Positions 1 through 43,319 of a DNA stretch of 43,319 nt are shown here, piece after piece. The notes beneath the pieces were generated by a model. It ran no database searches. It was not told where the DNA came from and was given only the letters and a program-made list of their open reading frames with translations. Positions within the stretch are counted from its first letter, which is position 1. Every line of letters starts with the position of its first letter. The DNA is from Leidyana gryllorum EB-2025a (Eukaryota > Protista > Apicomplexa), in assembly GCA_048772705.1 (NCBI GenBank), contig JBLWGC010000221.1, positions 1-43,319 on the forward strand. Direction: 5' to 3'. The position numbers and the translations under genes were made by a program.

Positions 1-2505
1 AACTGTGGCCGCCAGCTGGTCGTACAGATCATTGGCCTCTGCTATAGTGTAGCTCGGGAGCGGTGTGTACGACCGCGAGTACCAGTGAACCACCCAGGTC
101 GTGTTTCTCCAGGCCCACGAGCTCTTTCCGGCGGCGGTCGCATTCTTAAGCTGACTCCCGTTTCCACCCAACAGCTCGACAGCCAACCCAAACAAAGGAT
201 TCCCGTTCTTCACTGCCTCCGACATTACTTCAATACTCTTCGCAGTCATTGGATTTTCCTCGGTGAACATCACTGATCGCGCCCTAAAGTAAGTCTTCGT
301 TGGCTCTTTGTACTTTCCGAGTTCCCGTGTGTTCGACACCTTGCGTCCATCGGGTGTCATATCCGCAGCCTCCACCAGTGATCGCCCGCCAAAGAAGTCT
401 TTCAACTTCTCCATCAATTCCTTAAGCGACTCGCTCGACATCCCGACCGGTTCGCCGGCGTCCAACAAATCCACAATCGAAAGCTCCGCCGCAGCACGTA
501 ACATGTCGCCCTCATCGTAGAACGGGAACGGAGGTGGTACTTTTGCCAAAAATGGTGCCAGTGCCAACTTCGTCTCCTCCACGCTACCGATGTAAGCCCC
601 CTTCAACATAACTCCCACACTGGTCGCTGTCAAACTGAAACTCAGCTTGGGATCGATCACCTCAGCAAACTCTGTGGAGGCCTTCATTATCACAGGGAAC
701 TCCGCAGCCAACCAGTAGAACGACAAGGTACTCACTACCGGCGGTGCCTTCAGCATCTGGACATACAGTTTGGTCGCAACCCCAAAGTTACCGTTCCCAC
801 TCCCTGCCATCGCCCAGAACAGATCTGGCTCACTGCTCGGAGACGCGGTCACGATACGCCCATCGGCCAGAACCATCTCTACTGCAGTCAAATAGTCCAC
901 GGCCAAACCATATTGCCGAGTAAAGAACCCGTAACCCCCACCCAGCGTGTGGCCTCCCGACCCAAGTGTGGTACAAGCACCGGAAGGCAGGAAGTGCCCT
1001 GTCAGTAGCAGAGTCCAGTACCAAAATACACCCAATTGCATTCCAGCACCAAACGATCCCCGCCCGGTGTCAGAATCAATATACCACTGTGACAGATGAC
1101 GCAGATCAATCACCACCGCGTCCTCATTGCCATCGGTATAGCTCGCATAATCATGTCCACCAGATCGAGGGATCACATGATACCCGCCCTGTACAGCACA
1201 CTTGATGGCCTCTGATACCTCCTCTGTCTCACGCGCCATAACTACAGCAGGGGGGTTACCCGGACTCATCTCCATGTTATAAGGTACATTCCAAACATAG
1301 TATGCCGGATCGCCTGGGAGGTACACTGTGGTTCCAATGGCCCTCAAACAGGCAGCCAGATTCTTGTCGTTGCCGAGCAGGGGGGCTGTTGTCTCCCCGT
1401 TGGCCTCGATGGTGGGCAGCTCAACAGCATCATAGGTCCGCTCCGAGACCGGTCTCAGTGTCATATGGGTCACTGGGAGCGACGGCAGAGTTGGACTGGG
1501 CCGTTGAGTCACCACAAGCATCGTCTCCACAGTATCACCCGTATCCGTCACCGTAGTCTCCCGAGAAAGTGTGTCGGGCGGCGGCATCTCTGTCTCTTCT
1601 GTATCGTCCACAGCAAGTTCCGAAGTAGAGAAAGTGGGCTGAACGAGTTCAATGGTGGTCGTTGACGGGTCAGGTACATCGCCCTGCCGAATCTTTGAAA
1701 TGTAGTCACTCAAGTAATTGTAGAACATTGAAGCCTGACGGTCCAGATTGTACACATGAGACTCATCCTGACCCAACTCGCTATTAACCCACTTCCACAC
1801 AGAGGTCACGCGACCCTCAGCTCCGTCGTCATCAGTGATGAAGAAGAGTACATGGGCGTGTAGCTGCTGTAACACAAGAACAACATCTTTGTAGCTCGGG
1901 TAGTCCTCTCCGATGCACCGAGCCGTCCAGTTGCTCCATTGCGCTTCGCCCGACCAAGGAGGCAGTGAGGGATTTAAAGACCCGTCTTCTGCGAAGTGGG
2001 GCTCAGAATCAGTCATCAAGACTATAATCTTCTCAGTTTCCTCTTGAAAGATACCAGCTTGCGCCGCCAGTACCAACGCTCCGAACTGATTCTCCCGGGG
2101 GTCACCGCCACCTTGACTGTTCGCCGATCGGTACCAGTTCCGAATATTCCTCCAGTCGATTCGCGGCTGCGCTTCAAACTTGGTGCAGTAGTCACGGTAA
2201 CCATTGTAGCGGCCATCATTGCCGTTGGGCCAGATAGGTTTGTCTTGAAATGACACCAGGCCCACTTTGAGCGGCCAACCCATCTCATTGATGAATGCAT
2301 CAAGACGGACGAGACCTTCATCCCCAAGAGCTCTCAGATGCTCGTCATATCCATTGGTCATGTCTTGGACAAGAATGACTTCTGTGATCCCTGCCTCCCG
2401 ACTGTTCCACTCATCCTGATCCACACGACTCATGAAACCCAAAGGATTCCATGCCCCGCATTCTAAAGGTAAGAGGACAAGTAGAGCATTCCATAGCAAT
2501 TTCAT
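1..2505 (-). CDS. Secreted integrin-beta-like VWA domain + FAD-dependent (berberine bridge enzyme-like) oxidase fusion; 3' end outside window
   Basis: Manual translation from ATG 2505: signal peptide MKLLWNALLVLLPLECGA; VWA motifs VILVQDMTNG, VGLVSFQDKP, GGGDPGENQ, IIVLMTDSEPH, EDYPS; T/P/E-rich linker; then RSGGHDY (~1150-1167), PSGACTTLGSGGHTLGGGYG and DLFWAMAGSGNGNFGV. Frame reaches base 1, so it is absent from the ORF track. Confidence 0.85.
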   Translation of the reverse strand, partial: MKLLWNALLVLLPLECGAWNPLGFMSRVDQDEWNSREAGITEVILVQDMTNGYDEHLRALGDEGLVRLDAFINEMGWPLKVGLVSFQDKPIWPNGNDGRYNGYRDYCTKFEAQPRIDWRNIRNWYRSANSQGGGDPRENQFGALVLAAQAGIFQEETEKIIVLMTDSEPHFAEDGSLNPSLPPWSGEAQWSNWTARCIGEDYPSYKDVVLVLQQLHAHVLFFITDDDGAEGRVTSVWKWVNSELGQDESHVYNLDRQASMFYNYLSDYISKIRQGDVPDPSTTTIELVQPTFSTSELAVDDTEETEMPPPDTLSRETTVTDTGDTVETMLVVTQRPSPTLPSLPVTHMTLRPVSERTYDAVELPTIEANGETTAPLLGNDKNLAACLRAIGTTVYLPGDPAYYVWNVPYNMEMSPGNPPAVVMARETEEVSEAIKCAVQGGYHVIPRSGGHDYASYTDGNEDAVVIDLRHLSQWYIDSDTGRGSFGAGMQLGVFWYWTLLLTGHFLPSGACTTLGSGGHTLGGGYGFFTRQYGLAVDYLTAVEMVLADGRIVTASPSSEPDLFWAMAGSGNGNFGVATKLYVQMLKAPPVVSTLSFYWLAAEFPVIMKASTEFAEVIDPKLSFSLTATSVGVMLKGAYIGSVEETKLALAPFLAKVPPPFPFYDEGDMLRAAAELSIVDLLDAGEPVGMSSESLKELMEKLKDFFGGRSLVEAADMTPDGRKVSNTRELGKYKEPTKTYFRARSVMFTEENPMTAKSIEVMSEAVKNGNPLFGLAVELLGGNGSQLKNATAAGKSSWAWRNTTWVVHWYSRSYTPLPSYTIAEANDLYDQLAATV

Positions 2506-2731
2506 GTCTTGAAAGTCTTATTCTTGCAGCCTAGGGAGGCGATCTCGCTGTCTTACTAAACTTGGTGGACGTAGGATGGAAGGTCACTGCCTTATAGGTT
2601 CTAATCTCAGACAATCCACTTATCGAAACAACGCTCAATAATGAATGTTCGAACGTGTGTGGTGACGTCGAAAATAGTGATTGTGTCTCCTTCAGGTGCG
2701 TTGAATACTAACCAATGGAGTGATATTGCTT

Positions 2732-4260
2732 TCAAATGACAGAGCTAACGGGCTTTGAAACTACTCGGCTACCAGCTTGCTCAACGGCCGTCCGGGCAGC
2801 GTCTGCGAAATCCTGTACATAGGTAACCTTCAAGCCGGTCTTCTTTAATGCCGGCGAGTTCACAATATCTCGTGCCTTGTCAGCATTATTGCCAACCAAT
2901 CGGATGACCAACGGAATCTCCATTTGAAGCTCCTGTGCGGCCTCGAGCATTCCTGATCGCGAGTGTTCGTATTCGAACGCAATGTTAGGACACTCAACTT
3001 ACCTTGAGCCACCACATCGCAACGAGTGATTCCGCCAAAGATGTTGACAAAGATCGCTTGGACTTTAGGATCTTGACTGAGCAGTTCGAAACTCTTCTTG
3101 ACTTGTTCCTTGGTAGCCCCACCGCCCAGGTCGAGGAAGTTTGCCGGCTTCCCACCATTCAAAGCGATGACGTCCATAGTGGCCATGGCCAAACCGGCAC
3201 CATTGACGAGGCACCCGATGTTGCCGTCCATGGCAACAAAGTTCATGTGGCACTCCTCGGCCTCGAGCTCCCGCTGATCACGTGTGGAGGTATCTAAGGG
3301 TTGGCAGATTGATTGTGTCAGGCCACTAAGCTCCGAACTCACCCTCCTGTGTGAACAATTCTTTCTGACGGAAGTAGGCCGAGTCGTCAAAGTTGAGTTT
3401 GGCATCAACGCACAGAACTGCAGATAAGTGAGTGAACAGGGAGCGGTTTTGATTCGGGAGAGAGTACCTCTGTTGTCGCTGGTGATTGCAAGAGGGTTAA
3501 TTTCAATCTGTGACGCATCAGATTTCTCAAAGAGTTCGTATAGCTGTTTGACGAGTTGCTTGAGTTGTCGTCTGAGCTCGCAATGAAGTTTCTTGCGTTG
3601 TAGGGGCGGCAGATTGAGGGCTTCTTTGGGGAGAGATGCTTTGACGCTGGGCAGAAGTGTCTGTGCGACAGCTTCAAGATTGTCCTCGGTGATCCCTTTA
3701 AGGATGTCTACAGGTTCGACCTCAATGGCTTCAGGGTTCTTTTCGGCAACCTCCTCGATTTCCATTCCGCCTTCTCGAGAGGCCACGATGACGGGTCCTC
3801 CTTTGGAGCGGTCGAGAATGATGGCGAGATAGAATTCACGATCAATCGAGACTCCCTCGGCTAAGAGGAGTTTGTTGACAAGCAGACCTTCTTTGTCGGT
3901 TTGATGGGTAATTAGGTTATAGCCGATCATTTGTTTAGCTACTCGCTCGACTTCGTGTGGCTGTTTGCAGAATTGGACTCCGCCTTTGAGCCCACTGGTC
4001 AAATGACCTTTGCCGCGTCCGCCAGCAAACACTTGCGCTTTGACGACAACAGTTTTGACGCCTTGATCGATCATTTTCTTGGCCCCCTCACGAGCCTCAG
4101 CGGGTGTCGAGGCCACATATCCGATCTGAGTCGGTAATCCATATTTGTCCATCAGCTCCTTGGATTGGTACTCATGAAGGTTCAGGAAGCGCCGCCCCGT
4201 AGTGAGGCCCAAGCCGCTCATCAAGTTGCGAGCGCGGGACGCGACAGAGAGGGACATCAT
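2732..4260 (-). CDS. sucC: Succinyl-CoA ligase beta subunit, mitochondrial (3 introns)
   Basis: LNLHEYQSK, KAQVFAGGRGKG, EINPL, GCLVNGAGLAMATMD, ANFLDLGGG, VNIFGGI. GT-AG introns 3418-3467, 3294-3342 and 2953-3002 restore one frame. Arg/Ser/Leu-rich transit peptide. Confidence 0.95.
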
Positions 4261-4916
4261 GTTGATTGTCAGTGATCGGTCAAGCGCGACTTGGTGATCA
4301 GTGGGGTCGCCAACAACGATTCGTAGCGCAACACAGCAGAAGCCCACCAAAACACAGCGAAGAAATTAGCAAAGTCTATTGGGAGGGAGACGGGATAGTT
4401 CACTGAGCAGAAAAATCCGTCTCTCGACGGAGATCTAAAAGTGTTTTCTGACGATGGATCGGAAGAACTCAATATTCCGCCATCCGATTGATACAGAGAG
4501 ACGCGGGTGGATTGGTAAAGAATTAGAGTAGTTTGAGCATTCTTACGCTCAAACACGTTTGGCGGAGCTTTTCCACGAGCCGTTCGTTGCAGTTCGCATA
4601 TGCCTTGCGGCTGCATCTTGGCAAAACACATTGAACTCGATTGCTCTGGTTGCCCCACTTACTATCACAAACTGGCACTATTCCCCTCTCAAGTCGGCAG
4701 ACTTTTATTGGTGGTTGAGTGTGTGTGCCCCAGGGTTGGGCGTAATCTAAGTTCTCTCTCGATGTCGTATTTGACCCGGCACCTGAGGGTCCCGCCGAGA
4801 GCCCCAAAACACAAAGTTGAGACGATGCACAAATGTGGGCAGTCATGCGAGAGAAGGGGAGTGATATACTCTGAAAAATACGAAGTCTCTCTCTATTCGG
4901 GTATATTCCTTTGATC

Positions 4917-5348
4917 TTAGGTTACGTCGAGGGTGATGTGTATCCGGCCGACATTGCCTCCTCGGCCGTTCAGCAGCTGCAGATCAAAGGAGTTTTGGCC
5001 TAATAGGTGAAAATTAGTGCTAACTGGAAGTCGGCCTGTGAACTGAGTGGCTTTCCTAATGGGTGTGAGATCCAAAACGGCGGTGCCGAGCACATTGTCC
5101 TTTGCCAATGGCATCGCATCAGCGACCACGAAGGTTAGAAGCAGAGGTCCATTGAATGAAAAACCAGTCAAAGTTTCCTCCCAAATGGGATTAGATCCGC
5201 CGCTAAGGTTGATGGTGGTGGAAGCTCGATGTTCGCCTTGTGTAACCACAACATAAGAGTCCTTCGAGCGAATGGAGGGAGACGTGGGGACGGAACTACT
5301 TACCAGCGACCGCGCAGAGTCCCTTTGCGAGGGTTTCTGTCTGGCCAT
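4917..5348 (-). CDS. Small C2-domain protein (5' end uncertain)
   Basis: DSYVVV, GGSNPIWEETL, DNVLGTAVLDL and GRIHITL are C2 beta-sandwich motifs; probable short introns (gtaagt...gaag; gttagc...ctgcag, 48 nt in frame). Confidence 0.7.
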   Translation of the reverse strand: MARQKPSQRDSARSLVSSSVPTSPSIRSKDSYVVVTQGEHRASTTINLSGGSNPIWEETLTGFSFNGPLLLTFVVADAMPLAKDNVLGTAVLDLTPIRKATQFTGRLPVSTNFHLLGQNSFDLQLLNGRGGNVGRIHITLDVT

Positions 5349-5522
5349 GCGAAGTAGAAAATCTGTTCTGGTCTGTTGGTGCTCACACTATATATACATT
5401 GCTCTTAGATGCACCTACGTTTCTACGGTAAAGAGGCTTTGCTCTTAGCCCTTCGGCCCGGTGGATAGTGATAGTGAACTGCATGTCTGTAGTCCCAGAT
5501 TTCAGGTCAAAAGTATAAGCCA

Positions 5523-6362
5523 ATGAAAAGTTCGCTGCTGATCGCATTCACAGCTGGGGCCTTCAGGATCGACGTTGACGTAGTCGAACCCTTATCAGCC
5601 ATCCCGCTGGATGCCACAGTAGCGCTGCAGTGTGCGGGGGCGGGCGGCTGCCAAGCTGAGTGTAATCACTGTGAGCCGGTAACGAATGGCGCTGAATTAG
5701 AAGACTGTCTACGCGACCTACCCGGCACCTGCCGGATACCGGCGGTCGTTTTGCACAACGCCAACCAGTATTTGTACAATTGGTGTGCCCAACCACGAGT
5801 TGGATGGGTGTTCTATCTACCAATAGCTGCCATCGAAGTTTGGGAAGTAATTGGGCAAATTCAAGTCCCGTCCGATGCCTACTACTCCGGCTGTGGCCAT
5901 GGAGAAGTGTACGGGGGGAAGGCATCCATGGAGGACCTGCTCACATGTCGCTTCCAGCCCTACAATGTCGTCCCTCTCCGCGGTGTTGGCGAGCCACCTC
6001 TGCAGTTCTCCATCAATGAGATTTTCGAGACCTTCCCTTCCATAAACTCCAACACCACCTCGGCATACAAGGCCGTCAGAGTATTTCAAGAATGTGCTGA
6101 ACGCCCCAGCTATGTAATGCTCGCCAGCCTCAGCTACACAGGCTACTTTTACGGAGCCCAACCCATACCCACCACAACTACAACGACAACCACCACACCT
6201 TCCGCTGGAGGGGGAGGGGAAGGCCCTGATGATGGATCTACTGACCTCACTAGTGAGGATAGTAAAAGGGACGATGTGAATCCCAACTTTCTATTAATGC
6301 TCGGTAGCTTATCGCTCATCTACATGTACACCTTCCTTGTCGCCGGCCTGGCTAATTTGTAA
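5523..6362 (+). CDS. Cys-rich surface protein, probably GPI-anchored or C-terminally membrane-anchored
   Basis: N-terminal hydrophobic signal, ~10 Cys, poly-Thr stalk, hydrophobic C-terminus. Confidence 0.7.
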   Translation: MKSSLLIAFTAGAFRIDVDVVEPLSAIPLDATVALQCAGAGGCQAECNHCEPVTNGAELEDCLRDLPGTCRIPAVVLHNANQYLYNWCAQPRVGWVFYLPIAAIEVWEVIGQIQVPSDAYYSGCGHGEVYGGKASMEDLLTCRFQPYNVVPLRGVGEPPLQFSINEIFETFPSINSNTTSAYKAVRVFQECAERPSYVMLASLSYTGYFYGAQPIPTTTTTTTTTPSAGGGGEGPDDGSTDLTSEDSKRDDVNPNFLLMLGSLSLIYMYTFLVAGLANL

Positions 6363-7335
6363 CACAACAGTACCAACATGTGTAACGAATGCAGATAGGC
6401 CGAGGTCATCCACACTTGTTTCGGTGCTAAGGAGGGATCCCACCCCATACACGCCACCACTAGTATCAAGTTGTGGATCACCAATACAGTGGCATTCAAC
6501 ATCAGTACCCCACCCCGCATATCGACACACGGGACCAATACAAATAACAGACCCACAGCAGCCGTCAGCATTCGACTTGTAAACCTGTCGGGCCACAAGA
6601 GTACTTTCGTACACAGCCAACTTACAGCAGCACACGCGGGTGTGTCGTCGTGTCCAGTGCAGCAAACGGCATACCAGCGAGGACAGAATGGGAAGCCAAG
6701 GATGGCGCAGTCAAAAATAGAGCCAGTCCGATCGCATTCCCTGTGAGTGCGCCAGAGCTCGCAACCAAGAGGTGCAAACGAATCATTTCCTTACATCGCA
6801 GACTGTTCACTGTGTTAAACACACACGCGTGTGCTCCCAAACAGGCTCACCAACAAGACTCTGCACTCCGCTTTGGTAATACTCCACGAGGGTAAAAAGG
6901 ACCTCTGCGTCTTAGAGAACGAGAAACCCATCCTAAGCCGCCACATGTCGCAGCAAACAATAGGCAAGTACCCACAGCGTCCAGATGCTGAGGTCCGATC
7001 TTCGCACCCTCGGACCAAGCCATGCAAAGTCCGAAGCCAAAAGCACAGCCACGACTTATCGCAGATAACGCAGGTAGCATCCCTGCGGCATAAAAGGATC
7101 GGCGCCATCTTGAGCTCCCAACTTCAAGGGCGCTACCGATCGCAATCATCAATGATAGTACAGTTACGATAACGCGCTTCCAGTAGTCACTAAATGTGTC
7201 ACTTGAAGCTAATACGAACGACTGAATTACGGCTGACGCCACTGCTGATAGCGACAGGAAGATGCAGGCACATACATATAGGTTTGAACATAGCACAGCA
7301 TGGGCAGTGTAACGGCGTTGAGCTACCAACATCAT
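6320..7335 (-). CDS. Multi-pass membrane protein of unknown function (spliced, model uncertain)
   Basis: Three hydrophobic ORF segments separated by gtgagc...acag and gtaagt...acag intron-like pieces; one phase not resolved. Confidence 0.4.
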
Positions 7336-7860
7336 CGGGCAACTTTCCCCAACAATCTGTGACCTAACAACATTCGGTAGTTGACCCAAGGATGAATGGC
7401 AGCGAATTGGCGCGTCGCGTCCTGACCTCCGAACTTCAGCAAAATCGAACTTCCTCCAGGATGTACTGCCAAATAATCGGTGATATCGTATACGTCGTCC
7501 CCCAGAATCATCCAGCAATCATCCAATTTATTATGCCTCGCAATCTGTAAGGCGGATACTGACTGATAACTGCATACTGTGCTCACCTCCGCTAATGTGA
7601 AACTTGGCAGTTTGCTGCGGTCAATTTTGTTGATCCCCACCACGGCAGCCGCCGGCGTTAAGGAATTAGCACTTGAACGTTCAACAAATGCGGCTTGACT
7701 TAGTGCTGTGGACTAAATGATCGGCCACCAGACAGAACTTTCTCATCCTACCACTACGGTTTGCCCTCGTAGACTGCTTTCGGAGCTCTGCGGGTGGCAG
7801 AGGAGGTCGAAAGCTCACCGGCGGGTCGCCAAGGACATCATCGTCAGGAATCGTGTCCAT
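7332..7860 (-). CDS. Cytochrome b5 heme-binding domain protein
   Basis: FTLAE|IARHNKLDDCWMILGDDVYDITDYLAVHPGG...GGQDATRQFAAIH; 42-nt in-frame intron after LAE and another intron upstream. Confidence 0.85.
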
Positions 7861-8382
7861 TAAAAAACATTTTGTGTCCCTACGCAAAGTTGTCAATATC
7901 TACCCAGATCGTACATGTGACGAGCACACCAGTCCTCCCAACTAAGGCGACTGTTGCCTGTGGACGCTATTTCCATGAGAACGCAATATTCTGATTCCAC
8001 ATGCCAAATATGACACTGAGCAACAGTGCGCCTTTCGTGTGTGCATTGAAGTGATGGAAGTCATCCGGATGCAAAACAGAGGGTGTGTCAAGGCCGGTTG
8101 TGTGCTATCTTTCGGCCTTCGCAGTCTCCATCCCTCGAACGTCGAGCACCTGACTAGTTTATACCCACTTGGGACACATGGTTGAGGCTAGCTCTTAGAA
8201 GGTGTATTGGCATGCACAACGAGTGCAGTATATGTGAGCGCTTCTGTGGTGACACTAGAATGCTTGTGGTCAATGTGCAATTGCCGGACCATTTGGCGGT
8301 GCGGAAGTGTGTGTTGTGTGTGTCTCGATAGTGAGGGATCATTTGTTGGTTGACGATGTTTTTATTGGATCAAAAGACTGAT

Positions 8383-9036
8383 TCAGGCTGCAGGATCCTT
8401 CTCTTTGATGCGGCGCTCTCGTTCGGCAAGTTCGGCAGCCACACGGGCTTTCTCCTCTTCTTCGCGTCTGACTCGTTCGGCATCATCGACTTTGCGTCCT
8501 CGAATATCAGCAGCTGAACGATCTAGTGTGTGGCTCATCAGGTCATCAATATCCTCGAACGAGCGGCGACCCTCGATTCCACGACCTTTACCTTCCCTAT
8601 CGAATCGATACTTGTGGGCACCTGTGTACAAATCTGTATCGGTTTGTTTCTGTACCCAGGCCTCCTTGCTGAACTCCTGTTGTGGGTGGTGTTGTGGAAA
8701 AATGTGTGTGAAATAGCGGCTTACCGTTACGTTGGTCAACTTGGGACCTTCCAGTTTTTCAACTGCCTCGAGGACTTGAGCCTCATCTACTTTCTTCCTG
8801 GCTGCCAAATAGCGGAGAGCTTCTTGGAATTGCTCAAAGGTCAGAGTGGTTTGCCCTTTGCCTTTGAATTTGGTGAAGACCAGATCCACATCCGTTTTCG
8901 TGAGCTTGGCATCCACGAGTCCTGCATCCTTTGTCAGTTTGGAGAAGTTAGCACTCGTCAGGGCTGTGGTCTTGTTATGGCCTCGACCAAGATTGGCATA
9001 GGTCAGAAATATATCTCTTAACTTATCACCAGACAT
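8383..9036 (-). CDS. p25alpha/TPPP tubulin polymerization-promoting protein
   Basis: NFSKLTKDAGLVDAKLTKTDVDLVFTK, LTFEQFQEAL, YTGAHKYRFDREGKGRGIEGR, LDRSAADIRG; 48-nt in-frame intron 8677-8724. Confidence 0.9.
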   Translation of the reverse strand: MSGDKLRDIFLTYANLGRGHNKTTALTSANFSKLTKDAGLVDAKLTKTDVDLVFTKFKGKGQTTLTFEQFQEALRYLAARKKVDEAQVLEAVEKLEGPKLTNVTVSRYFTHIFPQHHPQQEFSKEAWVQKQTDTDLYTGAHKYRFDREGKGRGIEGRRSFEDIDDLMSHTLDRSAADIRGRKVDDAERVRREEEEKARVAAELAERERRIKEKDPAA

Positions 9037-9060
9037 TTATGTGTACGGAACATGCACACA

Positions 9061-9758
9061 TTATTCTTGATCGAGGGGCTCGACACTGGATTCCGCCGCC
9101 GCAAAGTCGGGGAAGAGCTCAGCGAATCGCTCAGTTTGCAAATTGTACTCCATACTCTTTATAGCGAGTGTCTTTCTGGTTTCGTCAGAGCTGACTACCT
9201 GTCCCACAAAGCCTCCCGCTTCTTCGTCGGAGCAAAGCATAAATGAGATCAGGCCCATAACAATAGTATCAGCGCGCCATAGTGGATTCCATTGACTCGG
9301 ATGGTAATCTGTCATATTCAGACAGATTTTCATATTGGTGCGGAAACGCCCTGATGCAATATAGAGAGGTTGTGGGAGGAGGGCGGCACGCACCGTTTGG
9401 CGTGATTACTGCAATACTTGGTGGACTCCATGGATAGTCCTTGGGGAATGTGATTACTCCACGGTATACCCCCTGCCAGAACGGCGAGTCTGAGGGCAAA
9501 TTGAAGCTGTGGCAAGCTCCACATTATTACATATGGAGCTCGTGTAATATCTTACATGAGAAAATGCCATCGCAGAATGCATTGGGGATCTGGAACGAGG
9601 CGGTACTGAACTTGGTTCAGAGTTCCCTTCTCGCGATGCTCTTCGTAAAGCGACTGATGAATCTTGAACTCTTGCATCAGTCGTCGCATAGTCAGCGGAG
9701 GGACTTCCTCATCCTCTCTGGAGGAGGTATTAGGTCCCTTTGTGCCGTCTGATACCAT
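9061..9758 (-). CDS. UBC6: Ubiquitin-conjugating enzyme E2, Ubc6/UBE2J type (2 introns)
   Basis: GVYRGVITFPKDYPWSPPSIAVITPNG|RFRTNMKICLNMTDYHPSQWNP...MGLISFM, with catalytic Cys; no C-terminal TM helix seen. Confidence 0.88.
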
Positions 9759-9777
9759 TTACTCCCATAAAAAATAA

Positions 9778-12770
9778 CTAAGTACGGGCTAATTGAGCTG
9801 GTGAGATCTCCGCCAACAGGTCTTTGAAGGAAGCCGCCCGCAGAGCTCGAGCCATCAAAGCCACGGGCCATTGTGCGTGCGCCAACTTGAGTTGCTGCAC
9901 TCCTCCCGGAATTTGTTCAGTCCTATTGCCCTGAGCGTGCATGTCCCATCTAGACTTGTTCAACAGCAACTTGGTCATCAGTTCGCTCCCAATGCTGCTC
10001 GTGTCATCCAACTCCATGAGCTCCTCAATCAGGGGCTGCAACGCGAACGGTCAGTCAAATGCCGACATCACACCAACCCCGACGACATGGCCACACCCCA
10101 AAGTCGAGCAACACCACTAAACGGACAAGGATGGCTCTCGCCTCACCTGAACTACAAACTGTAGGAATCCACTCTGTGTTTTGGCGTAGGACCGGTGATC
10201 GTGGCGGTCACACAGGGGTGAGAGAGGGAGACCCAACCGTATCTCATCGTCCCCCTGCTGATAGTACTCCTCGCATAACCGTAATGACCATTCCAGGTGC
10301 TGACTCCAATCCAAGCAGGCGTGGCCCAGATCTGCCGCCTTGAAGGCCAATAGCATCACCAATCTGAAAGGCGGTTGGTTTATGCTCTGCTAAACCATCG
10401 GATTCTACTCACTCTCTGTCTTGCGCGTTCCTCACGAGATCGAACTCTGGAGATATTCTCCGTACACGTGACCTCGACAGCATTTCAAAGTGCTTCGACA
10501 TATCGGTCGCCATAATCATTGTCATTATCGTCTTTCGGGCCTGCTGCTTCTCCTCACGACTCAAACACTTGAAGATATTCGTCTCGGGGCTGTCAACAAC
10601 GATCATTTTTCACTTGGGCAGACACACTCGCTTTTTTCTCTCACCACGTAGTAATCACCGTCTGCAGCAGTGCACTATGCGCTGCCTCCAACACTGCATT
10701 ATCATTTTGGAGCATTGCCTGTGAGCGCACGACAGATGGTGGGGTCTGGATGATTGATCACTCACCAGAATGCTGTTGGCATTGATGTAAAAGTTATTGC
10801 TGCGTCCGGGGTGGGCAATGTCGTGGCCGAGGGCAGCGACAATGATAGCGCTCTGCTCGAGTTCCAAAGTGAGGACATCCAAACCGGTGAAGTGCATAAT
10901 GCAGACCACCGCATGGGCGACGTTGGCGGCGTGGATGCCATTGTGGTATGGGTTCTTGGGCCAGTAATGGCGATCGATCATGTGAAGGCATCCCAAAAGA
11001 GTATCAGAATCGACGTCCAGATATTGAATTAGAGGCTGCAACAGAACGGTGCCGACCTCAATGATAATGTTGACCGGATTCTGGCTATGCTGTGGACACG
11101 ATGAGTCAACAAGTCTTCACACACAAGAATCCAACTTACATCGAGGAGTCGGAGATTATAGGTGCGGCCGATATTCCTTTGCATCGATTCTGACATGACT
11201 GGTCTTTTGATCTCAATGCCGTCGACAGTAATGGTCGACCCAATGGTTTCTTTGGCTTTGGGGCTCTCGAGTGTCTCGAGTTCTCCAGCCGCAAATCGTA
11301 CTTGACTGGTCTTGCGAGCACGAGACTCGCGCGTATCCTCCTCTTTGACGGCCAATCCTCCACGTTTGGCTTTGTACATTTCAATGAAAGTCGTCTCAGC
11401 CACACCACCGTCGTCCATGTCCTTCTCGCCCGACCCTTTGCCAGCAGCGCTGAGATCAGCGGCTCCATCGGCTCCACGGGCCAACTTTTTGATGCAGTCG
11501 TCGATGGTGGTGTCAGTCTCGTTGAGGAAGGGCGAGGCGGCCTCCTCCTTTGAGTCCGCCTTGCGGGCAACAACGGCTCCTCGCACTTGTTCCAGCAGGC
11601 CGATGACTTCCTCAGCCGCACTCATTCCCATACGTCGTCGTCGATTCTTCTGGGAGTCACGGACGCGTTTCAGACGGGTCTGACTGTCCCGCACGGTGAT
11701 GAAGACAGCGCGCTCATTCAACTCGCGGAACCAACGGAACAGGAAACCGGTCACATAGAGAACCATACAGACTCCAATGTCGACGATACAGATGGTACGC
11801 ACTTTAGGGTCGTCCACAATGATAATCTGACCGATCTTGGATCCCGAAAACATGAGCAAACACGCGATGTGGAACCAAATGTTATACTTTGTCCTGCGAA
11901 GAGAGAGACCGCGATGTAAAAGAGCGTTGTCGATCACTCACAGGCAGGGAAGAAGGATGTCGACGTGGACGAGCGCGACCAACAGGACGCCCATGTTGAG
12001 GGCGTCCAGACAGATCTTGAGCTCAAGCCAGGCTTTCTGTTGCGCGGGATCCGAGAGATCATTGCTCGACTCGACGTATTCCAGAGTGAAAGTGGTCCAG
12101 ACGTACATACAGAGGCCTCCCTGTGAGTGGTCCACAAAGTTGAGGGGATCGCTCGAAACAAAGCACTCACCAAAGCAGCCAGGACGTAAAAGATGGTCTC
12201 GGCGTAGGGCCGGAACTTCTTGACAAACGCGGTGGACATGATGAAACAGTAAAGGAGAATGATAAAGAAGACCAATCCGTGGAAGCTGCCAATGACAACG
12301 CCGTCGTGAATGTGGATCCATTCTTTGGTGAAGCCGAGTCCATAGGCAATCCAGCAGAAGAGACCCGCGAATAACATAATTCCTGCGCCCACAGGCAGAC
12401 GTAATGGCCATTTGCCCAACTCTGATTCCTGATAGGCCGCCTCAGTCTCCGGGTCGCGGAAGCTCAACGGGAACAGAACTGTGGCCGAGCGTACCGCCAC
12501 CCATGAATTGCCAGCGATCGAGTGCAGCAACATTGTCGGAATGACAGAGGGGTGGACTATCATCTGCAGACACACTCACAAATGGAGAGACCGCGCCTCA
12601 GAGGTACTCACGTGCCAACAACCGACGTCATGATCGAGCTGACTCGCTGATCGACCGATATTCGTCCAAGACTCCGCAGGGCCCGAAACTGTCCTCAGAG
12701 AGGAGGGCTGTTCGGCCTGGGATCGCTTAGAGTGCTTCCTTCCTTTACTCCGCACATCGTTAGTGCTCAT
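9778..12770 (-). CDS. Class I cyclic-nucleotide phosphodiesterase with N-terminal TM helices (copy 1, multi-intron)
   Basis: NPYHNGIHAANVAH, ALGHDIAHPGRSNNF, ATDMSKHF, KAADLGH, EEYYQQGD, TQSGFLQFVV; hydrophobic N-terminal exons. Confidence 0.9.
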
Positions 12771-12791
12771 GGTGCACACCACATGCTCTCC

Positions 12792-15700
12792 TCAAGTTCG
12801 AGCTATCTGGGCTGCGGAAGCCTCAGCCACCAGCTCACTGAACTGTGCGGACTTTAGCACTCGAAGCATATGGAATTCTATCCATCCCCGAGGTGCTATG
12901 CGTTTCTGCGCCGTGGCAACAGGTATAGACTCGCTCCGTCGGACTTGACTCATCGTCTCCCACTTGGTGTGGTTAGCCAGCAACTTGGCCACAATGTCCA
13001 CCCTGCACAGAATAATCGCGGAGTAACCATCGTTCAATAGGACACAACAGCACTCACGCTATAATATTCGAGGCGTCCAACTCGGTGATCTCATCTAACA
13101 GCGGGATCACCACAAACTGTAGAAAACCGACTTGCGTCTTGCTAAAGTTGTGCTGGTCCTCTCGATCACATAAAGGACTGACGGGCAACCCGAGAGATTT
13201 CTCTTCATCTCCCTAAAGTATTAATTCACTCGTCACCCACCAGGTGCACAGAAAAATAGATCACCTGTTGGTAGTACTCCTCGCGTAACCTGTTTGACCA
13301 TTCCAGATGGTGACGCCACTCCAAACACGCGTGACCCATATCCGCCCCTTTGAAACACAAAAGGATTGCCAATCTGGTCACAAACGGCACCAAATCAGTC
13401 CACAAACAAGATCAAAACTCACTGTCGATCTGCCTCCTTGTGCACCAGATCAAAATCTGGAGACATCCGTCGAACACGAGCCTTTGAGAGCATCTCGAAA
13501 TGCTTCGACATGTCAGTTGCCAGAATGTAGACAATCAACTGCTTTCGGAAGTCTCGCACCTCCTCTTGACTCAGTTGAGACAGGATATTGGTCTCAGGTC
13601 TGAAAAGTGTAGCATATCTTCAATTCGTTGGAGACGTGCGTCGTCACCGCACACGTGTGCAGGGGCGCGCGCGTAATGGAATGAAATGCACTCACGATGC
13701 TTGCAGGATTCCTTGAATGATGAAGCAGTGTGCCGCCTCCAAGACCGCCAAATCGTTCTGAAGCATTGCGAGAATCCCATTAGCATTGATGAAATAGTTG
13801 TTGGTGCGTCCAGGGTGAGCGACGTCATGTCCCAAGGCTGCGACGATAATAGCTATGCGTTCAATGTCGAGACAGATGTTCCACAAGTCGAGGGTGCGAA
13901 GGAAGGTCACTGCCATATGTGCCACGTTGGCACCATGAGCTGCCATGTGATAGGGGTTCCGAGGCCAATAATATTTCTCAAGCGTGTATAAGAAGGCTAT
14001 TATAGTCTCGTCGTTGTTCTCGAGCTCCAAGTAAGCGCGGCAAGGCAGCATCAAAGCATAGCCGACCTCCAACAATATATTGTCGGTCCTCTTGACGATG
14101 TCCAGTATGGGATAGTGGAAGTCAAACCCAACAATTGCTTCGAGTTCGTCAGTCTGCGTTTCGGTAATATGGCGGTGGCAGCCGAGGATTGCTCTGAACT
14201 TACCAAATGTGCCCCGGGAAGTGAGACTCCGTCGATCAGAAACTTTGTGCTTCGCGCACGGCTCGGCATATGTCCGATGGGATGACCTTCAGCATCATAG
14301 ATCTGATGCTCGTGGGAGTCACCACCTGCACCGTAGACGACGCTGGTGCCAAAGCGCACATTGCTCTGTTTCCGACGGTTATGTCTGAGATCTTCGGCTT
14401 TGTGGGCGACCATTCCCGGTTTCCGATACATTTCGATAAACATATCCTCGGTGGCGGTGTCCTCGGCGGCCTGGCCCGTGACGGGGGCGGCGGCGTCTGC
14501 GGTTTTCTCGATGGCGTCATCCTGGGCGCCTCGAGCTAATTTGCGGATGCATTCAAGCAGAGTGGTTTCTGTATCATCCAGCAGGGGCGTGGGTCCCAGG
14601 GACCGAGCGGCGTCTCTCTTGCTGACGACATTGACGCGGACAGTGTCGAGGAGTTCGATGAGTTCCTCTGCAGCGCTGCAGGTGGTCCGTCTGCGACGGC
14701 TCGCCTGAGCGTTGCGGACAGCGTGGACGCGGGCCTGAGAGTCTTTGACGCGTAGGACCACCGATCGATCTTGCAGCTCTCGGAACCATCGGAAGATGAA
14801 GGCTGTGAGGTGGATGACGGCCGTTTGGACAATATCGATGTTGCTGCAATGAGAATGAAGAGCCAATGAGTATCAGTGAGGGACGAAGGGAGGGAGGGAC
14901 GAAGGGAGGGAGAAACAGAGGGAGCATTGATCACAGAAAAGGTCGGAAGAAACAGAGCATTGATCACAGAAAAGGTCTCCGAAAAGGTCTCAGGAAGACT
15001 TACTTCATTGGAGTGAGTTCGGCCAGAGGAAAGGCTAAGGTCTGCATAACTCGGGTGGCCATGTATAGAATCCAAGCCATGATGTGCCAATATATACTTC
15101 TTTTGGTCCTATGGGAGAGGGTAATAAGAAGGAGGCGAGCAAAGGAGCGGACTTACATTGTGGGGAGGTAAATGTCGCATTGGACCAGAAAGATGGCCAT
15201 GACACCGTTGACCAACGCGTCCGCTAATAAACGGAGCTCCAACCAATACTTATAGTTGAGAGCGTTGATTCCGTCCATTGGAGTGATCTCTCCGGCGTAC
15301 CATAAGGCCCAATAGCACCAAAAGTAGAGGGCGCACATATACTGAAATGATCGGAGATAGAGGGAGAGAGAGAGAGAGTGATTCTCACAAAAATGCTCGT
15401 CAAGAGGAATATGACTTCGAGGTACTGCTGGGAGTGTTTGAGCCACGGCGTGAGGCTCTGATAGATTATCAATAGCGTCAGAACAGCGCAGATTGGATGG
15501 AAAGCATTGGTGATTAACTCGTAGTGCAGACTTATCCACCCGAATGTGCATCCCAAACCGTACAATATCCACACCACCAATGTGGCGAAGAACATTAATC
15601 CGGACGCGATGGGCGCCTGGGATCTGAATGAATCGTTGACCTTTTGCTGATACTCGAACTCTTCATCGGGGTCACGAAACTGAAGTGGAAAGAGGAGTAT

Positions 15701-15973
15701 TCCTCGACGTAAAATCATCCATTGGGCCCCAGCAACTGTTCTCATCAACACTTCGGGGATCAGAGAGGGGTGACATAGAGCTGATCGCACTGTTGGGCCA
15801 TTCTCGCCACCCCCCTCATCAGAGACGGCGTGGTGAACACTCGCTTGGGACCGGTGCCCGAACCCTCCGTCCGTCGTTCGCCGTGAAGTAGACCTTCGAG
15901 ACACCGAGGACGTCACGGGGGCACCGCCCGCCTCAGATAAGGCTGTGAACTTCCGTCGCGATCGCGACTCCAT
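12792..15973 (-). CDS. Class I cyclic-nucleotide phosphodiesterase with N-terminal TM helices (copy 2, multi-intron)
   Basis: NPYHMAAHGANVAH, ALGHDVAHPGRTNNY, ATDMSKHF, EEYYQQ, TQVGFLQFVV; shares LFPLxFRDP, FRWFREL and SAAEE blocks with copy 1. Confidence 0.9.
14880..14995. repeat. Short direct repeats inside a PDE2 intron
   Basis: gagcattgatcacagaaaaggtc x2; gggacgaagggaggga x2; gaaaaggtctc x2. Confidence 0.7.
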
Positions 15974-15995
15974 TTTTCAGGTGTGTGGGTGCACT

Positions 15996-17345
15996 ATGGA
16001 ATTGGGTGTGGTAACTGACCTGCCCAGCACCGCCCTGGCCTGCACGAGAGCGGGAGCCAACATTGTTATACTCTGTGGACATCTCAAAAGCGCCGCTGGG
16101 GGCGTTACACCCACCCTCGGCCTCGTACAGACCTGTGCCAAACTCATACCCACCCACACCTCGGTGGTACAGTCCCAACCCTCCTCACTCGCCCGGGAAC
16201 ACCCTAATCTTCACCCCTCTCGAGCCCAATCGCTAATCGACAACAATCAAACTGCCACCAAGCCGAACCCACTGGACAATGCTTCCGCCCAGGACCCCTG
16301 TGCGCTTCTTGATCTGAATATTGCACCCGACGCGCGGCAGGAGGCCCTTATTAATCTTGGAGATCGCACAGCGTCCACTATTGAGCACAGTGCCGTCCAG
16401 ACAGTGCGCCGAGCGCAACAAAACGTCGCGCACAAAGACGACGACGAGGAAGAGGGCGGCCGGAACACTGCACTCGGCGGCCGGAACACTGCACTCGGCG
16501 GCCGGGACAATGCACTCGGCGGCCCAGTGTGTCAGAGTGAAGGTAAAATTGATGGGGTCGACAGTCAGGATCCCGACAGAGAGCCGCGACCATTGCGGGA
16601 TGAGACTGAGGGGTGCGATGTTGTTCTGACAGAGGGTGTGAAGGACTGCGAGAATGATACGGCGATGAAAAGGGGAGCAGAGGGCGTGCCGTCGAGGCGA
16701 GTGTATGCATTGGTTCGACCGGTTGTCGGATGTTTCGAGTACGACGAGGACGCGCAGAACATATTGCTGGCTGATGTGAAGGCTCTGGCTGGAGTGGCGG
16801 GGCTGAGTGGTATAATGGTGGCGTGTGAACGCGGGGAGGGCGAGCTGGATGGAGAATTGGCGGCAAAGATAGTGCGGTGTGCTGATGGTTTGGAGGTATG
16901 GTACCACCGTGGGAGTGTTTTGTTGAAGCCGGGGTTCGAGGCTGAGCTGAAGAACGTCGGATTCCATGGTGTGGTGCACGGTTTGCTGGGGGACACGGTG
17001 GAAGTAATGGTCGAGGGTGCCGTGGACGCTTTGAGTCGACTGGAAGGCGTGGGTCTGAGTGGGATGTTATGTGGGAGTGTACCGAGTAGTCACGTTGGTT
17101 ACGTTGGGAAGCGGTTGGATGGTTTTGTGGAGCGACGAGTGTTGCGCGGTTGGTGTGTGACGGTCGCCGAGGCCGACGGCTGGTACGGAGCTCTGCTCCC
17201 CTGGCGGCATTGGGAAGTGAGCTCGTCAGTATGGCCGGGGTCGAGTAGTCCTGCGGCTCGAGGTAGCGGTCCAGAAACTGTTAAGAGAATGATCGAAGCA
17301 CTCCCAGCAGCGTGTGGGGGCAGCCGGAGTACTTCGGCGGAGTAG
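15996..17345 (+). CDS. CutC-like copper homeostasis TIM-barrel protein with long insertion
   Basis: AGANIVILC...GGVTPTLGL and VYALVRP..GCFEY...ILLADV...GLEVWYHR resemble CutC GADRIELC/GGLTPS, MIRPR.GDF.Y and VTFHR. Confidence 0.7.
   Translation: MELGVVTDLPSTALACTRAGANIVILCGHLKSAAGGVTPTLGLVQTCAKLIPTHTSVVQSQPSSLAREHPNLHPSRAQSLIDNNQTATKPNPLDNASAQDPCALLDLNIAPDARQEALINLGDRTASTIEHSAVQTVRRAQQNVAHKDDDEEEGGRNTALGGRNTALGGRDNALGGPVCQSEGKIDGVDSQDPDREPRPLRDETEGCDVVLTEGVKDCENDTAMKRGAEGVPSRRVYALVRPVVGCFEYDEDAQNILLADVKALAGVAGLSGIMVACERGEGELDGELAAKIVRCADGLEVWYHRGSVLLKPGFEAELKNVGFHGVVHGLLGDTVEVMVEGAVDALSRLEGVGLSGMLCGSVPSSHVGYVGKRLDGFVERRVLRGWCVTVAEADGWYGALLPWRHWEVSSSVWPGSSSPAARGSGPETVKRMIEALPAACGGSRSTSAE
16455..16523 (+). 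repeat. 21-bp coding tandem repeat x3 (GGRNTAL)
   Basis: ggcggccggaacactgcactc twice plus one variant copy. Confidence 0.9.
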
Positions 17346-17364
17346 TGTTCATTTTTTTGATAGA

Positions 17365-18768
17365 ATGAAGACGATCAGTCAAGACCTTTTCGAGAAGGCC
17401 GATGACTTTGTGGTACTCAGATATAGTGCTGAGCACTTAAGTGAACGCGATTTACTCGGTGAAAAAGTCCAGACTGTACTACCAGATGGCGTTGTGTGCT
17501 ACTGCCATTTGGTCAACCGGCGACAGAATCGGATGCAGTTATTGTTGTGCAAGGCGATGAGGCGAATGACTCTTGAAGTTGGAACTTCGAGCGACTTGGA
17601 CGAACTGCGCCAGGCTATTGCCGCTTTCTTTACCCCTCGATCTGAAGTACAAGTTCTTGAAGCAGATGAGACCGGATACATTGGCACTGCTACGCTACAC
17701 TCGCTCCCCGGCGAAGTGAGTCAGTCCACACCTCCCCCACAAACAAAAATCACACGCAGATTACACGACCCGAACCGGTTCTCCTGCTGCTATCCATGCC
17801 AGGGTGTCCTTTATGTACTTTGTGCCGACCACTAATCCGTAGTCTGGCTAAACATGTCCGCATACGCGGCTTTGACGTCATTGCCAACGACTTTCCACGG
17901 GACGGCTCTTTACCCGTACGTCGTGTCCTGCCGGCCTTATGTGTGAAGCCTCCCAATAACAAGTGAGCACCTCTCTCTCACAAACTATCACCCAACTAAC
18001 CCATATCAAAGACATTTTACCCTCATTGACACAGAAGATCCCGCCGAATGGCTGAGAAATCACAATGTCCGCCAGGTAATCCTTCACTTTTGCCCCCATC
18101 CAACAGCTTCTCCCCACACACACACAACACACGCCGTGTCTCCGTCTCCGTTTCGGTCTCGCCGTTGGCACTGTATTATTTGGCGGGCTGATCTGTTGAT
18201 TTGTGGGTTGGAGGTTGATAACATTGTGCCTCTTTGTGTGTGTGTTGGTGCATTGTGTTCCGTGTAGTTGCGCGCATCTGGTTTCAATTTGGCCGAATGT
18301 GTACAGATGTTGGGCGAGAGTGTCAGTAAGGAGTTATTGAAGCAGTGGCGTAAATATTGGAGCGTGTGGGAGAGTTATTTGGACGCGTGAGTGTTTGTGT
18401 GTTGAATGAAGTGTGGTTTGTTGTGTCAATTTGATGGTGTTCTCTTTGTGTGTGCAGTCGATTGTCCTTCCACGCGCTATCTGTATACGAGCGAGAGGTT
18501 GATGAAACATGGTGTTGGGGTCCTGTGTCGGACCAAAGCTACGACAAAGCGACTTTAGAGGAGGTGATCTTATTTGAGTTTCCACGTGAATGTAATGATT
18601 CAGGCTCAACGAACGAAGCCGGAGTCCATGCCTCAGGCAGCAGAACGGCTCCAGCGATCACGAGATGAACTGCTGACTGACTGTGCTTATTTGAGAGGAA
18701 GATTCTCACTGCCCCCGCGAGCAGCTACTCTGTCCTCGGAGACCACGACTCAAGACCAAAGTGAATGA
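17365..18768 (+). CDS. Thioredoxin-like (CxxC) domain protein; 3' exons uncertain
   Basis: Removing intron 17716-17759 gives VLLLLSMPGCPLCTLCRPLIRSLAKHVRIRGFDVIANDFP (CxxC plus PDI-like DxxAND). Confidence 0.5.
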
Positions 18769-18849
18769 GCGAAATAAGTATATATAAAGCCGAAGCCAAC
18801 ATTTCGCCGCGGGAAAATGAAAGAGCGACTGACCGGCTGGCGGCCAGGG

Positions 18850-19050
18850 AGTCGGTCGATCGGTCGGTCACTCAGTCAGTCAGTCAGCCAGCAAGGCAGC
18901 CAACGACGACGACGCGATAAGGAAGCGAGCTGGCGATCGATCGACTGACTGATTGATTGAGCGGGCGGGCGAGCGTCCGTCCGAGCAATCGAATCGAACG
19001 ACCGAACAATCGAATCGAATCGAATCGAATGAACATCGAACGAATAAACG
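18850..19050. repeat. Low-complexity tetra/pentanucleotide tract (CAGT, CGAT, GATT, GAATC)
   Basis: Visible simple repeats between convergent genes. Confidence 0.8.
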
Positions 19051-19150
19051 AAAGTACAACAAACGTGTCAGTGGGTGGGTGTAAATCAGCCAGTCAGCAA
19101 GTGTGTGTTTGGCGCGAGGGAGGCGGCGAAGGCGAGGACGACGATGATGA

Positions 19151-20893
19151 CTAGCCTGTTCTAGCTTGCGACACGGAGCGGCTGATGATCGACAAAGTTG
19201 AGGCGTCCATTGAATAGATCTTTTTCAGAGCCGCGAGCTCGTCCGGTCCCATTTCGACTCTCCTTCCTGACCTCCACATTGTGGCCGTAGCAGCGGGGTG
19301 ATGAACCTGTGATTGCATTAGGAACGGATTGTTTACGGGTGGGACGATTCGAATTTGAGGTGGGGAGGCTCTCAGGGGAGTCCCGCTGCCCGTCGATTGA
19401 TGTGCGGCGGCCATTGTCGCTCTCGAGAACACACGCGAATTGACGTCCATTGATGGATCGAATACGCGTTGCAGTCGCAACTCGCTGAGTTTCTCCAAAC
19501 GAGCTGTGAACTTTGGGTCCCGAGGAGCCATTCGCACACCTTTACGCAAACGCCGACGCTCTTCGTCAATCTGTTCACTCAAACCAACACTTTGGAAACC
19601 CTCAACCTTCGCCTGTAACTTTGCCAAATACTCATTTCGATTCGCTGCCGTTACAGACGGAGCCGCAGTCGGCGAACACACTGCAGCAGTGTTATTCGAA
19701 CCTCCTCCCATCGGCGACATTCCGCCCCCGGATACCCATCCCGCCGGTTCAGGCACTACTGACCCACGATTCACATTCATAGGCGAGAGAACCGTCATTG
19801 GCCGGCTCGGGCCTACGTGTGTGGGAGACGACGCACCGACGTAGGAGGGCGTAGCCCCGGTCGGAGACGGGGCGTACATTACTGTAGGTACGCTGTACAT
19901 CGAAGCAGACGGGGGCAGTCGTTGCAGAGAAGGTGCTCCCGAGAAGCTCAGAAGCTGCTGCTCCTCGACCAGTATTGGGGACGAGGGAGAATGCGATGAC
20001 GTCGCCATGCGGGCCATCGGCCGATGTATGGGACTGCTTATGGTGGCGGTAGTCAGCCCGCTGGTGCGCTGGGAAGGAGACGGAGACGCCGAAATGGGGG
20101 AGACTTCGCGGAAAGTGACTCCACGCAGCCTTTCAGGCGCAACTGGAGAAGTGCGATAAGCGCTCGCGGCCGCAGAAGGGGAGATCGTTCGTCGCGTTGG
20201 TGAGTTACTGTGCCAATGTAATGGAGAATTGCGTTGTTGAGTAGCAGTGGTGTTGGTGGTGACATTGGTCGACGGCTGCGAGACAGTATTGGTGGGCTGA
20301 GCCGCATTATTGATAATATTATTGGTCGCATCGGCTGTAAGGGGGGACGACGAGTAGATTGTCGGGCGGCCAGCATTATTAAGATTAGTTGTTGTTAGGG
20401 GGGCGGGGAGTGTAATTGTGCGGGTCGGAGACGCCGGCGTAGGGGCAAAGGGAGAGGTTCTTGGCGGTGCCATTGAGGCTCTTGATACCATTATCGGGGA
20501 AGATCGGGACAAACTTGGGGAGAAAGTTGACCTTGAAACCGCGGGCATAGTCGACATGCTCGGAGTACCACCGCCGCCCCCTGAAAAGCGGACATGCGGC
20601 GTCTCGCTGCTAATAAGTCGAGGCGCGATACTCGGGGCCGATGTGGGGGTCGACTGGAGTCTCGGCATTGGATCGGGGGTTGCCAACGGACTGCTCAGTA
20701 GTCTTCGTACTTGGGGCAGTGCATATGACGCTTGCTGAGGCAAACGGCGCACCGCGGGGCTCTGAGACCCAAATTGCTGCTGACGGGGAGATACCAATTC
20801 ATCGTTCTCGGGCACCGTCGACAAACGAGGCGGTAACGGAACCAACAGCGTACCGGCTGCCAAGTCCCTTACATCACCAGCTCGGGCCAGCAT
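19151..20893 (-). CDS. Ser/Pro/Thr-rich, probably disordered protein with a short helical C-terminal region
   Basis: Long ORF; first ATG at 20893; many SP/TP dipeptides. Confidence 0.7.
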   Translation of the reverse strand: MLARAGDVRDLAAGTLLVPLPPRLSTVPENDELVSPRQQQFGSQSPAVRRLPQQASYALPQVRRLLSSPLATPDPMPRLQSTPTSAPSIAPRLISSETPHVRFSGGGGGTPSMSTMPAVSRSTFSPSLSRSSPIMVSRASMAPPRTSPFAPTPASPTRTITLPAPLTTTNLNNAGRPTIYSSSPLTADATNNIINNAAQPTNTVSQPSTNVTTNTTATQQRNSPLHWHSNSPTRRTISPSAAASAYRTSPVAPERLRGVTFREVSPISASPSPSQRTSGLTTATISSPIHRPMARMATSSHSPSSPILVEEQQLLSFSGAPSLQRLPPSASMYSVPTVMYAPSPTGATPSYVGASSPTHVGPSRPMTVLSPMNVNRGSVVPEPAGWVSGGGMSPMGGGSNNTAAVCSPTAAPSVTAANRNEYLAKLQAKVEGFQSVGLSEQIDEERRRLRKGVRMAPRDPKFTARLEKLSELRLQRVFDPSMDVNSRVFSRATMAAAHQSTGSGTPLRASPPQIRIVPPVNNPFLMQSQVHHPAATATMWRSGRRVEMGPDELAALKKIYSMDASTLSIISRSVSQARTG

Positions 20894-20921
20894 CAGTGTG
20901 CATACAAGGTGCAACGTCCAA

Positions 20922-22681
20922 ATGGAGCGGCTCCCTAAAACCTTTTTACAAACCCCCACCGACAGTGAGTAGAGCTGCAAATCTCACCACAAACCCTCCA
21001 GTCTACGTCAAGAACTACACCTCTGTATTTCCAATCGATCAGGAATGTGTACAATTTGTGCTCTTAATCGATGCCATCCGATCTCCCTTTCCCGCCGCCA
21101 CATCAGACGAGGATCAAACACTCAGAGGCTTTCTTGGCAACTCATTCTCCTTTGATCTCACAGCCAAAAACGATGCCATCATAGGCTCCTGTAAGTCTCG
21201 CCCTCCAACGACCCATTCACCCAATTGCCGCCCCCACTCAGTTTCTCCCCGCCACTTCACCGAGTCAGAGACAGTGCGCTTCGAGCTCCACGCCAAAGGC
21301 CGCTCCGCACCCTTCTCCTTCCGAATGATGCGGGGAGAGTCCCTGATCGGCCCCGCCGTCACCTCGCTGCCCATCAACTTTTTCGCCTCCATCGGCCCCG
21401 CCGCCGCCGATACTCAGAGGACAGTGGCCACCGAGACCGGCTCGGCTCTCCGCAACTCGCCCTGCACGGCCGCGCTCCAAAGAAAGTGTGGGGTCCGCGG
21501 GTGCGCCCCGCGCGAGATCGAGGCACTCGCCGCCTGGTCCCTCGTCCGCATGATGCAGTGCCGCGAAGCTCCCACCCAAGAGGGCATGAAACACCGCCCC
21601 TACTTTGTCAACTCCACTGGAAACCGCTTACGGGACGCTGAACACGAACCAATAGTCCTCCCACCCGGCATCTCAGAGCTGGCGGCTAAACACCCCCAGT
21701 CCTATGCCGACGTCAAAGCCGATTTAGACAGAGTCCGCAAAAAGGCTCATGGCATCCCACTCAATGACAAATTCAGCAGCGCCTACAGCTTCACAACCAG
21801 CGAAACACCCAAGAACGATGGTACGAACTCTCACACAATCCCGCCCACACACACACACACACATTATCTGCAGCATTGGGCGGTATCTTGGACCAGACGC
21901 GCGGGGTTATTCCTCCGGCTTTGAAGGCAGCTTTGTTTATGACATGTCAGAGTGCGGGGAGGCGAGTGATAGAAAAGTACCATCGTCAGGTTCTCAAATT
22001 GGAACCATTTGACACAGTATCGGCCAACTTCTTCTGCAAAAACCGACCTGACGACCTCTACTACACTATCCTCAGTCTTGAGCTGCGGGAAGACCCATTA
22101 GCTCCAGCAGATACTCCCTCGCGTGGACGGTTGGTGGCAGCCTTAGACCGATTCGAAGTGGAAGAGAGACGCGTATCCGATCTCCGAAGGTGGCAACCGG
22201 TAGACAGTTGGCCCCCTCGCAAGAATAGGACGGCCGCTCTGTTCGACTTCACCAGAGGATACAACAAGTGAGATTTCTCAGTGTGTGTGTGAGGGGTGTG
22301 TGTTGACTCGAATTGTTTCTTCAATTGACAGAGTACCGTTTGCGACGGCTTTACGCCCTCAAACAAACATCGCCTGCACCCCAGCTGACGATGGAATTGG
22401 CATTGCAGAGTCTGTGTTTGTGCACATCGAGACGTGGCCGCAGCAGCTTAGATCGGAGTTGTTTGAGTGAGTGAGAGAGAGAGAGACTGAGAGAAGACGT
22501 AATATTGATTGAATTTATACGTTACTGCAGGCGTACGGACGAATTATACAGTGTCAGTTTCATTGTGGGTTCAGTGGACTTCCACGGAGTGGCTGGAGTC
22601 TCAAAGCCGTTATTGGACTTTCTGTTCACAGATTGGCTGCCGAACGTCCCAGAGGCCAAGAAGGCGAATGTTGGGGTTTAG
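20922..22681 (+). CDS. Spliced protein of unknown function
   Basis: ATG 20922; gtgagt...ccag intron joins ORF 20641-21924; further exons to TAG 22679-22681 with GT-AG boundaries. Confidence 0.6.
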
Positions 22682-22703
22682 GAGCGCAGATTAGCGGCGG
22701 CGG

Positions 22704-23780
22704 TCACGAAGTCTCGGGTTTGGCGGTATCGTCATCGGGTCCTTTATTATGCGGATCGATGAGACAGCCATCAGAGGTTACGATAATGCGATCGTCGTGT
22801 TCACGTTTTCGGCGCATCTTTTCGAGGAAGGCGTCGTGGGCTTCTTTCCAGACCTGCGCGAAGGCGGCTCTCTTGTCGCTGCCGGGGCGGCGGCTGGTGT
22901 CGATGGCCTGGTGTTGGAGGAAGAGTTTGTCCCACCATATGGAGACGCCCGCGAGGCTCTGACTCTGTTTCTTTATCAATTCGATGTGTAGATAGCGTAT
23001 ATCTTCCTTTTTCTCCACAAAGGGACAGTGGTCGAGGACCTCCCAGTTCCAGGTGTCATCAATGTTTGTCACCGGGAAAGGGAAGTATCCAGAACAAGTT
23101 GCCTTGAGATCATTGCCATTGTCATTGAAGCTCCACAGCTCGCTGGGACATTTGGCTTTGACCGGCCAGGAGACATCGATGCCCCAAGCCACCGGAAAGA
23201 GGCTTTCCTTGTCGTCTTCCGCGGTGGCGGATCCCGGGTCAGCGGCAGTAAGTGCCGCGGGTATCGCGGATCGTTGGCCTGCCGCCAGGGGCGGTTCAGT
23301 CTCTATCAGTTTGACTTGACGCTCATCTTTTTTTCCCACACGGCGGCTTCTATCCTCAGAAAATGGAAGACGCAGATACAGATCCACCGAAGTGGTGGTC
23401 TGTTCCCAACTCAATTCACCATCCAGTAAAACTGTCCCAACGTTTGGCTCGCGCACCGGAGGCGTGCTGGGGGGTTCTGGTGTGCAGCTTTGGTTCAGAA
23501 GAGTAGTCTTCTTTGTGGGTGCGGGGGGCGTGACGGAGGGCTCATTGTGCGCCTGACAATCGTCGTCTACCCCCGGAACCTTCCCGATATGGACTTTCTG
23601 GGGTTGGGTAAACCGTGTTACTGTAGGTGCGGCTTGGGAACGGGGTGGTCCGCCGGACTGCTCAAAATGTACCACTTCCGGGCTCGCCTCGATTACTTGA
23701 TGGACTGCGGGCTCTCCTTCAGCGTCATCAGACGAATCAACCTCCAGGTGATCCCACTTGGAATAGTCAATGGGTGACAT
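22704..23780 (-). CDS. CS (p23/NudC-like) domain co-chaperone with Cdc37-like N-terminal motif
   Basis: MSPIDYSKWDHLEVDSSDD; SWEQTTTSVDLYLRLP ... LHIELIKK ... WWDKLF...IDT. Confidence 0.75.
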   Translation of the reverse strand: MSPIDYSKWDHLEVDSSDDAEGEPAVHQVIEASPEVVHFEQSGGPPRSQAAPTVTRFTQPQKVHIGKVPGVDDDCQAHNEPSVTPPAPTKKTTLLNQSCTPEPPSTPPVREPNVGTVLLDGELSWEQTTTSVDLYLRLPFSEDRSRRVGKKDERQVKLIETEPPLAAGQRSAIPAALTAADPGSATAEDDKESLFPVAWGIDVSWPVKAKCPSELWSFNDNGNDLKATCSGYFPFPVTNIDDTWNWEVLDHCPFVEKKEDIRYLHIELIKKQSQSLAGVSIWWDKLFLQHQAIDTSRRPGSDKRAAFAQVWKEAHDAFLEKMRRKREHDDRIIVTSDGCLIDPHNKGPDDDTAKPETS

Positions 23781-23803
23781 TGACTTTTTTATTTGTCCCT
23801 ATA

Positions 23804-24142
23804 ATGGCACAGCCGTTGTTCAGAGAACGTCAAAATATCCCTCTCGTAATTGCGGATGATTTGAAAGAAGTACATTTACTCAATTTCTCCAAATTGGACA
23901 TCGATCTAAGCACTGAGAAGAAGGGCGCCTTCCTCTATAAGGTCGTCGGTATTGACGGACCCACCCCTGTAGTGCTGCGGGGCAACAAAGAATACGTTGG
24001 CCGCGTGGAAGAGCTCCACCACCCCATACTCGTCACACGAACAGAGAAAGACGCTGAAACGGGTCAGGAGAAGTGTGTGGTACACTCTATCATTAGACGC
24101 AAACTCATGTTCGAGAAGAAGCCCATCTTTCATTTCAACTAG
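23804..24142 (+). CDS. Ctf8-like small beta-barrel protein (TFIIIC triple-barrel subunit is the alternative)
   Basis: GRVEELHHPILV...VVHSIIRRKLMFEKKP resembles the Ctf8 C-terminal pattern. Confidence 0.5.
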   Translation: MAQPLFRERQNIPLVIADDLKEVHLLNFSKLDIDLSTEKKGAFLYKVVGIDGPTPVVLRGNKEYVGRVEELHHPILVTRTEKDAETGQEKCVVHSIIRRKLMFEKKPIFHFN

Positions 24143-26715
24143 AACGCAAATGCAATCTCGTCGTCTTCGGTTTCCTCCTCGTCAGAGAAACAAGGCCATG
24201 CTGATAGCTCTTTGCGTAACATCATCCTCTCCAACATCCACTCCCGCCACCTCGCCACACTCGCGATCGCCACAGCCGGCACCAAACTCCCCAACGCCGC
24301 TCCCCACCCCAACATAACCGCCCACCCGGGCATAGAACTACAAAAACACCCACCCAGTCAACAGCCACACCCCAACAAAACACGACTCACTCTGAAAACT
24401 TGAGTAGCTGACAAGCTGTGCCACGATACTCTGCGTTACAGTGGCAATGCCCGTTCGCGTTGTCACACCTTCCCTGTTTGCTGCACTCTCCGGGGCAACT
24501 CATCCCTGAAGCCGCCGTCATAGCCTCATCTCCGACCCGGGCTGACTTACACTTGACAGAGGGGAGACTGTGACTGCAGTCTGCGCCCCCCCATCCGGGG
24601 CTGCAGATACAGTAGCCATTGTCGTCACATTGTCCGCGGTGCTCAGCTTCACCACAGTTGTTCTGGCATTGAAATTGTACACTCGTTTGATCGTGTTTCT
24701 CTCGAAAACTCGGCCTCGCTGACCTCGCCAGTCAAACACACACACACACACACAACTCACTGTCATAAAAGTCCCACGCGCCTCCCAGAAGCACCGTCAG
24801 CAGGAGGGCGGGTGCCACATAGGTGATCAGCCACCTCGACTTTATCCGCACACCCGTTGCCCGTCTGACGGTTCTTGAGAAGATCTCGAAGCCCGCAATC
24901 TGAGATATCGCCACCAACTCTGCGAAAGGCACCACCAACAGAGCCAATGCACCTAACAATGCCAATGGAGTGAGTGGTGGGACGGAGACAACGGTGGGGG
25001 GTCGAGTTGGAGGTGTGTAGCTTGGAGGAGGCCAGCAGAGGTCCCTCTCCCGTACTCACCTGTGTTGCCATCGAGCAGATCCACCATATAGATCCCCGTG
25101 GGGGATATTAGGGGCGCCGCCAGGACAAAGAGAGCTATACAAAGTATCGCGGCATTGAGTCTTGCGGAAGTAAATCCCTGGAGGCCGAGCTCGTCGATGG
25201 AGATCTGGACGAGATTCAACATAGTCAGGACAGAGCTCAGCCCCAAACTTATAATCAACAGAAAGAAGAGAGATGTGAATAGTTTGGCCCAATTGATAGT
25301 CTCCAGCACAGCCGGGAAGACAACGAATATCAGACCGCTCCCAGCTTGAACCACATCTTCCACCGACGGGACTCCCTGAACCCACGCCACGTGGCCCAGG
25401 AAAGCAAACACAGATAGACCCGCCAGCAGAGAGGTCGCTATGTTCATTCCCAACACTATCCAGGCGTCCTTGGCAAACTGCGGAATGTGTGTGTGTGTGG
25501 GTGTGTGGGTGTGTGGATGGTGTGTGAGGGTGTGTGGGCGTGTGATGGTGTGTGGGGGGGGTGGAGGGTGTGTGTATACATATATATATATAGGATGGGG
25601 CAATAAGTGACTCTCGAGGGCACTCACATCGTTTCTGGGGTCCGAGTAGGAAGCAAAATTGACGAGACAGCCCCATCCGATACCGCAGGAGAAGAAGACC
25701 TGAAGCATAGCTCGCGCCCAGAGCCGGAGACTGAGGAGGTCCTCCAAAGAGGGGATTAGGAAGAACTTGAGGCCATCAAGCGCGCCTGGAAGGATCGTCC
25801 CTCTGATAAAGAGGGCCAAAAGGCCGACCGACGGGAAGAGCGCTGCAAAGGCAGAGATACAGCCGGAACGGGTTACGCCTCCGGAGACAGATATGAAGAC
25901 CAGAAGGCATCCCATTGAGAGACTGAGCAGCAGATAGGGGTTTGTGTCTGATACGTTTGGTTCAGACATTGAGGACGACTTGCGCAGTACGTCGGCCAAG
26001 AAGTACCGATTGGCACTGTCGGCGAGACTGTTTCCTCCGGCGCTCCAGGGGTGTGGTGTCTGCGGTGGAGTTTGGGGGAGGAGTTTGGGGGAGACCGACC
26101 GACCGACCATGAAGGACTCGAAGAAGTAATAGATCGCCCAGGCGTTGATGACTGAAAAGTAGATCGCGCAAATGGCAGCGAGCACCATGGAGCTTAAGCC
26201 CAATCCGGAGAGTCGGGGACTGAAACTGGGCCAGACGCTGCCGAAGGGTGAGGAGGAAGGTCAGTCAGTGGCAGCGGAGGTTTACCGGAGGAAGCTCGCT
26301 TGCAGACACTGTCCGAGACTGAGCTCGAGTTGGTACATCGGGATGCCGATGGCGAAGGCCAAAGTGAGAAAGGCGACCAGAAAGGATCCCCCGCCATTTT
26401 GGTGGCAGACATATGGGAATCGCCAGACAGACGGCAGTCCGACGGCAAAGCCAAAGCAGGTGAGGATGTAATCCAGTCTGGTCTTCCAGCGTGGGTGTGC
26501 GGGGGGTAAGCTGGGGGAGTGCTCGAAAGAGGCGGCGGCGGTGCCCCCTTTGGTGATGACATCCTCGCGAGGGTCGTACCCCGAGACGGCAATAGTACTA
26601 CGAGCGGCGGGGGGTTGGATTATTAGAGGTGTACTCAACAACATTGTGGGGCTCACTGCTCCGCGGGTGGGAAACAACGGATTTCATCAAAGGTGGTCTG
26701 TTGGGATACAGTCAT
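24139..26715 (-). CDS. SLC6/NSS sodium:neurotransmitter symporter family transporter with two EGF-like repeats before TM12
   Basis: RW...[54 protein letters not shown]. Spliced 3' exons give two 6-Cys EGF units then PGWAVMLGW. Start may instead be ATG 26644. Confidence 0.85.
25486..25592. repeat. GT/TA-rich microsatellite within an NSS intron
   Basis: (gt)n and (ta)n; translates as HTHT in the ORF track. Confidence 0.85.
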
Positions 26716-27678
26716 TCATTCACGCGCGCAATGGAATTGCCGAACAGAAATGTTGATTCTATGCTGACCATCCGCGGCTGGTGGAGAACTCAGACAGCTC
26801 TTTCTATGCTGCCGCAGCAACAGCTGCGGGACCCCGTGATAGCTGAGACGTGTCTCCTGAGACATCACCAACACATCGCCTTGGCGTAATATCACTACAT
26901 CTGGTTTCACGCCTCGACTCGGCCCCCCAAGCAACAGAATTCCAGGCTGCCCTATACTGAACGTCACCAATGGCATTTCTATCGCTTCCTCCACGTCGTC
27001 TATGTGCCCTCGCAGCCGGTCTCCGCCTTTATAAAAGTTAACCAACGCGCAGTCCGGCTCGTACTTGGACGCCACCGCATCTCCCGCCACCAACCTTATT
27101 ACATCTCGAGCCATCGTCTTCAGACTCTCCGGCAACTCCGCAAACCCCTCTGTCAAATACACCCGCTTCCCCCAATCGTACGAACATCCCAACGACACCC
27201 AACGAAGTCTGACCTTCTGACCCCCAATCTCCTCCTTCGTCATCACTCGGTGAGGACTGATATTCGTCGGAGCCATATATGGGAACCTATCAAAACAGTC
27301 CCGATGCAACGACCGCACAATCTCAGATCTCATTCCATTCGGAATCAGAAAAGCCCCCGGATGCCCTTTGACCGAATATATACTCGGGACGCCCCCGCCG
27401 GTCTCATCAGCCCCCGTCATCCACTGCGGTGGCCTCTCAACCCGACACACCGACTCTAAAATCTCTGAATTAGCCCTCATACATTCTCCCACAGTCTCCG
27501 AGCACAGATCCAACAACTTCGCCTCTTCTTCATACCACACAGACCTCTGATCCTCATTTATCGGATATAGATTCACAACAGCCACCTCTCGATCTCGCAC
27601 TGCTTCACCAATCCGCTTTGTTCTCAACAATGTGTCCACGGCTTTGTACGCATCCTCAACTTCACAACCCTCACTCAT
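26716..27678 (-). CDS. ALKBH1: AlkB family 2OG-Fe(II) dioxygenase, ALKBH1-like (start uncertain)
   Basis: LRWVSLGCSYDW, PDCALVNFY, HIDD (HxD), YHGVP, RINISVRQ. Confidence 0.88.
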   Translation of the reverse strand: MSEGCEVEDAYKAVDTLLRTKRIGEAVRDREVAVVNLYPINEDQRSVWYEEEAKLLDLCSETVGECMRANSEILESVCRVERPPQWMTGADETGGGVPSIYSVKGHPGAFLIPNGMRSEIVRSLHRDCFDRFPYMAPTNISPHRVMTKEEIGGQKVRLRWVSLGCSYDWGKRVYLTEGFAELPESLKTMARDVIRLVAGDAVASKYEPDCALVNFYKGGDRLRGHIDDVEEAIEMPLVTFSIGQPGILLLGGPSRGVKPDVVILRQGDVLVMSQETRLSYHGVPQLLLRQHRKSCLSSPPAADGQHRINISVRQFHCARE

Positions 27679-27869
27679 CCCCCTAATACCGCCACCAAAA
27701 AGACAGAACGGCGCAACCTGCAAAAAAGCCGATACCTAAATATGTTACATCACATTTTTCATCACCACCCTCTCATCCTTCTCAAGCATCTCCAGTGTGC
27801 ATAATCATTTGTGCATTGTGCATTTGAGTTTCACCCTTTGTGCGTTGTGCATCATCCATTGCGCATTAA

Positions 27870-28097
27870 GCATCGGAGGCAACTCGGGTATCCGAGTTCA
27901 GTTCAGTAAGATTCAGTTTGCCCGATGTGCGGATTGTCGCGTGTGATTCACGCCTGTTACTGGTCGTTGATTCTGACAGCTCTAATAGCCTGACAGAGTC
28001 AACTTTTCCATGGGATGACAGGCAATACTGAGTTTGGGAGTTATGGGGGCATCCTCTGTCATGTGGGGTTTGCAACTTTACCGCCTTCCATACATTC
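27870..28097 (+). ncRNA. Putative structured ncRNA, class unknown
   Basis: Nested stems gcatcgg/ccgatgt, aactcgg/ccgagtt, gcgtg/cacgc, tgacagag/ctctgtca; terminal hairpin followed by ACA; adjacent to snoRNAs. Confidence 0.4.
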
Positions 28098-28106
28098 CTT
28101 TATCGT

Positions 28107-28190
28107 CCGAAATGATGAAGAAACGTTTGCACGTCAGTCTGAGCACTCAATGCTGAGAGACAACGACCTATCGCTACAATCTCTGACTCT
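28107..28190 (+). ncRNA. Box C/D snoRNA (snR72-like D' guide), copy 1
   Basis: C box ATGATGA 28112-28118, D' CTGA 28139-28142, C' ATGCTGA, D CTGA 28183-28186; guide TTTGCACGTCAG is antisense to conserved LSU rRNA CUGACGUGCAAA. Confidence 0.85.
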
Positions 28191-28220
28191 TTATTATGGC
28201 ATTGGTATTGATGTTTATGC

Positions 28221-28351
28221 GCGCCCCGCCTCGAAGTTGTCAGTCGCCGTCGACTGACGATTCCATTGCGGGGCCACACTGATTTAATGGTCGAGCTTTC
28301 GCACAATGCCGTCTCCTTCATGGCGGACTTGTGATACGCAAGCCCACACTC
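28221..28351 (+). ncRNA. Box H/ACA snoRNA
   Basis: Hairpin gccccgc/gcggggc with internal pocket and 11-bp upper stem; imperfect H box (ACACTGA); second hairpin; ACA at 28346-28348. Confidence 0.65.
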
Positions 28352-28388
28352 TTTCAATGTACTTTTTTCCTTCCTTCCTCACTCTCTC

Positions 28389-28463
28389 AGTCATATGATG
28401 AACTTCGTTAACCATCTTTCGAGGCTGAAACTGTCTTGATGATAACATAAAACGTTCTGACAC
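28389..28463 (+). ncRNA. Box C/D snoRNA (snR39B/SNORD2-like)
   Basis: C ATGATGA 28395-28401, D' CTGA 28425-28428, C' TTGATGA, D CTGA 28457-28460; guide ACCATCTTTCG is antisense to LSU CGAAAGAUGGU. Confidence 0.85.
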
Positions 28464-28533
28464 CCCAACGGACACTATTCTTTGATCTCATTGTGAAATG
28501 ATATGGAGACGTGTTTTGATGTGTTTGCCTGCA

Positions 28534-28620
28534 GTATGGAATGATGAAGAAACGTTTGCACGTCAGTCTGAGCACGCAATGCTGAGAGACAACGACTTAT
28601 CGCTACAATCTCTGACATAC
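28534..28620 (+). ncRNA. Box C/D snoRNA (snR72-like D' guide), copy 2
   Basis: Copy of 28112-28186 with 2 substitutions; perfect terminal stem GTATG/CATAC. Confidence 0.88.
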
Positions 28621-28867
28621 ATTCAGCGACTCTAATCCGTAATTACTGCTTCCCACAGATGATAGCCGAGTCAGCCGTAATGTGTGCATTGCTCAGCTCT
28701 CCCGTGTGTGGGCCTCCTTTACAATCGCTAGAGTGGCGATCCCGAGTCATTGTTCAATCAGTTCTAATAGGGATTCAACGCTGTTTCCGGTGTTTGTAGG
28801 TCTGATTTGTCTCTGCCGTCACTGACGGCGGGTGCATTGGGAGGGTCGCTGGAGCCAGCGACTGTGT

Positions 28868-30157
28868 TCAGGGGACTGAGCACTGTGGACAGGGCTGAGG
28901 CGCTTCTTTGGTGACTTTGCCGAAGGGTTGGAGATCGGAGACGTCGCCGTTGAAGCATAGTTGAGCAATGTGAAGGACAAGAGTGAATGTGTATTGGAAT
29001 TCGAGTTTGCGATAGATAACGTACGACTCTGCGTGAGTGATTGCCTTTCTCCACTGTGGAGTGTGGGGTAAGTGTTGTGTGATGCGTTTGCGGAATTCCC
29101 GTCCGAATCCCGGGGGTAATATCTCTTCTTTGAGGACGTCGCGCTGGTCGAATGGTTTATAGTCGGGTCGATTGGTGACTTCGGCGTAGATCGATTTCAA
29201 GAAGCGCGTCTCGTTGACTTCTTCGCGAAAGGCGTCGATGGATTGTTTCACGATTTCGTCGCACTCGCGGCGTTTCTCCTCGCTGATTTTGAGAACCTTT
29301 AAGCAATAGCGAATCATTGACACCAACTTTTCTCTCTTTGTGTCCGAGAAGTGTTCGTAGCCGATGAATCCCAAATGAATGTACGTAATCTCAGCCGCGA
29401 GATCGTCCCATTTGTCCAGATACTTGTCTTGGACACGTGTGAACCACGAACGCGCTTCGTCACAGAATGTTATCGCCTCGGGTGATGGCGGCCGTATGAG
29501 GGTCGGCGAGGGCGTTTTGGGCGGCTTTGCCGCTTTCCCTTTGGCTTTCCGGCTTTTCGAGGAGACTTTGGTGCTTTTCATCTCTGTGTCCTCCACGGGT
29601 GGGGGGAGTGCTGTCTCGCCGCCGCTGTCTCGCGCTCGGCTCGACAGAGTGAGTATGGGCGTTCCAACGGCTTTGAGGAGGTTCCAGACAGCATGAAGCT
29701 CTCCCGTCAGATACTCTGCGAAGGTTATCCTCGACTGGATGATATACTCGAGACTGACCCCGTCGCCCTCGACGCCAGAAAGCTGTTTCCGACAGTCTCT
29801 CGGGAGCAATGCGTTCAACTCGAACTCCCTCTCGTTGAAGGGAATGAAAGTGGTCTTCTCCTTGAGCTCGCGATATGTGTCCATAGCTCCCTCCTTGGCA
29901 CCGAGGATCTCCAGCAGGAGAGACTGTACCCCGGCGAAGCTCACACAGTCCAAGTTTTGAGAGGAAACGTGCAGATTCTTCTCTCCCAATTTAAACCCGA
30001 TCTCTTTGATCCACGCCTGACACGCAAAGGTGTCAACAATCATATTTTTGTGTAACTCCAACAAATCGTCCAGCGCCTTATCAATACGCTCCAACGTCAA
30101 ACAGCTAACCATCGATACATCCACCATTCTATCGCTCTCACAATTGTCCCCACTCAT
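28868..30157 (-). CDS. Unknown tandem-family protein, copy A
   Basis: RIDKALDDL; LLPRDCR...FAEYLTGE; RPDYKPFDQRD...YVIYRKLE. Confidence 0.75.
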   Translation of the reverse strand: MSGDNCESDRMVDVSMVSCLTLERIDKALDDLLELHKNMIVDTFACQAWIKEIGFKLGEKNLHVSSQNLDCVSFAGVQSLLLEILGAKEGAMDTYRELKEKTTFIPFNEREFELNALLPRDCRKQLSGVEGDGVSLEYIIQSRITFAEYLTGELHAVWNLLKAVGTPILTLSSRARDSGGETALPPPVEDTEMKSTKVSSKSRKAKGKAAKPPKTPSPTLIRPPSPEAITFCDEARSWFTRVQDKYLDKWDDLAAEITYIHLGFIGYEHFSDTKREKLVSMIRYCLKVLKISEEKRRECDEIVKQSIDAFREEVNETRFLKSIYAEVTNRPDYKPFDQRDVLKEEILPPGFGREFRKRITQHLPHTPQWRKAITHAESYVIYRKLEFQYTFTLVLHIAQLCFNGDVSDLQPFGKVTKEAPQPCPQCSVP

Positions 30158-30309
30158 ACCGACGAGTCCAATCGATTGATCGATTGATCGATCAATCGAT
30201 CGATTCTTCACCTGCACGAGACCGACGACTTTTTCACCGTCCCTCTCTGCACCGCGCGCGCCCGCCCCCTCTCTCCGCTCCACTCTCGCACTCTCGAGCC
30301 GTCGCTGAG

Positions 30310-31326
30310 TCACTTTGAGTCGCACTCAGTGCACAGAGGACGGCATCTCGCCGACTCAGATAGCAACAGGAGTCCTTCCGATAGCTCCACATCTTTAGCC
30401 GCACTCGCGTTGCCCGCAAGGACACTCACACTCATTTGTCCAAAGGCGACGGCCAAATCCCTCAGAGCCCTCTGTTCGAGCTCTCGATACTTTCCGTATC
30501 CATCGGATATTTCCAGCGCTTCGGACTTTTCCCTGGAATTGGGCGGCTGATCTGCCGTCTCCTTGCGCAGGGTGTGTCCGAGGCACGGCTGGTACAACTG
30601 ATCTGCCTGCATAAAGTCGAATGCATTGAACACTGTGTAGTCGGACCGCTCGCTGAGCACTCGCAGAGTGTCGTCCTCGGTGCCGACGACGCGCAGAAAG
30701 TGGTCCTCTACGGCCAGAATGGCTCGGTTCACCGATGGCAGATACTGGTCTCCGGTGAGGAAGTTGCGTGCGGACAGCAGAAAGTCGGCGAAGTCGATGC
30801 CCAACAGATTGCCCTCCGCCACAGCCTCCATTGCGAACCGAAGGGCCCATCCGTTCACGAGAGGATCGATAAACGTCAAGTCGGTCGAGGTGCGGAGGGA
30901 CGCTTCGAAGAACTTTGCGTAACTCTTCAGCACAGAGATCTCCCAACACAAATAATACCCGAATTGGATCAGAATGTGTTACTGCTCGCGGACACACGTT
31001 CCCGCCTCGAATTCCTCCAACAGCTCAGAACGGCAGTCGAAAGGAATCAGTTTGTCCGCATCTTGGAGCGTCCGATGCTCGAGAGTGGTGTAATACACCG
31101 AAGATTCCAAAACTCTGTGAACCCTCCACAGCTTCGTGAAAGGGCGATGTCTCCCTTTAAAGGGATTGTATTTGTTCGAGAGCTCCGCCTTTTGGTCGGA
31201 AGACAAATCTTTGCCAGTCTTCTCCACATATTTCTTCCGTAAATCACAACATACCCCCACCACTTTCGGACACTTGTCGAATATCTCGTCCAACAGACGG
31301 TGACAAACAGCCACAGATGCCGACAT
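30310..31326 (-). pseudogene. Tandem-family copy B with one in-frame TAA at 30979-30981
   Basis: ORFs 30979-31326 and 30310-30951 are in the same frame; Q*HILIQFGYYLCWE aligns with QLRVLTGFAYYLYLE of copy C. Confidence 0.75.
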
Positions 31327-31365
31327 TCAATACTCCTCAATCACACCCGCCTCGCAATCACACCG

Positions 31366-31370
<5 letters not shown>

Positions 31371-31432
<62 letters not shown>
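31371..31432. repeat. (GT)n microsatellite
   Basis: About 30 GT units. Confidence 0.95.
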
Positions 31433-31433
<1 letters not shown>

Positions 31434-31555
31434 TGCTGTTGTTTGGGTGTCTCTGCTGTTGTTTGGGTGTCTAAAAGTGTATCAGTGTTTCTCGTCTTTT
31501 GTGTTGAGCAGTGACTGTCACAGAGAGAGATGCCGCTTTGTACTGGGTACTTTTT

Positions 31556-32314
31556 TCACATCGTGTCTGTGTGCCCGGCAGTGGTGGTGGTTTCGAGGTC
31601 AGCTGTGAGTTCGTCGAACGGGGGCATCTGGTCGGCGAAGGTGACCTTTTTGTGGGGTTTACGGCACTTCCGGTTGAGTTCCTCACGCCAGTTGGTGACG
31701 ACCGTTCTGGAGAGTTCCTTGAGTCTGGCTTCCCATAGGGCAACGCGCGCCTGGTGGCCGATGGGAGTGCCGGGCATCTTTGTGCCGTCACAGCGTCGCA
31801 GAGAGAAGCGCATTTGGAGCAAAGTCTGTTCCAAATAGAGCATTTCGAGATACAGATAGTACGCGAATCCGGTGAGGACGCGTAGCTGCGCCTGCGGAGT
31901 TCCTTTGGGGGCCATTGATCTCAGGAGTTTCTGGCGACAGTCAGTCGCGACCAGCGAGTCACGGAGTGCATATTTTCGCTCATCGAGTGTCGTGTAGTAA
32001 TCAGCGGCCCGCAAGGCTCGATCGATCCTCGACTTTTTGCACATCAGCTTGAACTCGAGTTTGAGCAGACAGAGACTGTCGAGACATTCGAGGAACATCG
32101 TTTCTTGGGGATAGTTGAATCTGACTTTCTCCTTCAGCTGTCCCCGCAGCTCACCACAGAGGCTCACCACGCGCGGATAATAGGCGAAAATCTCATCCAG
32201 GAGTTCATGACAGCTGCCCACCGCTTCCTCGATGGCCGCGTCCACTCGCGCCTTGGCACTGACGTCTTGCGTCACCTTGGCGACAGTGTCCCATGCAGCG
32301 TGCAAACCGTCCAT
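31556..32314 (-). CDS. Tandem-family copy C (single module)
   Basis: CHELLDEIF; RALRAADYYTTLDER...TDCR...FAYYLYLE. Confidence 0.7.
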   Translation of the reverse strand: MDGLHAAWDTVAKVTQDVSAKARVDAAIEEAVGSCHELLDEIFAYYPRVVSLCGELRGQLKEKVRFNYPQETMFLECLDSLCLLKLEFKLMCKKSRIDRALRAADYYTTLDERKYALRDSLVATDCRQKLLRSMAPKGTPQAQLRVLTGFAYYLYLEMLYLEQTLLQMRFSLRRCDGTKMPGTPIGHQARVALWEARLKELSRTVVTNWREELNRKCRKPHKKVTFADQMPPFDELTADLETTTTAGHTDTM

Positions 32315-32891
32315 CCCAGTCAGTGGTCACGAACGCTCGCTCAACCAGCCAGCCACAGACGGTTCGCAGCGGTTTTCCCCCGTGATCACTTTTCTCCCTT
32401 CTGACTGAAGCAGAGCCCCGACCGTCAGTCAGTAACGCTGAGTGTCGGTAGCTTTGCTTTAGAGAAGGTATCAGCTGCGAATGGACACAGTTCTGAGCCG
32501 CTGACGTTTGCCCCGCTGTGCTGAGGCAAAAGTCGTTGGAATTCATCCAACAGAGGCGCGGTCGGGCGCGAGGGTTCTTTTCGAAATTTGAGAGAACTCG
32601 TATTTCCGCTGTGGCCACAGATTCTTCACTTTTTACGTACGAACTCAACGCTTTGGCGAAGTGCAGCGTCTAATTACTCGAAGCATTCGTCGGAACTTTG
32701 GGTTTCACTCCAAACAGAAGTCTTTGTCTCATTAGTCTGAGGAGAGGGAGGGCAGTGAGCCCGGAGCGAGCCATCTCCAGCTGGGCGACGTCTGCTTTCT
32801 GCAGTGAGATCCCATCTTCCTCAGGCAATAGTGCGGTTCGAGCGTCGAGTTGGGCATCGTCGTGTTTGTTCCAAGTTCCTCGGCCCCCGTT

Positions 32892-34133
32892 TCACCACTT
32901 CAATCCCGTTGTCGTCCAATCAATCGACTCGAGGGAGAGCCGGGGAGCGAGTGTTTCTTCCATTGCGCAAGAGTCTTCATAGTACGGATTGAATTCTGGC
33001 TGAGCGTTGAGACGGTTGAGCCACGCTTTGGCTCGGAGGCATATTCTGTTGAGGCATCGCACTTCGAGGGATCTATAGTTCGCATAGGTGATACCTCGGA
33101 TGACGTGTTTGTTTCGTTCAGCTGAGAACGGAGGCGTATCGCTCCTTTGCTGTCGCAGGAGATGGGCAATAGTGGGCTGATAAAAGGACCCGCCAAAGGG
33201 GTCTCGCTGGTCGAGGGTAACATATGCGTCACAGTCCTGAAGGGCCAAATGGAGTGGGAGGAGTTCTCGGTCCTGACACACCTCCTGAATGAACTCAGCA
33301 ACCCCAATTTCCACAATCCGTCTGAGGCCTCGGAGAAATTTGGTGTAATCCTCTTTGCAGACGACCAGAAATCGACTCCACTCCATCAGCATTGGTTTGG
33401 CTGCGGCGCAGTTGCGATCGAGCATCTCGTGCAGCTCCAGAGAACTCTCATTCAGCTCCCACCCCAGTCGAGTCACTCGTTGAACGGCCTCCGTGTACCC
33501 GTTCTCGGGCGGATACATCGCCCACTCCATGGCGATGTCGAAGGTCGCGGATAACAGTCTCTTATCCAAAGACTTGACAGCTTTAGACGTCCCGTTCATG
33601 ATGTGATCCACAATCAGATCAAACTCGCTTCGGATAGCCACGAGTGTGAGCAGCTCCTCACGGATATACTCGCCGTACGCGGCCTTCCTCAACATGGCTC
33701 GTATTGGAAAGTCCCAGCTGGAGTCCGTAGGCCCAGCGGTCAACTCCACTCGCTGCTGTGTCGGCCCCCGTACGTCTCCTTCTTTAACAACCAGACACTC
33801 ATCTCGCAGATCTGGGGGCACCAGAGTTGGGACTTCTCCGGAAGACAACAGGGGATGCACCCCGGTCTGCTTCAGAAAGTTCACCCATTCGGTCAGTCGG
33901 GGAACACTCACGGCTTCCAGGAATTTGCTCCTTTGACCGCATATCACCTCTCTCAACATACACTCAAAGCACTTTGACACTTTGGCATTCTTGAGTCGGC
34001 ACAACAGGAGCGCCAGATGTTCTCTGTGACGCAGAACGCTCTTTGTCAACAAGGCATAGTCCCGAAACAGAGAATCCAAAGCTTTGTCAACACGAATGGT
34101 CACTTGGTCGAAATTCACTCGAGTCACCGCCAT
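32892..34133 (-). CDS. Tandem-family copy D
   Basis: RVDKALDSLF; VPPDLR...YGEYIREE; HLALQDCDAYVTLDQRD...YANYRSLE. Confidence 0.8.
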   Translation of the reverse strand: MAVTRVNFDQVTIRVDKALDSLFRDYALLTKSVLRHREHLALLLCRLKNAKVSKCFECMLREVICGQRSKFLEAVSVPRLTEWVNFLKQTGVHPLLSSGEVPTLVPPDLRDECLVVKEGDVRGPTQQRVELTAGPTDSSWDFPIRAMLRKAAYGEYIREELLTLVAIRSEFDLIVDHIMNGTSKAVKSLDKRLLSATFDIAMEWAMYPPENGYTEAVQRVTRLGWELNESSLELHEMLDRNCAAAKPMLMEWSRFLVVCKEDYTKFLRGLRRIVEIGVAEFIQEVCQDRELLPLHLALQDCDAYVTLDQRDPFGGSFYQPTIAHLLRQQRSDTPPFSAERNKHVIRGITYANYRSLEVRCLNRICLRAKAWLNRLNAQPEFNPYYEDSCAMEETLAPRLSLESIDWTTTGLKW

Positions 34134-34344
34134 CTCGATACCTTTTCGACTTCCCAGCCTGGAAGAGACGCCGGTTTTCCGCGCTTACCACCACAAGTCA
34201 AACACAACCATTCGTACGTCAATCTAACACGAGCATTACCATACGCACTCTCGTCCTGTGGTTCGATACACCAATTTGAGACTCCACCAGAAATCCTGGT
34301 AACGAAAGTCAGTCTTCATACGATCAACGATCAACGATCGAACA

Positions 34345-34345
34345 T

Positions 34346-34383
<38 letters not shown>

Positions 34384-34433
34384 CCCACACACACACACAT
34401 AGATATATATCCCCACACACACACACACACACA
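34345..34433. repeat. Compound (CA)n/(TA)n microsatellite
   Basis: Directly visible. Confidence 0.95.
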
Positions 34434-34474
34434 AATATACCCACACTGGTGGTGATCATTTGGTCAATTTGGAT

Positions 34475-35587
34475 TTATAATAAACTGTCCAACGGGTCAG
34501 GACGACGAAACAATCTGGGATACCTTTCTCGAGTTTCGATTGTAACGTCCGACCACCCGCAGCCCGAAGGGATCAAGAAGGGCATTGAGGCACCAAGCAC
34601 ACCAAAGATCTCTGAAAGATATTTGAACTCCAGTGTACGATACCAGAAGTACGCGTCAAAATGGAGCTCGGATTCCACCATTTCCTCCTCTGTCGTAAAG
34701 CCGTCACTGTCTGTCTCATCCGTCGCCGCTCTCTCATGCAACCCACGCTGATGAAAATGCCCCGCAGCAAAGTCACGCCGATCCAGAGTGACAAAGTCGG
34801 GCCGCAGTTGCAGTGCTCTATGCACATCGGCTATTTCGGGAGCCGATCGGACTTTCTCCATGAACTCAGCCACAATCGCTTTGATCTGTCTCTGATGGTC
34901 CTCGGACTTCATCAGCCGCTTTCCCAATTCCTCGCACTCGGACAAAGGGACATCTGTCTCGTTCTCGAGTTCCGTCCGAAGTTGGAAAAGGGCACGGATT
35001 TTCTTGAACCAGAGCCCCAGTTTGGCCGAGTGATAATTATGCAAATCGGCACGTGTGACCCCTGAGCTCCTTCGGCCGTTCTCGACAACATCTCGGGGAT
35101 CCCACTGCTCACACACTGACTCGAGTATTAACACTATTTGGCACAGCGCACAACACTCCGTGTGGATATACAAAGCGTAACCGCAGACGGCCCACAGTGG
35201 ATCAACGAGATCTGAACCCCGAGTCCCCCTCTCGGCGATCGCATATCGAATGTCGGGTGGCACACGCAAATCTGACACTCGGTTGAGAGACAAGTCCCGC
35301 TTATCGTAAGTGGTGTAGCCGGTATCAGAAGGCTGAAGTATTTTGTGAACGTATCTCCGTGGTACAACACGGCACCGAGACACAAACCATGCTCTGGACT
35401 CTTTAACCACTCTCTGAATAGCGCGCTCCAATCTCGACGCCAATTCCCGATCAGACATGTTACCGATCAAAGTAACAAACTCCCGCCTCCAGTAGTTAAA
35501 GTCTGCCGTCAAATCACGGTATAGACGAAACAGCTCATCCACGCATTCGTGGACCCGCTTCTCATATTCTAAGTAACCCTTCATCAT
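34475..35587 (-). CDS. Tandem-family copy E
   Basis: DELFRLYRDLTADFNYWRRE; GYTTYDKRDL..VPPDIR; HRALQLRPDFVTLDRRD...YFWYRTLE. Confidence 0.8.
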   Translation of the reverse strand: MMKGYLEYEKRVHECVDELFRLYRDLTADFNYWRREFVTLIGNMSDRELASRLERAIQRVVKESRAWFVSRCRVVPRRYVHKILQPSDTGYTTYDKRDLSLNRVSDLRVPPDIRYAIAERGTRGSDLVDPLWAVCGYALYIHTECCALCQIVLILESVCEQWDPRDVVENGRRSSGVTRADLHNYHSAKLGLWFKKIRALFQLRTELENETDVPLSECEELGKRLMKSEDHQRQIKAIVAEFMEKVRSAPEIADVHRALQLRPDFVTLDRRDFAAGHFHQRGLHERAATDETDSDGFTTEEEMVESELHFDAYFWYRTLEFKYLSEIFGVLGASMPFLIPSGCGWSDVTIETRERYPRLFRRPDPLDSLL

Positions 35588-35812
35588 TTGAGATGCCGTC
35601 TCCGAGCACTCAATCCTCTCTCCTCCACTCCAAATTCTCACCTGTTTTCCCCGCGACTCGCACAGGTCGCGCCCGCGCACCGATGCACCGGAGGACCACC
35701 ACACACACACTCGAACAGACACTCTCACACACACACAGACAACACACAGACACACTCATTGGTGATAATCAATTGGTGGATTGTTGGATGTTTGATAAAG
35801 TGTGGAGAGGAG

Positions 35813-36883
35813 TCAGGACGGCAAATCCGTCTGAGATACCTCTGTCGGGGTGACACCCGCAGCTCGGACTGGTGTACATTCGGAGAGGCAGGTGATACCG
35901 AGAATGCCCAAAATCTTTGCGAGATACCTCAACTCGACCGAACGATACTGGTAGTATGATTCCACCCACTGCCGGAACTCCTTTCCTGTCCCCGGTGTCA
36001 CAATGTCGTCACTGTCACCGTCACCGTCCGGCCCGAACAAATCGGGCTGATAGTATTGCCCCGCAGCGAAGTCACGGCGTTCCAGCGTCACATAGTCAGG
36101 CAGCTTTTGCAGTGCTCTATGCACTTCGGCTGTTGTGCGAGACGACCGCACTTCCTCCATGAATTTAGAGATGACCAATTTGATCCGTCTCTGACGATCC
36201 TCGCAGCTCGTCCCCAATTCTTCGCCTTCGGAGGACTCATCCGAGTCAGTCTCAATTTCGGTCCCCCGTCGGAAGAGGGCACGTCGCCTCTGAGCCCAGA
36301 GCTCGTGAGAGGCCGCGTGATGATAGCTTTGAAGCTCGTAACGTGTAGCCGCAACGCTCCTCCTTGCGATCTCGACAACATCTGGAGAATCCCGCGCCTC
36401 ACACACTCTTTTGAGGGTCAACAGTATCTGGCGCAGCGCGCAATACTCCGAATAGATATACGTAGTGTAAGCGTGGAGCGCCCCCACCCGATCAATGAAG
36501 TCTGTACCCCGAGTCCCCCTGGCGAGGATCGCATATCGCATGTCCGGGGGCACACGCAAATTTGACACTCGATTGACAGACAAATGTCGATCAGCGAAGG
36601 TGGTGTAGCCGGAATAAGAAGGCTGGAGTAGTTTGTGAAGGTATATCACCGGTCTGTCATCGTGCCGGTGAAACACAGTCATAAACCACGCTTTGGACTG
36701 GTCAACCGCTTTCTCAAGAAGGCACTGCAAGTTGAATGCGCAATACCGATCTGACATATTGCAGATCAAAGTAATAAACTCCCGCCTCCAGTAGTTAAAA
36801 TCTGCCGTCAAATCAGCGTATGCACCGAACAGCTCATCCAGAACCTCGTGGTGCCGCTGCTCATAGTCTGAGTATCTCGCCAT
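35813..36883 (-). CDS. Tandem-family copy F (tail frameshifted relative to E)
   Basis: Colinear with E; HRALQKLPDYVTLERRD...YYQYRSVE. Confidence 0.8.
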   Translation of the reverse strand: MARYSDYEQRHHEVLDELFGAYADLTADFNYWRREFITLICNMSDRYCAFNLQCLLEKAVDQSKAWFMTVFHRHDDRPVIYLHKLLQPSYSGYTTFADRHLSVNRVSNLRVPPDMRYAILARGTRGTDFIDRVGALHAYTTYIYSEYCALRQILLTLKRVCEARDSPDVVEIARRSVAATRYELQSYHHAASHELWAQRRRALFRRGTEIETDSDESSEGEELGTSCEDRQRRIKLVISKFMEEVRSSRTTAEVHRALQKLPDYVTLERRDFAAGQYYQPDLFGPDGDGDSDDIVTPGTGKEFRQWVESYYQYRSVELRYLAKILGILGITCLSECTPVRAAGVTPTEVSQTDLPS

Positions 36884-37075
36884 CTTCCGAGAGACCGTCT
36901 CCGAGCACTCAATCCTCTCTCCTCCACTCCAAAATCTCACCTGTTTTCCCCCCGACTCGCACAGATCGCGCCCGCGTACCGATGCACCGAACGACCACCA
37001 CACAAACACTTACACACACTGACGCACATGACGCACTTACACACACTGACGCACTCACACACTCATTGGTGATAA

Positions 37076-38086
37076 TCATTTGGTCAACTGTTGAATGTTT
37101 GATAAACTGTGCAAAGGGGTCAGGACGGCCAATCCGTTTGGGATACCTCTCTCGGGTGACACCCGCAGCTCGGATCTGTTTACATTGGGAGGGGTGGTGA
37201 TACCGAGAGTACCCCAAATTCTTGCGAGATGCCTAAACTCCACTTGACGACACTCGTACTGTAATTCCACCCACTTCGGAACTTCTTCAGTTCCTCCTCT
37301 GTCATAAACCCGTCACTGTCCCAGCGTTATTGCAGTGCTCTATGCACTGCGGCTATTCCGGGAGACGACCGGATTTTCTCCATGAGCTCAGACACAATCG
37401 CTTTGATCTGTCTCTGATGGTCCTCGGACCTCATCAGCCGCTTTCCCAATTCCTCGCACTCGGACAAAGGGACATCTGTTTCGTTCTCAATACTCTGACG
37501 AACAGCGACGGAGGACATCTGACAGAAAGGCCTGATGTTTACCCGAGCGATGTTTGTAAGCTTCGAGTTGTTTCTCCGATACCCACTTTTGAGGACAAAA
37601 CCGCTTCCACACTCGCTCGAGTGCTATCACTACGGTTAACAGTGACACAGACTCATTGGAGATATACGCGGTGTAACTGCAGACGGCCGACCATCGATCT
37701 GAACCCGGCGGAGTCAACATCGCAACAATCGCTTCTCGAATGTCGGGTGGCACCTGCAACTCGCGATAGAGAGACAAATCCCGCTTATCGTAAGTGGTGT
37801 AGCCGGTATACGAAGGTTCAAGTAGTTCGTGAACGGGTTTCACCAACTCAGGTTGGCAAAATTCAATAAACCTTGCTCTGGACTGTTGAATCACTGTCTC
37901 AATACCGCCCTCCAAACTCGCCGCCAATTCCCGATCAGACATAAAGCTGATCACAGTAACAACCTCCCGTCTCCAGTAGTTAAAGTCTGCCGTCAAATCA
38001 CGGTACATCTGAAACAGCTCATCCGTTAACTCCTCCTCAATATTCTTGTCAGTTATTATGGAAAGCTGCTTCCCCTTAGATACCAT
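37076..38086 (-). pseudogene. Tandem-family copy G, disrupted
   Basis: N-half intact; frameshift near 37490-37520; TAA after HRALQ (37327); DYVTL..RD block deleted. Confidence 0.8.
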
Positions 38087-38691
38087 ACTGCCTCCGAGCA
38101 ATCAATCCTCTGTCCTCCACTCCAAAATCTCACCTGTTTTCCTCGCCACTCGCACAAATATCACCCGCGTACCGACCCACTCGCGCACTCATAAACACAC
38201 ACAGTGTGAGCAGCCGCAAGATGGACTACGGCATGGCTTCTGAAAGCAGAGTCTGCAGTCAGATCGCCTTTTGAGGGGACACATAGCTGTCCGTACCAAA
38301 GTCAAAGATCATCAACATCGAAGGCTTGGCCCCACTCCGTCTTCGCCCGAAGCGTGCGATTGATACTGAGGTCCATGGCCCACAATGCTTGGATTAATGG
38401 GCCACAAAATTTGGCCAACACCAGTGAAAATGGACATCTGTGTTGATATAATCCATCAATATGAGCGGGCTGACTGACTGACGGACTGCTCTTTGATTCA
38501 AAACGCCGTTCGGGGGTCTTGATGATAGAAACAAAATGCACTAAAGCTTTCTCCTTGTGGAGTTTACAGATGCACCTACCCCGCCTCTGCTATTTTGTGC
38601 TCCAATGTCCGCCCACTGTGATTGGTGATCTTACGGCTTCAAAGCGTGTGAGGCCGCAAACCTTATTCAGTAAGATCCAGTCCGAGTCAAA

Positions 38692-38723
<32 letters not shown>

Positions 38724-38743
38724 TGTGTATGTGTGTGTGTGTG
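38692..38743. repeat. (GT)n microsatellite
   Basis: Directly visible. Confidence 0.95.
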
Positions 38744-40381
38744 TCGAATGAATCCCTAATTAAGAGTGCGCGGCGTTGTCTAAGGACAGCAGTCTGCCGC
38801 AATTGTGAGACGATGGCTCGGTGAGGAGAACGGGACGTCGGAATCCAACGGGTGCGCCTGCGAGTGAGTGAGGAATAACGTGAGTTGTCGTCAGCCTGTG
38901 AGTTATTATTTCGAGAAGTTCGGAATTTTTGGGCCCGCGTCAGTCTGAGAAGAAGTGACCGCCAAGAATTCCCACTGATGCCGTTCAATGAACACTTCAC
39001 TCTTTGAAGACGCAGGAGAGACACTGCCGTTGGCAAACGACAGTCCCTTCCCTTCGAGACGAGGCGTTGACGGAGTAGAAGTCACTTCTTCAAACTGCCA
39101 CACGTTTGTGGAAGATGGTCGCGGTGGACGCGAGCAGTTGATGAAAATCCTATCTGAAACCGAAGCGATCGGTCATCTGACGTTTCCGCGCTGTTGACGT
39201 AAAGGTTCCATCAGAAGAGATCGAAGAAGTTATCACCCGGGCACAAAGTGATGCCTCTCAATCTCTTCTCAATACGCCAAAAGCGGCAGTGTACCGTTCA
39301 TCAGCGGTCACTGTCGGGTGGGTTCGCAGTGGCTCGCTTGAAGCGACCTCGTACCTCACAAGAAGTGGTGGTGCCCACGCTCGTAGCCGTGGTCGCGGGA
39401 TGATTCATGATCTCCGGCGCCCCGCAGTCGGGGAACACCCCCAACTTCGGTGGGAGGTGAGGCAGGATGGTGGCTGTCGACCGTTTCTTGCGGTCGGCAG
39501 CGAAGTGACATATCGCTCCACGCGGCATTTGCTCTTTGGAGTGCGATGGCAGTTTTGGCGACAATCGATTCAATAGAAGTTTAGGTCGAATTGTCGCGCT
39601 GTATTTATGTGAGATTCACTCTGTGAGCGGAGAGCTCATTTGAGGAGAACTGTGGCGGAAACGCTCACAGTGTGACGGAGAAATCCGTCAAAGTCTCGTC
39701 GGTCGATCAGAGCGGCGGGAGTCTGTTTCGTAGACAGACATTTGTGTATGTGTTACTTTGATGTTGATGGAATGACTGATCAACCTGTCTGTCAAACGAC
39801 CCAACGGTGACGCAACGCAAAACACTCATAAAGTTCGCAACTCTATCCCGAGTAAAAGTGTGGGAGAGATATCGGTTTGGTCAGAGTGTGTAACCCACAC
39901 TCACACATTGTGTTGTATGTAATCCGAATCCGAACCAGTGTTCCTCAACTTTTTTGCGTTTGCGGCAGTGTCGAGCCGTTATGGCCGCCATTACTCTGCG
40001 TGACCGATTGCGAGGCTCCAGTTCTATGACTGCTTACGTTCCCGATTTCCCGAGAGATTACGTCAGTTGATCACATTAGGGTCATTTTTATGTTAAGTTC
40101 AGTTCAAGTCGTCTCCGTTTTGGAGAAGGAGATCGCTTTGGATCTCTACAGTGTCTTTGTCTTTGATTGAAGGAATTTCGTCGAGAGAGAAAAAGATTGG
40201 GGGAGTGAGGACGGCAGTCAGCCAGGCAGCATTGGAGGAAGGCGGTCTCCTCCAATGGAAGAGACGCTCGTGTCTGAGGTGGAGAGACAATTCGAGACAA
40301 TCTGTGGTCGCCATGCTGCGGCTGTAATCAGTGAGTGTGCGCGTTTCCATATCACTCGGAGAAGGAGGACGTCAAACGGTG

Positions 40382-41506
40382 TCAAACGGTATGGAATACC
40401 GATTTTTTGTTCGATGGGTGTTCTGCTTCTTCGTCCGAGTCGTCTTCCATGGTGCCGTCGTCGAGCATTGTGACAGCGAGGACAAGTTTGGGTTCTTCTC
40501 TGACGATTGAAGAGAGGTCGAGGATGAGTCTGGTGAGGGCTCGGTATTCCGTCATACGATAATGGTAATATCGTTGGATCCGACGGATGACATCGAATCG
40601 ATCTGGTCGGAGGTATGTGTGCTCGCGCCATATATCGTGTCCGACGCCCCTTTGCCAGAATTGGCCTTGAAGAAAGTCGCGGTCATTGAAAGTGATATAA
40701 TCACTTCTGGCCTCGAGAGCGCGATGTATTCCTCTCAAGAGTGGATTCAAGTGGACTTTGCGTCGAAACTGTCGACGGCGATGACTGATGATTCGTCGAC
40801 AGAAGTCCTGAACGAGTGGAGACTCGTTGCACAGGTCCGGAAGTATTTCGCTCAACTCGTCAATCAATCTGCTGTGTCGCCAACGATCTCCGAATCCGAA
40901 TAGTGTGACTAACATTCGGACCATTTCGATGTAATCGTCTCTCAGATTACCCGTTTCGGTCACAGAAGCGGAAGCGTAAGCGTCGTCCTCATCGAGCGAC
41001 GTTCTTTTGGCAGCCGGAGAATATTGAATCTCACTGGTCTCCGGCTCCTGGAGAAGATTCATCTTGTCCGCGATGATTGTCTCGTGCCCACACCGCAGTC
41101 TCTCCAAGTTTATTCGGCAAAAGTCGACAACGGGGTTTGTCACTTGGATCTGATGGTACCGATATAAACCCAAATATATCCATCCTTCCGTGGGGTCAGA
41201 GAAGATCGACCCGCACCCAAACGCCTTCTCCAACAGCTCCGGTGTCGCTTGACGGTACCCAACGGTCGCGTGGATGTGCTCCATCTTCCAGTCTCCCTGG
41301 ACCAGCAGGTTGAGGTGCGCGTTCTGAGTCCGCAGAAACACTTCCATCTGCGAGTTCAACACACTCTGATTAAACGAATCAGTGATCAGAGCTATGGCTT
41401 TTGATAAATCCTCGAGCAGATCCTCGGCTCGAGACACCAATTTCAGATACAGATTGTTCACCCTCTCCAGAACTCCAACCTCATTGTAAGTCAACTCTCG
41501 TACCAT
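40382..41506 (-). CDS. Tandem-family copy H (most divergent; start may be up to 41617)
   Basis: HRALEARSDYITFNDRDFLQGQFWQ...YYHYRMTEYRAL. Confidence 0.75.
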   Translation of the reverse strand: MVRELTYNEVGVLERVNNLYLKLVSRAEDLLEDLSKAIALITDSFNQSVLNSQMEVFLRTQNAHLNLLVQGDWKMEHIHATVGYRQATPELLEKAFGCGSIFSDPTEGWIYLGLYRYHQIQVTNPVVDFCRINLERLRCGHETIIADKMNLLQEPETSEIQYSPAAKRTSLDEDDAYASASVTETGNLRDDYIEMVRMLVTLFGFGDRWRHSRLIDELSEILPDLCNESPLVQDFCRRIISHRRRQFRRKVHLNPLLRGIHRALEARSDYITFNDRDFLQGQFWQRGVGHDIWREHTYLRPDRFDVIRRIQRYYHYRMTEYRALTRLILDLSSIVREEPKLVLAVTMLDDGTMEDDSDEEAEHPSNKKSVFHTV

Positions 41507-41644
41507 CTTGACACCCGTTTGCTCTCGCCACCGTTTTTCGCGCCTTCGCACCATATAGCCATAGGTTTTCCCAACAAAAAGAAACATGGAAACCCGCCCA
41601 CGAGACCACTCGTTCACCTCGCGTATCGTTGACTGAAAACGCTT

Positions 41645-43319
41645 CTAATCCTGATGACCTCCTCCCGCGGCAATCTCCACCAGTCCCCGGTACACCCCGC
41701 CTTCAATACCCATCAGCTGCTCATGTCGCCCGACTTCCACCACGCGAGATCCCTGCTGATCTTCGTTCACCAACACCACAATCTTATCAGCGTTCCGCAC
41801 AGTCGACAGTCTGTGAGCGATCACTATGGTGCTACGCTTATGCTTCTCAAGCAGCTCGTCCAGCGCGGCTTGCACTATCTTCTCGCTCTCGCTATCTAAA
41901 GCACTCGTCGCCTCATCCAGAATCAACAAGTCGGGATTGCGAATCAACGCCCGCGCTATGGCAATCCGCTGCTTCTGACCCCCACTCAGTCGACCTCCCA
42001 TCTTTCCGACATTCGTATCGTACCCCTCCGGGAAGTCGTTGATGAAATTGTGAGCATTCGCCATACGGCACGCCGCCATCACCTCCTCCAACGTAGCACC
42101 CCCTTCCTTACCCACAGCGATGTTCTCAGCCACGCTCTGACTGAACAAAACCGGCTCCTGGTTCACTAAACCGACCTTCCCTCTCAAAGATCGCACATTG
42201 ATGTCACGGATATCCAACCCATCAACCGTAATCTTACCGCCTCCAGCAGCTCGCAATCGCTCACCACCGCCATTCTCGTGGAATAAATCCAAAGCCCAGT
42301 CATCACTAACGTCGTAAAAACGCTCAATCAGCTGCACAGCCGTCGACTTCCCACATCCACTCGGCCCCACCAACGCCACAACCTCTCCTTGACGCAACGT
42401 GAAGCTCAGATCGTGGTAGATTGGCACATCTGGACGTTGAGGATATCGGAAATTCACATTCTCAAACTTCAACTCGCTCTGCAACCCCTCAATCGCACGA
42501 CCATCCATCGAACGAGCATCAATCTTCGGCTTCCGATTCTTTATAGCCCAAACGCGATTAGCCGCGCTTTGGGCAGAGGCACCGTCAACCGTGAATATCA
42601 CACTCTCACCCATACCCATACCCATCACAGCCCACATCAGCCCGAAAATCCCTCGCAACATCGTTTGCGATTCGATCTCTCCTTTCGTCACCAACCGCCC
42701 ACCGTACCAGAAAAAGAGCGCTTGGATAGCAAATTGCCCGAATTGAGTGAAACCCCACGCCAAACCAGCACCATACGCCTTCGTCTTCCCTTTCTTGAAC
42801 TCTCGCTCAACAATCGCATCGTATCGTCCACACGCGTGGTCCTCAAGCGAGTAAGCAGCAATGGTTCTGATGTTCACAATGGTCTCATTGATCACGAATC
42901 CCGTTGTCTCCACCGCTTTTAAACCTGACTTCTCCGTGTCGTTCCCATCGTCCGCGAAAAACTTAGCTTCCAATATCATCGCTGGCGCCAGCACCAAAGC
43001 TCCGGCCACACAAACTCCTGCTAGCTTCACTGACGCTGTAAATGCGATGATCAGGCCAGCCACTAGAGCACTGATATTTTGGACATAGATACCCAGATTT
43101 TCTCCCACCCATCCGCGGATTGAAACGACATCGGCGCTGAGAAGTTGACTCAGATTACCGGTGGCGTTCTCGGGATTATCAAAGAACTCCATGTCTTGAT
43201 ACATAATGTTCGAAAACGTGTGCTCGCGCAATTCGCGAGTCAAGCGTGTGCCGGCATATCCGAAGAGGAAATGCTGCAAAAATACGGCCAGGCCGACACC
43301 GCCCGCGAAAACCAGAAAG
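41645..43319 (-). CDS. MDR1: ABCB1/MDR1-type P-glycoprotein, TMD2-NBD2 (5' part outside window)
   Basis: GPSGCGKST, VNQEPVLF, LSGGQKQRIAIARA, DEATSALD, AHRLST; insertion after ERFYD. Confidence 0.93.
   Translation of the reverse strand, partial: FLVFAGGVGLAVFLQHFLFGYAGTRLTRELREHTFSNIMYQDMEFFDNPENATGNLSQLLSADVVSIRGWVGENLGIYVQNISALVAGLIIAFTASVKLAGVCVAGALVLAPAMILEAKFFADDGNDTEKSGLKAVETTGFVINETIVNIRTIAAYSLEDHACGRYDAIVEREFKKGKTKAYGAGLAWGFTQFGQFAIQALFFWYGGRLVTKGEIESQTMLRGIFGLMWAVMGMGMGESVIFTVDGASAQSAANRVWAIKNRKPKIDARSMDGRAIEGLQSELKFENVNFRYPQRPDVPIYHDLSFTLRQGEVVALVGPSGCGKSTAVQLIERFYDVSDDWALDLFHENGGGERLRAAGGGKITVDGLDIRDINVRSLRGKVGLVNQEPVLFSQSVAENIAVGKEGGATLEEVMAACRMANAHNFINDFPEGYDTNVGKMGGRLSGGQKQRIAIARALIRNPDLLILDEATSALDSESEKIVQAALDELLEKHKRSTIVIAHRLSTVRNADKIVVLVNEDQQGSRVVEVGRHEQLMGIEGGVYRGLVEIAAGGGHQD

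Follow-up and report, generated by a model that had tools for sequence, protein, structure and literature searches.

Does the SLC6-type gene in the 43,319-nt stretch of Leidyana gryllorum DNA analysed here (the window) really encode two EGF repeats within a loop of the transporter and, if so, how old is this arrangement and what may it serve for? Few membrane proteins have been studied as well as the SLC6 transporters, whose outer loops are seen as short connectors or glycosylated flaps. For this gene, an initial annotation had proposed that two EGF-like repeats are inserted between TM11 and TM12, in the extracellular loop EL6. Pfam matches, intron phases and the same order of elements in relatives all place both repeats within the coding sequence of the transporter at exactly this position.

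An SLC6 gene of seven exons

The gene is located on the minus strand and has seven exons with a coding sequence of 2061 nt, that is, 686 codons plus the stop (Table 1). According to exon and phase arithmetic the phases agree at every junction. Exons 1–4 match the Pfam family SNF (PF00209) over profile positions 3–479 of 524. In a scan of the whole 15.5-Mb genome with the same profile, exons 1–2 scored 208 bits and exon 3 scored 82 bits against a cut-off of 27, and this was the only SNF locus found. Exon 7 alone gave no Pfam match. When pieces of the exons were compared to PDB chains of canonical SLC6 proteins, E-values of 1e-16 to 1e-27 were obtained. The queries in all searches with the window gene were either single exons or the read-through of an intron lacking a stop in frame. 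The gene product is an SLC6/NSS protein (TCDB 2.A.22) with the usual 12-helix LeuT-type core.

Table 1. Position and content of the SLC6/SNF gene and its parts in the window
Feature	Position	Strand	Remarks
Whole SLC6/SNF gene	24139–26644	minus	ATG at 26644, TAG at 24141–24139; Pfam SNF on exons 1–4
Exon 1	26286–26644	minus	N-terminus, TM1, TM2; GLPS at about 26452–26414
Exon 2	25628–26237	minus	TM2–TM6 region; YF of TM3, Phe at 26158–26156
Exon 3	25060–25477	minus	TM7–TM9/10 region; N..TS (TM7) and LGLSS (TM8) present
Exon 4	24761–24952	minus	End of TM10, inner loop 5, TM11; SNF profile positions 423–479
Intron D	24719–24760	minus	42 nt, GTGAGT..(GT)9..TTGAC..GTCAG
Exon 5	24551–24718	minus	Variable linker and EGF1 (six-Cys box 24668–24576); 168 nt, 1-1 symmetric
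Intron E	24506–24550	minus	45 nt, GTAAGT..ATGAC..TTCAG; phase 1, 8 codons past the last Cys of EGF1
Exon 6	24391–24505	minus	EGF2 (six-Cys box 24497–24411) and 6 codons
Intron F	24338–24390	minus	53 nt, GTGAGT..TTGAC..GTAG; phase 2, 6 codons past the last Cys of EGF2
Exon 7	24139–24337	minus	TM12 (P.W....GW..AL.S...P motif), acidic C-terminal tail, TAG; aligns with TM12 of relatives

Two EGF repeats in EL6

Both repeats show six cysteines in the spacing C-C-C-C-x-C-C and an aromatic-Gly turn before the last Cys, features that are kept in seven species. EGF2 exceeds the gathering scores of EGF_2 (PF07974; 25.6 compared to 22.1) and of EGF_Teneurin (PF23106; 25.7 compared to 24.3). EGF1 alone stays just under them, with 18.8 and 20.5, respectively, and together the two repeats reach 30.0 and 32.0. 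Furthermore, nine out of nine orthologous EL6 pieces match EGF_2, EGF_Teneurin and EGF_TEN (Pfam, E up to 0.01). In the spliced model 11 residues separate the two repeats, and another 11 lie between the last Cys of EGF2 and the Trp of TM12. No calcium-binding consensus was found in the two repeats. Hence, EL6 carries two tandem, non-calcium-binding EGF repeats of the tenascin/teneurin type, encoded by two small exons among three mini-introns. The same six-Cys pattern, with C-x-C and aromatic-Gly turn, is known from the EGF repeats of tenascins, teneurins and integrin-beta and from those of apicomplexan surface and microneme proteins, for example EGF1 of TgAMA4. All these, however, sit in single-pass or secreted proteins, whereas the repeats of the window gene form a loop of a polytopic transporter.

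With about 96 residues EL6 is very long in the window protein, compared to a median of 11 (range 8–35) in 48 SLC6 relatives. The statement in the initial annotation that this loop is normally short in the family is borne out by these numbers. Canonical animal SLC6 proteins (SIT1/SLC6A20, B0AT1, GlyT2, creatine and GABA transporters), for many of which structures have been solved, belong to the same SNF family and have the same LeuT fold of 12 helices as the window protein, but their EL6 is free of cysteines.

In the AlphaFold2 model of the orthologue P0153, confidently predicted helices for TM11 and TM12 (383–409 and 509–545) flank the insert. The insert itself is of low confidence (pLDDT <50 in the full orthologue; mean 59.6, with four short strands, for the isolated EL6 piece). 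Foldseek matches to the EL6 model were weak but all fell on EGF regions, the best of them (E 0.014) on those of integrin-beta. A Trp from the codon split over intron E was considered as a further conserved residue and rejected, as in the alignment it takes a different position and is not universal.

Conservation among apicomplexans and chromerids

The order TM11-EGF-EGF-TM12 recurs in six other species and in two cases lies within a single exon. Two gregarine transcriptome proteins from EukProt, P0131 (Gregarina sp. Poly1, EP01054_P010528) and P0153 (Polyplicarium translucidae, DN3298), contain TM11, EGF1, EGF2 and TM12 in a single open frame derived from mRNA. Their N-termini are incomplete, and their identity to the window protein is 42–48%. 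In P0131, TM11 ends in '..DFYD' as in the window protein, and EGF2 is followed by an additional stretch rich in Cys. In a related genome (L012), exons 3, 4 and 5 run on as a single open frame and no intron separates TM11 from EGF1, and in Vitrella a single exon spans the region from TM11 through the start of TM12.

The coccidian members of the orthologous clade are Toxoplasma gondii TGME49_314340 (EPR61205.1, UniProt S7UU11; 1560 aa), which is annotated as 'Sodium:neurotransmitter symporter family protein', and Cystoisospora suis PHJ18063.1, both with 40–41% identity over exons 2–3. Due to low-complexity inserts these proteins are 2–3 times longer than the one of the window. Their gene models include one insert of >300 residues within EGF1, which the EGF1 of the window lacks; EGF2, the rear half of EGF1, the linker and the spacer are found directly before TM12. 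For the Toxoplasma protein Pfam reports SNF alone (E up to 0.01).

In the alignment of the EGF-bearing relatives all 12 EGF cysteines are conserved, and the linker between the repeats has 10–11 residues in every one of them. The 11-residue spacer from the last Cys of EGF2 to the Trp of TM12 is present also in Polyplicarium, Toxoplasma, Cystoisospora and Vitrella. About 40% of the EGF surface residues are conserved, and the linker before EGF1 varies freely. FastTree analyses of about 90 SLC6 proteins, carried out for the exon-2 and the exon-3 region, united the EGF-bearing sequences in an exclusive clade (6/6) with support of 0.95 and 0.99, respectively. Within it, Gregarina sp. Poly1, L012 and the window gene form a clade with support of 1.0. 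No EGF pattern was found in about 270 other SLC6 proteins sampled.

The EGF module is, therefore, a feature of one orthologous group, which comprises Toxoplasma TGME49_314340 and the genes from Cystoisospora, Polyplicarium, Gregarina sp. Poly1 and Vitrella, and it is no recent exon capture. Since Vitrella belongs to this group, the module is at least as old as the common ancestor of apicomplexans and chromerids. Judged from the sequences, the SLC6-EGF architecture is real, ancient and already present in the databases.

Word-index searches were nearly blind to this clade, with two weak matches for exons 2–3 and none for the EL6 of P0153; the orthologues were recovered by exhaustive HMMER search. 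The ESM Atlas contained no usable match. An exact look-up of one neighbouring protein of the window returned no public record. The initial annotation had known of no NSS-EGF architecture. This has to be revised as far as sequences are concerned, because public orthologues exist: TGME49_314340, PHJ18063.1, a split Vitrella gene model and two EukProt gregarine transcriptomes. It stands for the literature found, in which the design is unreported: full-text searches, including papers on apicomplexan SNF-like proteins, revealed no mention of the EGF pair.

Possible role of the EGF pair

With a probability of roughly 0.8, we favour an ancestral SLC6 core with an EGF pair in EL6, in which the EGF pair acts as a protein-binding handle and the substrate site became altered in one sub-lineage. 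Eleven helices precede the loop and the SLC6 fold implies a cytosolic N-terminus; for this reason the EGF pair should face the cell exterior or lie in the lumen of a compartment of the secretory or endocytic route, a setting in which disulfides could form among its twelve cysteines. The pair would project from the TM11-TM12 edge, most likely as a rigid handle. It could tie the SLC6 core, which may carry or sense a small solute, to a partner protein that resides in its own membrane or lumen or on a surface facing it. For the Toxoplasma orthologue, whose locus is identified by tagging primers (Table S1 of PMC9600588) that map to the 3' end of the gene, punctate intracellular staining has been described in tachyzoites (PMC9600588). 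The initial annotation had thought of a transporter-receptor or adhesion hybrid; this localization argues against a simple surface adhesin, and the altered binding-site residues in the lineage of the window gene (see below) favour a sensor-like role.

If this reading is right, a disulfide-rich, predicted interaction module has been kept in EL6 since before apicomplexans and chromerids separated, and a LeuT-type core can couple directly to an ectodomain. It would also provide a concrete handle on the uncharacterised Toxoplasma protein TGME49_314340, in whose family paralogues already serve as signalling partners of guanylate cyclases.

Could the EGF pair instead work without any outside ligand, for instance as a lid or brace at TM11-TM12, in oligomerisation, or in the control of folding or trafficking? 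Such an intrinsic structural role appears possible, though on balance unlikely. The strict spacers (10–11 residues between the repeats, 11 to the Trp of TM12) suggest that the pair is held in a fixed geometry towards the core. TM12 is peripheral in SLC6 and LeuT structures and located at crystal dimer interfaces, and the intracellular position of the Toxoplasma orthologue would also fit. Against a purely structural element speak a linker before EGF1 that is free to vary, the conservation of only about two fifths of the EGF surface residues and the large insert that coccidia tolerate inside EGF1. Moreover, tandem EGF repeats elsewhere are mostly binding modules.

Substrate site of the core and relation to signalling proteins

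The motifs FFS.G.G.G of TM6, N..TS of TM7 and LGL.S of TM8 are retained in the window gene, as are the gate Arg and Asp. Two other positions deviate. In the unwound region of TM1 the window protein has GLPS and its relative L012 GLPT, compared to the usual GLGN of SLC6 proteins; G-x-G-N is present in 91 out of 94 sampled SLC6 relatives in which the TM1 motif was found. In TM3, both have YF, whereas YY is found in Vitrella, Polyplicarium, Toxoplasma, Cystoisospora and one mollusc SLC6 protein. Toxoplasma and Cystoisospora also retain GLGN, as do the canonical animal transporters, which have YY as well. Thus, the TM1 and TM3 changes are common to the window gene and L012 and are not shared by Toxoplasma, Cystoisospora, Vitrella or Polyplicarium. 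From what is known of LeuT and SLC6 proteins, we take the Asn of GLGN to be a ligand of the Na1 site and the second Tyr of YY to be the substrate or gate Tyr.

On this basis we infer that in the sub-lineage of the window gene and L012 the canonical site for the amino-acid carboxylate and Na1 has been dismantled while the remaining core was kept. Three changes would account for it: the replacement of the Na1-ligand Asn by Ser or Thr and of the adjacent Gly by Pro in TM1, and of the substrate-gate Tyr by Phe in TM3. The core of the window protein probably handles another substrate or serves above all for sensing or as a scaffold; the replaced residues give a hint in this direction.

The SNF-like fold has been put to such use before. 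Like the window gene product, SLF (TGGT1_208420) and Plasmodium GEP1 are apicomplexan proteins that cross the membrane several times and include an SNF-like region. They are partners of guanylate cyclases in Toxoplasma and Plasmodium, which shows that in them the fold was recruited for signalling rather than for nutrient uptake (PMC9600588, PMC7145802). We also considered the window gene itself as an orthologue of SLF/GEP1 (TGGT1_208420, PF3D7_0515500) and rejected this, because its nearest Toxoplasma relative is TGME49_314340 and not TGGT1_208420. The two proteins are not among its 150 best relatives, and the 314340 locus has no neighbouring SNF gene.

It is in this light that a core which no longer transports has to be judged, one that by analogy with SLF and GEP1 would serve as a receptor or scaffold for sensing a ligand or partner, its EGF ectodomain receiving the signal. 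The replacements in TM1 and TM3, common to the window gene and L012, would agree with it, and so would the known partnership of SNF-like proteins with guanylate cyclases and the presence of at least three two-domain cyclases in this genome. Nevertheless, we regard a complete loss of transport as unlikely, considering the retained motifs of TM6, TM7 and TM8, the intact gate residues and the orthology to TGME49_314340 instead of SLF, which has been reported absent from gregarines (PMC9600588).

A more far-reaching reading is that the eugregarine protein became a receptor-like 'transceptor', with its Na1 site dismantled but the EGF ectodomain and a conformationally active LeuT core kept. This is speculative and we would give it rather low odds. 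If true, a host or parasite protein bound by the EGF pair would be read out via the core, and this readout might feed into cyclic-nucleotide signalling, as with other apicomplexan SNF-like proteins.

Splicing of the EGF exons

The three GT-AG splices that the initial annotation had drawn from TM11 over EGF1 and EGF2 to TM12 are consistent in phase. The last codons of exon 4 encode ..DFYD, and a single base (phase 1) remains before the donor GTGAGT. Within intron D there are a (GT)9 microsatellite and a TGA in frame. For its acceptor we prefer the CAG at 24719 over a second in-frame one, a GAG at 24701, with which the variable linker would lose 6 residues. Another acceptor at 24682 would lead into a frame-1 ORF ending with the stop at 24518, the course which the initial annotation had named as the alternative; this ORF has no Pfam match and no conservation. 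L012 possesses introns at the same position and phase as introns E and F, according to the GT-AG pairs listed in its locus.

The short-intron pattern GTRAGT..TGAC..YAG (≤65 nt) occurs six times on both strands of the window, compared to 2.4 ± 1.6 times in 200 dinucleotide shuffles of it. Three of these six matches fall on the coding strand of the 423-nt EGF stretch; we estimate the chance of such a cluster at about 3e-7, even before correct phases are required. A broader pattern allowing introns of up to 120 nt did not exceed its frequency in the shuffles, and only the short one was informative.

The favoured reading presumes that the EGF exons are always part of the mRNA. Alternatively, their inclusion might be regulated, yielding isoforms with one EGF repeat or with a longer linker. 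Exon 5 could indeed be skipped in frame due to its symmetric phases, and intron E has no stop, so that its read-through in frame 0 is open and the intron retainable. Yet retention would add an odd 13th cysteine and extend the linker to 26 residues, while both EGF repeats with the linker of 10–11 residues are present in every relative, including the transcript-derived ones. Furthermore, intron D is absent from L012 and Vitrella, and therefore the link between TM11 and EGF1 is obligatory there. Regulated inclusion thus seems improbable, and both EGF exons are inferred to be constitutively included.

Finally, it is hardly credible that the EGF frames represent chance patterns of cysteines, a remnant in decay or a small gene of their own, next to a transporter that ends after TM11 or splices directly to TM12. 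EGF1 by itself is indeed under the Pfam threshold, but no start codon precedes EGF1 in the EGF frame, and neither the remaining frames nor the opposite strand gave Pfam matches. A direct splice from TM11 to TM12 without both EGF exons is out of frame because a phase-1 donor would meet an acceptor that requires phase 2. The comparative data, with the same order in six other species and twice in a single exon, largely refute such a gene-model artefact.

The comparison also leads to corrected gene models, as the one for Vitrella breaks a single gene into two and those of coccidia interrupt EGF1. For the annotation of compact apicomplexan genomes, it documents introns of only 42–53 nt, and in a relative of 31–35 nt.

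The SLC6/SNF gene and its EGF exons

Six-frame reading and comparison with Pfam revealed an intron-bearing SLC6/SNF gene on the minus strand, the only SNF locus detected when the whole 15.5-Mb assembly was scanned. Its exons 1–4 match positions 3–479 of the 524 positions of the SNF profile. Two EGF-like repeats, EGF1 and EGF2, had been placed between TM11 and TM12 in the initial annotation, and this observation is confirmed by an in-frame seven-exon model as well as by collinear relatives. Every intron (A–F in gene order) has GT-AG borders, the phases are 0-2-0-1-1-1-2-0, and the predicted coding sequence of 2061 nt has TAG exactly as its last codon. EGF2 alone exceeds the gathering scores of the Pfam families EGF_2 and EGF_Teneurin, EGF1 alone falls slightly below them, and the pair reaches 30–32 bits. 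Intron B (150 nt) contains a long CA/CCA-rich tract (25600-25485) and intron D a (GT)9 microsatellite (24753-24736).

Exons of the predicted SLC6/SNF gene, as derived from the sequence
Feature	Position	Strand	Content
Exon 1	26644-26286	minus	
Exon 2	26237-25628	minus	
Exon 3	25477-25060	minus	
Exon 4	24952-24761	minus	TM11 at its end
Exon 5	24718-24551	minus	EGF1, six-cysteine repeat 24668-24576
Exon 6	24505-24391	minus	EGF2, six-cysteine repeat 24497-24411
Exon 7	24337-24139	minus	starts with TM12 motif P.W....GW..AL.S...P

The three junctions flanking the EGF exons have strong donors (GTGAGT, GTAAGT, GTGAGT), the acceptors CAG, CAG and TAG, and a TGAC branch-like box 12–19 nt upstream of the acceptor. 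The short-intron pattern occurs six times in the window versus 2.4 ± 1.6 expected from 200 dinucleotide shuffles, and three of these matches fall on the coding strand of the 423-nt EGF stretch, for which we estimate a chance probability of about 3e-7. Intron D contains an in-frame stop, no start codon lies upstream of EGF1 in the EGF frame, and the opposite-strand ORFs at this stretch gave no Pfam match. A direct splice from TM11 to TM12 was rejected because it is out of frame. The use of an upstream acceptor, which had been named as a case that would disprove the model, was not borne out, the resulting frame-1 ORF having no Pfam match.

Relatives with the same domain order

A word-index search gave almost nothing for this clade; the nearest relatives came from an exhaustive HMMER search, with single exons or the open read-through of exons 2–3 of the window gene as queries. 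They were found in Polyplicarium translucidae, Gregarina sp. Poly1, Vitrella brassicaformis, Cystoisospora suis, Toxoplasma gondii and L012, the Logan contig SRR31860986_3407 from an AT-richer related gregarine (about 50% identity to the window gene). Four of them have EGF patterns directly upstream of TM12. Both EukProt transcriptome proteins (Polyplicarium and Gregarina sp. Poly1) are collinear with window exons 3–7, including both EGFs and TM12. In L012 a single open frame holds the counterparts of exons 3, 4 and 5, so that TM11 continues into EGF1 without an intron, and the Vitrella gene encodes TM11, both EGFs and the beginning of TM12 in one exon. The public annotation splits the Vitrella gene (L013 10001-13455) into CEM30635.1, of 470 aa, and a neighbour of 357 aa; joined, these two adjacent models give a single SLC6 protein that contains both EGFs.

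All 12 EGF cysteines are conserved across the compared species, and all nine EL6 pieces (EL6 being the outer loop between TM11 and TM12) match Pfam EGF families. The EGFs are joined by a linker of 10–11 residues in all species compared; splicing of the window model gives 11, and retention of intron E would lengthen it to 26. The last cysteine and the TM12 Trp are 11 residues apart in Polyplicarium, Toxoplasma, Cystoisospora, Vitrella and the spliced window model. The L012 gene has introns of 31–35 nt, smaller than those of the window (10793-10823, 11584-11615, 11731-11765), and its mini-introns of 32 and 35 nt correspond to introns E and F in position and phase. We regard this comparative evidence as decisive for the predicted TM11-EGF-EGF-TM12 order; the collinear relatives, conserved spacers and shared introns likewise bear out the earlier interpretation of the EGF pair as part of the transporter's EL6. 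Introns A, C and D are absent from L012, an absence that points to introns having been gained or lost among gregarines. In the Toxoplasma (P0008, about 975-1345) and Cystoisospora (P0007, about 1345-1830) gene models EGF1 is split after its first cysteines by over 300 residues of low-complexity sequence, either a true loop expansion or an intron left in the annotation.

Phylogeny and published record

Trees were built for the exon-2 and the exon-3 region with 85–89 SLC6 proteins. In both, the sequences with EGFs cluster to the exclusion of all others (support 0.99 and 0.95), and within this clade the window gene, L012 and Gregarina sp. Poly1 group with a support of 1.0. Among 283 SNF proteins compared, none of the 272 outside this clade has an EGF pattern. 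EL6 spans 8–35 residues (median 11) in 48 other SLC6 proteins, compared with 99–104 in the gregarine orthologues and about 96, made up of the two EGFs, in the window. Judged by these comparisons, the EGF-bearing SLC6 design arose once, and the cysteines and spacers of its EL6 are strongly conserved.

The Toxoplasma orthologue is TGME49_314340, since the primers labelled 314340 in Table S1 of PMC9600588 map to the gene: its ten C-terminal residues are encoded by the forward arm (29 of 30 bases match just upstream of the stop codon), and the guide and reverse arm map just downstream. It is annotated as 'Sodium:neurotransmitter symporter family protein' and nothing further; against Pfam, at E up to 0.01, the protein matched SNF alone, without EGF. 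PMC9600588 lists 314340 as one of four 'SLF-like' SNF proteins, reports punctate, intracellular staining for it in tachyzoites and gregarines to be without SLF, and does not mention EGF. EGF is likewise not mentioned in the paper on GEP1, an SNF-like partner of guanylate cyclases, or in the Plasmodium transporter list. The architecture had been thought new; this holds for the searchable literature, as full-text searches turned up no description of NSS combined with EGF, but not for the sequence databases, which hold public orthologues such as the Toxoplasma gene. We rate it as existing but undescribed: an SLC6 protein whose EL6 carries a conserved, probably folded ectodomain.

Topology, binding site and possible role

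In the SLC6 fold the N-terminus is cytosolic and eleven helices precede this loop. On that basis the two EGFs should face the outside or the lumen, a placement that would suit disulfide formation, and should jut from the peripheral TM11-TM12 edge. In the predicted structure of an orthologue the core, TM11 and TM12 are confident and the EGF insert is not; the isolated pair was predicted with a mean pLDDT of 59.6, and its structural matches were weak, all to EGF regions.

In the window and L012, TM1 GLGN is changed to GLPS (26452-26414) and GLPT (10064-10102), respectively, and TM3 YY to YF (window 26161-26156); the motifs of TM6, TM7 and TM8 are retained. These changes are confined to the two sequences, the orthologues of Toxoplasma, Cystoisospora, Vitrella and Polyplicarium having canonical residues. 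From LeuT/SLC6 we take the altered Asn to be a Na1 ligand and the altered Tyr to be the substrate or gate Tyr; the position now Pro would normally bind the substrate carboxylate through its backbone amide, which is lost with Pro. Since all three are changed, this sub-lineage has probably lost the canonical amino-acid/Na1 site, a loss that points to a core with a different substrate, or acting as a sensor or scaffold. Cyclase genes occur in the same genome, with no known link to this protein.

The EGF pair is most likely a protein-binding handle tying the SLC6 core to a partner; the receptor or adhesion role suggested earlier is a candidate. The main rival is that the pair is purely structural or serves trafficking.

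Neighbouring genes and a second EGF locus

A convergent plus-strand gene (23804-24142) has a weak Ctf8 match (E 0.0026). Its stop codon and that of the SLC6 gene (TAG 24141-24139, minus) overlap within the palindrome CTAG (24139-24142), so the 3' ends of both genes must overlap each other's coding sequence. The upstream gene encodes a 2OG-Fe(II) oxygenase (AlkB-like) with its stop TGA at 26721-26719. ATGs straight after this TGA meet stops within 10–20 codons, and the first ATG in the exon 1 frame is at 26644, which leaves about 75 nt, not zero, between the two genes. EGF domains are otherwise rare in the 15.5-Mb genome; one other clear locus was found, at contig C230:469320-469642 (L007 1129-2849, minus), where at least four tenascin/teneurin-type EGF repeats follow a region that by eye appears to consist of Kelch-type repeats.
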